Of a stretch of 64,000 bases of DNA, positions 1 to 64,000 are shown in pieces. Below the pieces are notes generated by a model. The model was not told where the DNA came from, ran no database searches, and worked only from the letters and a program-made list of their open reading frames with translations. Position 1 is the first letter of the stretch, and every line of letters begins with the position of its first letter. Origin of the DNA: Candidatus Krumholzibacteriia bacterium (GTDB lineage: Bacteria > Krumholzibacteriota > Krumholzibacteriia > Krumholzibacteriales > Krumholzibacteriaceae); assembly GCA_963836185.1 (NCBI GenBank), contig CAWIIQ010000001.1, positions 1,888,001 to 1,952,000 of the forward strand, written 5' to 3'. A program made the position numbers and the translations under genes.

Positions 1-303
1 CATCTGGGGCTCGAATGGAGGCCGGCTGCCGGCATATCCCTGAGAACCGGATACTATCTGGCTGATAGAGCGGTGGACCGGATATATCCAGTCGTTCCAT
101 TCGGTTCACCATCGGGCACCGATTACTATGAATATGAGAAATACAACAACTTTGCTTTCGGAGCGGGATTCCTCTATCACGGGGTCACATTTGATATAGG
201 CGTGAAAATCGATGACAGGAGTTCGAAAATGGAGGAGTCGGAGACCAGCGAACTGCAGGACAATACAGCGATGGGCTCCGCCTCGATATCTTACAGCTTC
301 TGA
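1..303 (+). CDS. C-terminal part of an outer-membrane beta-barrel protein (FadL/OmpP1-like), truncated by the window edge
   Basis: Frame is open from base 1 (HLGLEWRPAAGISLRTGYY...). Amphipathic beta-strand pattern, ends ASISYSF* with the terminal Phe typical of outer-membrane proteins. Confidence 0.6.
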   Translation, partial: HLGLEWRPAAGISLRTGYYLADRAVDRIYPVVPFGSPSGTDYYEYEKYNNFAFGAGFLYHGVTFDIGVKIDDRSSKMEESETSELQDNTAMGSASISYSF

Positions 304-1361
304 TCCCTGATGATACCCCCGCCGATTACGATATCTCCACGGTAGAGCACGACCGACTGACCCGGTGTCACCGATTTCTGTGGTTCGTCGAACCGGACCT
401 CGAGGTTATCCCCTGTCAGGCTGAACTCGCACGGCTCCGGGCCGTGGGCATACCTTATCTTCGCCTCCGCCCTGCCGCCCGTCTCTCCTGGAAGGAAATT
501 GACGGGGTCCGCGACAAGGTTGTCCGAGTAGAGGCGTTCCTCTTCCCCGACAACGATCCTGTTCGTTTCCGGTTCGATCGATATCACGTAGAGAGGATTC
601 GGGGCGCTGATGCCGAGTCCGCGCCGCTGGCCGATCGTGTAGTTGAAGATCCCGTCATGCCTGCCGAGGATGTCGCCGCCGACTGAGACAATATCACCGG
701 GGACAGGCTCTATCCCCCTGCTCCTGAAGAAGGCGGCCCCGCCTCCTTCGGGCCAGAAACAGACGTCCTGGCTCTCCGGTTTCTCCGATACCTTGAGCCC
801 GGCCTTTGCCGCGATCCTCCTGACCTCCTCCTTCGTCAGGTCCCCGAGCGGAAAGACCACCTTCCCGAGTCTCGCGCGTTCTACGGAGTAGAGAAAATAA
901 GTCTGGTCCTTTGTCCTGTCTTTCGGCCTCGCCAGCGCCGGCACCCCGCCCTCATCGGTTATCTTCGCGTAGTGGCCGGTGGCGAGCAGGTCCATCCCGG
1001 AAGCGCCGAGGCTGTCAACAAGCGCCCTGAACTTGATATGCTCGTTGCAGAGGATACAGGGGTTGGGGGTCCTTCCCGCGAGATATTCATCGACAAAGGG
1101 ACCTATTACGCGTTTTTCCATCTCGCCGCTCATCGAGAGGACATGATGCTCGATCCCGAGTTCCCTGCAGACTTTTCTCGCGTCTGTAATATCCTCGGGG
1201 CTGCAGCACTTCTTCCCGCCTCCCGCCGGTTCGGCTGCGATACACATCGTAATACCGGAGACATCATACCCGCCCCGTTTAAGCAGGATAGCGGCGACCG
1301 AAGAATCTACTCCCCCGCTCATCGCGACAAGCACCTTATCTGTATCAGGGTGATCCATCAC
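291..1361 (-). CDS. mnmA: tRNA-specific 2-thiouridylase MnmA
   Basis: PP-loop AMSGGVDSS, GRTPNPCILCN, ATGHYA, KDQTYFL, ESQDVCF, YTIGQRRGLG, VTPGQ. Confidence 0.97.
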   Translation of the reverse strand: MMDHPDTDKVLVAMSGGVDSSVAAILLKRGGYDVSGITMCIAAEPAGGGKKCCSPEDITDARKVCRELGIEHHVLSMSGEMEKRVIGPFVDEYLAGRTPNPCILCNEHIKFRALVDSLGASGMDLLATGHYAKITDEGGVPALARPKDRTKDQTYFLYSVERARLGKVVFPLGDLTKEEVRRIAAKAGLKVSEKPESQDVCFWPEGGGAAFFRSRGIEPVPGDIVSVGGDILGRHDGIFNYTIGQRRGLGISAPNPLYVISIEPETNRIVVGEEERLYSDNLVADPVNFLPGETGGRAEAKIRYAHGPEPCEFSLTGDNLEVRFDEPQKSVTPGQSVVLYRGDIVIGGGIIRDQKL

Positions 1362-1415
1362 AAGACAGGTTAGTACATGTTGAGGTGCCTGTTCCAGTCA
1401 TTTGAATATAATACT

Positions 1416-1442
1416 GGCCGGCGGCCCTGAGGGCCGCCGGCC
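1416..1442. terminator. Perfect 12-bp GC hairpin; probable terminator of the 1453-2262 gene
   Basis: GGCCGGCGGCCC-TGA-GGGCCGCCGGCC, 10 nt beyond the stop codon. The U-tail is weak. Confidence 0.6.
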
Positions 1443-1452
1443 TTCTCTCGAG

Positions 1453-2262
1453 TCAGTCAAGGAAGACGACGTTCCGTGAGCTCCTCTCATCGTTGAGGAG
1501 CACCTCGTGCCAGCTGTCGAGATGTATCGTCCTGTGGTCCGGGTGCCGCACATATCCGCAGGCGAAGACGCGCGCGTTCATCCTCATCGGCTGGGCACGG
1601 CGCCTGTGTACGGCTGCAAGGAACTGGTAGTGCCTCTGCTTAAACACCTTTCTACCGAGGATGTAGACAGTCTCTCCCCCCTCGCGCACCAGCATCTCGC
1701 ATACGTGAGCTTTGCTCCCGGCGTTTCGCTGTATCGGTTCGTCCCTGTGGATAACGGACTCGTCGAACTCCTTATCCACCGGGATAAAGAACCATTCTCC
1801 CTGCCTTCTGAAGATATCGTTCTTCCTGCTCTTGAGATCCGCGGTCCTGATCGACCGGGATACACCCTGCATGGTGGGCGGGAGAAGGGCCCGCCATGCG
1901 TCGCGCACAGTGCTGACCGGTTTCCTGATCTCGGTGACGAACCAGTGCCTCTCGTCGTGACCGCAGAGAAACCTGCGCCCTCGTGATGTCATCATGAGAA
2001 GATGCCTCTGCTTCGGCAGGGACTGAAGGACACGGAACCCGATATCCCGGCCTTTTCTTATCCGGATATCGAAGTACTCGCCCTTTTTATCGTCCGAGAT
2101 ATCGATCGTGAACGCGGGAAGACGACGCTCCCTTTGACGGCGGAACCTTTCCTGACGCAGCGTCTTCGGTTCGCTCCTCAGCCGTTCGGGAAGTTCCACC
2201 TCCCCGAACCTGACGCGGCCGCCCATCGACTCGAAATGTTTCGAGAGGGAATCCAGCCTCAT
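1453..2262 (-). CDS. Conserved-looking Arg/Lys-rich hypothetical protein with His-containing motifs
   Basis: 269 aa, strong RBS GGAGGTGA. Motifs FLCGHDERHWFV, RRQGEWFFIP, GSKAH, GYVRHPDH, WHEV; ends VVFLD. Confidence 0.8.
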   Translation of the reverse strand: MRLDSLSKHFESMGGRVRFGEVELPERLRSEPKTLRQERFRRQRERRLPAFTIDISDDKKGEYFDIRIRKGRDIGFRVLQSLPKQRHLLMMTSRGRRFLCGHDERHWFVTEIRKPVSTVRDAWRALLPPTMQGVSRSIRTADLKSRKNDIFRRQGEWFFIPVDKEFDESVIHRDEPIQRNAGSKAHVCEMLVREGGETVYILGRKVFKQRHYQFLAAVHRRRAQPMRMNARVFACGYVRHPDHRTIHLDSWHEVLLNDERSSRNVVFLD

Positions 2263-2280
2263 GGCTCACCTCCATTTCAT

Positions 2281-2441
2281 GGCCCGCGGTACGGCTTACC
2301 TCAGGGGTATGGTGCGGCAGGTGCCGCCCCGCGGGCCGTCAGCGTCCGGCGTATGCCCGCCGCACTAGGCTACCGGACGCAATACGCCTGTGAATCATGA
2401 ATGACCTGTTACGCGGTCAAAGCCGCGTCATTCATAATTCA
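2281..2441 (-). ncRNA. Candidate structured 5' leader RNA (three consecutive stem-loops)
   Basis: Stems 2281-2289/2329-2337 (enclosing two inner hairpins), 2342-2349/2373-2380, and 2391-2405/2427-2441 (15 bp; one position pairs as G-U only on the minus strand). No match to a family I recognise. Confidence 0.45.
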
Positions 2442-2485
2442 ATACTAAAATATTTAATGGAGGTGCTAAGGCTGGTCACGGACAT
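2432..2485 (-). CDS. Putative 17-aa leader peptide MSVTSLSTSIKYFSIEL
   Basis: GGGAG RBS 7 nt before ATG. The stop codon lies inside the 5' arm of the first leader stem. Confidence 0.3.
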   Translation of the reverse strand: MSVTSLSTSIKYFSIEL

Positions 2486-2521
2486 GGCGAGTCTCCCGTG
2501 ATAAAGAATTGGTTACCCTTG

Positions 2522-2543
2522 TTCCTGTCACCCCTGACAGGAA
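2522..2543. promoter_or_regulatory. Palindromic operator-like site
   Basis: TTCCTGTCA-CCCC-TGACAGGAA, a perfect 9-bp inverted repeat. A direct repeat AATATTTTCGC lies at 2542-2552 and 2577-2587. Confidence 0.4.
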
Positions 2544-2596
2544 TATTTTCGCAGAACGCTTCCTGAAGGGTCAAGAAATATTTTCGCCGGACGTTT

Positions 2597-4795
2597 TCAT
2601 TCCTGCCCGAATTCCTCGAGATAAACACGGATGAACTCGGCGAGCGACCATGCCTGGCTTGCCGCCCCGCCGAACTCCTCTTTGCCCGGAATGAAGCGGC
2701 CGTCCCTTATCTCGCGAAGGGAACCCGTACACCCCTCGTCGAGGATCTCTTCGATCATCGGGGCGAAGAGCTCTCGGGCAGCCTGCTCTTCTCCGGCCGC
2801 GACCATGCATGAGATCGCCGGGCCGGCGAGCCATACCCAGACGTCTCCGTTGTGATAGGCAGCGTCATAGTAGTAGCTGTCCAGATCGAGATGCAGCGTT
2901 TTGAAATCGGGATCGTCAGGATCGAGAGAAGTGACGCCATGCGGCAGGATCACGGTCTCCATCGCCGTCGAGACTATCTCCCTGAACTGTACCCAGGTGA
3001 CGAGCCCGGCATACTCAGGTGTCTCGCCGAGCCGGAAGGAGTCCATGAGGCCGAGCATCCTGAGGGTATCGAGATAGACCCACAGGGCCAGCAGGGCGTT
3101 GGGCCTGACCTGGGTGTCCGCTGAACCGTCCGTGTTGAGATGATCGTGGAGATATTTGCGCTCCTCCCACCAGTAACTGCTCCTGAACGACTGCGCGAGC
3201 ATCCCTGCGTGTGCCATCCACGTTTCAGCGCTGCTGCCGGTATCCACGCCCACTTCCGATACCGCTTCGGCCCACATCGAACCGACGAGCAGCCCGTGAT
3301 GGAAAAGTACCTGCAGTTCTACCGCCCTGTCGCCGCGGGGCGAGAAGGGATTGTGCTCCCCGCCTGCGTCCATCCAGGTCTCGCCATCGCCATGCGTGAG
3401 AAATCCACGGTGATCGACCGCCTTCTCGAGGGCGCCGTCGATGGCAAGCCTGATCCTCGGCCATGCCTCGAGGAGGAATTCCCTGTCACTCGTTGCCAGG
3501 TAGTACTTCCACGCGGCACGCACGAACCACCATGTGCCGTCTACCCCGGCGTACTGGAGATTGTCCGGATTGACGATGTTGGGCATCCTGCCCAGCCTGT
3601 CACTGCCGGAATCTGTCTGCTGGTATTCCATAAACGAGGTAAGGATCTCTCTTGCCGTCTCGAACTCGCCTGTAGCGAGGCAGGCTCCCGGAAGGCAGAT
3701 GAAAGAATCTCTTCCCCAGTAGTTGGGGAACCAGTGGAACCCCGCGTAGATGCCCCTTCCTCGCTGGTCCATGATGAGGTTGTCCATCGAGGCGCGCGCC
3801 CAGCAGTAAGCCTTGAAGTCCCTTGTCGGAGGATGTGGATCCGGACGCCTGAATCCTTCCGCATCCTGTTTCGAGAATTTCGGCGGATCGTTCTCCCGGT
3901 CGATCAGCTGGAGCTTATCAGCGATCCTCCCGTATTTCGCCGCCTTGAGTTCGAGCCTGTGCTCGAGGATCCTCTCCGCCTGCTCGACCGCGTCGTTCTC
4001 TGTAACACCGAGCCCGAAGGCAAATACGACCTCCCCGACCGATCCCGCATGAGGGGTGAAGGTGAGCCTGCCCGGCGAGAATGGCGAGGTCCTCCCCATC
4101 GCCTTTCGAGCCATGTCTGTCGGATAAGTCCTGTCCTCGAACCTCTCTTCCGGCTCGAACTCCATCTCCGTGTCGCTCTTGATCGCTATCCAGCGGGGCC
4201 TGCCCGGCTCGAACGGGTCGTCCGAGCGTGATATGAGCAGGACATTGTTCTTCTTCTCCCAGAAGATCCTGTAATCAGGCTTCGGGACATCCCAGATATA
4301 GCGCATATCGACCCAGGGAACGAGGGTGCAGGAGTCGCCGAGCATCCCCGCGTACCTTACGGCAAGGCCGTTCTCACCGTCGGGGAGCATTATCTCCTCG
4401 ATGACCTGGTTCAGCTCATACCACCTGTATAACGTTTGCGGATATGCCCTTGTGAGCTTCACCTCATCTGGATTCAAATGCGATTGCCCGTTATGGAAGT
4501 CCCACGAGTCGAGATATTCATGCATCGCGCAGTAGAGCCCGTGATAGCTGCGCCTGTTCCGTGAATTAGTCTCGCAGCTGAAGTGGGTCGCGACCTTGTT
4601 GGTCGTGATATATTCTCTCGAGTGGCCGCCGGCGACCCTTATCTCCCAGGTCTCGCGGAGATCGAACGGTTCCTCTACGAGCGTCTCTCCAGTGACATCC
4701 TCTTCCATCTCTTTAGAGCTCCATGTCTGTGTGCCGGAGCACCCTGTGATCAATACCAGCGCGGTCAAAACAGCGATCGTGTATCTCGTGTTCAT
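2597..4795 (-). CDS. Amylo-alpha-1,6-glucosidase (glycogen debranching enzyme family) with lipoprotein signal
   Basis: [54 protein letters not shown]-terminal hydrophobic stretch with lipobox LITGC. Confidence 0.88.
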
Positions 4796-4909
4796 CCTTA
4801 CCCCCTTGTCACGGGCATCTTACCCGATAGAGACCGGAGCGGCAACCATTCCTATCCACTTGACTCCCCCGGCGGCGCCGTTGTAAAGTCCCCGGGAAAG
4901 GAAATCTCC

Positions 4910-6008
4910 ATGGCAAAGGTAGAATTCAGGGACGTAGACAAGATATATCCGGGCGACGTAAGGGCCGCCTCAGATATCAACCTCACCGTCGAGGACAAGG
5001 AGCTTCTCGTCCTGGTCGGCCCCTCAGGATGCGGCAAATCGACTGTACTGAGAATGGTAGCCGGCCTCGAGGAAGCGACAAACGGGCATATCTACTTCGA
5101 TGATACAGATGTTACCGACCTTCCTCCCAAGGACCGGGACATCGCGATGGTCTTCCAGAACTACGCCCTTTACCCTCATATGAACGTCTTCGACAACATG
5201 GCCTTCGGCCTCAAGCTCCGCAAGTACCCGAAGCAGGAGATCGAAGAGCGCGTCCGGGAGGCCGCGAAGATACTCGGGATAGACCAGCTCCTCGAGCGCA
5301 AGCCGAAGGCCCTGTCAGGCGGGCAGCGCCAGAGAGTCGCCCTTGGAAGGGCGCTCGTCCGAAAACCGAGCGTCTTCCTCTTCGACGAACCGCTCTCGAA
5401 CCTCGACGCGAAGATGCGCGTCCAGATGCGCACCGAGATCCGCAAACTCAATCTCGATATTCAGACGACGATGATATACGTCACCCACGACCAGGTAGAG
5501 GCGATGACCCTCGGCGACAGGCTCGCCGTAATGGACGTGGGAACGATCCAGCAGGTCGGCACCCCTATCGACCTCTACAACAGGCCGGTGAACAGGTTTG
5601 TCGGTTCGTTCATCGGATCGCCCGCGATGAATTTCGTAGAGGGAGAGGTCAAGGGCGGGGATACCCCGGTATTCGAGACGACGTTCACATCCCTGCCCGT
5701 ACCGGAGAGATTCAGGCCGGCCCTCGGGCAGCGTGAAGCTGACACTCGGCATCCGGCCCGAGGACCTCTACATCTCCGTACCTGACGAGGACCAGGGCAG
5801 CTTCCACCAGATAGATGCTGTGATAGATGTCTCCGAGACACTCGGCAACGAGATGATATTCCACGTCGACGCCGGCGGACAGAGGCTCGTCGTCAGGGAA
5901 GATCCCGACGTCAGAGCTTCCCACGGGGACAAGGTCAGGCTCAGCATCGACCTCGACAACATCCATTTCTTCGACGGCGAGTCGGGAGCTTCCCTGCTAG
6001 CAGGCTGA
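4910..6008 (+). CDS. malK: Sugar ABC transporter ATP-binding subunit (MalK/UgpC family); one frameshift near 5728
   Basis: [38 protein letters not shown]. The C-terminal part (LGIRPED...HFFD) continues in ORF 5733-6008. Confidence 0.88.
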
Positions 6009-6016
6009 GTACAGGA

Positions 6017-7871
6017 TCACTCCTCCCCAAACCTCAAGATCGATGTCCTGCCACCGACGATGAGTTCATTATCTGAATCACCCAGGATGCAGTGCAGAAT
6101 ATCAAACGGAATAGATATCTCATGCCACTCATTACCGTCAAAGTGCAGAATGCGATCGTACTGACCTGCGATGTACAGATCTGTATCAGAATCGCCCCAG
6201 ATCGCGACCAGATTTCCCGAATTGTCAGAATAGAACTCGCTCCAGCCAGTGCCGTCATAATGGATGACCGTTCCTATATCCTGATACCCGCCGACTGCGT
6301 AGACATCAGATCCTGACCTGCCCCAGATATCGAAAAGCGCATGATCCACAGGAGAGGTCATTTCTTCCCATCCGCTGCCGTTGTAATACTGAATAAGAGT
6401 CCCAGAATTATGAGATCCACCTACCGCGAAGATATGTTCAGCCGAGCTTCCCCATATCGCGTTGAGATCGTCATCGACTGCCAGCTCTTCCTCCCAGGTC
6501 GAACCATCGAAATGCACGATCCAGCCTGGCCCCACTCCATAGACATCAGATCCGGAACTTCCCCAAAGATCCAGTATTCTGGTCGTTCCGGGATAGTCCA
6601 TCATGCCCCATCCCGTGCCATTATAGTGGTAGACCCTTCGGCTCCAGTTGGTGGAAGCGAATATATCGCTGCCGGAACTCCCCCATATCGACATGAATTC
6701 ACCAGTCAGTTCAGGCGTAGCCATCCTGCTCCATTCGACTCCGTCGAAACTGATGATCTTGTTATTATTCACTCCGTACAATTCGTTCATGGAAGTACCC
6801 CAGACATCGGTGAGTCCGCACAATGCCCCCTCTGCCTCCACCTGGCTGGTTCCTTCTTCCGAGACCAGGATCGTCCCTTCACTGCCGACCGATATGAATT
6901 GTCCATCAGGCCCACCGCTGACCGAGTTCAGATCATTCGTCGTCCCTGTCGTGACAACACGCCACAGGATTCCATCGAAATGCAGAACCGTGCCCTCTTG
7001 CCCTGAAACATAGACATTATCGGCCGATGTCCCATGCACCCCCGTGAATGTTGGATATCCACACTGAACGTCGGTCAGCACACTCCACTCGTTTCCGTCA
7101 AAATGAAGGATCGTCCCCCTCCACAGTGGATTCAGCCATGGATCCTCATCATCCATGCAGTTAACCCGTCCCACGGCGTAGATGTCATTCGGAGATGATC
7201 CCCATATCCCGGTGAATCTCTCTACATAAATGTCAAATTCATCCACGTGCCAGGTCTCACCGTCGAACCTGGCAATGATGCCAGTGGGAATCGTGTCGGG
7301 AAATGTCATTATATCTTTTCCCGCAACATACAGATCCGCACCATCCGCAGTCCAGATATCATTGATTTCCCAATCCTCCATGCTCTCTAACGGTGTCCAT
7401 TCAACTCCATCATAGTGCATGAGCAATGGCCCATCCGCGGCATAGACATCTGAGCCTGACCTTCCCCAGACAGCAGTGAAATAGCCATTTCCGCTCGACA
7501 GGCGCATAGGCGCCCAGGAAGTGCCGTCATAATGCGAGATCCCTTCGTGATTACCCGCCCAGCTCGTTCCAGGATTCTCCAACAACAAAGACATCAGTCT
7601 CAGAACTGCCCCAGACACTGTTGATCGATGAGAATACCTTGTTAGCCATCGGATTCCATTGGCCGTCCTTGTACCTGAATATCATTCCATATTCGCCAAC
7701 GGCATAGGCTACGCCGTTGTCTGCTCTCCAAACGTCGAACAGGTCGGATGAAGTACATTCCATGTACCAGGTGCCGGTCTCCTGCGGCGTATCATCTTCC
7801 GGTAATACCGGATCAGTACCGCAGGAGAAAAAAATGGAAGTAAAGATGACAGCGAGAACGGAAAGAACCAT
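6017..7871 (-). CDS. Lipoprotein with ~14 'WG.S..D.ya.G...i.HyDG..W' beta-propeller repeats; frameshift near 7555
   Basis: Lipobox IFFSC in ORF 7551-7871 joins ORF 6017-7618. Recurring ~42-aa units. Exact start uncertain. Confidence 0.75.
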
Positions 7872-8223
7872 CGAACGCAGTGTGGATCTGCAGACATTAT
7901 GCCACCTGCCTTCTCAAAAATCCTTACCGGGTCATCAGGTGAGTTGTCTCTATATTTAAAAGTTACATCTTGATAAGCTATACATCAAGAATATTCTAGA
8001 ACATACGCCAAAAATAACCCGAAGCACCTAAGACTCCAGTAATATGCAGATTACAAGACTATTTACAGACAGTGAATACAATTAGAGGGTGATCCTGAAT
8101 GATAAAAATAGCTGATTAAAATCGAATGTCTCGTTCTGCCTCGTTTGCTTTTTATTGGAACTGTCGGGAAGAAATGGGTAGAATCTACCGCATGTAGCCT
8201 GCCCGTATTGTCAAAGGAGCGGC

Positions 8224-9782
8224 ATGAACGAACAGACTTACAAAATGAGACGAAGCCATATCTCCCTGTACGTCATCGTCTCGATGAGCGGCGCCGCGGT
8301 GCTGGCGTTAGAGCTTCTCGGCACGAGGGTACTCGGACCATTCTACGGGGTGAGTCTCTATCTCTGGTCCGCCCTTATCTCCGTGACACTTGCCGCTCTC
8401 AGCGCGGGGTACGCCGTGGGCGGACGGATAGCGGACCGCAGGGGAACGATGAAAGGACTCGCATTCATACTCGCGGCGGCAGGTGTCTGGATCTGCCTCA
8501 TCCCGCTGATAAGGCATCCCGTCATACTTCTTCTCGAGCCACTAGGCCTGAGGATCACTGTGCTGCTGGCCGCGATGATCCTGTTCTTCCCTCCCCTGAT
8601 GCTTCTCGGGATGGTCAGCCCCTGGGCGGTGAAGCTGAGGACCGCCTCCCTTTCAGAGGTCGGACGTTCCGCCGGCAACCTCTACGCGATATCGACTATC
8701 GCCAGCGTAGCGGCGGCCCTGCTCACGGGATTTGTGCTTATACCGGGATTCCCTGTATCGAGGCTGATACTGGGGATAGGCGCCTTCCTTCTCCTGGCGT
8801 CCCTGATCGCCGTTCTCAGTGACAGGTCGAGGACGGCTGTATCCACGGCCGTTCCCCTCGTGCTCTTTATAGCCGCAGCGGCTGGCACGATGACATTACC
8901 GGCGCTGCCTGCCGCGACAGGAAACGCCACCATCCTGGCGAGCGGACAGAGTCCGTATGCTGAGATAAGCGTCGTCGAATACAGGGAAGCGAAGTTCCTC
9001 CTGATAGACGGCTCAAATCATACCTTCACTGATGCCGGTTCGGGAGACAACCTCTTCCCATACGTGAATGTCCTCGATATCCCCAGATTCATGTTCAAAG
9101 GGGCGCGGGCAGGCCCTTCTGATCGGACTCGGCGGAGGATCGGTCGCAAAGAGACTGTCCCTGTTCCAGTGGGAAGTCGACGCAGTCGAGATAGACCCTC
9201 TTGTCATCAGGTATGCCAGGGAACACTTCGGACTCAGGCCGGACGATGCGGTGATACACGAGATGGACGGCCGCAATTTCCTGATAAGCACCGACGGACA
9301 TGTGGGACATGATAATCCTCGACGCCTTCGGAAGCGGAGCGGTGCCGTTCCACCTTATCACCGAGGAGATGATGGAACTCGTCTCCCGACGGCTGCGTCC
9401 AGGAGGAATCGTCGCGGTGAACGTCCTCACTGTAGGATGGAAGAGCGATATCGTCCTCTCGACCGCCGCCACCCTCGAGACCGTCTTCGACGAGATAGTG
9501 GTCCTTCCGATACCCGAGCCGCCCAACACACTCGGCAACGTGATCATACTCGCCGCCCACCGCCCCCTCGAACTGCGCACCGAGCTCGACCGCCCCTACT
9601 CGAGGTTCAGCGAGGAGTACGACATGAACCACGCGTGGGAAAACCGCTTCAGGCCCGACACGGAGAACGCACTCATATTCACAGACGACAGGAATCCCGT
9701 GGACCTCTGGGGAGAAAGAATCAATGTCGTCGACCGCAGGCACATCCGCGACTATTTCAGGGATGCCGGCTTCAGCTGGTAG
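8224..9782 (+). CDS. Fused MFS-like membrane domain / spermidine synthase; frameshifts near 9102 and 9298
   Basis: TM region SGAAVLALELLGTR...GNLYAISTIAS, then QSPY, LLIGLGGG, VEIDPLV, MDGRNFL, IILDAF, PFHLIT, FTDDRNPVD. Confidence 0.85.
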
Positions 9783-9798
9783 GAATACTACCACTCAA

Positions 9799-9836
9799 TA
9801 AAAAGCCCGCCCGGCTACTGTGGCGCCGGACGGGCT
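9799..9836 (-). terminator. Intrinsic terminator between converging genes
   Basis: AGCCCGCCCGGC...GCCGGACGGGCT stem preceded by AAAAA on + (U-tail on -). Confidence 0.55.
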
Positions 9837-9874
9837 GTATTGGCGGTATTTATCGTCTCACGAATACATCTACT

Positions 9875-10981
9875 CTAGTTCCCAACCATGTAGAGGCCAA
9901 AGTAATCGAGGACGTTGTCGATCGGGTTGGCGATACCCGTCTGCGTGCTGCCCGCGAAAAGCAGGCCGACAGCATGAGGATTGGTCGCAACGTCTTCGAC
10001 CAGCAACGAACCGGAGTCGCCACCGAGGAGGAACTTTCTCCCCGAAATGACGATCTGACCCGTGAAGTACTCGGTAGTCGCCTCGCCGCCGCACTCTGTC
10101 GATCCGCCGACATTGAATGCGCCGTTGATCGCGCTTACCGTTCCACGAGTGAGACCCGAGGTCCGCCCGCTCTTCTTCACGGCAAGGCCGACATAGGCAT
10201 CCATCGTCGTGCCCGAGATCGGTCCGATCTCGTAGATGGTGCCGGTCGGATCGACCGTTCCGGGAATTACCTCGGCGATAGCGCAGTCGATGTTGAGGTT
10301 ATCCTCACACCACTCTGTCAGGTTCGCGACGTAGTCAGCCGGGATGTCCTGGCAATTGACGTCGATCAGACCGGGCTGGTTTATAGCCTGTCCTACCTCT
10401 GCGACATCGGGATCGTTCACGCTAGCGTCCTGATCGCCCGCAAATACGTGCTTGTTGCTCAGGATGTACTGCGTGCCGCCGCCGTCACGGAGCAGGCCTC
10501 CGAGTGTGCCGCTGCAGCAGTAAGGCGCAGCGTAGTCTTTGCTGTTACCACCGGAGACACCCATCGGAATCGGCCGGGGATAACGGGCAGTATGCCCTGT
10601 CGTGGAGGATCCGCCGCCCCTGAGCATTCTGATCTTACCAGAGACGACCTTTACGACCTCGACACCCTCAATAGAGGCTGGGACCCTGGTACCGTGCATC
10701 TCTGACTCGAGATAGACCATTATGGCGGGGCTTCCGTTGCGATCAAGACCCGTCGCGGTACCAACAACACCGGTCATCGAAAGCAGATCAGATGTGTGGC
10801 GATTCTGAACTGCCATGACGTCCATGACTCTGGGATCCGTCCTGCTGAGCAGGACCTGTCCCTGATCTACTGGAGCATTGATGTTCTCGCCCGTCTCGGA
10901 ACAACCGAAGACAAGAGACAGGGCGACGATCATCAGAACCGCAGATACCCACCGAGCCGGAACGTGTGGGAAGTGGTTCAT
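9875..10981 (-). CDS. Trypsin-fold (Nal1-like S1) serine protease lipoprotein
   Basis: RBS CAGGAGG before ATG 10981; lipobox LVFGC; GTLG, LSNKHV (His), IDCAIA (Asp), GDSGS (Ser), VGLLFAG. Confidence 0.85.
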   Translation of the reverse strand: MNHFPHVPARWVSAVLMIVALSLVFGCSETGENINAPVDQGQVLLSRTDPRVMDVMAVQNRHTSDLLSMTGVVGTATGLDRNGSPAIMVYLESEMHGTRVPASIEGVEVVKVVSGKIRMLRGGGSSTTGHTARYPRPIPMGVSGGNSKDYAAPYCCSGTLGGLLRDGGGTQYILSNKHVFAGDQDASVNDPDVAEVGQAINQPGLIDVNCQDIPADYVANLTEWCEDNLNIDCAIAEVIPGTVDPTGTIYEIGPISGTTMDAYVGLAVKKSGRTSGLTRGTVSAINGAFNVGGSTECGGEATTEYFTGQIVISGRKFLLGGDSGSLLVEDVATNPHAVGLLFAGSTQTGIANPIDNVLDYFGLYMVGN

Positions 10982-11512
10982 CAAACCCTCCTGTGGAAAG
11001 GGGTTGAGGAGTGTGGTGAATTGATTAGATAGTATAACCAGATTCTGACATTCCCTGTCAACTATAATATTCACAGCGCATTACATAGTATATTAGTATG
11101 TTATTACATGACCTATTAACACTGTTTTTCAGTATGTATTACTTGCGCAACTGTAACCTGGATCGATTCTTTCTACTATCATTTCTTATCTTATGCTGAT
11201 CGCGGTAAATATTCCCGTACCCGTGAAGGACGGATCCCGTAATCTAATGATTACCATCCATGTCAAATACAGAGATCGGCGCCCCTCCCCGCGGCTCCAA
11301 CCGCTATAAATCTATTTTCATACACGATTTCGTCAACGAGATGTGTACACTTTGCGTTACTGCGTATACGTAAACTATTCTTTACATCTAATTTATATTT
11401 TTATTCTTGCCGGCATTGACGGATTCTGATACCATGCTGGCGCATTTGACTGGGGGAAGATCGATAGCGGCAACGGACGGTGTAACCTGACCATATTATC
11501 GGGGGTGGGGTA

Positions 11513-11905
11513 ATGAACAGCGGAACATCACAGAGTAAAAGAACGGGCACTTATCCCGATGAGTGTTTCCTGCAGGAGATCGTGGACTCGCATTTCAGGG
11601 AAAGAGGATTCCACCGCATCGAGACCAACTGCGTCGATTACGTATGCGAACATCCCGACACGGGGGACAGATGGCACATCGAGGTACATGGAGCTTCTGC
11701 CGCTGTGGGCCTGGATTTCCGGCTCGGCATCGGACAGCTCGTTCGCGGTATCTCCCACCGGAACACGAAGTACGCCCTCGCCCTTCCCGACATGCCACAG
11801 TTCCGTAACCAGATCAAGAACATAGAGCCCTGGGTCTGCAAGGCGCTGAATATTCACTGGGTACTGGTAAACCAGGATGGCGGGATGACGATCCTGGAGC
11901 CTTGA
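11513..11905 (+). CDS. Small putative PD-(D/E)XK restriction-endonuclease-fold protein
   Basis: E..LQ..V...F...GF, VD, W.IEVHG, GIGQL, YALALP pattern. His at the usual Lys position. Confidence 0.5.
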   Translation: MNSGTSQSKRTGTYPDECFLQEIVDSHFRERGFHRIETNCVDYVCEHPDTGDRWHIEVHGASAAVGLDFRLGIGQLVRGISHRNTKYALALPDMPQFRNQIKNIEPWVCKALNIHWVLVNQDGGMTILEP

Positions 11906-12018
11906 GCCCGGATTTGTATTCTCACCTGAATCCGTGATAAACCCGTATACCATTGACAAATGCCGGTACTACAGGCAGAATCCTCACCGTAACACTCGAT
12001 TATTCATTAAAGGAGAAG

Positions 12019-13689
12019 ATGATGAGAAAGATATCGATTCTTTCCGCTATCGCTGCACTGCTTTTAGTCACTTTTATCCCGGCCTTCGCGGCAGAGGTGG
12101 AAGACAGTATCAAGGAAGCGGAAAAGCTCGCGGACAGCGGAGATCTTCCCGGGGCGGTAGCTCTGCTCGAGAAGGTCACCACCGATAATCCTGAAAACTC
12201 CGACGCATTCGCCTACCTCGGGCTCTATACAGGCATGAGCGCCGGACAGGCCCCGAACTACGAGGAAGCGGGCAGGCTCATGATGCTCTCCTTCGAGCAT
12301 CTGGACAAGGCGGTCAAACTCGATGGAAAAAACCCCGAAGCATATCTCTTCCGCGGGATCATCGGCATCAATGTTCCCGGATTTTTAGGAAGACTTGAAG
12401 CGGGTATCTCCGACCTCGAGCAGGCAGTCGAGCTTTACTCGGCGTCCTCCTCCCCTGAGGCAGGCAAGGGGATGTTAGCGGGATTGACCAATCTTGCAGA
12501 AGGGTACGCGAAAAACGAGGATCCTGCCGGCCAGAAAAAGGCTCTTGAGAAGATCGTCGCGATCGCTCCCGGCACTGAAGCTGCGGCGGCCGCACAGAAA
12601 CAGACCGATGGACTCGGGGATGTCGAGGAAAAGCCGGAAATCGATACCGGCCTCTTCGAACCGAAAGAAGGGGACAGCGAGAAGGTCCTCGCCCTCAAGA
12701 GTTCTCTGCTGAAAGATCACAGCGATCCCTCCCTCCTCTTTCAACTGGGATCGGAATATTACGAGGCAGAATCGTACGGAAACGCCAGAGAAATTCTGAA
12801 GGTGTATGTATCGATCGACAAGACAAGAGTCGAGGCCTTCAGGATGCTCGCCCTTTCGACGGCCAACATGGCAGAGCGTGGCTACGATGAGAGCATCTAT
12901 GAGAACACCGACACAAGGTCCAATCTCGCCTTCGAGATCATGGCCGCGTGGGACAGGGCTGTCGAGCTTTCCCCTGACGACATGGAACTGAGACTGACCC
13001 GCGGAACGTTCGGCCTGATGTTGCCGTTTTTTCTGGGCAAGTTCGACCAGTCGGCCGCGGATCTTGAGATGGTCATAAGCAGTGAAGCGTCCGAAGAGAT
13101 GAAAGCAGAGGCGCTCTTTTACCTTGGATACGCCAGCGAACGCAAGGCACTCACGACCTACATCAAGCTGGCAAAGAACTACCCGAAGACTGAAGGGGCC
13201 AGGATGGCCTTCGAACGAATGAGACCGCATGTCGAGAGGCTTGACGAGAGTAAGCTAAATACCCCGTGTGTCAAGATAGACTTCGTGCTGGGATTCCAGG
13301 ACGAACTCCCCCCACAGACCGCCGTCTGGATAGAGGACGAGAACGAGAACCATATCAGGACACTCTACGTATCGGGATTCGCCGGCTACGTCAAAGAGAA
13401 GCAGGTGACCCTTCCCCTCTGGGGAGCTATAACAAAGTTCGAAGGGATAGACGGTGTCACCAGCGCGAGTATCGACATAGGGCACTATATCTTTGTATGG
13501 GACCTGAAGAATTATAACGACGAGAAGGTAAATAAGGGCAAGTACAGGATCAGGGTGGAGACCTCGCACTGGCCTTCCAACCTCTACCAGAACGTCGAAG
13601 CGCTGATCGAGATCGGGAAGAAAGAGAACAGTGTCAGGGTCGAAGAAGGCGACTTCATACCCTTCTTCGAGGTTACATACCTCAAATAA
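12019..13689 (+). CDS. Exported TPR protein with C-terminal DUF2271-like domain
   Basis: Signal peptide (..IPAFAA), several TPR-like helical pairs, C-terminal QTAVWIEDE..HIRTL...DGVTSAS...VWDL...GKYRIRVE. Confidence 0.7.
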   Translation: MMRKISILSAIAALLLVTFIPAFAAEVEDSIKEAEKLADSGDLPGAVALLEKVTTDNPENSDAFAYLGLYTGMSAGQAPNYEEAGRLMMLSFEHLDKAVKLDGKNPEAYLFRGIIGINVPGFLGRLEAGISDLEQAVELYSASSSPEAGKGMLAGLTNLAEGYAKNEDPAGQKKALEKIVAIAPGTEAAAAAQKQTDGLGDVEEKPEIDTGLFEPKEGDSEKVLALKSSLLKDHSDPSLLFQLGSEYYEAESYGNAREILKVYVSIDKTRVEAFRMLALSTANMAERGYDESIYENTDTRSNLAFEIMAAWDRAVELSPDDMELRLTRGTFGLMLPFFLGKFDQSAADLEMVISSEASEEMKAEALFYLGYASERKALTTYIKLAKNYPKTEGARMAFERMRPHVERLDESKLNTPCVKIDFVLGFQDELPPQTAVWIEDENENHIRTLYVSGFAGYVKEKQVTLPLWGAITKFEGIDGVTSASIDIGHYIFVWDLKNYNDEKVNKGKYRIRVETSHWPSNLYQNVEALIEIGKKENSVRVEEGDFIPFFEVTYLK

Positions 13690-13699
13690 TGGAGTGAAG

Positions 13700-14068
13700 A
13701 TGAAAGTAGTGCGTATCGCCGACGCGGAAAATTACGAGCCCGAGAAGGACTGGAAGCGTATCAGTCTCTGCGGAGAGTGCGACATATCCGTCGAGCATTT
13801 CGTTAAACCGCCCGGCCACTCCTCCCCCGACCACAATCATCCCAACTCCCAGGTCCTCATCGTCCTCGAGGGCAAGCTCGTGATCATCACCGAGAAGGAC
13901 GGCGAGCAGGAACTAGGCGTCGGGGACGCAGCGTACATCCCGGGCGACGAGATGCACATCGTCAAAAACCCGCTCGATATTCCCTCGAAAGGAATCGATA
14001 TCTTCGTACCTGGCCGCTCGTTCGATTTCTGGACGAAGAGAAAAGCGGCGGAATGCACCGATGACTAG
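13700..14068 (+). CDS. Cupin-domain protein
   Basis: PDHNHPNSQ..IVLEG, GDAAYIPGDEMH. Confidence 0.85.
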   Translation: MKVVRIADAENYEPEKDWKRISLCGECDISVEHFVKPPGHSSPDHNHPNSQVLIVLEGKLVIITEKDGEQELGVGDAAYIPGDEMHIVKNPLDIPSKGIDIFVPGRSFDFWTKRKAAECTDD

Positions 14069-14235
14069 GTAGCCTTCTGCGCCAAAACACTCTCACCTCG
14101 AAAAAATATTTCCCCGGAATGTGAAATTTTTCGCATCATTTCGGAACAGATATCGTATTAAGACTTATAAAGTTCATGCTCGCGGGATATTCCCCTTATC
14201 CCACCGGGTCTCGCAGCAAGGTAAGAACGAGAAAT

Positions 14236-16509
14236 ATGAGAAAAACAGCACAGCCCGCAATCGCAGGACTGATTGCACTCCTGCTCCTGTCGTCAAACGC
14301 ATCGGCGCAGGATGACCAGGCAGAGAAAGAATTCGTCCCTGTATATCATCCCGAGATGACTATCCGCCGCGCCGCGGGCCCGATCAAACTCGACGGCGAA
14401 CTCGACGATGAAGGCTGGAAAGGTGCCGCGAAGGCAGATAACTTCGCCGAGCACAATCCGGGAGACCAGATAAAGCCGGCCGTCGATACAGAGGTACTCA
14501 TCACATTCGACGACGAGAACCTCTACGTCGCCTGGATCTGCTACGACGACCCGGACCAGGTACGCGCCTCGTTCTGCGAGAGGGACCGGATATTCCAGGA
14601 TGACTTCGTCATGCTCATGATCGACCCATACGGCGAAGCTACATACGCATACGAGATCGCATCCAATCCATTCGGTATACCGGGGGACCTTCTCTTCTCC
14701 TCCTCTAATGGAGAGGATATCTCCTTCAGCATGATCTTCGAGACGAGGGGAAGGATCACGGACTTCGGCTGGGTAGTCGAGATGAAGGTCCCGTTCAGGT
14801 CCCTTCGCTTTCCCAACAGCGAAGAACAGGTCTGGCGGGTCGACTTCTGGCGAAACCGGCCGCGGGAGGTAAGGTACCAGTATTCCTGGGCCGCCTATGA
14901 TCGCGATGTCGACTGCTGGCCCTGCAAGTGGGGAACGATGAAGGGGCTTTCGAATATAGACTCAGGATCGGGCCTCGAGCTCCTTCCCTCGGTCGTAGCA
15001 CATCAGGCCGGAACCATCGACGAGGACGGAATCTTTCAGAACGATGATGCCAAGGCCGAACTCGGCCTGGGGATCAAATACGACTTCACCTCCGAAATCT
15101 CCGCAGGGATCACGATAAACCCCGATTTCAGCCAGGTCGAATCGGATGCTGCGCAGATAGACGTCAACACGACATTCGCCCTTTTCTATCCCGAAAGACG
15201 GCCGTATTTCCAGCAGGGCAGCGATATCTTCAATACCGACTTCAATGCTATATACACACGCTCGATCAACGATCCATCAGTCTCGGGCAAACTGATCATG
15301 CGCAAGGGAAGAAACAGCCTCGCTTTCCTCTCCGCGCTCGATGAGCACTCGATCGTCATCCTCCCCTTCGAGGAGGAGAGCAGATACGTCGCCAACGGCA
15401 AGAGTTTTTCCAACCTCCTGAGATACCGCCGCGATCTGGGCGAAGGATCGCATCTTGGAATCGTCGCGACGGACAGGCGTTTCGACGGAGGCGGGTCGGG
15501 AACGCTGGCAAGCGTCGACGGACAGATCCGCCTGACCCAGAGCAACTCTATCGAGTTCCAGATCCTCGGGACCTATACTGAAGAGATAAACAATCCCGCT
15601 CTGACAGACAGCGCATTCAACGAGGAGACCTTCGACGACGGGAAATACACCAAAGCTCTGGACGGCGAGGAGTTCTGGGGCCACGCCTTCGAGGTCCAGC
15701 TGGGCAGAAGCACAGGCACTTACTGGCTCAGCGGAAACTATCAGGAAAAAAGCCCGACCTTCCGGGCAGATAACGGCTTCGAACCGCAGAATAACAACAG
15801 GCTCGGCAGATTCAATATTGGCGGAATCAAGAGATTTGAAGACAGTAAGGTGATGGAAAACATCAACGGCAGTCTGGATCTGGGCAGGAAGTGGAACTTC
15901 GATAACGTCCAGAAGGATGAATGGGTCAACGCCAGCTTCGAGTTGAAGTTCCGCGCCGCCCAGACGGGGATCCACAGCAGTTTTATGGGAAGCAACGAGC
16001 TCTTCGGCGGGATACAATTCGACGGTATCTGGCAGGCCCACACCTGCATTCATACTCAGCCGTGGGAAGTCCTTAACATGGGCGCCAACTACAATTACGG
16101 CCACCGGATCGCCAGGCACGACCTCGTGATGGGCAAAGAGATAAGCTACGGGGCCTGGGCCGATATCAAGCCGATCCCCCGGCTTCTCGTCGCTGTAAAC
16201 TACAACCACGTATTCAGCGACGACCTGGAGACTGATGAGAGGCTCTTCTCGCAGTCGATATTCCGGCTGCGGACCGACCTGCAGATGTCACGCAGGTTCT
16301 CTATCAGGTTTATCACCCAGTACAATGACAGGTACCGCTCCTGGGACTTCGACCCCCTGCTCACATACAGGGTCAACTCCCTCTCTGTCTTCTACGTCGG
16401 CTCGACCTATCATTACAGGGAATACGCGCTGACCGAGGGCTCGCTCGAGGACTGGCGACTGGAGTCGAGACAGTATTTCCTGAAGTTCCAGTACCTCTTC
16501 CAGCTCTGA
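14236..16509 (+). CDS. CBM9-like/DUF5916 family exported (probably outer-membrane) protein
   Basis: Signal peptide; IKLDGELDDEGW, GWVVEMKVPFRSLRF, TINPDFSQVESD, LFYPERRPYF, IYTRSI; ends FLKFQYLFQL. Confidence 0.8.
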   Translation: MRKTAQPAIAGLIALLLLSSNASAQDDQAEKEFVPVYHPEMTIRRAAGPIKLDGELDDEGWKGAAKADNFAEHNPGDQIKPAVDTEVLITFDDENLYVAWICYDDPDQVRASFCERDRIFQDDFVMLMIDPYGEATYAYEIASNPFGIPGDLLFSSSNGEDISFSMIFETRGRITDFGWVVEMKVPFRSLRFPNSEEQVWRVDFWRNRPREVRYQYSWAAYDRDVDCWPCKWGTMKGLSNIDSGSGLELLPSVVAHQAGTIDEDGIFQNDDAKAELGLGIKYDFTSEISAGITINPDFSQVESDAAQIDVNTTFALFYPERRPYFQQGSDIFNTDFNAIYTRSINDPSVSGKLIMRKGRNSLAFLSALDEHSIVILPFEEESRYVANGKSFSNLLRYRRDLGEGSHLGIVATDRRFDGGGSGTLASVDGQIRLTQSNSIEFQILGTYTEEINNPALTDSAFNEETFDDGKYTKALDGEEFWGHAFEVQLGRSTGTYWLSGNYQEKSPTFRADNGFEPQNNNRLGRFNIGGIKRFEDSKVMENINGSLDLGRKWNFDNVQKDEWVNASFELKFRAAQTGIHSSFMGSNELFGGIQFDGIWQAHTCIHTQPWEVLNMGANYNYGHRIARHDLVMGKEISYGAWADIKPIPRLLVAVNYNHVFSDDLETDERLFSQSIFRLRTDLQMSRRFSIRFITQYNDRYRSWDFDPLLTYRVNSLSVFYVGSTYHYREYALTEGSLEDWRLESRQYFLKFQYLFQL

Positions 16510-16573
16510 TCCTTCATCGAAAATACTTTCGATTCAGGATACGCCATGTGCTACGATGTGCAGGGGTGATCAT

Positions 16574-17767
16574 ATGAAAAGCTCAAGACGTGATTTCCTT
16601 AAATCCGGCCTCGCCTGTGCCGCGGCCGCGGCACTTCCCTCCTGCTCAAAAGACGAGAAGAGCAAGGCCGGCATCGTTCCGGAATACCAGCTGGTAAAAC
16701 GTACACTCGGCAGGACCGGGATCGAGATACCGATAATCAGCATGGGAGCCAACTCCTGGGATGAATCCCTCTACTACGCCGCAATGGAATCGGGGATCAT
16801 CTTTATCGACACAGACCACATGTATCGCAATGGAAAACATGAGAAATTAGTCGGACGCGTGATCAAACGACGGCCACGCGAATCGATGTTCGTATCGACG
16901 AGGATAAACATCGACAAGGAGAGAAGAACCGACATGTACCCGAAAGGCACCAGGGGCGAGCAGTTCCTCAAGCCTTTCGAGAAGTGCATCTCCAACCTCG
17001 ACGTCGAGTATCTCGATCTCCTCTCACTGCACAGCGTAATGAGCGTGAAGGAGGCGATATTCCCTCCTGCCCTGGAAATATTCCGGAAGCTCAAGTCAGA
17101 AGGCAGAACGAGGTTCCTCGGCGTCTCGATCCACGGATACGAACCGGACGTGATCAGGGCGGTCACCGACTGCGGAGTCTACGACGTCATATTCATCTCG
17201 TACAACTTCAAGCAGCGCCACCGCGAGCAGATCAAAAAAGCGATCGCGTATGCCGCGGATGCCGGGCTGGGTATAATCGCGATGAAGACCCAGGCGGGCG
17301 CTTTCCTCGACAGGGAAAGGACGAGACCTGTCAATCACCGGGCGGCGGTCAAATGGGTCCTGGGCGACACGAACGTCCACACTGTCATCCCGGGATTCAG
17401 CAACATCGAGCAGATGAAGATGTTCCTCTCGGTGATGAGCGATCTCAAGCTTACCCCCGAGGAAGAAGCCGACCTGGCCATGGCGCATTCAGAGGAGGGC
17501 CTTTACTGCCAGCAGTGCGGGAGCTGCAGGGGGCAGTGCCGATATGGTATTGCGATACCAACCTACATGCGCGCCTACATGTACGCATACGGGTACAGGA
17601 ACCCCGGACAGGCGAGGGATACGATAAAGGATATCGTCCCCGCCGTCCCTTCATGCGGACGCTGCGCTGAATGCAGCGTCTCATGCCCGATGGGATTCGA
17701 CGTCAGGGACCGTGTACTGGACATCGCGCGGGTAAGAGATATCCCTGAGGATTTTCTGACCGTCTAG
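16574..17767 (+). CDS. Aldo/keto reductase with C-terminal 4Fe-4S domain and twin-arginine leader
   Basis: SRRDFLK; RTLGRTG, IDT..Y..G..E, GLGIIAMK; CQQCGSCRGQC and CGRCAECSVSCP. Confidence 0.88.
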   Translation: MKSSRRDFLKSGLACAAAAALPSCSKDEKSKAGIVPEYQLVKRTLGRTGIEIPIISMGANSWDESLYYAAMESGIIFIDTDHMYRNGKHEKLVGRVIKRRPRESMFVSTRINIDKERRTDMYPKGTRGEQFLKPFEKCISNLDVEYLDLLSLHSVMSVKEAIFPPALEIFRKLKSEGRTRFLGVSIHGYEPDVIRAVTDCGVYDVIFISYNFKQRHREQIKKAIAYAADAGLGIIAMKTQAGAFLDRERTRPVNHRAAVKWVLGDTNVHTVIPGFSNIEQMKMFLSVMSDLKLTPEEEADLAMAHSEEGLYCQQCGSCRGQCRYGIAIPTYMRAYMYAYGYRNPGQARDTIKDIVPAVPSCGRCAECSVSCPMGFDVRDRVLDIARVRDIPEDFLTV

Positions 17768-17786
17768 TTACTAACGAAAGGTAATC

Positions 17787-18226
17787 ATGCGTTCTGAAGT
17801 CTGGGCCCTCATGACTGCCGCCTGCTGGGCGGTCGGTTCGATGCTGGAAAAGAAAGGCGTGAAGCTCGGGAACCTCTCCCCCGTGATGGGAACGACGATC
17901 CGTACCGCCTTCTCCCTCATCCTTCTCTCGTTTCTATCCTTCCCTTTCTGGCACCAGCTCAGGACCGCGGGTCCGAAATCGATATCACTTGATAGCCATC
18001 GGCGGCGGACTGCTCTCGGGATGCCTCGGGAATAATCTTCCTCTATACGGGACTGAAGAACGGAAGCCTCTCGACAGTGATGACTATAGCCTTCTGCTTC
18101 GCCCCCGTACTCGGGGCGGTACTCGGGTATTTCTTTCTCAATGAAAGGCTGTCGCCGATCCAGGTGACGGGGATAGCGCTCTGTGTGGTCGGCGCCGCTA
18201 TGACGGTCTATTTCCGGGGGAATTGA
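17787..18226 (+). CDS. Small EamA/DMT family membrane protein; frameshifts near 17990 and 18030
   Basis: WALMTAACWAVG..EK.G, then GLKNGSLSTV...APVLGAVLGYFFLNERLS..QVTGIAL, ending TGA 18226. Confidence 0.75.
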
Positions 18227-18679
18227 GTCGAGCCCTGAGGCTGATCGTCCTGATCGAGCCTGATCTGAAGGTTCCAGCCCTTGTCGTCGGCCCTCTTGCC
18301 GCCGTACAGAGCCCCGAATACCGCCATGTGCACCTGCGATAGCGAACGCGGCATCCTCGTTCCAGGCGCCTGCCATCTCACCGAAAGCGCCGGCCATGAA
18401 TCCCGCTGTCATCCCCATTCCCGCACCCTTGAGGGTGCACTGCATCTGCGAGAGCCGGTAGACCTCGTAGCCGGAGAGGTTCGGAGTGCCTGGAGAGGTT
18501 GACGGCGAAAGAGAGTAGTCGATCTTTGTCTGGTAGTAATGTGCCGGCAATGTCAGGCAGGATGGTTTCGGCTTGACTACGATCGTATCGACCGCGGCGC
18601 TGTCCGCTATCCCCTGCCCTGTCACCGACAAAGGCAGGACCATAATAGACAGAAACAGGATGGTTGTTGTTCTGCGCAT
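18208..18679 (-). CDS. Secreted hypothetical protein with a glycine-zipper-like hydrophobic segment; frameshift near 18328
   Basis: Signal peptide MRRTTTILFLSIMVLPLSVTG; GAGMGMTAGFMAGAFG...AVFGALYGG; reconstructed stop TAG at 18208-18210. Confidence 0.55.
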
Positions 18680-18829
18680 CGATACGACCTCTCTGACCCG
18701 GCATTGATTATCGCATATTCATGTTCGGTTCACAAGCCCCGTCCCGGCCCCTTTCCTGTTGCCCGGATGATCATTTGTCTGGATAATGGAACCATGTCAG
18801 TTTGAACGTCTCAACGATCAGGAGGTTCC

Positions 18830-20209
18830 GTGATACATACCAGTAAATATACGGCAATCATATCGTTGTTCTTTCTGATTCTGACCGTGACTCTCACCGT
18901 GTCAGTATGGTCCGCTCAGGATGACTGGGAAAGGCTCACGGCGGAGTCATTCGATCTCTATCAGCTGCAGCAGTACGACGAGGCGATACTGCTGTCGAGG
19001 GAGGCACTTGAAGCAGCTGAGATTGAGTTCGGAGCGAGGCACCAGGTCGTCGGAAAATCGATGAACAACCTCGGCGCGATGCTCTCCAGTCACGGCGATC
19101 CCGCCGAAGCCGAACTCATGCTCACCGGGGCCCTCGAGATCCTCGAGGAGGTCCTCGGAAAGGATGACCCGGGGACCGCATCCACCCTCAATAACCTCGC
19201 CGAGCTCTACTCCAGCCAGGACAGGTACGGCGAGGCTGAACCGCTGTTCAAGCGCGCTATCGCACTGAGGGAGATAGAACCGGGTGAAAGACATGCGGAC
19301 CTTATCACTTCCCTCGATAACCTGGCGGCGCTCTATGTGAAAATGGACAGGTTCCGCGACGCGGAACATCTCTATGAGATGGCGCTGGAGATCAAGGAAG
19401 AGTATTACAGAAAAGAGCATCCGGATTCGGAAGCGATCACGGAAAAGATCATCCAGTTGTATATCCGTGAGGGTAATTACCATGAGAGCCGCGACAATGT
19501 CGATGAAGCGGCTGCAGCTTATGAGACGGCCCTCGAGATGATGAAAGTACTCAGAGATCCCGACCTGGCTTCAATGGCCGCGCTTCTCGATATCATCACG
19601 GTAATAAATATCCGGTCAGGGGAGTACGAGGAAGCGGTCTATAATTACAAAAAGCTCATGAGCATTCACTCAGAGCTTCACGGAAAACGATCCGAGGAAT
19701 ACGCGAAGGCTGAAAGGGATCTCGCGAGGACCTATGTGAGGCTGGGACAATACGAGAAGGCCGTCCCTCTCTATGCATCGGTCATAGATATCGAGACTGA
19801 AAGAGCAGGCAGCGATTACCCTGAACTCGCCAGGACACTGGCCGAGCAGGCATCGGCCATGACATCGCTGGCGAATTCATATCTTGAGGAAGGCAAAGCC
19901 GAGGATGCCATCCCCCTCTTCGCCGAAGCAATAGAGATCAGAAACAGGACAGGCAAGGCTGACGATTCCTCCCAGGCGGTGAGAATGAATAACCTTGCCG
20001 GACTCCTTGTCGATCTGGAAAGGTACGAGGACGCTGAACGGTTCTATCTGAAGGCGCTGGAGGTCCTGAAGCGGTCTTCGTCGAAAGGGACCGTTATCAA
20101 CAGTACACTTATCCTGCAGAACATGAAACAGCTGTACAGCCGGACCGGGGACCTGGAAAAAGCCGCGGCCGTCGACAGCCTGCTGACCGAAGAGACAGGA
20201 GGTCCCTGA
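18830..20209 (+). CDS. Exported TPR-repeat protein (kinesin-light-chain-like TPR_10/12)
   Basis: Signal peptide; repeated LNNLA.LY..Q.RY.EAEPL..RA units. Confidence 0.85.
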   Translation: MIHTSKYTAIISLFFLILTVTLTVSVWSAQDDWERLTAESFDLYQLQQYDEAILLSREALEAAEIEFGARHQVVGKSMNNLGAMLSSHGDPAEAELMLTGALEILEEVLGKDDPGTASTLNNLAELYSSQDRYGEAEPLFKRAIALREIEPGERHADLITSLDNLAALYVKMDRFRDAEHLYEMALEIKEEYYRKEHPDSEAITEKIIQLYIREGNYHESRDNVDEAAAAYETALEMMKVLRDPDLASMAALLDIITVINIRSGEYEEAVYNYKKLMSIHSELHGKRSEEYAKAERDLARTYVRLGQYEKAVPLYASVIDIETERAGSDYPELARTLAEQASAMTSLANSYLEEGKAEDAIPLFAEAIEIRNRTGKADDSSQAVRMNNLAGLLVDLERYEDAERFYLKALEVLKRSSSKGTVINSTLILQNMKQLYSRTGDLEKAAAVDSLLTEETGGP

Positions 20210-20334
20210 TCGCCTGAAATTCCTGTTGCGCCATAATATGATTTTTGAGACAATCCGCAGGCACGATTACCTGTTTCTTTAAGTGAATAAACGTTTTCTG
20301 GACTCTCCACTTCAATGGATAGCGAGGTGAAGGA

Positions 20335-21487
20335 ATGGTCAAACGAGTCGCTATTGTCGGCATCGGGACCACGGGATTCCGTCCTGTCACGCCCGATGTC
20401 TCATTCCGCGAGCTGATCTTCGAGGCAGCGCGGAAGGCATACACCGACGCCGGGATAGAACCCAGTGAGATCGACGGATTCATCACAACGGCAGAGGACT
20501 TCATGGAGGGCTACTCTATCGCTGACGAGTACTGCCCCGACCAGCTTGGATCGGTCCTCAAACCGACGCAGACGATCCCGGGCGATTTCATCCATGGACT
20601 GGCCACCGGCTATATGATGATCATGACCGGGGCTTTCAAAACCATCGCTATCGAGGCTCACAGCAAGGCTTCGAACGTTTTGAACATCAGTGAGACGATG
20701 GGATTCGCACAGGATCCGGTCTATAACCGGCCCCTGAGGGAAACTCCTCACGCCGTGGCGGGCCTGGAGATGACGAGGTATCTCTTCGAGTCGACCACCT
20801 CATCCGAGCAGTGCGCCAGGGTCGTCGTAAAGAACAAGAGGAACGCGATGCGGAATCCGTACGCGGCATTCGGCGCCGACCTGTCAGAGGATGATATCCT
20901 CGCTTCCGAACCGGTCTCCCTCCCGCTGCACAGACTCGATATCGCTCCCCACGCGGACGGATGCAGTCGTCGTAGTGCTGGCAGCAGAGGACATGGCCGA
21001 CGCGATGTGCGAGACCCCGATCTGGATCGAGGGGCTCGGTTGGTCGACCGACACGCCGACACTCGAGATGCGCGACTGGGGCGACGCAGCCTACGCGCGG
21101 CTGTCGGCAGAGATGGCCTACAGGATGGCGGGGATCGAGGATCCCGCAGCTTTGATAGATTTCGCGGAGATATGTGACGAATACTCCTACAAGGAGCTCC
21201 AGCACATGGAAGCGCTGAAGCTCTGCATGCCCGGCGAAGCGGGCTTCATGCTCGAGAGTGGAGCGACTTCGTACCAGGGCGAGCTTCCAATCAACATCTC
21301 AGGTGGCGCGCTCGGCGTCGGGCACCTCTTCGAGGCATCCGGCGCGCACAAGATACTCGAGCTCGTCGAACAGCTTCGCGGTGAAGCGGGCGCCCGGCAG
21401 ATCCCCGACGTAAACGTCGGTCTTGCTCAGGCCTGGCGCGGTGTTCCGACTGCTTCCGGAGCGGTCGCCATCCTTTCGAACATGTAG
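20335..21487 (+). CDS. Thiolase-fold (SCP2/Ltp-like) protein 1, no nucleophilic Cys; frameshift near 20962
   Basis: RVAIVGIGTT.F, VVVKNKRNAMRNPYA, IAPHADG, FAEICDEYSY, PINISGGALGVGH, QLRGEAGARQ. Confidence 0.85.
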
Positions 21488-21500
21488 GAGGTCTTTTGAG

Positions 21501-22664
21501 ATGGGAATGAGGAAAGTAGCAATGGTGGGAGCCGGCATCACGAAATTCGTGCGCCGAGCGCAGGAGACGGGAAAGGAGCTGTCATGGCAGGCCTCCAAAA
21601 TGGCCCTCGACTCCTGCGGCCTCACTCTCGATGACGTCGACATGGTAACGCTCGGCACCGCGCCCGACGCTTTCGACGGAGTCCACATGAAGGGTGAGTA
21701 TCTGGCAGACGGAGCGGGCGGTATAGGTAAGCCGTACATGCGCCATTTCGTTGGCGGAGGAACGGGAGTATTCAGCCCGATACACGGCTGGTTCCACGTG
21801 GCGAGCGGCATGGCTGATATCGTTCTCGTCGTTGCCGAGGAGAAGATGTCGAGTTGCCACCCGCACCCCGCGGGAGCCTTCCTGACGATCTTCGACCACA
21901 CGACCGAGCAGCCGCTCCTGCCGACTCTGATCTGGATATTCGCTCTCGAGATGAACCGTTACATGGAAACCTACGGCATCACGAAGGCGGACATCGCCCA
22001 GGTCTCGGTAAAGAACAAGCTCAACGCGATGGATCATCCCTCGGCGCAGGTCGCCGAGAAGATCACCGTCGAGGACGTACTTAACAGTGAGACTCTCTGC
22101 TGGCCGGTAAACCGCCTCGACATCTCCCCCGCCTCAGACGGCGCCGCGGCGATTGTACTCTGCAGCGAACGCGTCGCACGCCGGCTTACCGACAAGCCGG
22201 TCTGGATCGACGGCGTGGGACACGCGATCGATACGGCCTACTGGGCCACACGCGATCTCTCCTATCCGCGCTACGTCGAAACGGCGGCGAGGCAGGCTTA
22301 CGAGATGGCCGGCATCACCGAGCCCGACAAGGAGATCCATATCGCCGAGCCGTACGATCCGTTCGATTACAAGGAACTTCACCACATGGAAGGGCTGATG
22401 CTCTGTCCGCGCGGCCAGGCTGCACAGCTGACCGCAGACGGAGTCACCGCCCGTGACGGCAATATGCCGATCTGCCCCTCGGGCGGCGCCCTGGGAGTCG
22501 GCAATCCTATCGCCGCTACCGGCCTGATGAAGATCATCGAGATCTACCTTCAGCTCCGCGGCGAAGCGGGCAAGCGCCAGGTACCGGGCAATCCGCGCTG
22601 CGGGCTTGCCCAGGCCTGGGGCGACCTGATGCAGATGGGCACAGTCGTTGTGATGAGGAACTAG
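21501..22664 (+). CDS. Thiolase-fold (SCP2/Ltp-like) protein 2, no nucleophilic Cys
   Basis: VAMVGAGITKF, VGGGTG at the CASG position, SPASDGAAA, EPYDPF, SGGALGVGNPIAATG, QLRGEAGKRQV. Confidence 0.9.
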   Translation: MGMRKVAMVGAGITKFVRRAQETGKELSWQASKMALDSCGLTLDDVDMVTLGTAPDAFDGVHMKGEYLADGAGGIGKPYMRHFVGGGTGVFSPIHGWFHVASGMADIVLVVAEEKMSSCHPHPAGAFLTIFDHTTEQPLLPTLIWIFALEMNRYMETYGITKADIAQVSVKNKLNAMDHPSAQVAEKITVEDVLNSETLCWPVNRLDISPASDGAAAIVLCSERVARRLTDKPVWIDGVGHAIDTAYWATRDLSYPRYVETAARQAYEMAGITEPDKEIHIAEPYDPFDYKELHHMEGLMLCPRGQAAQLTADGVTARDGNMPICPSGGALGVGNPIAATGLMKIIEIYLQLRGEAGKRQVPGNPRCGLAQAWGDLMQMGTVVVMRN

Positions 22665-22697
22665 TATTTCGAACGGAACGAACAAGGAGCATAAGAG

Positions 22698-23267
22698 ATG
22701 AAACTCGAAGATTTTGAACTCAGGGGGACCAACCTGAAGTCCTCCGATTTCAAGACGGGCAAGGTGCTCACGGTGGAGTGGGAGCCCGACCTGAAGTACG
22801 CCTGGGATGACGGCGTCGCTATCGGCCGATACCTCGCGGAACTCGGGAATGGCAGGATCATCGCCAGGACATGCTACAAGTGCAACCGGACGATGCTGCC
22901 GCCGAGGATGTTCTGCGAGCTGTGCTTCCGGCCCACCGATGAGTGGACATTTGTCAAGGACACAGGCGTGATCGAGACCTTCAGCATAGCGAAGGTCAAC
23001 TGGGACGCCTCGAGGCGCGGCCCCAAGGAGCCGCCCCTGCTTCCCGCGGTCATCGTGATCGATGGCGCATCGGAGGGCATGGGCATCATGCACATGCTCG
23101 GCGAGGTCGATCCGAAGGACCTGAAGATCGGCATGAAGGTGCAAGCTGTCTGGAAGAAGCCCGAGGACCGCACCGGCGCAATAACAGACATCCTCTATTT
23201 CAAGCCTGTCGGGGCGAAGAAAAAGGCAAAGAAAAAAGCCGCTCCTAAAACGAAGGGAAAGAGGTGA
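22698..23267 (+). CDS. DUF35 Zn-ribbon/OB-fold protein
   Basis: CYKC...PPRMFCELC, G.IETFS, IGMKVQAVW. Confidence 0.9.
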   Translation: MKLEDFELRGTNLKSSDFKTGKVLTVEWEPDLKYAWDDGVAIGRYLAELGNGRIIARTCYKCNRTMLPPRMFCELCFRPTDEWTFVKDTGVIETFSIAKVNWDASRRGPKEPPLLPAVIVIDGASEGMGIMHMLGEVDPKDLKIGMKVQAVWKKPEDRTGAITDILYFKPVGAKKKAKKKAAPKTKGKR

Positions 23268-23274
23268 GATAAGC

Positions 23275-23751
23275 ATGGCGATAACAGAGAAGATAACAAA
23301 CACGACGACTCCTACCTTCTGGGAAGGAGCCATCCCCGTCCGCTACGTCTACACCTACGGACTGGCCGGCGAGAAATTCTTCCGTACCGTCAAGGACAAG
23401 GGCACCTTCCTCGCGACGTACTGCGAGGACTGCGATATCTCCTTCGTCCCTCCGAAGATCTATTGCGACCGCTGCTTCAACGAGCTCGATTCGTACATAG
23501 ACGTCGGCACGATCGGATACGTCGAGACTTTCACCCTTTCGTTCCAGAATATGGACGGATCGGAGAAGCCGGTCCCGGAGCTCCTCGCTATGGTCCGTAT
23601 CGGGGATACGGATGGAGGACTGATCCACTACCTCAAGGGATTCGAGATCGATGAGATAGGGATAGGGATGCCCGTAAAGGCCGTATTCAAGCCGAAGGCG
23701 AAAAGGAACGGTTCGATAGAGGATATCATCGGGTTCGGCCCGCTGAAGTAG
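23275..23751 (+). CDS. Second DUF35 Zn-ribbon/OB-fold protein
   Basis: CEDC...PPKIYCDRC, G.VETFT, IGMPVKAVF. Confidence 0.9.
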   Translation: MAITEKITNTTTPTFWEGAIPVRYVYTYGLAGEKFFRTVKDKGTFLATYCEDCDISFVPPKIYCDRCFNELDSYIDVGTIGYVETFTLSFQNMDGSEKPVPELLAMVRIGDTDGGLIHYLKGFEIDEIGIGMPVKAVFKPKAKRNGSIEDIIGFGPLK

Positions 23752-23774
23752 GATCGGCGAACCGTAATGATCAG

Positions 23775-23807
23775 GCCGGCGCCCTGTATCCCGGGGCGTC
23801 GGCTTTT
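23775..23807 (+). terminator. Rho-independent terminator of the thiolase/DUF35 operon
   Basis: GCCGGCGCCC-9 nt-GGGCGTCGGC followed by TTTT. Confidence 0.7.
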
Positions 23808-23847
23808 GCGTTGTTACTCTCCCTCCCCTGCTGTTATATTCGTTGCC

Positions 23848-24945
23848 ATGACTACCTGCATTCATGTCATACATTCGCTCGAGTACGGTGGAGCCCAGAA
23901 GGATATCTACTACTACGCGAAATTCCACGACCGGAAAAAGCACAACGTGGAAGTCGTCACATTCTGTCCCGGCGGGGAGATGACCGCAGAGATCGAGACC
24001 CTCGGTATAAAGGTCCATGTCATCGGTTCGAAATCGTCCGACCTGAGCGCAATTTTCCGCCTCTCGAGGATTTTCAGTAACAGAAAAGCGAAAATAGCTC
24101 ATTTCCACAACCCCCTTCCCGTATTCACGGGCGTCCCCGCGGCTGAGGCCAGCCGTGTCCCCGTGAAGATACTGACCGAACACAGCATCGACTATACGGG
24201 AAGAACGGGCGGCCGCCTGGCGACAGCCCTCTACGGGAAGCTCCGCCGAAGGCTCGATCTTGTGATCGCGTGTTCGGAGGAAGTCAGGAACTCACATCTT
24301 CACGCGCTGAAACCGGAACGCCTGATCACGATACCGAACGGGGTCGACCTCGAGTCATTCGACACGCCGCTGACAGAGAGTGTTGATCCCGGCATATTTC
24401 ACATCGGGTGTATCGGCAGTCTTACGCCCCAGAAGGGGTACACCCACATGATCGAAGCGGTCCGGATCATAAAATCCAGGGATATCCCGGTGAAGCTGAC
24501 ATTTGTTGGCGACGGACCGCTGAGAGGAGAACTGGAGGAGCAGTCGATCCGCTCAGGACTTGAAGGAACTGTCATATTTAAAGGACTCCTTAAGGATGTC
24601 GCGAACGAATTGAAGACATTCGATGTCGTCGCGGGGTCCTCGCTGCGCGAGGGCCTGCCGATCGGGATCCTCGAGGCGATGGCATCAGGCAGGGCAGTTG
24701 TGACTACCGACATCGGAGGGAACAGGGAAGCTGTCTCAGATGGAGTAACGGGACTTCTAGTACCTCCCTCCGACCCCGATGCGCTGGCTCAGGCCCTCGA
24801 ATCGTTGTGGGCAGACGGGGAGAAACGTACGTCGATGGGGCTGGCGGGCCGCGCCCGGGTCGAGGAGCGTTTCTCCGCGAGAAAGATGGTCGCCGATACT
24901 GAACGTATCTACGGCACACTTCTTCACAAGGGAGCCGCTCATTGA
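23848..24945 (+). CDS. Glycosyltransferase family 4
   Basis: HVIHSLEYGGAQ, IPNGVD, QKG, VGDGPLR, EGLPIGILEAMASG. Confidence 0.92.
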   Translation: MTTCIHVIHSLEYGGAQKDIYYYAKFHDRKKHNVEVVTFCPGGEMTAEIETLGIKVHVIGSKSSDLSAIFRLSRIFSNRKAKIAHFHNPLPVFTGVPAAEASRVPVKILTEHSIDYTGRTGGRLATALYGKLRRRLDLVIACSEEVRNSHLHALKPERLITIPNGVDLESFDTPLTESVDPGIFHIGCIGSLTPQKGYTHMIEAVRIIKSRDIPVKLTFVGDGPLRGELEEQSIRSGLEGTVIFKGLLKDVANELKTFDVVAGSSLREGLPIGILEAMASGRAVVTTDIGGNREAVSDGVTGLLVPPSDPDALAQALESLWADGEKRTSMGLAGRARVEERFSARKMVADTERIYGTLLHKGAAH

Positions 24946-26036
24946 TGAAGGAGTCGCTTCATATCTGCGCCACGGGCGATATCGGCTTTCACGGCAGAGC
25001 TGGCGAAGACATCGCGGCCCATGGAGCTCAATATCCCTTCGAGAAGATCTCTGGATCCCTTTCGCGCGCCGACATAGTCATCGGCAACCTCGAGATCCCC
25101 TTTGTCCCTGAAGGCGCACGGCCGGAGCGCCGCGACATCTCGCCGGAGTTCCGTTCCGATCCCGCCGCCGCCGGAGCGCTGAGGGCGGCAGGATTCGACA
25201 TCGTTTCCCTGGCAAACAATCACATCATGGACTACGGCATCAGGGGGCTTGAGACGACACTGGAAACACTGGACAATAGCGGTATAGCGCACACCGGCGC
25301 CGGAATGAATCTCGCCGAGGCAAGGCAGCCGGCGGTCATCGAGAAAGAGGGCAGACGGCTCGGGATGCTCTCATATGCCATGAAAGGAAAGCATACTGCC
25401 AGATCCGAGACACCCGGGGCAGCTCCACTCGACGAAGCGATCATTCTCGAAGATATTGCGCGTTTGAAGGAGAGAGCCGACGACCTTGTCGTATCACTAC
25501 ATTTCGGCATGATCTATACCGACTACCCGAAGCGTGAGCATCAGAAACTGTCCAGAAAAATCATCGATGCCGGGGCCAACGCAGTGCTCGGTCACCACCC
25601 TCACCTCATCCAGGGAATCGAGGATTACGGAGATGGGATCATCGCCTATAGTCTCGGGGAGATCCTTTTCGACCCGTCTTCCGGATATGTCGAGGCATCT
25701 CACGTGGAAGACTTGAGAAGACAGTCTATGATACTCGAGCTTATAATATCGAACGAAGGAACCGTGGCGACAGTTCTGCCTGTATGTACCGGTGAGGACC
25801 TGCGGCCGGGTCTCTGCGGGGAAGAGATGGAAAACATGATCCTGACAAGGCTTCAGGCGATATCATCCGTCCTTCCTGGATATGATATAGATTTTGACCG
25901 TCACCTGGCGCGGCGGACGACGGGGCATGAGACAAGGGTCCTCATGTACAACCTGCGCCGGCTGAATTTCGGTTATGCGGTGAAAAAGCTCACGAAGTTG
26001 AGGTTCTCGCATATCAGGTCGCTTTTCCGGAAGTAA
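24945..26036 (+). CDS. CapA/PgsA-family metallophosphoesterase-like protein
   Basis: TGDI, GNLE, SLANNHIMDYG, GAGMNL.EA, SLHFG, DAGA..VLGHHPH..QGIE, YSLG. Confidence 0.9.
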   Translation: MKESLHICATGDIGFHGRAGEDIAAHGAQYPFEKISGSLSRADIVIGNLEIPFVPEGARPERRDISPEFRSDPAAAGALRAAGFDIVSLANNHIMDYGIRGLETTLETLDNSGIAHTGAGMNLAEARQPAVIEKEGRRLGMLSYAMKGKHTARSETPGAAPLDEAIILEDIARLKERADDLVVSLHFGMIYTDYPKREHQKLSRKIIDAGANAVLGHHPHLIQGIEDYGDGIIAYSLGEILFDPSSGYVEASHVEDLRRQSMILELIISNEGTVATVLPVCTGEDLRPGLCGEEMENMILTRLQAISSVLPGYDIDFDRHLARRTTGHETRVLMYNLRRLNFGYAVKKLTKLRFSHIRSLFRK

Positions 26037-26051
26037 GATGGAGGCGTCATC

Positions 26052-27149
26052 CTGAAACGAAAACGTGTCCTTCTCGTCGGCCCCCTGCCTCCCCCTGTAG
26101 GTGGAGACACCGTATCGACCTCGACCCTTCTAAAAAGCATGTACTGGGATACGGCCGGGCTCGAGATCGACCACATCGACACATCGGCGGGTGGAGAAGT
26201 AAAACTCACCGAAGTGAAAAGAAGCTGGAAAGACATACCGCGCGCGCTGAGTATACTCGCACAGCTGCTGGTGAAGCTGCCCGGATCAGATATCCTTCTA
26301 CTCTGGGCCAACAGCAGCTTTATCTGTTCTCTCGGCATACCGGTGATGCGGATAACTCGCATCTTCAGAAAGCCGTACATGGTGAAGATATTCGGTGCGA
26401 TGCTTCCAGAGAGAATCGACGCCCTGGGGCCCAATCGCAGAAAGACGGTCTTGTCACTGCTCGGCAGGGCGCGCTATGTGCTTCCACAGACAAGATTCCT
26501 CGCGGATGAACTCGCCGTTCGGAGCGGCCTCGATCGAGAACGTATCGTACAGTTCCCCAATTTTCTTCCAGATTCATATTTCACGAAGGCAGCGCCGAAA
26601 GAGAAATTCTCGGGCAGATGTGTCTTCATCGGACAGATAAAGAGCGAGAAGGGTGTTTTCGATATCATCGAGAGCATCGGTGGCAGAAAGGATGTCAGCT
26701 GCGATTTCTACGGCCAGCATCTGGAGAGGGACGCTGAACGTTTCATGCTCGAACTTAAAGCTTCCCCCAACTGCTTCTACAGGGGCACCCTCACCCGGGA
26801 TGAAGTGATGAAGGTCCTCGAGCGATACGATATCCTCCTCCTCCCCACCACACATCCCGGAGAGGGGTATCCGGCTGTCATACTCGAGGCATTCGCCGCC
26901 GGGATGCCGGTGATAAGCACAAAATGGATGGCGATACCTGAACTGGTCGAAGATGGAGAGAGAGGACTCCTTGTACCTCCATCCTCCCCTTATCACATCT
27001 CAGCCGCCCTGGATCTCCTTCTCAAGGATCAGCAGCTCTACTCGACCCTCGCGAGAAACGCTTACGAGTATGTCGGACGTTTCTCTGAAAAAGCGGTAGT
27101 TGGCGATCTTTTAACCGGCCTTGTAACAGGTACGTCAGGTGATAAATGA
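26052..27149 (+). CDS. Glycosyltransferase family 4 (probable CTG start)
   Basis: GGAGG 7 nt before in-frame CTG 26052 gives KRKRVLLVGPLPPPVGG. Also EKG and EGYPAVILEAFAAG. Confidence 0.88.
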   Translation: MKRKRVLLVGPLPPPVGGDTVSTSTLLKSMYWDTAGLEIDHIDTSAGGEVKLTEVKRSWKDIPRALSILAQLLVKLPGSDILLLWANSSFICSLGIPVMRITRIFRKPYMVKIFGAMLPERIDALGPNRRKTVLSLLGRARYVLPQTRFLADELAVRSGLDRERIVQFPNFLPDSYFTKAAPKEKFSGRCVFIGQIKSEKGVFDIIESIGGRKDVSCDFYGQHLERDAERFMLELKASPNCFYRGTLTRDEVMKVLERYDILLLPTTHPGEGYPAVILEAFAAGMPVISTKWMAIPELVEDGERGLLVPPSSPYHISAALDLLLKDQQLYSTLARNAYEYVGRFSEKAVVGDLLTGLVTGTSGDK

Positions 27150-28474
27150 GTTCCGGAATCTACAGGACAATATACATCATCGGGAGCCGGCTGCGCGGCA
27201 CGCCGGTCATCCCCTTCCTGCGCGAACTCGAAGAGTCCCAGTGGTGGGATATCGAGCGCACCCGCGAGTACCAGCTCGAAAGGCTGCGGAAACTCCTGCG
27301 CCACGCCGAAGAGTTTTCACCTTTCTATAGAGATATCATCCGTCAGCGCGAGTTCAAGGCTGATACAGTATCGCTCGATGAGCTTAATAGCCTGCCTGCC
27401 GTTAGCAAGGATCAGATAAAAGAAAACTTCGCGGATATACAGAATCATGGGCTCGGCGGGAGCCTCATCCCCTCGAAGACCTCGGGCAGCACCGGCGAAC
27501 CGCTCAAGTTCTACCGCGGCTCCGAATGGGACGCCCAGCACCGGGCCGCCGTCGCGAGAGGCTACAGCTGGTACGGAGTCTACCCGTGGACGAGAAGCGG
27601 CCTTCTCTGGGGGCTGCCCGCTGGTAGATCAGCTCTCCTCAAGACAAAGATCGAAGATTCCCTGCAGAACCGTTTCCGGGAGAAAAGATTCGATCTCTCA
27701 CCTGATACGCTCGAAAGGTTCTACAGACAACTTTCCGGCGCGGGATTTATCGAGGGTTACTCGAGCATGATCTATGAGCTGGCAAGATTCATCAATACGC
27801 ATCATCCCGGCGAGAAATATATCTCCCTGTCGCTCGTAAAGGGGACTTCTGAGAAGATATATCCTCGATACCATGAGGAATCACGAAAAGCCTTCGGGCG
27901 AAGGATGACGAGCGAGTATGGAGCCGCCGAGACGGGGATCATAGCCTTCGAATGTCCCGATGGGAACATGCACATCAACATGGAACATGTCATCGTCGAA
28001 GAAGAGGACGGCGAAATCATAGTCACCAACCTGCTGTCATACTCCTTCCCCTTCATAAGGTACAGGCTGGGCGACCACATCAGGATGGCAGGCTATATTA
28101 ACTGTCCGTGCGGGAGAAAGAGCCCGGTCATAAGCGAGATAACCGGAAGGATCGGAAAGAGAATATTCGGCACTGGAGGCAGCGAGTTCCCCAGCCTTAC
28201 CGTCTATTATATAATCAACGCACTGTACGAGGATTTCCCCGGCCTCTCGAGACTGCAGGCGCGGCAGGAATCAAAAGGAGAAATTGATTTTCTGGCGACA
28301 TATGATAGCAAGCCTGACAGCGGGAAGCTCTCCGCAATGGAGAAACGGCTCGATACCCTTATCGGTAAATACTACGGGGAGAATATCGAAGCGAAACTCG
28401 CTCTCGTCGAATCGATCGTCAACGAGGGAGACAAGAAACTCGACTTCATCTCACACCTTCCCCAGGGGAGCTGA
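27146..28474 (+). CDS. Phenylacetate-CoA-ligase-like adenylating enzyme (CapK-type)
   Basis: TSGSTGEP, EYGAAE, VTNL...FPFIRYRLGD, CPCGR, ITGR. Confidence 0.88.
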   Translation: MSSGIYRTIYIIGSRLRGTPVIPFLRELEESQWWDIERTREYQLERLRKLLRHAEEFSPFYRDIIRQREFKADTVSLDELNSLPAVSKDQIKENFADIQNHGLGGSLIPSKTSGSTGEPLKFYRGSEWDAQHRAAVARGYSWYGVYPWTRSGLLWGLPAGRSALLKTKIEDSLQNRFREKRFDLSPDTLERFYRQLSGAGFIEGYSSMIYELARFINTHHPGEKYISLSLVKGTSEKIYPRYHEESRKAFGRRMTSEYGAAETGIIAFECPDGNMHINMEHVIVEEEDGEIIVTNLLSYSFPFIRYRLGDHIRMAGYINCPCGRKSPVISEITGRIGKRIFGTGGSEFPSLTVYYIINALYEDFPGLSRLQARQESKGEIDFLATYDSKPDSGKLSAMEKRLDTLIGKYYGENIEAKLALVESIVNEGDKKLDFISHLPQGS

Positions 28475-29147
28475 CCGGCAGGTCGGGCATGCCCTCGTAC
28501 CTGACCACATTATCCGGCATTCCACAGTAGACGAAGCTGTTGTTCATATGATCGCGTTCATCGAGGCCGATACGCATGAAAACATCAGCCCATGTATGAA
28601 GCGTGCCTGTATCGTCAACGACCGGATTGTTCACCGGCTGATCGGCCCACTCGGGATGATCCTCGACGAATTTCGCGTAGACATGCTCGGCATGGTCCTC
28701 GAACTCGGCGTTGAAGAGGAAAGCCCTGCGGATATTGCATACAGCCATCAACCGCGTCATGATCACGTAACCAGTCACCATGACCCAGGGAATCAGCGGC
28801 ATGAGATACCAGGGATCTTTCAATCCTTCTTCCTTCATCTTCTCGTTGATCGCCAGCAGGTGCCAGTACTCGTTGTCCTGAGCAGCTCTTCCCCACTCCT
28901 TGATGCCGTCTGCGTACCTGACCCTGTCAAGATCCCTATATATCCTTGTCAGCCTGGTATACTGCCGTATCTCCCACGACCTGTACGGGATGCTGGCAAG
29001 CGTCTCGATAAGTTTGGTCTTCGCTAGGGTTGTCTTTTTACCGGTGACCATATCCATAAGGCCGAAGAAGATCTTCGCCGCCAGGGAATACCGGTACCTC
29101 GGCCTGCCAAGACTCACCTGCTGTTCTTTCTTAAGGTCTATCTGCAT
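28446..29147 (-). CDS. Alternative-oxidase/PTOX-like di-iron carboxylate membrane protein
   Basis: LIETLASIPY, DNEYWHL, EFEDHAEHVY, IGLDERDH match the AOX ligand spacing (LET, NERMH, LEEEA..Y, RADE..H). Confidence 0.75.
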   Translation of the reverse strand: MQIDLKKEQQVSLGRPRYRYSLAAKIFFGLMDMVTGKKTTLAKTKLIETLASIPYRSWEIRQYTRLTRIYRDLDRVRYADGIKEWGRAAQDNEYWHLLAINEKMKEEGLKDPWYLMPLIPWVMVTGYVIMTRLMAVCNIRRAFLFNAEFEDHAEHVYAKFVEDHPEWADQPVNNPVVDDTGTLHTWADVFMRIGLDERDHMNNSFVYCGMPDNVVRYEGMPDLPVSSPGEGVR

Positions 29148-29272
29148 ATTGAAGCCTCCTGTGGGCAGAAATGTACATAATTTCCATCAATATTTCACTT
29201 AAAATTGTTCTTAAATAAAAAATGCGCTGTTTCAAAAACACAGCGCATCTTATTCTCAAGTCAGCAAGTGCC

Positions 29273-30052
29273 TTATTTACTCATCGCTGCGACTTCTTTC
29301 TTCGCATGCTGCAAATCAGCGAGAAAGCCTGGGTCGGCATGAAGCCGGGCTACGGTCGCAGCCCCCATGAACCTTCCCTCGTTCACGTCACTCTGCCAGT
29401 GTACATTGCAGACTACTCGGCTTTCACCGAACTCCCTCCCCCTGGCAAGGATGTCGTCAGCGTGCTCAGGGAAGATCTCGCACAGGATCAAGGCCCATGC
29501 CCAGCCGATCGCCGTATGGCCCGAAGGATAGGAGCCATCCCCTCGCAGGAGCTCTTCGCCATCCGGTGTACAGATCGGCTTTCCATTCATCATGAACGGG
29601 CGCTTACGCGCGTAATGATTTTTCGCGGTATAGGTCGAGAGCCCCGCATCAGTGAGACTCCGGCGAAGAAGCATGTAAAGATATGGCGTCACCTCCTCGG
29701 TGATCGACATGCCGATGACTTCTGAAAAAGCTTCGGCAGCTGCAGGGAAATGAAGTTCGGCGTCCCTGAACGCAAGCTCCCATCGAGGCGTGTCCTGAAA
29801 TTCCAGGGACAAACTGCTCATCTCCATATCCAGTGCGAATGCGGCCGACCCCTCGAGCGGAGGAGGCGGTATCAGCCCGAGGGCGTTGGGCAGGGTCTCT
29901 TCAGCAAGATACCCCTTCAATAACCCGGGGCGGATCTCTTCGACAGGAGCCGGTCCGCTTTCCTTTTCAGCAAGCGAACATCCGCCGATGACAGAAAAGC
30001 TGGCCAACAGGAATAATCCGAGTGTCAGGTTACCGTATATGTTCCTTTTCAT
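29273..30052 (-). CDS. Class A non-specific acid phosphatase (PAP2), lipoprotein
   Basis: KNHYARKRP, SYPSGH, SRVVCNVHWQSD; lipobox IGGC after ATG 30052. Confidence 0.9.
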   Translation of the reverse strand: MKRNIYGNLTLGLFLLASFSVIGGCSLAEKESGPAPVEEIRPGLLKGYLAEETLPNALGLIPPPPLEGSAAFALDMEMSSLSLEFQDTPRWELAFRDAELHFPAAAEAFSEVIGMSITEEVTPYLYMLLRRSLTDAGLSTYTAKNHYARKRPFMMNGKPICTPDGEELLRGDGSYPSGHTAIGWAWALILCEIFPEHADDILARGREFGESRVVCNVHWQSDVNEGRFMGAATVARLHADPGFLADLQHAKKEVAAMSK

Positions 30053-30081
30053 TTTCTCACCTTTCAAGCTGAGGTTAAGGA

Positions 30082-33000
30082 TCACTTGCCTCGCTGACTG
30101 GGCTTCTTCCACGTTCTTTTTCTCTCGAATATCGTATAGACCACCGGAATAAGTACCAGGGTGATCAGTGACGAGCTGAGGAGCCCGCCGATCACGACGC
30201 GAGCGAGCGGAGCCTGAGCCTCGCCTCCCTCTCCGAAGCCTATGGCGAGGGGCAGAAGGCCGAGGACGGTGGTCATAGTGGTCATGAGAATAGGGCGCAG
30301 CCTGTCGGAACCTGCCTGCCTGACCGCGGCGACAAGTTCCATCCCGCCTTCCCGGCGGAGCTGGTTCGTATGATGGACGAGCAGGATGGCGTTGTTCACC
30401 ACGACACCGGTCATGATAATACAGCCTATGTAGGCCTGCATGCTGAAGGTCGTGCCTGTCAGGATCATCGTCAGCACGACGCCGATGATCGCCATGGGGA
30501 TGGAGAAGAGGACCACGAACGGATCCCGGAACGATTCGAACTGCCCCGCCATCACCATGTAGACAAGGAAGATGGCCAGGATGATTCCTACGAACAGTTC
30601 CCTGAATGCCTTCTGCTGTTCCTCGTAATCACCGCCGAACAGGATAGCGAAGTCCTTCGGTATGGGAATATGACGGATCTGTTCGCGGATCTCCTCTATC
30701 ACCGTTCCCATATCCTTGCCGGTAAAATTCACTTCGATCTGGATTATTCGTTCCTGATCCTTACGTTCGATCCGTACCGGCCCTTCCTCCCGGACTGTTT
30801 CCACGACATTACGCAGGACGACCGGTTCACCACGGTCATTTACGACAGTGAGGTCGAGCAGCTCCGCCAGGTTCATCCTGTCCTCTTCGCTGAGCCGTAC
30901 GATGACCGGGTGCTGCTTGCCCCCTTCACGGAAGAATGTCGCTCGTTTTCCGCCGACCGCCGTCTCGAGCGCGTCCCCGATACGCGATACTCCCAGGCTG
31001 AGATCGGCCGCCTTGTTCCTGTCGATCCGGATGATCTGCTCGGGGCTCCCTTCCTCCCTGCTGATCCTCGTATCGGTTACGCTGGGGATCGCCTTGACCG
31101 CCTCGTTGATACGCTGGGCAAGCAGGTGAGCGGTCTCCAGGTCGTATCCGCGGACCTCCAGGTTGATCTCGCTCTCTGACGAAGCTCCCATGCGTAAAAT
31201 GAACAGCCCCTGGCCGGCGCGGGTCCTGCAGGTCACTCCGGGAAGGGTGCCGAGCAGCGAGCGAAGATCGTTTGCGACCTGTTCGCTGCTGCGCTTGCGC
31301 TCTCGCCGCGGAACGAGGGTTATCCTTACCTGCGCCGTATGGCCGCCGCGCGCCCTCCATCCCCCGCTACCGACGTAGGAAAGCACCGAAACAGCCTCCG
31401 GCACGTTCTTCTTGACGATCTCCTCGACCGTGCGTGTGGTCTGGTCAACTACCTCGAGCCTCGTGCCCACCGCCATCTCGAGACTTATCCTGACCTCGCC
31501 CTCATCGGTGGCAGGCATCAGTTCAACGCCGATCAGACGGATCAGCAGGATCGAGATGACGAGCAGCGCGCCGGCAGTGATCAATATAGTCTTCTTGTGA
31601 TCAAGGGCCCAGGCGAGCAGCAGTGAGTACTGCCCCTGTACTCGCTGAAAGAGAGCCTCGCTCGAGGCATAGATCCGGTGGACCCGGCTTTCGTCCTTGT
31701 AATGCTGCGCCGACTGGAACCTGAGGAACCGCGAGGCCAGCATCGGTATCAGTGTGAGCGCGACGATAAGGGAACAGAGCAGCGAAAAACTCACCACGTA
31801 GGCCATCTGCCTGAACATGATCCCCGACATACCGCGGATAAACACAACGGGGATGAATACGGCGAGCGTCGTCATCGTACTTGCCAGTATCGCCGACCAG
31901 ACCTCGGAAGTGCCGTCGAGGGCGCTTGCCACGTACGATTTTCCCGATTCACGGTGCCGATAGATGTTCTCGAGCACCACGATCGCGTTGTCCACGAGCA
32001 TACCGATACCGAGGGCAAGCCCGCCGAAGGTAATGATATTTAGCGTGAAGCCCCCGAAATACATCAATCCGAATGCCGCCAGGATCGAAATCGGTATGGC
32101 GGTGGCAATAATAAGCGTACTCGATATATTGCGCAGAAAGAGAAAGAGGATCATGACGGCGAGGATGCCGCCAAGCAGAATGGCTAACCCCATGTTGCTG
32201 ATCGACTGCTTGATATATCTCGAGGTATCTATCAGGGCGATCAGCTTGAGCTGCGGCATATCACGGTTGATCCGGTCCATCTCGGCCCAGACTTCCCGTG
32301 CGACGTTCACCGTGTTCGCGCCTGACTGCTTGCTGACCGAAATGCGCAGCCCAGGTTTCCCGTCGATGCGCACGATCTGACGGATCTCTTCCCACGAGTC
32401 GACAACGTCCGCTACGTCCCTGATCTGGATCGGGGAACCGTCACGGTCAGCAATGACCGTGTTGCGGATCTCATCGATGGTTCGATACTCTCCCTGGGTG
32501 CGGACGAGCACCTCGAGATTCCCTTTATCGTACAGTCCTGCCGGCACGTTCCGGTTCTCACTGCCCAGCGCACTGATGATGGCATCGGTCGATATCCCGA
32601 GCGCCTTGATCTCGGCAGCGTGCAGATCTACATGTATCTCCCTGTTCAGGCCGCCGCGTATATCGACAGCCGCCACGCCCGGCACGCGTTCCAGCCGGTA
32701 TTTCACCTGGTCCTCGACGATCTGCCGGAGGTCGAGCGGATTGAGGCTGCTCGAGACTCCAAGGTACATCACGGGGAAGGCCGAGAGATCGAACTTCCGG
32801 ATCATCGGGCGCTCTATATCCTCGGGCAGCCTTCCCATAACGCGGTCGATGCGGTCGCGGATGTCATTGGCCGCCACGTCGAGCTCGGTGCCCCACGCGA
32901 AAGCGACGCGTACCCGGCTTCGCCCCTCGGTGGACGTCGATGTGATTTCCTCGACTCCCTGAACGGCAGCCAGGGCCTCCTCGATAGGCCGGGATACAGA

Positions 33001-33183
33001 CTCCTCGATCTCTTGCGGGCCGACATTGGGGTAATCTGTGACAACGGAAATAGTGGGAAAGGTGATCTCAGGCATGAGATCGATCGACAGTCGGCTGAAC
33101 GAGACGATGCCGAGAGCGATGACCACGAGGAATATTATTGTCGTCAGAACAGGACGGTTTACCGGGCCCCTTGAGATATTCAT
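30082..33183 (-). CDS. RND efflux permease (AcrB/MdtC family)
   Basis: 1033 aa; NRPV, GMLVDNAIVVLENI, GVVVNNAILL, RLRPILMTT. Confidence 0.95.
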   Translation of the reverse strand: MNISRGPVNRPVLTTIIFLVVIALGIVSFSRLSIDLMPEITFPTISVVTDYPNVGPQEIEESVSRPIEEALAAVQGVEEITSTSTEGRSRVRVAFAWGTELDVAANDIRDRIDRVMGRLPEDIERPMIRKFDLSAFPVMYLGVSSSLNPLDLRQIVEDQVKYRLERVPGVAAVDIRGGLNREIHVDLHAAEIKALGISTDAIISALGSENRNVPAGLYDKGNLEVLVRTQGEYRTIDEIRNTVIADRDGSPIQIRDVADVVDSWEEIRQIVRIDGKPGLRISVSKQSGANTVNVAREVWAEMDRINRDMPQLKLIALIDTSRYIKQSISNMGLAILLGGILAVMILFLFLRNISSTLIIATAIPISILAAFGLMYFGGFTLNIITFGGLALGIGMLVDNAIVVLENIYRHRESGKSYVASALDGTSEVWSAILASTMTTLAVFIPVVFIRGMSGIMFRQMAYVVSFSLLCSLIVALTLIPMLASRFLRFQSAQHYKDESRVHRIYASSEALFQRVQGQYSLLLAWALDHKKTILITAGALLVISILLIRLIGVELMPATDEGEVRISLEMAVGTRLEVVDQTTRTVEEIVKKNVPEAVSVLSYVGSGGWRARGGHTAQVRITLVPRRERKRSSEQVANDLRSLLGTLPGVTCRTRAGQGLFILRMGASSESEINLEVRGYDLETAHLLAQRINEAVKAIPSVTDTRISREEGSPEQIIRIDRNKAADLSLGVSRIGDALETAVGGKRATFFREGGKQHPVIVRLSEEDRMNLAELLDLTVVNDRGEPVVLRNVVETVREEGPVRIERKDQERIIQIEVNFTGKDMGTVIEEIREQIRHIPIPKDFAILFGGDYEEQQKAFRELFVGIILAIFLVYMVMAGQFESFRDPFVVLFSIPMAIIGVVLTMILTGTTFSMQAYIGCIIMTGVVVNNAILLVHHTNQLRREGGMELVAAVRQAGSDRLRPILMTTMTTVLGLLPLAIGFGEGGEAQAPLARVVIGGLLSSSLITLVLIPVVYTIFERKRTWKKPSQRGK

Positions 33184-34346
33184 CGGTCGCTTTCCCCTCC
33201 AGGACCTGACTCTTCATCCAGCATGACCGGGCTTCCGTCGTCGAGGAGGTGCTGGCCCATGGTCACAACGCGCCCCGAAATAAGCGGTTCGATTATCTCT
33301 GTAACATCGGCTGTGACTATCCCTGTTGTTACCTTCACAAAGCGGGCGACCACCCCACCATCAGGGATGACGAACAGCACTGTCTCCCCGCCCCGCTCCA
33401 CGACAGCCGAACTCGGTACGAGCTGCGCATCGTCTTTCTCCGCCGTTGTCACCTCTATTCGAGCGAACATTCCCGGCTTGAGCATGTACGATCCGTTGTA
33501 GACCTCTACTTCCATCTCCGCCATGCGGGAGGCTTCCTGCATCATCGGCGCTACCCGTGCCACGGTCCCGGAAAAACGCGAACCCTGGAATGCATCGACC
33601 AGCACGTCTGCGGGTTGTCCCTGTTCGATGCGACCGTAATCACGCTCGGTGATCGTGGTCCGCACTATGACCGAATCGATTCCGACTACGAGGACCACGG
33701 CAGTGTTGGGCGCCAGCAGCGCGCCCTCGTCCACAAAACGCTCGCCGATAAAGCCGGCGCTCGAAGCTGTCAGACGCGTGTAGCTGAGCCTGATCCTCGA
33801 TGATTCGAGGGCTGCCTGCCGCTGCTCCACCTGGGCCAGCGCCAGCTGGTACCTGGCCTGCCGCCCCTCGAAATTAGTAACGGCAGTCTCTAGTTCAGCG
33901 GTCGTGGCCAGTTCCCTTGATTCCAGTGACTTCAACCGTTCCTTCTCCTGGCCGGCAAGCTCCAGCTGGCTGCGCGACTCGGCCATCGATGCCTCGGCGA
34001 TCCTGAGGTTTGCCTCCGATTCACGGATCGCCTGCTGATATTCAGCGTCGTCTATCTTCGCTATCAGCTCACCTGCCTGAACAGGGTCCCCTATGCGCTT
34101 GTTGATCTTTATGACCCTGCCCGATATCTTCGGGGCGAGAACGTACTGGTTGTAGGGGAATATGGTTCCTGTGAAACTGCGGACCTCCGCTATCGGCCCG
34201 AAGGTCACGGAAGCGACCTCGACCGCGACAGCGGGACGTGGACCATCTATCTGGCCTCCGCCGGTCTTTTCCATGATCAACAGCGTCAATCTGAATCCAA
34301 GAAAGACGATAACGAGACTGGCGACTATGATGAGCCATTTCTTCAT
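33180..34346 (-). CDS. RND membrane-fusion (periplasmic adaptor) protein
   Basis: N-terminal TM, ISGRV..I...GDPV..GELIA.ID, coiled coil, LKPGMFARI; overlaps the permease start. Confidence 0.92.
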   Translation of the reverse strand: MKKWLIIVASLVIVFLGFRLTLLIMEKTGGGQIDGPRPAVAVEVASVTFGPIAEVRSFTGTIFPYNQYVLAPKISGRVIKINKRIGDPVQAGELIAKIDDAEYQQAIRESEANLRIAEASMAESRSQLELAGQEKERLKSLESRELATTAELETAVTNFEGRQARYQLALAQVEQRQAALESSRIRLSYTRLTASSAGFIGERFVDEGALLAPNTAVVLVVGIDSVIVRTTITERDYGRIEQGQPADVLVDAFQGSRFSGTVARVAPMMQEASRMAEMEVEVYNGSYMLKPGMFARIEVTTAEKDDAQLVPSSAVVERGGETVLFVIPDGGVVARFVKVTTGIVTADVTEIIEPLISGRVVTMGQHLLDDGSPVMLDEESGPGGESDR

Positions 34347-34466
34347 ACGTTTTTTGACCTCAGGTAAATATTTATCCAGATTCCATCTATCGGAAAGAAT
34401 ACACAATTACTGTAGCTACAAACGCATTAGAAGGATAAAACTTGCCGGATTTTTTGATCGGCAGGT

Positions 34467-35288
34467 TCAGTGTTCAGGGTAGACTGCTTTCACTATATAG
34501 CCGCCGGAGCGCTTGTCGTGCTCGAGTTCGATCAATCCCTGGCGTTCCGCTGCCTCGAGCATCTGCTTGAATCCCCGGAAACCGAAGTAGGACTCGTTGA
34601 ATCCCGGCCTGCGCCTCTTAAGGGTCTGCTTGACCATCGATCCCCATATCTTTTCCTCATCCCCACGTTCCTCGATCAGCGCATCGACGGTTTCCACGAT
34701 AAGATCCAGCCCCTGCTGAAGCTGCTCCTCCTCTTTCTTCGCCTTGGACTTCTTCTTGTCCTTGGTCTTTGTCACCGGCGCTCGTTTGCGTGAGCGCCCC
34801 TGCCGTTCCTCTTTTCGGACGAGATCGTCGTAGAAGATGAACTCATCGCAGTTCGCGGCAAGAAGGTTGGAGGTCGAGTTTTTGACACCCACCCCGATCA
34901 CGGTCTTGTTGTTCTCCCGAAGCTTGCTGACCAGAGGCGAAAAATCGGAATCGCCTGAAAGTATGACGAAGGTATCGACATGAGGTTTGGTGTAGCAGAG
35001 ATCGAGAGCATCGACGACCATGCGGATGTCGGCGGAATTCTTGCCGGTCATCCTGACATGCGGGATCTCGATCAGTTCGAACGCCGCCTCATGCATCGGC
35101 TGCTTGAATTCCTTGTACTTCTCCCAGTCGCAGTATGCCTTCTTGACTATGATCGTGCCTTTGAGCAGCAGGCGCTCGACTACCTTGGCAATCTCGAAGT
35201 CATCGTAATTGGATTCACGGGTGCCGATCGCGATATTCTCGAAATCACAGAAAACAGCGAGGTTTGCGGTCGAAGTATTTTCCACCAT
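34467..35288 (-). CDS. NYN-domain (LabA/PIN-like) protein with C-terminal LOTUS/OST-HTH
   Basis: FCDFENI, GKNSADIRMVVD, SGDSDFSPLV, PGFNESYFGFRGF. Confidence 0.9.
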   Translation of the reverse strand: MVENTSTANLAVFCDFENIAIGTRESNYDDFEIAKVVERLLLKGTIIVKKAYCDWEKYKEFKQPMHEAAFELIEIPHVRMTGKNSADIRMVVDALDLCYTKPHVDTFVILSGDSDFSPLVSKLRENNKTVIGVGVKNSTSNLLAANCDEFIFYDDLVRKEERQGRSRKRAPVTKTKDKKKSKAKKEEEQLQQGLDLIVETVDALIEERGDEEKIWGSMVKQTLKRRRPGFNESYFGFRGFKQMLEAAERQGLIELEHDKRSGGYIVKAVYPEH

Positions 35289-35468
35289 GATATTGACTCC
35301 AGTACGTCTATCGCCGGTCCGTTCAGAATGTCACCGCGGGGGATGTCCCCGCTCTCAAGTGTCCTCATACCCTCGCCGACAGTATAGCAGTGATATCCCC
35401 CGGCGCAACCAGCACTTCTTGAAAATTCCATCATTGGATGATATTTCGGTGCTTTCTATTTAAAGCGA

Positions 35469-35500
35469 CAGGAAGCTCCCGCCCAGCCGGGAGCTTCCTG
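35469..35500 (-). terminator. Terminator hairpin after the sulfatase
   Basis: CAGGAAGCTCCCG-CCCAGC-CGGGAGCTTCCTG, a perfect 13-bp stem. Confidence 0.65.
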
Positions 35501-35537
35501 ATAAGACTATTGCCGTCACCCGGTCACTCGATCTGCA

Positions 35538-37142
35538 TCAATGCCCCGGTGGAGTCAGCTTCTCCATGACCTTATCGATCGTGAAGCTGGCCGCCTCCTG
35601 TCGCGGCGGGAACTCCTCGAACGTCGCGAGGAATTTGCCGACGTACGCCTGAGCCGGTATCAGCAGGAAGGCGTGGTCAAGGTACCAGTCCCAGTAGGTA
35701 TTCGAGGTGATGCTCGCCTTCTCGTACGGATCGGTGCGAAGGTTGAACAGCCAGGGGATCCTGGTCATTACGTATGGCTCGCCCCAGACCAGCATCGTGC
35801 CGTCAGCCCGCTGCTGAGCGAATACGACCTTCCAGTTGTCATAGCGCATAGCGGTCAGATCACCGTCATCGCTGAAATAGATGAACGACTCCCTTGGACT
35901 CTTATCCTCCTTGCCGGTAAGGTAGGGCAGCAGGTCATAGCCGTCGATATGGACCTTGAACTTCTTTTTTCCGGCCTTGAAGCCCTTCTTCAGCTTCTCA
36001 CCTATGTCCGGTTCGCCGGCTATCGCCATGAATGTGGGCAGCCAGTCCATGTGAGATACGATCTCGTTGGACACGGTACCTGCTTCGATCTTGCCCGGCC
36101 AGCGAACTATCGCCGGCACGCGGTAGGCGCCTTCCCAGTTGGAGTTCTTCTCGTTGCGGAATGGCGTCATGCCTCCATCGGGCCACGTATTCATATGCGG
36201 ACCGTTGTCGGTGCTGTAGAAGACAATCGTATTCTCACTCAAACCGAGTTCATCGAGTTTATCGAGCACCGTTCCGACGTTCTGGTCATGATCGATCATT
36301 GCATCGTGATAGGGGCTCTGCCAGCGTCCGGACTGTCCCTGGCTCTCCGGCTTGACATGCGTGCGGAAGTGCATGTGCGTGAAATTCACCCATACAAAGA
36401 AAGGTTTGCCCGATTTGTGCTGTTCCTCGATGAACTTCACAGCCCTGTCCGCCACGTCGTCGTCAATCGTTTCCATCCGTTTTTTAGTCAGGGGGCCGGT
36501 GTCCTCGATCTTCTGACTGCCATCCTCAAGTCCATAACTGTGGATGACACCCCGGGGGCCAAACCTCTTCCGGAATTCGGGATCCTTCGGATAATCAGGC
36601 AGTTCCGGCTCTTCCTCGGCGTTGAGGTGATAGAGGTTGCCATAGAATTCGTCGAATCCGTGGTTAGTGGGCAGGTGCTCGTCCTTGTCCCCAAGATGGT
36701 TTTTGCCGAACTGGCCCGTTGCGTAGCCCATCGGCTTGAGAAGTTCGGCGATCGTCGGATCCTTCTCATGCATACCGAGATCGGCACCTGGCAGCCCGAC
36801 TTTGCTCAGGCCGGTACGGAAAACGCTCTGCCCGGTGATGAATGCCGATCGGCCGGCGGTAGAGCTCTGCTCAGCGTAGTAATCGGTAAACATCATCCCT
36901 TCTCTGGCGAGACGGTCGATGTTGGGTGTCTGATACCCCATCAGCCCCCTGGTGTAGCAGCTCAGGTTGCTCTGTCCGATATCATCACCCCAGATCACGA
37001 CGATGTTCGGACTTTTCGCAGCAGGCGGGGTCTCTGCCCTCGTCTTCTGCGGCGATACGGCAATGACTGAGGCCGTGGCGAGGACCGTCCCCACTAGTGC
37101 CCAGCTGCCGGCTCTCCTTATTTTCAAAGGAGTTACTGACAT
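35538..37142 (-). CDS. Arylsulfatase (S1 family), Ser-type, exported
   Basis: PNIVVIWGDD, TPNID, motif QS-STAGR-SAFITG (TCT codon = Ser), GKNHLG, STDNGP, WEGAYRVP; N-terminal signal. Confidence 0.93.
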   Translation of the reverse strand: MSVTPLKIRRAGSWALVGTVLATASVIAVSPQKTRAETPPAAKSPNIVVIWGDDIGQSNLSCYTRGLMGYQTPNIDRLAREGMMFTDYYAEQSSTAGRSAFITGQSVFRTGLSKVGLPGADLGMHEKDPTIAELLKPMGYATGQFGKNHLGDKDEHLPTNHGFDEFYGNLYHLNAEEEPELPDYPKDPEFRKRFGPRGVIHSYGLEDGSQKIEDTGPLTKKRMETIDDDVADRAVKFIEEQHKSGKPFFVWVNFTHMHFRTHVKPESQGQSGRWQSPYHDAMIDHDQNVGTVLDKLDELGLSENTIVFYSTDNGPHMNTWPDGGMTPFRNEKNSNWEGAYRVPAIVRWPGKIEAGTVSNEIVSHMDWLPTFMAIAGEPDIGEKLKKGFKAGKKKFKVHIDGYDLLPYLTGKEDKSPRESFIYFSDDGDLTAMRYDNWKVVFAQQRADGTMLVWGEPYVMTRIPWLFNLRTDPYEKASITSNTYWDWYLDHAFLLIPAQAYVGKFLATFEEFPPRQEAASFTIDKVMEKLTPPGH

Positions 37143-37248
37143 GCATTTCCTCCTCTTCCATGAATTGTATAGAGTCTCATTATGAGTTATTGCTAATGAT
37201 TCTTCTCTGAAGCGATATTAGAGCATTTCCCAGAATTTTCAATTTCTA

Positions 37249-37998
37249 TTATTTATTTTCTATCAGGTAATCCAGGATCTTCTCCGCCAGAATGAAACTG
37301 GAGATCCGGGACAGGCCGCCGCTTCGCATCAACTGCTTCTTCAGTGAGTCGGAATCTGTCCCGTGCGCACTGGCGATCTGCGCGATACGCTCCTCGACAT
37401 CCCTGTCGTCGACATCGATTCCGTCGCGGCGGGCGACGGCGCCCAGTATAAGGAGGAGTTTAACGCGGGCAAGGGCGGCGTTCCATTCATCACTCTCCGG
37501 CTCCGCTCCCTCCAGCCCGTCAAAGAGAAGCTCCTGCCTTACAAGTTCATCGGGGACATCGAACTCTGTATGTTCGAGCAGGAATTCGGATATCTCGTCG
37601 CGCATCCCTTCATCTGAATCGGCCCCGAGGACCAGAGCGCATGTGTCGGGCAGCGTAAAATCGGGCAGTTCAGTGAACTCGGCCATAAAGCTGATCGGCC
37701 CGCCGTATTCGACCGATATCTCCATGATCCCTACCGGGCCGGTCGTTGTAATACCTTCCGCCTCCAGGGCAGCCCTCGCTATACGTCCGGCGCACCGGAT
37801 ACCGAGGTCCTCGAGGATCGGCTCCATGAATTCCTTCTCTACCATCGCTTTCGGAGCTTTGCCCGGCCTGAAACCGGGAACGGGAAGCTTTGCGTACTCG
37901 GAGAGAAGGTCCCTGTAATCGGGCTCTATCTTCTCCCACTCCGCCTCGATAAGGGCCTCTCTTCTGCCGCTTCCGATATCCTTAACCGATACCTTCAT
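37249..37998 (-). CDS. Short trigger-factor paralog (ribosome-binding N-domain and partial C-domain, no FKBP PPIase domain)
   Basis: ATG 37998 overlaps the anSME stop (ATGA); 249 aa; signature PGFRPGKAP; C-part FDVPDELVRQE...RVKLLLILGAVARRDGI. Confidence 0.8.
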   Translation of the reverse strand: MKVSVKDIGSGRREALIEAEWEKIEPDYRDLLSEYAKLPVPGFRPGKAPKAMVEKEFMEPILEDLGIRCAGRIARAALEAEGITTTGPVGIMEISVEYGGPISFMAEFTELPDFTLPDTCALVLGADSDEGMRDEISEFLLEHTEFDVPDELVRQELLFDGLEGAEPESDEWNAALARVKLLLILGAVARRDGIDVDDRDVEERIAQIASAHGTDSDSLKKQLMRSGGLSRISSFILAEKILDYLIENK

Positions 37999-39260
37999 CT
38001 GACGACTCCCTCTTTCGGCTCCCGTCCCATGTCGCGGATTATCCTCTGGACGTGCGGGTCGATATGACGGAAATACCGTTTCAATCCTGAGCAGAGGTAG
38101 TTCAACCCCCGTTCCCCCTCGGGAGTTCGGATGAACCTGTTCTTCGGGCACTCGCCGGCGCAGGCGAAGAGGTAATCGCAGCGGCGACACTGGCCGGGCA
38201 GGGATAAGTCCTTCGCAAACCCGAATCCCTCCTGCCTCTCGGACAGTACCATCCGGTCGATCGGTTCCTCGTTGATGCTGCCGAGCCTGTACTCGGGATA
38301 GACGTAATGATCGCACGAGTAGACGCTCCCGTCATGCTCGATTGCGACACCCTTCCCGCATATCGGCCCGAATATGCAGAGCGGCGATATCTGTCCCATC
38401 CACTGGGCGACGGCGGACTCGAAGAATGTCACAAAATGCCTGCCGATATCCTTTTCCCGCCAATCATCGAATATCGCGATGAGAAAATCGCCGTAATCGT
38501 CGGGGTCGACGCACCAGTCCTCGACTACCGATTCGGGAGTGCCCGGCCTCGCACGGGGGTCGTCTATGTCGGGCACGAGAAAATCGGGCCATCTCTGCGG
38601 AGCCGTGTCCCGGAATATCTTCGGCTCGACTATCGGGATAAACTGCATCCTCTCCGGGCCGACCTCGTCGCGCAGGAAACGATATACCTCGAGCGGGCGC
38701 TTTCCGGTGATCCGGTTGACGCAGCTCAGTGTGGCGTACCTCGTCTTGTGCTTCCTAAGGAGTTTCGAAGCGCGGAAGACGTCGTCGAACGACCCTCTCC
38801 CGTCCTTGTATGTGCGGTATTGGTCGTGCAGTTCCTTCGGGCCGTCGATACTCAGTCCGACGAGAAAATCGTTCTCGGCAAGAAACGAGCACCAGTCATC
38901 GTCAAGAAGGGTCCCGTTCGTCTGAAGATCGTTCTCCACCCTCATCCACGAAGGGGCGTACTTCTTCTGCAGTTCCACGACCTTCACGAGGAAGTCGAGC
39001 CCCAGCAGTGTCGGCTCCCCTCCCTGCCAGGAGAAAACGACCTCTTTGAAGTTCTGGCCCTCTATATACTGGCGTATGAACTTCTCGAGGATCTCGTCGC
39101 TCATCCTCCATTTACTATCCGTTGAGAGCAACTGTTCCTTGTGGAGGTAGAAGCAGTAGTCACAATCGAGGTTGCAGACTGGCCCGAGGGGCTTGGCCAT
39201 CGCATGCATCCTCACGACAGGCTTCCCCCTGAAAACACGTTTCTTTCTCTCTTCACCCAT
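37995..39260 (-). CDS. Anaerobic sulfatase-maturating radical SAM/SPASM enzyme (anSME)
   Basis: CNLDCDYC, WQGGEPTL, LQTNG, SIDGP; SPASM CIFGPIC..YSCDH..CRRC...CAGECPKNR..YLC. Confidence 0.95.
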   Translation of the reverse strand: MGEERKKRVFRGKPVVRMHAMAKPLGPVCNLDCDYCFYLHKEQLLSTDSKWRMSDEILEKFIRQYIEGQNFKEVVFSWQGGEPTLLGLDFLVKVVELQKKYAPSWMRVENDLQTNGTLLDDDWCSFLAENDFLVGLSIDGPKELHDQYRTYKDGRGSFDDVFRASKLLRKHKTRYATLSCVNRITGKRPLEVYRFLRDEVGPERMQFIPIVEPKIFRDTAPQRWPDFLVPDIDDPRARPGTPESVVEDWCVDPDDYGDFLIAIFDDWREKDIGRHFVTFFESAVAQWMGQISPLCIFGPICGKGVAIEHDGSVYSCDHYVYPEYRLGSINEEPIDRMVLSERQEGFGFAKDLSLPGQCRRCDYLFACAGECPKNRFIRTPEGERGLNYLCSGLKRYFRHIDPHVQRIIRDMGREPKEGVVR

Positions 39261-39554
39261 AAGATTTGCAGCGTACTCTTTCGGTGCCAAGTTGTCTAGA
39301 GCACTGTGTGGGGACAGGTCCGTACAATTCCATCAATTACGATTTCTTACAATTAATAAGAAATATCTCATTTTGTTCTTGTGTTTTCATACTGATAGGG
39401 TATACTGCTCCTGAAACGGATCGATTCGGGATACTGACCGAAATTGACGATAAACGAGACCTATCAAGTTGATCTTCTCTTTAGGGGCCTTTAAATCTTC
39501 CGAAAAAATATCTGTTTGATGCAATATTCGTTTGAGCCCTTTGAGGAGGCTGAC

Positions 39555-39845
39555 ATGAAGATCTATGTAGGAAACATGAACTTCGATACGACGGAAAGCG
39601 ATCTCAGGACCGCTTTTGAGGCGCACGGCACAGTAGATACCGTGAACATAATCACCGACAGGGACACCGGCAGAGCCAAAGGATTTGGTTTCGTCGAGAT
39701 GTCCAATGATACCGAGGCACAGGCTGCCATCGACGCCCTGAACGACAAAGAGCTGCAGGACCGTACGCTCAAGGTAAACAAGGCAAAGCCCCGTACGGAC
39801 AACCGTGGCGGCGGCGGTGGCGGATACGGCAGGGACCGCTACTAG
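39555..39845 (+). CDS. RRM RNA-binding protein with Gly-rich tail
   Basis: KIYVGN, KGFGFVEM, LKVNKAKPR, GGGGGGYGR. Confidence 0.95.
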   Translation: MKIYVGNMNFDTTESDLRTAFEAHGTVDTVNIITDRDTGRAKGFGFVEMSNDTEAQAAIDALNDKELQDRTLKVNKAKPRTDNRGGGGGGYGRDRY

Positions 39846-39901
39846 AGCTGACCCGAAAGTAACCGTGCGCTGCAGATAGGGCGGCACACCGGTAAATATA
39901 G

Positions 39902-39940
39902 AGAGGGAAGCAGGTCAAGCCGGCTTCCCTCTTTCTGTTT
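39902..39940. terminator. Probable terminator between converging RRM and MFS genes
   Basis: AGAGGGAAGC...GCTTCCCTCT followed by TTCTGTTT. Confidence 0.6.
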
Positions 39941-41112
39941 ATTGCAGTCTGGGTTTTGCCACGAATGAGACCAGAAGCAGGCCGACGAGGCTCATAGCCG
40001 CGCCGAAAGCGAATGTAGCCGAAGGTGATATCTGCTGCCAGAGGATCCCAGATATAAGGCCCCCCGGGAGAGCGGCAAGGCCGATCGTCGAGTGGAATGC
40101 TCCGAGCGATGTCGCCTTCAGATCTGGCGGGGCGAGGTCGGCGACAAAAGCCCTCTGCACCCCGTCGATCATCCCGTAGAAGATGCCGTATAGGACGAAG
40201 CATGTCAGGACCATCCACGGGGTGGCTGAAAGCAGGAGCAGGACCGATATCACCCCGAAGAAGGGATAGCAGAACATCAATATTGGTTTACGGCCTATCC
40301 GATCCGAGAGTGCACCGGCGGGGATCGAGACGATCGTATAGACTATGTAGAATATCGCATAGAAGAGTATCGCCCTCACGTCGGCCAGCCCGACGTCCTT
40401 CGCCCGCAGTAGCAGGAAGGCATATCCGAAATGTCCCAGGGTAAATACAGCCGTGGCGAAGATGTAGAGCTTGAGGTTCGCTGGCAGGGCGCGGAAACTT
40501 ATCTTCCGCTTTTTTCTCCTCTGAATGCTCTGCTTCTTTCCTGCCGTTCTTTCGCTTCTCGATGATAAGCAGGGTAAAGAAGATCGCGATGATCCCGGGA
40601 ATCACCGCTACGAGGAATAGATTCCTGAATCCAAGCAAAGGCAGGAGCAGGAAGGCGGCGACTGCGCCTAGCACCGAACCGATCCCGTCCATCGCCCTGT
40701 GAAAGCCGAAGGCCTTTCCCCTGTTCTCCTGCTCGACCGACTCCGCGACCAGGGCATCGCGCGGTGCGTTGCGAAGCCCCTTCCCTATCCTCTCGGTGAG
40801 CCTTATCCCGAGAACGCCGCCTACCGAACCGGCCACAGCGAAGAGAGGTTTTGCAAGGGCGCTGAGTGCGTACCCGGCCACGACGAACGGCTTGCGCCTG
40901 CGAAGGCGGTCCGACCATATCCCCGAGAAGGCCTTGAGGATCGATGCGATCGCCTCCGCCCCACCCTCGACGAGGCCGACCATCATCGCTCCCGCTCCGA
41001 GGACCGATGTCATATAGAGCGGCAGCAACGGAAATACCATCTGGCTGGAAAGATCGGTAAAGAGGCTGACGAGCCCGAGGAGATATACGTTCCTGAAGCG
41101 CTTGTCAGCCAT
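39939..41112 (-). CDS. MFS transporter; frameshift at the T7 run near 40512
   Basis: LGLVSLFTDLSSQM, SDRLRRRKP, ERIGKGLRNAPRDAL, GKAFGFHRAMD; second half GALSDRIGRK. Confidence 0.88.
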
Positions 41113-41960
41113 CAGCCTTTAACGCCTCCAAGCGTAAGCCCCGAGATGAGGAACTTGCTCAGGAGCAGGAAGAGTACTACGACCGGGATGCAGACGATCA
41201 CCGAGCCGGCTGCGTAGTTCGCCCACTCTGTCTGGAATGTCGAGCTGAGGCTCTCGAGGCCGAGCGGCAGCGTGTAGAGCCCCTGCTGGTTTATGATCAC
41301 CCTCGCTACGATGAACTCTGACCAGCCCGCCATGAAGCTGAACAGGGCCGTTATCACCAGCGCCGGAGCGGACAGCGGCATCGTCACCTTGATGAAGGCG
41401 CCGAACCTCGTCGTGCCGTCGATCATCGCTGCCTCCTCGAGGTCGACGGGGATCGTGTCGTAATACCCCTTCATCGTCCAGATGCAGAAAGGAAGTGCCG
41501 TCGCCGTGTAGGCGATGATGATCCCGAGAAGGGTATCGACGAGATGGAACTTCGACATGATGATATATAGCGGCAGCAGGAGCATCGTCGCGGGGAACAT
41601 CTGCGTTACGAGGATAGCGATCATCCCCTGCTTGCGCCCCTTGAAGTGGAACCTCGAGAATGCGTACCCCGCCGTCGAGGCGAGCGAGACTCCAAATATC
41701 GAGACTGCCACGGCGACGATCACCGAGTTTCTCAGCCAGGTGAAGAAGTCCTTCTCGAAGAGCACTACCCGGTACGCCTCGAAGCTTGCGTTCTCGGGGA
41801 TTATTCTCAGAGAGGTCGAGTAGAGCTCATTGGCCGGGCGGAGCGATATCCCGAATATCTGCACGATCGGATAGACGGTGATCAACGTTATCACGACGAG
41901 CAGGATATAGACGAGTGTCGTCTCTATCGTCTTCTTCGCCTTGCTGTGTTTCTTTACCAT
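41112..41960 (-). CDS. malG: Maltodextrin-type ABC permease (MalG-like)
   Basis: GYAFSRF.FKG, QMFP, EAA loop MKGYYDTIPVDLEEAAMIDG, GLTLGGVKG. Confidence 0.88.
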   Translation of the reverse strand: MVKKHSKAKKTIETTLVYILLVVITLITVYPIVQIFGISLRPANELYSTSLRIIPENASFEAYRVVLFEKDFFTWLRNSVIVAVAVSIFGVSLASTAGYAFSRFHFKGRKQGMIAILVTQMFPATMLLLPLYIIMSKFHLVDTLLGIIIAYTATALPFCIWTMKGYYDTIPVDLEEAAMIDGTTRFGAFIKVTMPLSAPALVITALFSFMAGWSEFIVARVIINQQGLYTLPLGLESLSSTFQTEWANYAAGSVIVCIPVVVLFLLLSKFLISGLTLGGVKG

Positions 41961-41961
41961 C

Positions 41962-42840
41962 CTACCTCACATCCCCGAGCGCCTTTGTCCTCTTGATGTA
42001 GAAGAGAGAGAAGGCAAATAGGAGCGCGAATATGAATACTGAGAATGCCGCCGCGTACCCGTACCTGTAATAGGTGAATGCCGCCTTGTAAACGTATGTG
42101 ACGAGAATGTGGGTCTTGTCGGCGGGCAGGCCGCGGTCTGTTACGAGCCAGATCACGTTGATATTGTTGAATGTCCAGATAGTCCCGAGGATGATCGCCG
42201 GGGTCAGCACGGGCTTGAGCATAGGCAGGGTGATGTTGAAGAACTTTTTAAACGAAGAGGCGCCGTCGATGTCGGCTGCCTCGTAGAGGTCCTTCGGAAT
42301 CGACTGCAGCCCGCCCAGGGTCACGACCATGATAAACGGAAATCCGAGCCAGATGTTAGTCAGTATAGGCGCGATGAATGCCGCCGTCTCATTCGAGAAC
42401 CACTCGATCGCGGGCATGTGAAAGAGCTTTGTAAGGATCAGGTTCACAGAGCCGTACTGATAGTTGAACATCCCCTTCCAGGTCAGCGCGCTGATGTACT
42501 GCGGCATCGCCCATGGCAGAATCAGCAGGGCCCGGAATATCCCCCTCCCCCTTATGTTCCTGTTCAGCAACATCGCTATCGAGATGCCTAGGACCATGTG
42601 GAAGAAGAGGTTCACGAATGTCCAGATCAGCGTCTTCCCGAAATAGTACCAGAGATCCTTCTCGAAAAAGATATCGCGGTAGTTGCCCAGCCCCTTGACG
42701 CTGTAGTCGCGGATAGTGTAGAGCCCCATGTTCGTCGTCGATATGTAGAGGTTGTATACAAACGGATAGAAGACGACGAGCAGCAGCACGACGGCCGAGG
42801 GGAGCAGGAAGAACCATATGAGTGTTCTGGGTATACGCAT
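41962..42840 (-). CDS. malF: Maltodextrin-type ABC permease (MalF-like)
   Basis: GL.NY, LILPWAMP, WLGFPF, LQSIPKDLYEAADIDGAS, THILVTY, YGYAAA. Confidence 0.88.
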   Translation of the reverse strand: MRIPRTLIWFFLLPSAVVLLLVVFYPFVYNLYISTTNMGLYTIRDYSVKGLGNYRDIFFEKDLWYYFGKTLIWTFVNLFFHMVLGISIAMLLNRNIRGRGIFRALLILPWAMPQYISALTWKGMFNYQYGSVNLILTKLFHMPAIEWFSNETAAFIAPILTNIWLGFPFIMVVTLGGLQSIPKDLYEAADIDGASSFKKFFNITLPMLKPVLTPAIILGTIWTFNNINVIWLVTDRGLPADKTHILVTYVYKAAFTYYRYGYAAAFSVFIFALLFAFSLFYIKRTKALGDVR

Positions 42841-42909
42841 CTTCTCAGGCCCGGATTATATGCTTTCCCGGGCACCATGAGAATAAAAATCTTTCTTTTT
42901 ACCACGGGA

Positions 42910-42937
42910 TGTAACCTCCCCACCCTGCCAGGCGACT
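42910..42937 (+). promoter_or_regulatory. Putative ECF sigma promoter of the Spy/ECF/RND operon
   Basis: TGTAAC-N17-CGACT, ~55 nt upstream of ATG 42994, matching the general ECF -35 AAC / -10 CG pattern. Confidence 0.55.
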
Positions 42938-42993
42938 AATCCTGTGAAAGCCATGGCATCGCACTACTGCGGCAACGATAAAGGAGTTTCGAG

Positions 42994-43626
42994 ATGAATA
43001 CGAAAGAAAGCAGGAAGAAGATGAAAGGGATCGTCCGGTTCACTGGCGGCGGAGCCCTCCTACTGGCGATAATCGGCCTGATCATGTTTTCGCCTCTCAC
43101 CGCCAGTGAGCGGGGCGCCCGTCATGGACATGGGGATTTCGAGGCGGTCGAGGCCGGCGGAAATAATTTCGGGGCTATGAACGCCGGTCCGCGCCGCTTC
43201 GGAAACGGCCCTGAAGGGGGCATCGAGTTCTTCAAGATCGTCCTCGACCTCTCTGACAGCCAGGCAGAGGAGCTCGAACCGATCCTGGCGGAGCATCACG
43301 AGAAGATCGGCGAACTTCGCGGCAAGGGCAGGATGCAGGCCCGACAGGCGATGAGAATGAAACGGATGCACAGAAACGACGGCTGTGATAATGTCGATCA
43401 GGTCGAGATGCGGGCGAAGATGCGCAGGCAGAGACGCGAGTTCGAGAAGAACCGCAATACGATGCGCAAGCGTGTGGATAGAAACCGCGAAGAACTCGAC
43501 GAGAAGCTCGCGAAGGTCCTCGACGACGATCAGATGGAGAAGTATCTCAAGCTGCGCGAGTTGAGAGAAGAGGGCCGCGAGGAGCGCCGTGAGCATCGGC
43601 AGGAACGGCGCGGCAGGAAGATTTGA
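42994..43626 (+). CDS. Exported Spy/CpxP-like helical protein
   Basis: Signal peptide; LDLSDSQ, VLDDDQ.EKY motifs; Arg/Glu/Met-rich. Confidence 0.7.
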   Translation: MNTKESRKKMKGIVRFTGGGALLLAIIGLIMFSPLTASERGARHGHGDFEAVEAGGNNFGAMNAGPRRFGNGPEGGIEFFKIVLDLSDSQAEELEPILAEHHEKIGELRGKGRMQARQAMRMKRMHRNDGCDNVDQVEMRAKMRRQRREFEKNRNTMRKRVDRNREELDEKLAKVLDDDQMEKYLKLRELREEGREERREHRQERRGRKI

Positions 43627-44261
43627 ACGGCAGTACCGCATACGCGCTCAGTGTTCCAGCCCCGAGGGACGTCATGGAGACCGTAGAAAGAGATGACCTC
43701 GAGATCATAAGTGAAGTGCTCGACGGAGACACGAACAGGTTCGAGGTTCTGATAGACAGGCACAGGGAACACGTCTTCCGGATAGTCGGAAGGCGTGTTC
43801 CTCGCGAAGACATCGAGGAGGTCGCTCACGATGTCTTTGTCAGGGCCTGGTCCTCCCTCACCTCCTTCAGGGGTGAGAGCCCTTTTGCGTACTGGCTCTC
43901 GAAGATAGCGGTACGAACATGCCACGATTACTGGCGCGTGCGTTACCGATCGAAAGAGGCTCCGATGAGCTCTCTCGGAGAGGACCACGCCGACTGGCTC
44001 GAAAGCACGATGACCGGCGAGTCGGGGGCATCGTTCGAGAGCGGCGAGTCGCGGATGATCGCGAGGGACCTGATGATGAGAGCGCTCGCGCAGCTCTCCC
44101 CCGCCGACAGGGCGGTGATCGAGCTGGTCCACCTCGAGGAGAGGCCGGTCAGGGAAGCAGCCGACATGCTCGGCTGGAGCACGGCGAATGTCAAGGTCAG
44201 GGCTCACAGGTCGAGAAAGAAACTGAAAAAGATACTGGAGAAGATGGAGGAGACGAGATGA
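43623..44261 (+). CDS. ECF RNA polymerase sigma factor
   Basis: D.EII..VLDGD...FE.L, HDVFVRAW, SFRGESPF..WL..IA, EAADMLGWS..NVKVRAHR. Confidence 0.92.
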   Translation: MNGSTAYALSVPAPRDVMETVERDDLEIISEVLDGDTNRFEVLIDRHREHVFRIVGRRVPREDIEEVAHDVFVRAWSSLTSFRGESPFAYWLSKIAVRTCHDYWRVRYRSKEAPMSSLGEDHADWLESTMTGESGASFESGESRMIARDLMMRALAQLSPADRAVIELVHLEERPVREAADMLGWSTANVKVRAHRSRKKLKKILEKMEETR

Positions 44262-44560
44262 TAAAGAAGGATATAGACAGGATGGACCGGCTCCTCGCCG
44301 ATGGCTGGAGGAATCCGGGCGGCCTGGTGCCGGGGGATGACTGGAAGACAGGTGTGATGTCGGAGATACGCTCGACCGAGATGGAATCTCCGGTGACGAA
44401 CGGCTTCAGCCGCGTCGTACTGCGGGTGTCGGTCGCAGCGGCGCTGACTGCATTCGCACTGGTGGCCTGGACATTCGCTACGGGCCTGGTACCGTATCAG
44501 GAAATGGCGATGGAACTGCTCCAGGACCCGGTGAGCATATTCAGTTCACCGTTCGTATAG
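44258..44560 (+). CDS. Probable small membrane anti-sigma factor
   Basis: Overlaps the sigma stop; 100 aa; DWKTGVM..IR, then one TM helix. Confidence 0.6.
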   Translation: MIKKDIDRMDRLLADGWRNPGGLVPGDDWKTGVMSEIRSTEMESPVTNGFSRVVLRVSVAAALTAFALVAWTFATGLVPYQEMAMELLQDPVSIFSSPFV

Positions 44561-44572
44561 GACAGGAAGGAA

Positions 44573-45025
44573 ATGATCATGAAAGGCAAGACAAGGATAT
44601 GGATCGGGATGGTACTGCTCTTTATAAGCGGTATCGCCATCGGGTTCTTCGGCTCGGGGCTGGTCATCAGGAAGCATGTCCGGGACTTCGTCCAGAGAGG
44701 CCCGGCGCATATGAACTCGCGTTTAGTCGGGCATGCTATCCGGGGGATGGACCTGACCGACGAGCAGCAGGCGAAGATCGACGCTATCGTCGAAGAGACC
44801 ATGCCGGAGATGAAGCGCATGTCGAGCGAATTCGGCGATTCTCTCGAGACGCTCGCTACAATCCAGTTCGAGGCCATAAAGGCCGTCCTCGACGAGGAGC
44901 AGGTCAAGGTCCTCGAGAAGCGCATGGAGGAGATCCGCAAGAGGATGAAAGGGAGACGGGGCGGGATGCGCGGTGACAGGCGCGGGAGGAAAGAACACCA
45001 GGATGAGGACCCTCAGGGCGGTTGA
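44573..45025 (+). CDS. Second Spy/CpxP-like (heavy-metal-sensor-like) protein
   Basis: N-terminal TM, MDLTDEQQAKI, IKAVLDEEQ. Confidence 0.7.
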   Translation: MIMKGKTRIWIGMVLLFISGIAIGFFGSGLVIRKHVRDFVQRGPAHMNSRLVGHAIRGMDLTDEQQAKIDAIVEETMPEMKRMSSEFGDSLETLATIQFEAIKAVLDEEQVKVLEKRMEEIRKRMKGRRGGMRGDRRGRKEHQDEDPQGG

Positions 45026-45105
45026 TAACGATTCTGGAAATGAAAAGACATATATAGTATATTCTTCACTCGAATTATAAGTATCCACATATCCAGGGAG
45101 AGAGA

Positions 45106-46560
45106 TTGAGACTCCGACTCTATCTGATACTGCTTATATCCGCCACTGCGCTCCTCGCTTCATGCGGGCTCGGGTTCAGGACGGGCCCTGATTACGAGCG
45201 CCCCGAGGAAGTAGTGGAGTTCGAGGCTCCCGACTCATTCATCCAGGCAGATGGCGATACCATGCCTGTCCTCCCCCAGGTACGCTGGTGGGAGGTCTTC
45301 GGAGATACGACCCTCAACAGCCTCATCGACGAGGCGATGGTCAGCAACCTCGATATCCGCAGGGCCACCGCCTCAGTCGCCGAGATGTCAGCATACAGCC
45401 GCAAGGCCTTCGCGGACCGACTTCCCGCAATCGGAGTGAACGGAGACTGGGCGAGGCAGAAGCTGCCCGACGCCCAGACCGCACAGGGCGGGACGGTCGG
45501 AGGCTCGACCGACAGCTGGAACCTCTCTCTCGGCGCGTCGTACGAGTGGGACCTCTGGGGCAAATGGTCGAGGGCTCACGAGGCGGCCCGGGCCGATCTC
45601 GCCGGTTCGATAGAGAACAGGAACACGATCATCCAGTCGGTTATCTCCGAGACCGCTACACTTTACTTCCAGATAGAAGCGACCGAGCGCCGTATACAGA
45701 TATCAGAGGACCTGATCGGCAACTACGCCAAAAGCGTAAAGACGATCGAGGCACGCTATAAGAGGGGCCTGACCAGTGTCCTTGACCTTACCCAGGCTCA
45801 GCGCTCGCTCGCCAACGCCGAGTCGATCCTGCCGCAGTACAGGCAGGAGCTCGGCAAGCTCCAGTACAGGCTCGCCGTGATACTCGGCAGGTATCCCGAA
45901 TCTTCTCCCCCGAGGAAGCAGCCCGAGGAATATTTCAGGCGCCTCTCCCCCGTTCCCGCCGGACTGCCCTCCGACCTGCTCGAATCGAGGCCCGATGTGA
46001 GGGCCGCCGAGGAGAGGCTGCGGGCGCTCAACGCGAGGTATGGCGTCGCGGTCGGTAACCTCTTCCCGAGGATCACGCTGACCGGAAGCTACGGATATAC
46101 GAGCAGGGAACTCGACGGGCTCTTCCGGCCCGACCAGATCCTGTGGAACCTCTTTGCCGGGATCACTCAGCCGATATTCAACTCGCAGACACTCCTTACC
46201 GAGAAGGACGCCGCCAGGGCAAGGTACGAGCAGGGGCTGACCGATTACGCCAAGACGGTGCTTGGCGCGTTCGCCGAGGTCGAAGGCGCCCTGCTGACGA
46301 GAAAAGAACAGCTCGAGAAACGCGAATATATCATCGAATTCCTCGAAAAGGCCCGAATCACACAGGTGATCGCCCAGAGCAGGTACGACCGGGGCCTTGT
46401 CGACTATATAACGGTACTCGACGCGTGGGCCGCGAGGTTCCAGGCCGAGGACAGCCTCGTCCTCGTCGACCTTGCCATACTTACCAATCGCGTCACACTT
46501 CACCGCGCACTCGGCGGCAACTGGATAGAACCCGATAATACGGAGGAAGAGAACAGATGA
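45106..46560 (+). CDS. RND outer-membrane factor lipoprotein (NodT/OprM family)
   Basis: LLASC, GPDYERP, WWEVFGD, YEWDLWG, GLPSDLLESRPDV, RALGGNW. Confidence 0.93.
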   Translation: MRLRLYLILLISATALLASCGLGFRTGPDYERPEEVVEFEAPDSFIQADGDTMPVLPQVRWWEVFGDTTLNSLIDEAMVSNLDIRRATASVAEMSAYSRKAFADRLPAIGVNGDWARQKLPDAQTAQGGTVGGSTDSWNLSLGASYEWDLWGKWSRAHEAARADLAGSIENRNTIIQSVISETATLYFQIEATERRIQISEDLIGNYAKSVKTIEARYKRGLTSVLDLTQAQRSLANAESILPQYRQELGKLQYRLAVILGRYPESSPPRKQPEEYFRRLSPVPAGLPSDLLESRPDVRAAEERLRALNARYGVAVGNLFPRITLTGSYGYTSRELDGLFRPDQILWNLFAGITQPIFNSQTLLTEKDAARARYEQGLTDYAKTVLGAFAEVEGALLTRKEQLEKREYIIEFLEKARITQVIAQSRYDRGLVDYITVLDAWAARFQAEDSLVLVDLAILTNRVTLHRALGGNWIEPDNTEEENR

Positions 46561-47761
46561 GTCTCAAGGAGAAGATACTCGAATTCAGGGAGAAGAGGCC
46601 AGCGGCTTTCCAGGTATCGGTCATAGCCGCGCTTATCATAGTCGCCATCCTCATCTTCGCCGTGATGATGTCCACACGCGAAGAGGTGATCAGGCAGAAG
46701 ATGACCCTTCCCGCCCCCAAGGTGAAGACGGCAGTCGCCGAAGTCGGCCCCACGCGGGTCAGGATCACGGGTGAAGGGACGGTATCACCGCTTCGTGAGA
46801 TCGATCTCGTACCGCAGGTAGGCGGCAGGGTCGTATTCATGTCGCCATGCACTGGTAGATGGCGGAGAATTCGAAAAGGGTGATGTCCTTTTCCGCATAG
46901 ACCCGGTCGATTACAAGCTCGCCGTCCAGTCGGCCCTGGCCAGGGTCAAGGATCTCGAGAGCAAGATGATGCTCACCGAGGAAGAGGCTGAGGCGGCCCA
47001 GGAGGAATGGAATATACAGACCGATAACGACGGCACATCTCCGCCGCCGCTCGTCGCCAAGGAGCCTCAGCTCGCAGCGGCGAAGGCAGCGCTCGACGGA
47101 GCGAAGGCCGACCTCGACAAGGCGCGGCTCAATCTCGAGAGGACATCTATAAAGGCCCCGTTCGATGGAAGGATCAGCTCGAAATCTGTCGACCTCGGAC
47201 AGTTCGTCGCGGTCGGACAGAAGCTCGCCAGGATGTTCTCAGTCGAAGCGGCCGAGATCATGGTACCCCTCGAGGATGTCGACCTTAGATGGATCGAGGT
47301 CCCCGGATTTACCGCCGGAGAGACGAGTGAATCTACAGCTTCCGTCATAGCGACGATCGCCGGGCACAAATCGAACGTGCCGGCCAGGCTGATGCGCACG
47401 GAGGGAAGGCTCGATGAGCGGACCAGGATGGTAAACGTCATCGTCCGTGTCGAAAGGCCGTACGACGAGAGGCCACCGCTCGTGATGGGCCTCTTCGTCC
47501 GTGTCGAGATAGAGGGAGTGACACTGCCTGCAGCGACATGGCTGCCTCGGAGCGCAGTCCATGACGGCGATACTGTCTACATCGTCGATGGGGAGAGCAG
47601 GATCAGGTTCAGGAAGGTCGAGATCGCCCGTTACGACCGTGACGACGTCCTCATCGAGTTCGGGGCTCGAGAGCGGCGACCTGATCGTCGTCTCGGCGAT
47701 GAAGATCGTGACCGAGGGAATGAAGGTCACCCAGTCCACGCCGGAGGTCGAAGGCGAATGA
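46557..47761 (+). CDS. RND membrane-fusion protein; frameshifts near 46848 and 47662
   Basis: TM, PQVGGRV, F.KGD.LF.IDP.DY, KEPQL..A.A, LERT.IKAPFDG, GLFV, GL..GD.IV. Confidence 0.88.
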
Positions 47762-50700
47762 ACGGCATCATCGGCTGGTTTACAAAGAATCATGTGGCGG
47801 CCAACCTCCTGATGATATTCCTCATTCTGGCGGGATTCATGACCGTGCAGAATATCAAGATAGAGACCTTCCCCGAGTTCGCCCCCGATATGATATCGAT
47901 CTCGATGGAGTATCCCGGAGCTTCGCCCGAAGAGGTCGAGGAGGCCGTGATACGCAGGATCGAGGAGCGTGTCGCCGGCCTTGCAGGGATAAAGAAGATC
48001 ACGGCCTCGGCCCGCGAGAGCTTCGGCAGCGTCACGATAGAGGTGTTGAGCAACTGGGACCTCGATCTGCTGACCAACGAGGTCAAGAGCGAGGTCGACC
48101 GGATCAGGACATTCCCCAACGAGGCGGAAAAGCCGATCGTCCGTCAGATCGTTCGCAAGAACCAGGTGATAAACCTCGCCCTGTACGGGGACGCACCCGA
48201 GCCGACGATCAAGCACCTCGCCGAGAAGATAAAAGCCGACCTGGTGAACCTCCCCGGTATCACGCTCGTCGAGATATTCGGTGTCCGCAGGGCCGAGATA
48301 CATCTCGACATCTCGGAGAGCAACCTCAGGCGGTACGGCCTCACGCTTGACCGCGTCGCCTCTATCGTCCAGCAGTCGAGCCTCGATATGCCCGCCGGTT
48401 CGGTCAAATCGAAGGAAGGCACGGTCCTGATCAGGACCAAGGGGCGCAGGTACACTGCCGAGGATTACGCCGACATAGCGATCATAACGAATCCCGACGG
48501 CTCGAAGGTGACCCTCGGACAGATCGCGACACTGACGGACGGATACGAGGACACCGACCTTAAGGTCTCGACACGCGGCAAGCCGGCAGCCTTCGTCGAG
48601 GTATACCGCGTCGCCGACCAGAGCGCGCTGAAGGTCGCCTCGAGGGTCAAGGAATACGTGGCAGATATCAAGGGCGACCTTCCCGAGGGGATGGATATCG
48701 TCTTCTTCAGGGACCGCTCCCTTATACTCAAGAGCAGGATCAACCTCCTCGTCAAGAACATGGCCCTCGGCCTCGTCCTCGTGATCATTCTCCTCTCTCT
48801 GTTCCTCGACGTGAGGCTCGCATTCTGGGTGACGATGGGCATCCCGATCTCGTTTGCGACGGGATTGATACTGCTGCCCTTTTTCAACATCTCGATCAAC
48901 ATGATCTCCCTCTTCGCGTTCATACTGATCCTTGGAATTGTGGTCGATGACGCCATCGTCATAGGCGAGAACATCTACCGCAAGCGCGAGAAGGGTGTCC
49001 CGAACTTCGAGGCTGCAGTGACAGGCGCCTCGCAGGTCAGCAAGCCGGTCATCTTCGCCGTACTCACCACGATGGCGGCGTTCTGGCCCCTTCTGATGAT
49101 TCCCGGTACGCGCGGCAACATAATGCGCAACATCCCTATCGTAGTTATCGCCGTTCTGGCCGGATCGCTGATCGAGGCACTCCTCATACTCCCCGCCCAC
49201 CTCGCCAGGTGCAGCTTCAAGCAGTTCTGCGTCGATCCTTCGGAGAGAAAACAGAAGCGCATGGATAAATGGCTAAAGGATTTTGTCAAAGGCCATTACC
49301 GCAATTTCCTCGCGTTCTGTCTGAAGTGGAGATATGCGACAGTGGCGGTCGGAGCGGCCGTCCTCATACTGACGCTCGGCCTTATCACGAGCGGCCGTAT
49401 CAAGCTCACGATATTCCCCCGCCTCGATGCGGACAACCTCATATGCTCGATCGTCATGCCTCCGAGCACACCCCTGAGCCGGACCGAGGAGGTCCTTGCT
49501 CACATAGAGAAGGCGGCCCTCGAGACGATGGCCGAGGCCGACGCGAATCGGCCCGATGACGCGCCGTCGGTGATGGAGGATTACTTCACCCTGATCGGTG
49601 TTCACATGGGAGGCGGAGGCCCCTTCGGTTCGGTCTCGAGCGGAGCGAACCTCGCCCAGGTCCATATCCAGCTGCTCGAGGGTGAGAAAAGGGACCTCAA
49701 GTCGAGGTACCTCGTCAACGAGTGGCGCAAGAAGGTCGGCATCATCCCCGAAGCGGAATCGATCGCCTTCCGCGGCCAGATCGGGAGCTCCGACGCACCC
49801 ATCGAGGTCCAGCTTTCAGCCGACGACAACGACAAGCTCTTCGAAGCGGTCGAATCGCTGAAGGACGAGCTGCGCGAGTACCCGGGACTGATGGAAGTCG
49901 CCGACGACTACATGCCGGGCAAGGAGGAGATGCAGCTCAAACTCAAGCCCGAGGCACGTTCCCTCGGGACTGACCCTGCGCGACCTCGCAAGCCAGGTCA
50001 GGGCGGCCTTCTACGGCGCCGAGGCGCTGCGCCTCCAGATCGGCGAGGACGAGGTCAAGGTCCTCGTCCGGTATCCCGACGGCGAGCGCAGGTCGCTGGG
50101 CAACGTCAGCAGCATGAGGATCCGGATGCCCGACGGCACGGAGGTCCCCTTCAGACAGGTCGCCGAGGTCAACACGGTCCAGGGTTACGCGACTATCCAG
50201 AGGGCCTACCGCAAGAGGGTCATCGCCGTCTCGGCCGATATCGTGGAGGGACAGGCGAACACCACAGAGGTCAACCGCGCCCTCGAGTCGAGAATACTCC
50301 CCTCGATGCGCGAGAGGCATCCCGAGGTCCGCTTCGCGATCGAAGGCGAGAGCCGCGAGGACAATGAGTTCATGGGCTCGATCCTCAAGTCGTTCATGAT
50401 CGCCCTCTTTCTGATATACGCCCTGCTCGCGGTACCGTTCAGATCGTTCGCTCAGCCGCTTATCGTCATGGCGGCTATCCCCTTCGGGATGGTCGGCGCA
50501 GTGCTGGGCCACAAGCTGATGGGGTACGACCTGAGCATGATGAGCCTCTTCGGGATAGTCGGCCTGTCCGGTGTAGTGGTTAACGATTCGCTCGTGCTTA
50601 TCGAGGCGACTAACAGGATCCGCGAGGGCGGCAGGACCGCCATCGAATCGATCAGCTGCTGCGGGCGAGCTGAGGTTCAGGGCCATCATCCTGACATCGA

Positions 50701-50897
50701 TAACGACCTTCGGCGGCCTGCTCCCGATGCTTCTGGAGAGGTCGCTCCAGGCGAAGTTCCTCATCCCGATGGCCGCGGGGCTCGGATGGGGAGTGCTCTT
50801 CGCAACGGGGATAACCCTGGTGATAATCCCGTGCCTCTACCTCATCCTCGAGGATGTGCACGGGCTTATAGAGAAGGTATTTCCAGCCTCCACATAA
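47758..50897 (+). CDS. RND efflux permease; frameshifts near 49967 and 50657
   Basis: [60 protein letters not shown]; stop TAA 50895-50897. Confidence 0.92.
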
Positions 50898-51527
50898 TCA
50901 CGCCTTCATCGCCTTCGCTCGTTTCCGTACGATTCGGGCGATCACGGGATACGCAAACCAGGACAACTCCCAGACGATCGGGCCGACGAATGCAAATGGA
51001 ACGGTCAGGGCCGCTGTGAGCGGTTCACCGGTTATGGATACTGCAGTCTGTCTGGCCTGGAGGTCCGTAACGTCATCGCGGAGGAGGCGCCGGTCCTTAC
51101 ACGCATAGCGCCAGGCGAGGGCACCCCACAAACCGACGTTGGCTGCAGCAAGGCTCTCGAAGACACGGGCGCCGAGTGCATCGCCGATTTCGATCCCCAT
51201 CCTGAGCGAATAGAGAAAGAGGAGCACAGAGAAGATCTGAATGATCGACAGTATGGTGTGCTTCGTATCGGTTCCGGCCAGCATACTCGAGAGTTTGTTG
51301 TTCTGGAGCCAGTATACGATGGTGAAGGTAAATCCGACGAGAATCACCAGCAATGCGAGCCATTCAGATCGAAAGTACTCTCCGAGTGATGCCCAGTTTG
51401 TGTCGCTGACCCCCGGCCGGGGAATCAGCAGGAAGATGCGCCAGATTGTGACTCCATAGACTACATCAGCCAGCGTGCCGAGCCGTTGCAGTTGCCGGAC
51501 GCCTGGATCGGGGGCGCTATTACTCAT
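50898..51527 (-). CDS. TMEM175/DUF1211-like membrane protein
   Basis: RLGTLADVVYGVTI resembles RLEAFSDGVFAIA; YW..N motif; about 6 TM segments. Confidence 0.6.
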   Translation of the reverse strand: MSNSAPDPGVRQLQRLGTLADVVYGVTIWRIFLLIPRPGVSDTNWASLGEYFRSEWLALLVILVGFTFTIVYWLQNNKLSSMLAGTDTKHTILSIIQIFSVLLFLYSLRMGIEIGDALGARVFESLAAANVGLWGALAWRYACKDRRLLRDDVTDLQARQTAVSITGEPLTAALTVPFAFVGPIVWELSWFAYPVIARIVRKRAKAMKA

Positions 51528-51548
51528 GACAGGTCCTCCTTTTGAACC

Positions 51549-52577
51549 CTATTGAACTCCTCCCCAGGAGTACTGGTAGGTAGCGGCCAGGGCATTGAAT
51601 TCCGGACCCCTTTCATGCCTCTTTCCAGTAAGGGCGGTGATCTTGACAGTGTGATTCCCGACTATGGGAACGGCCAGTGTCAAGCCTAACCGGAACGTCG
51701 AGATCCTCGTATCTCTCAGCTGACCGTTTACCTCGGTCCTGCCCCCCAGGGCGTAACCTACGTCGAGCGCGAGCCAGCTTCGAACGCGGGGCATGGTGTA
51801 GATCGCGTGCAGCTTTATTGCTCCCAGCGGAAGCTGCTTCAGCTCATTGCCCCCGTAGAAATCAGGATTCTTCGTGAAGAACCGTGCGCTGAGATAAGTC
51901 TCCAGGATCCAGTTACCCAACGTGACAGCCGCGCCCAGCTGCGGCCTGAAGGTCCACCGGTTCGAGCCGAGGTTTATCAGTTTGTCAGGATAATACTGCC
52001 CCAGCGGCACAGTCATCTGAAGGGAACCCCCTATCACGACGCCCTTCCCGTCACCACTCTGTCCTCCGGCACCATCGGAAGAATTGCCGAGAAAATTTAC
52101 TGCAAACCGTAAACGGGGATCGCCGAAGCCGTTTCGACTCGTCGAAGTATCCTGCTCCGCGAGAAGACCTTCCCATGAGCCTGCGACATACGGAACGAGA
52201 ATGTCGATCTTGCTCGAAATGTCGAAGAAAGTCAGGGAACGGAGGTAGCCCCCGACAAAGGTGTTGATATCAGCGTCGAGGTCCTCTATCGGTAAAGCCG
52301 GATCAAGAAGTATATCGCCTTTAGAGTATCCGTAATTGAGCAGAGCGAAATTCATCCCCACCGGCAGTTTGGTCAGCAGCCGGGGTTCGAGTTCCTGTGC
52401 CTGGACCGAGCGTGGAATAGCGCAGACTGTCAGCAGCGTGCATAAAACAACGAAAGCCGTTCTCCATGAACGGTATCGGTCAGATTGCGCCCTGTTTTTC
52501 ATTCTCTGTAATCCAATCAGCACCTCTATCTGTTCTTTCGCAAACAGAGCCGGGGCCTGGTACTGAGGTTGTCCCAT
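51549..52577 (-). CDS. Outer-membrane beta-barrel of the MetA-pathway phenol-degradation/'transporter' family
   Basis: AQELEPR...PVG.N, GFGDP.LR...N, PLGQY...KLINLGSNRW..RP..G, YQYSW. Start may be 52502. Confidence 0.75.
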   Translation of the reverse strand: MGQPQYQAPALFAKEQIEVLIGLQRMKNRAQSDRYRSWRTAFVVLCTLLTVCAIPRSVQAQELEPRLLTKLPVGMNFALLNYGYSKGDILLDPALPIEDLDADINTFVGGYLRSLTFFDISSKIDILVPYVAGSWEGLLAEQDTSTSRNGFGDPRLRFAVNFLGNSSDGAGGQSGDGKGVVIGGSLQMTVPLGQYYPDKLINLGSNRWTFRPQLGAAVTLGNWILETYLSARFFTKNPDFYGGNELKQLPLGAIKLHAIYTMPRVRSWLALDVGYALGGRTEVNGQLRDTRISTFRLGLTLAVPIVGNHTVKITALTGKRHERGPEFNALAATYQYSWGGVQ

Positions 52578-52592
52578 ATATAATCCATGAGT

Positions 52593-53429
52593 CTAGAAGC
52601 CAACGGGCAGCTGATACTGGATATTCACCCTGAACGCGTGCCCCGGTACCGGCCCCGGCCAGTCGTCGTAATAGACGGCCGTCGAGTACTCGACGTAGGC
52701 GTTCCAGGTATCTGATTCCCCGACAAACGCCTTGCCGAGACGTACCCCGAACGGTATGAACCATGCATTCTGGTCCCAGCTGTAGTTGACCACATAGTCG
52801 CCGTTACCGATGTACCATCCGTTTCCGAGCTGATAGACGAGGATCAGGTTGATCCCTATCGGCGCGGCCGTCGTCGCCTCACTGTCCCCCTTCTTGCTCC
52901 AGACCTGCTGGAGAAGGACGGCGAGGTAAAGCTTGTCACTGAGTTCGCGTTGGGTGACCGCTCCAGCGAGACCCATCCCCCAGTTCGTGTTCCCGAATCC
53001 GTCCTGGGCCGGGAAATTTATCTGCGGGCCTATACCCCAGCGTCCCTGGGCCCATTCCTGCGCGATGCCGAGGACGAAGATATCGGAGTTCCCCCAGCCC
53101 CATTCCTCCTGGGCGTTCTGCTGATACCTGACGGTAAGGCGCGGAAGCATCGTGAACGGTATGCTCTCCGACTTGGAGATCGGGGCGACGAGGCGGAACT
53201 GCAGGAATCCCTTTCTTCCCTCGGGATGGTTCTCCTTGTAGTCCCAGAATCCCTCTCCGGCGAGCTGGAACGACCACTGTGACGCCGTCGCGTCGACAGC
53301 CATCGACTCGCGGCTCTGCTCCTGGGCCGAAGCAGCGCTCGCTGAGATGAGTATGAACATGACAACTGCCGCCATCCTCAGCCTCAAGGCTCCTCCTGCC
53401 ACTCCGGATCTACGTCCAAATACGGCCAT
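52593..53429 (-). CDS. Putative outer-membrane beta-barrel protein
   Basis: RBS GGAGG before ATG 53429; signal peptide ASAASA-Q; WGIGP, GNTNW.MG, YQL.NGWY; ends in F. Confidence 0.65.
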   Translation of the reverse strand: MAVFGRRSGVAGGALRLRMAAVVMFILISASAASAQEQSRESMAVDATASQWSFQLAGEGFWDYKENHPEGRKGFLQFRLVAPISKSESIPFTMLPRLTVRYQQNAQEEWGWGNSDIFVLGIAQEWAQGRWGIGPQINFPAQDGFGNTNWGMGLAGAVTQRELSDKLYLAVLLQQVWSKKGDSEATTAAPIGINLILVYQLGNGWYIGNGDYVVNYSWDQNAWFIPFGVRLGKAFVGESDTWNAYVEYSTAVYYDDWPGPVPGHAFRVNIQYQLPVGF

Positions 53430-53461
53430 TACGGCCTCCTTCCTGTTCACAAGTAACGATT

Positions 53462-53716
53462 TCACTTCTGATTCTTCATGTCATTGTTCCCGAGAACCTG
53501 GATTATCTCCTTGTAAAGACCTTCGACCAGGCGTATGTACTCTTCGACTCTTGCCTCTGATTCCGGCTCATCCGAATCGGCCCAGTGATGCAGGGCATCG
53601 ATGCAGGCATCAAAATCATCGCTGAGAGCACGGAATTCTTCGTCTTCCATCGCAAGTTTATCTATGTTATCTTTCTTCCCGGGAAGCAGATCCCGGATAT
53701 GTTGTGTGATGTCCAT
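53462..53716 (-). CDS. Small acidic helical hypothetical protein
   Basis: 84 aa, DEEFRAL.DDF..C..AL.HW...RVEEY..L; first gene of the minus-strand operon. Confidence 0.7.
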   Translation of the reverse strand: MDITQHIRDLLPGKKDNIDKLAMEDEEFRALSDDFDACIDALHHWADSDEPESEARVEEYIRLVEGLYKEIIQVLGNNDMKNQK

Positions 53717-53804
53717 TATGACAGCCCGGTATTGTTAAAGTTATGGTCGAACCGCTGACAGACCACATCGTACGTCAAAAAGGACATTTGTAAAAGTACC
53801 AAAG

Positions 53805-53826
53805 TGTTACGTACGTGTACGTAACA
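53805..53826. promoter_or_regulatory. Palindromic operator in the divergent promoter
   Basis: TGTTACGTAC-GT-GTACGTAACA, a perfect 10-bp inverted repeat. An extra CGTACG lies at 53769-53774. Confidence 0.55.
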
Positions 53827-53842
53827 TTCAAGGAAATTCAAG

Positions 53843-55400
53843 ATGAAGATATCTGGTGAAAAAGAGCAGAAATATATCAGGGCCCAGCTCGACAGGCTTT
53901 TTCGAAGCGAGGATTTCAAGGCATCAGAGAAGCAGAAGAGCTTCCTCCGCTTTATCGCCGAGGAAGCGCTCGAGGGGAGAGGTTCTCAGCTCAAGGGATT
54001 CACCATCGCGGTCGAGGTCTACGGCAGGAATGAGAGATTTGATCCCAGGACTGATCCGATCGTGCGCGTGGAGGCGGGAAGGCTTCGACGCGCCCTGGAG
54101 CTTTACTATCTGAAAGAAGGCAGAAATGATCCCCTGCGGATCAGGATTCCCAAGGGAGGATACGCGCCTGTTTTCGAGCCGATCGAAGTGAAGACGGCCA
54201 CCGGAGCATCGATCGCAGTTCTGCCATTCGTCGACCTGACAGGAGAAAAGGGACAGGAATACTTTACTAACGGCCTTACAGAAGAGCTGACAACTGAACT
54301 GGCTCGATACCAGAACCTCAAGGTCATCGCATCTCAGTCGACGATGCGCTTCAAGGACCGGGAAATGAATCCCGGTGAATTAGGCGTTGAACTCAACGTC
54401 AGATTCCTCCTTACGGGGAACGTCCGAAGAGACTCAAAAACGGTCAAGGTGTCAGTGCAGCTCCTCGATGCATCGGCAGGCGAACAGATCTGGGCGGAAA
54501 GCTACAGATGCGAATATACGGCCGCCGAACTGATAGGGATCCAGGAGGAGATCGCCCAGCAGGCCATCGGGGCAATCGCTGATCAGTGGGGATTGATCGA
54601 ACGCAGGCTGTCCAGGGAGGCCGCCAGGAAAGCTCCCTCAGAGCTCAATGCATATGAAGCCGTTCTACGATTCTACCACTACGAGACGGAATTGACCGTC
54701 GAGGCATTCGAGCAGGCCCTCGAAGCACTGACTTATGCAACGGAGATAGAGCCCGGCTACGGGCTTGCCTGGTCGATGCTCGGCCATCTGCATGCGGACA
54801 ACTACGCACTTGGATTCCGGGATATAGAAGACACCCTGGATAAGGCACTCAGTTACGCGAAGAAAGGTGTGGCGATTGCACCGGAAAATCAATTCGCGTG
54901 GGACGCGCTCTCCGTGGTCTATTTTCAACTCGGAGAAAAAAGGCGTTTTCTGGAAACGATTGAAAAATCCCTGAGCCTTAATCCCAACTCACCATATATA
55001 GTGGGTGTAACAGGCTGGCATTTGATGCTCTTTGGCGAGTGGGACCGCGGGCTTGAACTGCTGAGAAAAGGCATGAGGCTTAATCCCCTCTACCCCACCT
55101 GGTTTCACCTGGCTACCTCAATGGAATGCTATCGCCGAGGGGGATTTCGAGGGCGCTCTCGAAGAGGCTATGAGTTTTAATTTCCCGACCCTGTTCTGGG
55201 ATCCACTGCTGAGGGCAGCCGCCCTCGGGAAACTGGGAAAATACCATGAAGCCGGAACAGCAGCCGGGGAGCTGCTGCAGCTGGTTCCAGATTTGCGTGA
55301 AGCGCGCAGGGCGATGATAAATATCTACGTGAAGGCTGACGGGCTTGCCGATGAGGTATTGGCCGGCCTGCGGAAAGCCGGCCTGAAAGAACTTGCATAG
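53843..55400 (+). CDS. Putative regulator: N-terminal wHTH-like domain, TolB-like domain and TPRs; frameshift near 55140
   Basis: FLRFI.E..L.G...LKGFTIA.EVYGR...FDP..DPIVRVEAGRLRRAL..YY, IPKGGY.P.F; SIAVLPF, GL.EEL...L; C-terminal TPRs. Confidence 0.8.
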
Positions 55401-55420
55401 TCCTCCCTCCTCTTCCGGGC

Positions 55421-56656
55421 CTACCCCCTCATCTCGGCGATCTTCCTTACGGCCTGCTCCTGCATATCCCTGGCCGCCTCGGCCGGGTCGAGCTTCCCTC
55501 CCATCACGGACTGGTAGTAGGGGCGCATCGCGTCCCAGATAGCCCGCATCTCTGGCACCACCGGCATCGGCTGCCCGTGCAGCGCCTGATCCATCGAACC
55601 CTTCAGGACAGGATCAGCGAGAAGGACCTCATCAACGGCGAGGCTGGAGAGCGCCGGAAGGATCTTCAGTTCGGAGGTGATCTCCCTCTGGACCGCTTCT
55701 CCTGTGAGATAGACGAGCAGTTCCTTTACAGCGGGGAGTTTCTCGTCCTTGACGTTGACGCTAATAGAGTAGCCCTTGCTCGATACCATAGGCGCGGGGT
55801 ACTTTCCCGTCTCCGAAATAATCGGTATCGCCATGACGCCTATGTCCATCCCCGCCTCGATGTATGCCTTGAGCGACCAGGGGCCGTTGATGATGAATGC
55901 CGCCTGGCCCTTCTTGAACATCGTGTCGCTGAGCTCATAGTTGCATTCCTTCGGGAGTATCTTGTGCCTGTTGCGAAGGTCGGCCATAAAGGCGAGCGCC
56001 CTCGCCATCGCCGGCGTGTCGAGCGTCGGAGCGTAATTCTTGTCCATCACCTTTCCATTGAATCCGCCCAGGAAAGGAACGAGCCAGAAGGGCTCGACCG
56101 AGTTGAAAACAACGCCGTATATCTCCGGCATCCCGTCTCCGTTCTCGTCTACAGTGAGGCCCTTACACATCTTTATCCACTCATCGCTGTCTCTCGGCTC
56201 CGACTTGACCATCGCTTTGTTGTATATCAGCATGAGGTGGTTGCCGATCTGGTCGGGCACCGCGTAGTTGTGTCCCTCCAGGACACCGAGCGATGACTTC
56301 TCATACGCGCCAAAGAAAGCCGAGTCGAATATCTTTTCGAGTGGCATGATGAGCTGCATCACCGAGTACGGCCCGATCTTGTCGCTCGGCCCGTACACGA
56401 GGTCGGGGCCGCCGCCCGCGAGGGTGGCCGTCTGGAACTGGCTGTGAAGAAGGTCGGTCTCGAAATGTACCGTCGAGACTGTAACACCGGGATGGCTCGC
56501 CATGTAGGCATCGAGCTGCCTGTTGAGGACGACCTGCTCGACAGGGTCCTTCTGTTCCCATATGACGATCTCGTTGGTTCCGTCTCCCCCTCCCCCACAT
56601 CCGGAGAGGACGAGAAACAGGGATGCAAGCGCGAGCGCTGAGATTTTCCTGAACAT
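55421..56656 (-). CDS. malE: Maltose/maltodextrin-type ABC substrate-binding lipoprotein (MalE-like)
   Basis: Lipobox LSGC; GGGPDL..G..D.IG, LIYNK, F..G.AA..INGPW, PMP..PEM..IW. Confidence 0.85.
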   Translation of the reverse strand: MFRKISALALASLFLVLSGCGGGGDGTNEIVIWEQKDPVEQVVLNRQLDAYMASHPGVTVSTVHFETDLLHSQFQTATLAGGGPDLVYGPSDKIGPYSVMQLIMPLEKIFDSAFFGAYEKSSLGVLEGHNYAVPDQIGNHLMLIYNKAMVKSEPRDSDEWIKMCKGLTVDENGDGMPEIYGVVFNSVEPFWLVPFLGGFNGKVMDKNYAPTLDTPAMARALAFMADLRNRHKILPKECNYELSDTMFKKGQAAFIINGPWSLKAYIEAGMDIGVMAIPIISETGKYPAPMVSSKGYSISVNVKDEKLPAVKELLVYLTGEAVQREITSELKILPALSSLAVDEVLLADPVLKGSMDQALHGQPMPVVPEMRAIWDAMRPYYQSVMGGKLDPAEAARDMQEQAVRKIAEMRG

Positions 56657-56667
56657 GAACGACCTCC

Positions 56668-57841
56668 TCAGTCCTTGAGTACTACATATTGCGAGAGATC
56701 GAGCTGCAGGTTCCTCTCGATCTCGCCAGCGGTTTCAGGTCCGGTCTCCGTGAAAGACAAAGGAGAAGACGCGGTAAGTTGCGCCAGTCAGTTTTGCGGA
56801 GCTCGATCACCTTATCGAAGTTGGCCGCGAAGCCTTCGTAATCTATTTCCTCTACATCTTCGACGGGAACATCCTCGGGGATGAAGGCAACATACATCGA
56901 GTAGACCCTGTCTTCCTTCCCGGCGAATATCGTATTCCAGTCAGGTATCTTTCTCTCGAGAAAATACTCATGAGTGTTGATGCCCCATGCGTACCAGCCG
57001 AAATCGGTCCCGCCGAATCCGGCGAACCTCATCGGGTTGGCCTCTATCGGAACGATATCGCAGCCGTCCACCCTCAACTCGATATGAAGGGGAAAATTCT
57101 TCAGGTCGGCCTGCTTCCCGATTCGGGCAAGCGGGCCGGTGAACATCCGTATCCCGTACTCGACGATAGCTTTCGAGGTGACATATGTCGTATCGCTCAC
57201 ATCTGTCCCCGATGAGAAGAGATGGTGAAGGACATTGAGTATAACCGGGCGGCCTGTCTCATCGTAATATACGTCTACCGCGAACTCCTCGCCCTTTATC
57301 CCTTCCTCGATGATGAAGGTGCCCGGATCGAATACCTGTCCGGGATACATCCCCCCGAAACTCTCGAGATCCTCCTCGATCGACTTGCAGGGCGGCGGGC
57401 CAGTCTTCGTCAGATTCTATCTTTCGGACGGCCATGCTGAAGAATCCAACCGCCGGCTTTACGACAAACGGCTTGGGGAGCTCTGACGGGTCGAGATGCC
57501 TGAGCGCCTCGACGTCGATACCGGCGTAGAAGAACTCCGGATGGTCCTCCTCGATCATAGCGCGGAAATCGATCTTGTTCTTCAGCCGGTCGATCCTGTA
57601 GGGAAGTCCGGAAGGCCCGAGGTTTTCGGCGATCCATCCGATCGCGTCCTCCGAGCTGGTATAGATCAGAGGATACTTCTCGCGCGTTCGCCCTGGCGGC
57701 GAACTCCTCCCCGTCGAGGAGTGCGAGGTCGTATTCCTCGGCGACCTTTTCGGAGACGGCGTTTCGCAGCACCGGCGTCCTGAGGCGCTGGAGTGTTTCG
57801 GCGAGAAGATCGGATACGTACGGCCTGTCGAGTATTATCAT
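56668..57841 (-). CDS. ATP-grasp domain protein; about four frameshifts (~57670, 57385, 56777, 56753)
   Basis: MIILDRPYVS, KNK..FR, PFVVKPAVGFFS, IEE.I.GEEFAVD, HIELR, PIEANPMRFAG; reconstructed end ..LDLSQYVVLKD*. Confidence 0.8.
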
Positions 57842-58575
57842 TACTTCTTATGCTCCCTGGGGAGCCTTCCGACAGGCATCACGTAGAGAGGCACTTCCTC
57901 TTCGGTCATCCCGATCAGTTTCTTGAGGGCATCGTCGGAGAAGGCGCCGATCGCGCAGGTGCCGAGCCCGAGGGAGCCGCACTGCAGATAGACGTTCTGC
58001 GCCGAGTGGCCGAGGTCCATACAGACATATCTGTCATGCCCGCGCTCCCCGTACTTCTCCGTGCATCTCTCGTAGACGGCGGACCAGACGATCGATACTG
58101 GAGCTTCGCCGGCGAACGGCTGGCTAAGGCAGGCCGCCATCAGGTCGCTTCGGATATCGCCATCGGCGAGCCTGTGGATCAGATGACCCTCAGGTACGTA
58201 CCAGTATATCCCCGGCAGGAGCCCTTTTACGTTTCCCGCTACCAGATATATCTCGAGCGGGTAACGCGCGCCGGCTGAGGGTGCGGTCTTGAACCCGCCG
58301 CGTATGAAATCGGGAAGCCCTTCCTTCGTGTAGGTGATCCCGTAGGCGGACCAGAGAAGTTGTGAGACTTCCTCCAGCGTAACGGGCTCATCGGTATATT
58401 TCCTTACCGACCTGCGCTCATGGAGGACCTTTTCTATCGAGAAATCACTGCTCAAGAGAGGCTTGGGCAGTTCGACTGTCGCAATAGCCTGGTGCTCGAG
58501 AGTGTACTTGCCGCTCCATGCCGTCGTGGGCATCAGGATACAGGCGGCGAGAACGAGGATAGTCAGATATCTCAT
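57841..58575 (-). CDS. SagB/ThcOx-family nitroreductase with N-terminal signal peptide
   Basis: RRSVR.Y, SQLLWSA.GIT, TAPSAGARYPLEIY, KYGERG.RY..MD.GH.AQN, IGAF.D. Confidence 0.9.
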   Translation of the reverse strand: MRYLTILVLAACILMPTTAWSGKYTLEHQAIATVELPKPLLSSDFSIEKVLHERRSVRKYTDEPVTLEEVSQLLWSAYGITYTKEGLPDFIRGGFKTAPSAGARYPLEIYLVAGNVKGLLPGIYWYVPEGHLIHRLADGDIRSDLMAACLSQPFAGEAPVSIVWSAVYERCTEKYGERGHDRYVCMDLGHSAQNVYLQCGSLGLGTCAIGAFSDDALKKLIGMTEEEVPLYVMPVGRLPREHKK

Positions 58576-58615
58576 CGGGGTCTCCTTTCACATGCAGAAA
58601 AACATGGAAAGGAGA

Positions 58616-58828
58616 CTAACCGTTATCGGGGATATATTCAAGTATATCCCCCGGCTGACAGTCCAGGGCCCTGCAGACAGCTTCGAGTGTCGAGAACCGG
58701 ACGGCCCTGGCCCGTCCTGTCTTGAGGACGGAGAGATTCGCGATCGTCACTCCCACCTCGGATGACAGTTCCGTAAGGGACATCTTCCGTCTGACGAGCA
58801 TCATGTCGAGATTAACGTTGATTGCCAT
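58616..58828 (-). CDS. XRE/Cro HTH regulator (YozG-like)
   Basis: MAINVNLD..L..RKMSLTELS..VG.T.ANLS.LK.G...AVRFSTL..C..L.CQPGD. Confidence 0.93.
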   Translation of the reverse strand: MAINVNLDMMLVRRKMSLTELSSEVGVTIANLSVLKTGRARAVRFSTLEAVCRALDCQPGDILEYIPDNG

Positions 58829-58839
58829 GACACCCTCCC

Positions 58840-59487
58840 TCAGACGGTAAGTTCGCTGTCTTCACACAGGCTCACGCCGTACTGGAATACGTGCCCGATT
58901 ACTACGATAACAAGACCGGCGAATATATAGAATACCCGGAAGTCGGGCTCGATATAGATCTTCGCCCCTTCGATCCCTATCTTCGGCAGCCACATCCACG
59001 CGTAGATGTACTCGAGAATGCCCCAGAAAGGACCGGCCGCCATCACGAGCCAGCCCATCGCCCTTATCCTCGCGGCGTTCACCCGTGTAAAGGGTGTACC
59101 GCTCTTTATAGACTTGATGATCTTCCTGAGGATCATCACTATCCCGAGAAAAAGCATCGAGAGGAGCAGCGGCATTATGACGAAGATCCTCTGCAACCCC
59201 TTCTCGCCGTTCTCCATGACGAGCCGGCTGTACCCGGTGATCTTCGAGCTGGTGATCGAAAGGTCCTGTCCCTGCAGCCAGCCTCCTCCACCGGCGATGT
59301 AGCATACTTCAACCGGGGCACGCGTATACTTCACATGGAATGGAGTGAAGTTCACAGCGATCACGAGAACGACCGAGAGAAGCATCGCGAGAACGGCGAG
59401 CCAGAAGAGGATCTCGACTACTACCACCGATACCTTCGTCGCCGCGGAGGGCTTGAATCCCTGTACCGTCATGACGGCTCCTTTCAT
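58840..59487 (-). CDS. DUF2975 membrane protein
   Basis: G.PFT..N..RIR..G, VF.YG..L..D.ELTV C-terminus; the usual partner of YozG-like regulators. Confidence 0.88.
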   Translation of the reverse strand: MKGAVMTVQGFKPSAATKVSVVVVEILFWLAVLAMLLSVVLVIAVNFTPFHVKYTRAPVEVCYIAGGGGWLQGQDLSITSSKITGYSRLVMENGEKGLQRIFVIMPLLLSMLFLGIVMILRKIIKSIKSGTPFTRVNAARIRAMGWLVMAAGPFWGILEYIYAWMWLPKIGIEGAKIYIEPDFRVFYIFAGLVIVVIGHVFQYGVSLCEDSELTV

Positions 59488-59527
59488 TTAGAATCCTGTT
59501 CCGTATACGGGTAGAATGAACATAATG

Positions 59528-59586
59528 TTGCCGTTTTTCAAGCAATTTTTATTGTTTTACGATAATTTATTACCGTATTACGAGGT
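59528..59586. promoter_or_regulatory. Three 21-bp-phased imperfect palindromes; probable operators of the XRE regulator
   Basis: TTGCCG-N5-CAAGCA (59528), TTATTG-N5-CGATAA (59549), TTACCG-N5-CGAGGT (59570). Confidence 0.5.
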
Positions 59587-59638
59587 AAGAGCGAAGTCCG
59601 CTTGCATCAGATCACGAATGCAGTTAACATCTTCAGCC

Positions 59639-60043
59639 ATGCGGAGAACGTTCAGAAGAGATATAGGATCGCTCGATGCGCTATTCGCGTTCGCGGAAGA
59701 GTTCGAGACCTGCAACGGCCTCGAGGATCCCGAATCTTACTTCCTCGACCTGACGCTCGAAGAGCTCTTCACAAACCTCGTGCGTCACGCCAACGGAAGC
59801 GAGAATATCGATGTCGAGATAGAACTCGATGACGGCCTTATAACGATCCGCCTTACCGACCGCGAGACCGGACCGTTCGATGGAAACTCGCTCGGCGAAG
59901 TCGACACTGAAGCTCCGCTGATGGAACGCGAGCCGGGCGGGCTCGGCATCCATCTCGTAAAAAAGATGGCGGACAGCCTGGAATACGACTACGATGACGG
60001 CACCCTGGTCATCACGGTAAAGAAGCGCCTGGAGGAAAGATGA
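59639..60043 (+). CDS. RsbW/SpoIIAB-like anti-sigma factor kinase (HATPase_c)
   Basis: LEELFTNLVRH, D...GPFD, REPGGLGIHLV..M.D...Y. Confidence 0.85.
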   Translation: MRRTFRRDIGSLDALFAFAEEFETCNGLEDPESYFLDLTLEELFTNLVRHANGSENIDVEIELDDGLITIRLTDRETGPFDGNSLGEVDTEAPLMEREPGGLGIHLVKKMADSLEYDYDDGTLVITVKKRLEER

Positions 60044-60327
60044 CGTTCGACATATCGGTAGCGGGAGATGGAACGATAAGACTCGCCGGAAGGCTCGACT
60101 CGAACCAGGTCGATACGACCAGGACCGTCCTCGAAAAGGTCGAAACGACGGTAAAGGTAGATTTCGCGGAGCTGCGATATATCTCCAGCGCCGGCCTCGG
60201 CCTCCTTCTCGGCACCCAGAAACGCCTCATCGACAAAGGTCACAAGCTTGAGATCATCAACATGACTTCTCACATCCGCGATATCTTCACCATCGCCGGA
60301 TTCGACTTTATATTTGACATAAAGTAA
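60040..60327 (+). CDS. STAS anti-sigma factor antagonist
   Basis: L.GRLD, D..EL.YISSAGL, I.DIF..AGF. Confidence 0.9.
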   Translation: MTFDISVAGDGTIRLAGRLDSNQVDTTRTVLEKVETTVKVDFAELRYISSAGLGLLLGTQKRLIDKGHKLEIINMTSHIRDIFTIAGFDFIFDIK

Positions 60328-60488
60328 AAGTTATTTTACTCTGATTCACAAGCTCTCTAACACAAGGGATTTACAACAACACCTGCAGCACGAGCGTGAC
60401 GGCTGTGGCACGGTCCGGTATTCCGGTATCGTCCTCCGTCACCGGCCATCGAAGTGCGCCGGACGGAGGACGTTTTCCATACCGGCCG

Positions 60489-60517
60489 CCAACTTTTTCA
60501 TGGTTGGTCTGTATTTA
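60489..60517 (+). promoter_or_regulatory. Putative autoregulatory ECF promoter, copy 1
   Basis: CCAACTTT-N12-CTGTATTTA, abutting the sigma ATG; identical boxes and spacing at 61805-61833. Confidence 0.65.
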
Positions 60518-61047
60518 TGTCGACAACGGATTCATCGCTGGTCAACGAGACGCTGAATGGAGACAGGGAAGCGTTCGGAAGGCTGGTGGAGAAGTACGAG
60601 CGGCGGATCTTCAACCTCGCGTTAAGGATCTGCGGCGACTACGAGGAAGCCATGGACGTAACACAGACAGTATTTGTAAAGGCCTTCGACAGGCTGGAGA
60701 CCTTCGATCCTTCGAGGAAGTTCTTCAGCTGGCTCTACAGGATGGGCGTCAACGAATCCCTCAATCAGGTCAAAAGACAGAGCAGGATAGTGCACGTCGA
60801 ATTCGACCCTCCCTCCCGCACTCCGGGACCGGAGCAGCAGCTGATCCGTGAGGAGTCGAACGGGCTCGTGCAGACGGCGCTCAAGAGACTCAGCGAGGAC
60901 CAGAGGGTGGTCATCATCCTCAGGCACTTCGTCGATCTCTCGTACAGCCAGATAGCCGAAGTGCTGGGGATCCATGAGAAGACTGTGAAGTCCAGGCTTT
61001 ACTCAGCCAGGCAGCGGATGAAGGAATTACTTACAGGGGCGGTGTAG
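60517..61047 (+). CDS. ECF RNA polymerase sigma factor
   Basis: DSSLV...L.GD.EAF..LV.KY, A.DVTQ.VFVKA, FFSWLYR..VN, LSY.QIAEVL.I...TVKSRL..AR. Confidence 0.93.
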   Translation: MSTTDSSLVNETLNGDREAFGRLVEKYERRIFNLALRICGDYEEAMDVTQTVFVKAFDRLETFDPSRKFFSWLYRMGVNESLNQVKRQSRIVHVEFDPPSRTPGPEQQLIREESNGLVQTALKRLSEDQRVVIILRHFVDLSYSQIAEVLGIHEKTVKSRLYSARQRMKELLTGAV

Positions 61048-61050
61048 GTC

Positions 61051-61788
61051 ATGACCATAGATGAAAGATACATAAGGATGATGAACGAGGAGATCGACGG
61101 TGTCATCTCCGATGAGGACGCTGAGAGACTCGCTTCATATGTCAGCTCCGATCCGGAGGCCGGGAGATACTACAAGGAGCTTCGGGCGACGGTCGAGGCT
61201 ATCGACGGCACGAGAGATGTCGAGCCACCCTCCGAACTCAGGGAACGGATCTTCAGTTCGGTATACGAACGCTCCCTGGAAGAGGCAGTGGCCCGCCCCC
61301 CCGAAAGAAACGTTTTCTGGCGGTCGTTCGTGCCGGTCTTCGCTGCCGGCGTAGCGGCAGGATTCATACTCTTCGCCGCGATACGGCAGCTGCCGGACCG
61401 GGCACCGGATGAACCTGGATACGGAGCGACTATCGGAGCGGCTTCCGGAGAAGATGAGACCACAGGAAGATTCGACGCTTTCGGGGTGAAGGGCAGCATA
61501 ACCCCCGTATTCGAGAGCGGTTCTGCGACTATCACATTAGACCTGGCTTCAGAGGCGGATGCCAGCATCCTCCTCGAGTTCGAGGATGGAACATCCTTCG
61601 AGTCGATCAGGTCGAGCGAGGGAACTGCCTACCAGATGGAGGTCGATGAAAAGAGCCTCCTGCTCGTACATAACGGCATCGCGGAATATATCGTCAGACT
61701 CAGATCGGCGGGATCCACGTCTTTCGTGCTGCGGATCTTCACCGATGGCAAGACTGTGGCGGCGACGAAATATTCCGCCGGAGAATAA
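61051..61788 (+). CDS. Membrane anti-sigma factor (ASD-like N-terminus without Zn ligands, one TM, extracytoplasmic domain)
   Basis: M...IDG..S......L..Y...DPE....Y..L, EPP.ELR.RI, TM FVPVFAAGVAAGFILFAAI. Confidence 0.75.
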   Translation: MTIDERYIRMMNEEIDGVISDEDAERLASYVSSDPEAGRYYKELRATVEAIDGTRDVEPPSELRERIFSSVYERSLEEAVARPPERNVFWRSFVPVFAAGVAAGFILFAAIRQLPDRAPDEPGYGATIGAASGEDETTGRFDAFGVKGSITPVFESGSATITLDLASEADASILLEFEDGTSFESIRSSEGTAYQMEVDEKSLLLVHNGIAEYIVRLRSAGSTSFVLRIFTDGKTVAATKYSAGE

Positions 61789-61804
61789 AAACAGGCTGAT
61801 CTGA

Positions 61805-61833
61805 CCAACTTTCGAAAGACCCGCCTGTATTTA
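61805..61833 (+). promoter_or_regulatory. Putative ECF promoter, copy 2, driving the repeat-protein gene
   Basis: CCAACTTT-N12-CTGTATTTA ending 57 nt upstream of ATG 61891; RBS AGGAGG. Confidence 0.7.
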
Positions 61834-61890
61834 GGGTGAACAGTAAATCAGTCAGCGGCAGAAACCCATTTACCAGAAGGAGGGCACCAG

Positions 61891-63858
61891 ATGACCAGGA
61901 ACAAGGTTCTACTGGTGGTTGTCCTGATCGCGATCGCAGTGGTCGCCTACTTCGCCTTCTTCCATCCTCCCACAGGCCGTGAAGGCGCCGAAGGGACGAT
62001 AGGAGTGGTGGAAAAGCACCGTGACCAGCAGATGAGCGACGAGGACGTAGTACTGAATTTCGAGGGGGATTACGAGTCGGAATACACTATCGACAATATC
62101 ATCTCCCCTGAGGAAATGGCTGCTCTGTTCGAGCGCACTAATATGCAGGAAAAGGCCAATCTCATGCAGAGGGTCTCGATCCAGCAGAAGGCGGAGCTGG
62201 CCGATCTCGTCCCGACGCAGGAACGCGTCTCTATGGTCGAGCGCGCCACTCCGATGGAACGTGTCTCCATGTTCCAGCGTTTCTCGATCCAGGATCGAAC
62301 CAGCATCATGAAGAGACTGTCGATGACCATGGAAGCGTTCAACAAGCTGCCCATGCAGGAAAAATCAGCTCTCATGATGGAAAAGTTCTCTGTCCAGGAG
62401 AAATCCTCCCTGATGCAGACGGCTACCATCCAGGAGAAGGCCGCCATCATGGAGAGGCTCTCCATCCAGAAAAGGGCCGATATCATGATGCGCGCCTCGA
62501 TCCAGCAGAAGGCCGCGATATTCAACCGCACCTCGATCCAGGAGCGCCTCGACATCATGGAGCGCTGCTCGATCCAGCAGAAGGCATCGATATTCAATCG
62601 TGCCTCGAGTGCTGAGCAGGCCTCGATGTTCGAGAAAGCTACATTCATGGAGAAGGCGGCGATATTCAATCGCACCAACGTCCAGGAGCGCATGAGATCA
62701 TGAACAGGCTTTCCGTTCAGGACCGGACCTCCCTGATGAAGAGATCGTCGATCACGATGGAAGCCTTCGACAAGCTCCCGGCGCAGGAGAAGTCCGCCGT
62801 CATGATGGAGAAGTTCTCGATCCAGGAGAAGGCCCAGTTGATGGACAGGTTCTCGATCCAGGAGAAGGCCAACATAATGCAGAGAGCCTCTGTCACGGAA
62901 CGCGCGAATATCATGCAGCGCGCCTCGATCACGGAGAGAGCCTCTATCATGCAGAGGACCAGCATCATGGGCAGGACCTCTTTCACCTTCGAGCGGGCCT
63001 CGGTCCATGGAACGCGCCGATATAATGCAGCGCGCATCGGTCACGGAAAAAGCGGCGATCTTCGATCATGCCACGGTCCAGGAACGTATGGAGCTCATGA
63101 GCAGGCTTTCCGTTCAGGATCGGACCTCGCTGATGAAGAAATCATCGATAACGATGGAAGCCTTCGACAAGCTCCCGATGCAGGAAAAATTCTCGGTCAT
63201 GAACAAGTTCTCGGTACAGGAGAAGGCCGCCATGATGGAGAAGTTCTCGGTACAGGAAAAATCCAGCATCATGGAGCGCACCTCGATCCAGATGAGAACC
63301 TCGCTGATGGAACGCGCGTCGATCCAGCAGAAAGCCTCGATCATGGAGAGGGTCAATATCCAGGAGCGGGCGTTTGTCTTCCAGAGGGCCTCGGTCATGG
63401 AGAAGGCGAACGTGTTCGCCAGGGCCACTGCCCAGGAGCAGGTCGACATGTTCGCTCGCTGCTGCATGCAGGAAAAGGCCGCGATATTCAACCGCACCTC
63501 GGTACAGGAGCGCACCGAACTTATGCAGCGCCTCTCTGTCCAGGACCGCACTTCGGTACTCAACCGGGCCGCGATCACGATGGAAGCCTTTGAAAAGCTC
63601 CCGATGCAGGAGAAGGCCGCCGTCATGATGGAGAAGTTCTCGGTACAGGAGAAGGCCCAGCTGATGGACAGGTTCTCGGTACAGGAGAGAGTCAGCATAA
63701 TGGGGCGTGCATCAGTCATGGAGAAGGCCTCGATATTCAACAGGGCCTCGATCACCGAGAAAGCCAGCATCATGGGACGCTTCTCGGTGCAGGAAAGAGC
63801 CTCTGTATTCAACAGGGCCTCGGTCATGGAGAGGTCGTCGATAAGCAGGGAAATCTAG
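61891..63858 (+). CDS. Membrane-anchored Met-rich 12-aa tandem-repeat protein, ~655 aa; compensating frameshifts near 62694 and 63005
   Basis: N-terminal TM, then about 48 units of (M/F)x(R/K)xS(I/V)(Q/T/M)E(K/R)xx(I/L/V) across ORFs 61891-62703, 62700-~63005 and 63007-63858. Both indels can be located by comparison with sister repeats. Confidence 0.8.
62104..63855 (+). repeat. Degenerate 36-bp coding tandem repeat with a ~400-430-bp higher-order repeat
   Basis: Recurrent TCGATCCAGGAGAAGGCC-like units. The block RxS(I/V)QDRTS..ITMEAFxKLPxQEK starts near 62275, 62703, 63100 and 63526. Confidence 0.85.
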
Positions 63859-63901
63859 GGGTCCCTCGCACTTTTGATATGAAGCGGAAGAGGGGATGAG
63901 T

Positions 63902-63948
63902 GGTAGGAAGGAGCAGCCCGGCACCGACCGGGCTGCCTCCTTCCTGCC
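63902..63948 (+). terminator. Long hairpin after the repeat gene
   Basis: GGTAGGAAGGAGCAGCCCGG-CACCGA-CCGGGCTGCCTCCTTCCTGCC, about 20 bp with one bulge; short U-tract. Confidence 0.6.
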
Positions 63949-64000
63949 GCGTTTCAGTCAAAGGAAGGATATGAGAGGTTTCAAATCGACCGCCGGCCTG

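Follow-up and report, generated by a model that had tools for sequence, protein, structure and literature searches.

A short trigger factor paralog encoded between anSME and a sulfatase: a candidate dedicated chaperone of sulfatase maturation

Described systems and the organization of the locus

The closest precedent for the short trigger factor (TF) considered here, mini-TF, is PceT/RdhT of the reductive-dehalogenase operons of Desulfitobacterium and Dehalobacter. These are likewise TF-family proteins encoded in the operon of their client, and they are described as dedicated chaperones that bind the client's signal peptide before export (PMC8905343, PMC10624902). The client of mini-TF is a sulfatase rather than a reductive dehalogenase; PceT serves a Tat substrate folding with its cofactors inside, whereas the sulfatase is a predicted Sec client with no conserved twin-arginine pair; and mini-TF, unlike PceT, has an enzyme of covalent modification as its constant neighbor. 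In PceT, the ribosome-binding domain is missing and the PPIase domain is present; mini-TF has the opposite architecture, with the former kept and the latter lost. Since PceT/RdhT already bind a signal peptide as dedicated TF-family maturation chaperones, the statement of the first-pass annotation that no factor of this kind had been described was overstated.

With canonical TF (tig, TIGR00115), mini-TF shares the N-domain fold, the docking motif GFRxGxxP and the C-terminal arms, but ~145 residues are missing from it, the PPIase domain and the first long C-domain helix among them, and its arm 1 is shorter. In contrast to tig, it is an extra copy with a patchy distribution, located off the tig-clp locus. 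Canonical TF is known to delay Sec engagement (PMC8076867). In a survey of multi-copy TF, whose main text does not mention sulfatases, a single copy keeps the docking motif in 367 of 390 genomes (PMC11559001); mini-TF likewise stands beside one canonical copy, but has kept the docking motif and dropped the PPIase. Chloroplast Tig2, a truncated TF, retains the ribosome-binding domain and has acquired a new task in ribosome biogenesis (PMC11731035). As described there, Tig2 is the N-domain alone, whereas mini-TF retains the C-terminal cradle and lies within an enzyme-maturation operon.

The Klebsiella pair AtsB/AtsA likewise consists of an anSME encoded with an exported sulfatase of the Ser type. 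Marquordt is said to have found in 2003 that the action of AtsB on AtsA depended on the AtsA signal peptide, and we know of no dedicated chaperone gene in this system. Exported sulfatases must be modified by the cytoplasmic enzyme before they exit through Sec, and anSME accepts both Cys and Ser as substrates. A literature search, with most subscription journals outside its range, revealed no paper joining trigger factor to anaerobic sulfatase maturation among the matches listed.

The locus lies on the minus strand of the window, i.e., the whole stretch of 64,000 nucleotides that was analyzed, and includes the following features:

37995..39290, minus strand: anSME (radical SAM/SPASM), likely start ATG at 39260, TIGR03942 score above the cut-off
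37249..37998, minus strand: mini-TF, 249 aa, Trigger_N and a shortened C-terminal domain, GFRPGKAP, without PPIase domain
35538..37142, minus strand: formylglycine-type sulfatase, 534 aa, PF00884, Ser at the modified position (SSTAGR)
37008..37142, minus strand: N-terminal 45 codons of the sulfatase, predicted Sec signal peptide with the motif W14-A-x-V17-G18-x-x-L21 and an A-x-A-like cleavage site (T-R-A/E)
35469..35500, minus strand: 13-bp perfect hairpin 3' of the sulfatase with a weak U tail, the probable operon end

The coordinates and Pfam matches bore out the earlier description of a 249-aa PPIase-less TF paralog with PGFRPGKAP that overlaps anSME: the mini-TF start overlaps the anSME stop through ATGA, and GAGGGAG precedes this start within the 3' end of anSME. 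The anSME scored 464.6 bits against TIGR03942 (cut-off 349.45), with the CxxxCxxC and SPASM cysteines intact. The gene following mini-TF, previously noted as an exported-type sulfatase with S-T-A-G-R, indeed matched PF00884 (183.7 bits), has a signal-like N-terminal segment and contains EQSSTAGR, in agreement with the [CS]-x-[PA]-x-R pattern of formylglycine-dependent sulfatases. The hairpin is absent from the calls of the terminator scan; promoter and terminator scans both gave results at chance level.

In mini-TF, the Trigger_N match extends over residues 1–123 (PF05697, 63.4 bits, cut-off 22.2), the Trigger_C match covers the last half of the model only (model 79–162), and no match to the FKBP domain (PF00254) was found. 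The predicted structure had a pLDDT of 93, and all 12 best PDB fold matches were TF, including TF N-domains; in the alignment with E. coli TF, residues ~140–283 are skipped. The protein is acidic (52 D+E vs 28 K+R). It differs from canonical tig in its TIGR00115 score (108 bits, below the cut-off of 180), in the missing FKBP-type PPIase and in falling short of the ~430 aa length.

The mini-TF family and its genomic linkage

The search for relatives revealed 58 homologs, none with PF00254, and 55 of them are 248–305 aa long with full coverage; the best 150 representatives included 43 single-stretch clusters at 50% identity. In the phylogenetic tree, mini-TFs formed one side of a branch (support 99) against 41 full TFs, the hosts' own tig among them. 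The strict GFRxGxxP motif was found in 55/56 close and 35/43 distant members and is degraded in the other eight distant ones; its G, F, R, and P are invariant among the 56 close members, at a mean column identity of 48%. The dN/dS ratio ranged from 0.14 to 0.30 across 25 pairs, and an intact tig coexists with mini-TF in all five relatives tested, which rules out the decaying tig fragment that the first-pass annotation had named as a refuting outcome. The mini-TFs form an old family of ~250-aa TF paralogs under selection.

The source genome (G000) also carries a separate tig outside the mini-TF locus, followed by genes that we take from their sequences to be clpP-clpX-lon; the placement of mini-TF outside the tig-clp context was thus confirmed. 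This tig has one frameshift in the assembly. Other genes of G000 also appear frameshifted in the assembly. A second mini-TF of the same genome is located within an anSME-anSME-miniTF-Ser-sulfatase operon.

The occurrence of the family is patchy: mini-TF was found in 5/41 genomes of the host family and in 0/159 of the rest of the phylum sample. No match was revealed in 72,556 plasmids or in viral contigs searched with the distant-branch alignment A4. The genome-contig search with a single mini-TF protein yielded one locus (G003). The metagenome search, which spanned 14 of 64 parts, yielded 16 loci; three of them (L018–L020, with L018 a long two-stretch ORF) were excluded as weak TF-type matches with 26–30% identity. 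The gene context spans part of the mini-TF family, leaving aside the members from Bacteroidota, Victivallales, and Kiritimatiellia.

The expected enrichment of short TF homologs beside anSME and sulfatase genes was clear, since one or the other was present at all 20 mini-TF loci, far above chance. anSME is located ≤1 kb upstream in 15 loci, the remaining five having <500 bp of upstream DNA, and a sulfatase is the next gene after mini-TF in 16. The order anSME – mini-TF – sulfatase was observed wherever contigs permit and is retained between mini-TFs 32–43% identical, through sulfatase replacement, and twice in one genome. Several loci deviate in detail: genes intervene between anSME and mini-TF in L008 and L012; an inserted gene occupies the 499 bp upstream of mini-TF in L009; in L014, an LRR gene follows mini-TF and the clade anSME is convergent, 1 kb off; and in the 99% complete genome G003, the gene after intact anSME and mini-TF encodes a HAD hydrolase. 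A search of G003 for a sulfatase with the W motif described below found none; its three signal-bearing sulfatases lack this motif.

The gap between anSME and mini-TF is at most 4 nt in either direction in 10/15 loci but ranges up to 808 nt over the whole set, with −4 nt as its lower limit, and the linked sulfatases with a readable site were of the Cys type in 10/14 cases and of the Ser type in 4/14. Therefore, neither the Ser-type client nor the ATGA coupling, both of which the first-pass annotation had emphasized and both of which hold in the window, defines the system; a Ser-type-specific system and general translational coupling are ruled out.

The signal motif of the linked sulfatases and the dedicated anSME clade

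Our analysis revealed two features absent from the earlier annotation, a signal-peptide motif and a dedicated anSME clade. The motif W-[AV]-x-V-G-x-x-L was present in all 16 sulfatases directly downstream of mini-TF; in their aligned signals, W14, V17, G18, and L21 are invariant and position 15 is A (motif form [AV]). The signals are assigned to Sec because no conserved twin-arginine pair occurs in the 16 sequences, and the invariance of four residues amid otherwise variable signals suggests a reader of the motif. Elsewhere, the motif was found in only 13/79 N-terminally extended members of the sulfatase family, a sample from a search biased toward the motif, in 0/10 other sulfatase-family matches from mini-TF genomes and in 0/3 plasmid homologs examined. 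The mature-domain sulfatase tree requires at least seven changes of the motif. Signal distance correlated with mini-TF distance (rho 0.62, p 0.002) more strongly than mature-domain distance did (rho 0.25, p 0.03) over 11 loci, which are mutually non-independent. Adjacency alone, with recombination occurring deeper in the sulfatase, would also be expected to make signal and mini-TF diverge together. The predicted complex of mini-TF with the 45-residue signal (alignments of 80 and 16 rows, respectively) scored 0.02 against a mark of 0.32 in a run without folded controls, and it counts neither for nor against binding.

The anSMEs linked to mini-TF formed one clade (support 91). Where the N-terminus was readable, the extension [FY]R[GR][KR]PVxRMH was present in 12/12 linked vs 0/18 unlinked anSMEs. 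In 208 genomes of the phylum, 7/7 anSMEs at 78–100% identity were located directly upstream of mini-TF, vs 0/17 other anSMEs.

Proposed mechanism and alternative explanations

Based on these results, we tentatively propose, with a probability of about 45%, that mini-TF is a dedicated chaperone that keeps hold of the new sulfatase, through the signal peptide, for as long as anSME needs to activate it. The N-domain would dock at uL23 by the exit tunnel, like that of ordinary TF, while the shortened cradle would take the W-motif signal helix and bar the chain from SecYEG, in a narrowed version of the known export delay by TF. The partner anSME, whose basic clade-specific N-terminal extension possibly meets the acidic mini-TF, would turn Ser or Cys into formylglycine ~60 residues downstream, and the chain would then be released to Sec and fold outside. 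Mini-TF is not generally required, because most sulfatases of the linked sulfatase's family and most anSMEs seen have none. The arrangements in G003 and L014, the degraded docking motif of eight distant members and the restriction of gene context to part of the family weigh against the model. The first-pass interpretation is partly supported, and its handover from chaperone to maturase may be retained as a proposal. A more ambitious version, which we consider rather doubtful, makes mini-TF a client-specific ribosome adaptor that reads a W-x-x-V-G address at the exit tunnel and brings the dedicated anSME to the nascent chain; formylglycine formation would then be co-translational and serve as an export checkpoint, with sulfatase catalytic domains swappable behind the address tag.

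The partner of mini-TF could instead be anSME itself, whose clade would be folded, stabilized or tethered at the ribosome exit by mini-TF, with anSME reading the W motif like a leader peptide. This has a real, if lesser, chance of being correct: anSME is the most constant neighbor (present, L009 aside, at 15/15 loci whose upstream DNA is long enough), it often lies within a few nucleotides of mini-TF, the linked anSMEs are a single clade with a private extension, and G003 retains the pair in the absence of a W-motif sulfatase. However, the 17 unlinked anSMEs of similar architecture function without mini-TF, the two genes are split in L008 and L012, the TF-family precedent PceT binds the signal peptide of its client, and no anSME/mini-TF fusion was found among 7990 longer candidates (a weak test) or the best 150 representatives. 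We regard as unlikely a pathway-specific holdase that acts after the ribosome on the unfolded mature sulfatase domain, with the docking motif serving the fold or a dimer and the W motif serving Sec targeting or hitchhiking. Degradation of the docking motif in some distant members is in line with it, as is the published tendency of extra TF copies to work without ribosome binding (PMC11559001), but the conservation of this motif in the close members and the signal residues that suggest a reader both speak against it.

Even less probable is that mini-TF is a passenger of a mobile operon with a general or ribosome-related task unrelated to sulfatase maturation. The patchy distribution and the non-chaperone ribosome role of Tig2 (PMC11731035) would fit such a passenger; the gene order kept at 32–43% mini-TF identity and through sulfatase replacement would not. 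That mini-TF decayed from tig or substitutes for the frameshifted tig of G000 is highly improbable: its length and junction are conserved over dozens of clusters, its branch is separate from the hosts' tig, and frameshifts are seen in G000 beyond tig.

The operon offers three small expressible parts (the candidate chaperone, the maturase clade and the short signal motif) with which the race between modification and export is directly testable. Should the W motif work as a portable address, the anaerobic production of active sulfatases or of formylglycine-tagged secreted proteins could benefit from it. The mini-TF family is also an exception to the published loss of docking in extra TF copies (PMC11559001). 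Among 18 ids examined from the exceptions in that survey, the short ones are two 296-aa Halieaceae proteins and one 314-aa Microbispora protein.

Operon structure and gene neighbourhood

Genes for an anaerobic sulfatase maturase (anSME), a PPIase-less trigger-factor (TF) paralog (mini-TF) and a sulfatase lie consecutively, in this order, on the minus strand of the window, with a 13-bp hairpin 3' of the sulfatase:

37995-39290, minus strand: anSME (TIGR03942, 464.6 bits vs. a cut-off of 349.45)
37249-37998, minus strand: mini-TF, 249-aa ORF whose ATG overlaps the anSME stop
35538-37142, minus strand: sulfatase, 534 aa (PF00884; EQSSTAGR)

The first-pass annotation had described these genes accurately, namely the anSME overlap, the TF match without FKBP and the sulfatase with STAGR. 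It had also proposed a survey of mini-TF homologs for linkage to anSME/sulfatase loci, and an anSME or a sulfatase was present in all 20 distinct loci tallied (two from the genome of the window, G000, five from relatives and 13 from metagenomes; three weak metagenome matches and L004, a duplicate of the relative's genome G003, were left out). The anSME lay at most 1 kb upstream of mini-TF in 15 loci, and in the other five the contig extended less than 500 bp upstream. A sulfatase directly followed mini-TF in 16 of 20; two further contigs ended less than 200 bp away, G003 had a HAD hydrolase and L014 an LRR gene. Neither a Ser-type client nor the gene overlap held as a general rule: of the 14 readable sulfatases, 10 were Cys-type and 4 Ser-type, and the gap between anSME and mini-TF ranged from -4 to 808 nt.

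The control was a set of 208 genomes, 17 of which yielded 24 anSME matches. All seven anSMEs at 78–100% identity directly preceded a mini-TF, compared to 0/17 of the others (including the second anSME located further upstream in the same operon). In a tree of 32 rows, a branch with support 91 set the 15 linked anSMEs and the convergent anSME of L014 apart from the rest. The N-terminal extension [FY]R[GR][KR]PVxRMH occurred in 12/12 linked and 0/18 unlinked anSMEs with a readable start. Genomic support for a real and apparently undescribed three-part module is strong, with gene context coming from the nearer branches.

A 23S rRNA-intervening-sequence gene lies between anSME and mini-TF in L012 (1680-2237; four-helix bundle, PF05635, by Pfam) and in L009 (3-464; by sequence likeness). 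L004 (6896-7939), L028, L030 and L010 (4410-4514) encode a HAD hydrolase with a lipoprotein-like N-terminus, which comes after the sulfatase or, in G003, occupies its place; at the plasmid locus L102, a HAD gene is near a sulfatase with an FGE gene. G000 contains six PF03781 matches (FGE-sulfatase-family genes, candidate FGE), none inside the sulfatase operons. Just past the operon hairpin, an NYN-domain protein with a weak OST-HTH/LOTUS match is encoded (34467-35288, minus strand); no such gene was seen beside mini-TF in related loci. Elsewhere in the window, a 233-aa ORF without a Pfam match (28446-29147, minus strand) has an E/ExxH spacing reminiscent of alternative-oxidase or ferritin-like di-iron proteins, and an MFS transporter (39939-41112, minus strand) apparently lies in two ORFs, which fits an assembly frameshift.

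The mini-TF family and the canonical trigger factor

Mini-TF matched Trigger_N and, within Trigger_C, the second half; FKBP was unmatched. The family profile aligned to residues 1-139 and 284-410 of E. coli TF, and since residues 140-283 were skipped, the family lacks the PPIase domain as well as the first long C-domain helix; arm 1 is ~12 residues shorter. The AlphaFold2 model had a mean pLDDT of 93.1, and the 12 PDB structures closest to it in fold were all trigger factors. With 108 bits against the tig equivalog (cut-off 180), the protein is a TF homolog outside the equivalog.

Among 108 proteins obtained in a homolog search, 58 besides the query reached E 2e-42 or better. Of the 58, 55 had 248-305 aa and 93-100% coverage, the remaining three were partial, and PF00254 was found in none. 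A profile was also searched against 1.84 billion representatives, and 43 distant members were taken among the 150 matches listed (one stretch, 229-291 aa), with 27-44% identity to the window mini-TF, except one close member at 65%. The strict docking motif GFRxGxxP was present in 55/56 close and 35/43 distant members. Source labels included Eisenbacteria, Bacteroidota, Victivallales and Kiritimatiellia; among Atlas clusters, the two nearest, with 79 and 149 members (258 and 230 aa), were most often Thermodesulfobacteriota. In a quick-search tree, a branch with support 99 separated the 39 short forms from the 41 full-length TFs, their hosts' tig included; the common deletion may aid this grouping. 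These lengths, this branch and a dN/dS of 0.14-0.30 (25 pairs) rule out a tig fragment.

Three Trigger_N genes were found in G000: the window mini-TF, a second mini-TF (59% identity to it) and tig:

G000:C1:753173-758134: second mini-TF operon (L033), with two different tandem anSMEs, mini-TF and a Ser-type sulfatase
G000:C1:1484982-1486302: canonical tig, with a single frameshift

The tig gene is followed by what we take to be clpP, clpX and lon. Its frameshift is probably an assembly indel or error, because several other G000 genes, including nearby ones, also look split. A separate tig, which the first-pass annotation had proposed to confirm, is present, and all five mini-TF-bearing relatives have an intact TF of 429-451 aa. 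Within the phylum sample, mini-TF occurred in 6 of 201 genomes: G000, 5/41 of its family and 0/159 outside the family. L006 and L008 have the same tandem of anSMEs as L033, suggesting that two maturase clades serve different clients.

Sulfatase signal peptides and the possible role of mini-TF

All 16 sulfatases directly downstream of mini-TF carried W-[AV]-x-V-G-x-x-L (W motif) in the signal peptide. An alignment of 16 signals (14 from directly downstream sulfatases and two from further sulfatases of mini-TF genomes or loci) had invariant W14, A15, V17, G18 and L21, and no twin-Arg conservation. The motif occurred in 13 of the best 120 of 2909 family members (13/79 of those with a long N-terminus), a ranking by likeness to the window sulfatase's N-terminus that is biased toward the motif; a looser pattern added three members. 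Other sulfatase-family matches of the mini-TF genomes lacked it (0/10, of which five have clear signals), as did the plasmid homologs examined (0/3, of 449 records).

At least seven changes of the motif were required on a 62-row mature-domain tree (five rows partial), and sliding identity indicated mosaic sulfatases: L038 shared 61% identity with the window sulfatase over the signal and 35% over the C-terminal part, whereas P0183 shared 20% over the signal and up to 91% over mature segments. Across 11 loci, mini-TF distance correlated with signal distance (rho 0.62) and less with mature-domain distance (0.25), although adjacency alone could produce such tracking and kin are not independent. 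That some protein reads the W-motif signal is hinted at by these patterns, more strongly by the single-residue invariance than by the distance tracking. A second sulfatase in L010 (4585-5205), ~2 kb past the first and not adjacent to mini-TF, has nearly the same W-motif signal and a different mature domain.

Formylglycine formation is needed in the cytoplasm, prior to export. This residue is made from Ser or Cys by anSME (PMC3920027, PMC8326336), and TF is reported to make nascent Sec substrates reach SecYEG later (PMC8076867). Mini-TF would dock at the ribosome exit tunnel, grip the W-motif signal of the nascent sulfatase and keep Sec away, so that its partner anSME could act; to this inferred role we assign a probability of roughly 45%. 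The main rival, according to which mini-TF would bind anSME, is less probable; it is favoured by G003, where anSME and mini-TF are both intact and no W-motif sulfatase was found. Taking all forms together, some role of mini-TF in the anSME-sulfatase pathway is highly probable.

Comparison with known trigger-factor paralogs

Mini-TF is not a member of PceT/RdhT, whose architecture is the reverse of its own. The latter are described as operon-encoded TF-family chaperones binding the client's signal (PMC10624902, PMC8905343). Tig2 is likewise a truncated TF, but is reported to have a different task (PMC11731035). In the literature searched, with most subscription journals outside its scope, no account of a sulfatase-maturation role for a TF paralog was found. 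According to a survey of 15,575 genomes, the docking motif is kept by only one TF in 367 of 390 multi-copy genomes (PMC11559001); the mini-TF family, as an extra copy with the motif kept, is an exception to the pattern reported there. The main text of this survey does not mention sulfatases. Its Data set S1 contains two 296-aa Halieaceae TF homologs with the docking motif kept (WP_117318469, WP_101522573), which could be cultured mini-TF relatives or an independent PPIase-less type.
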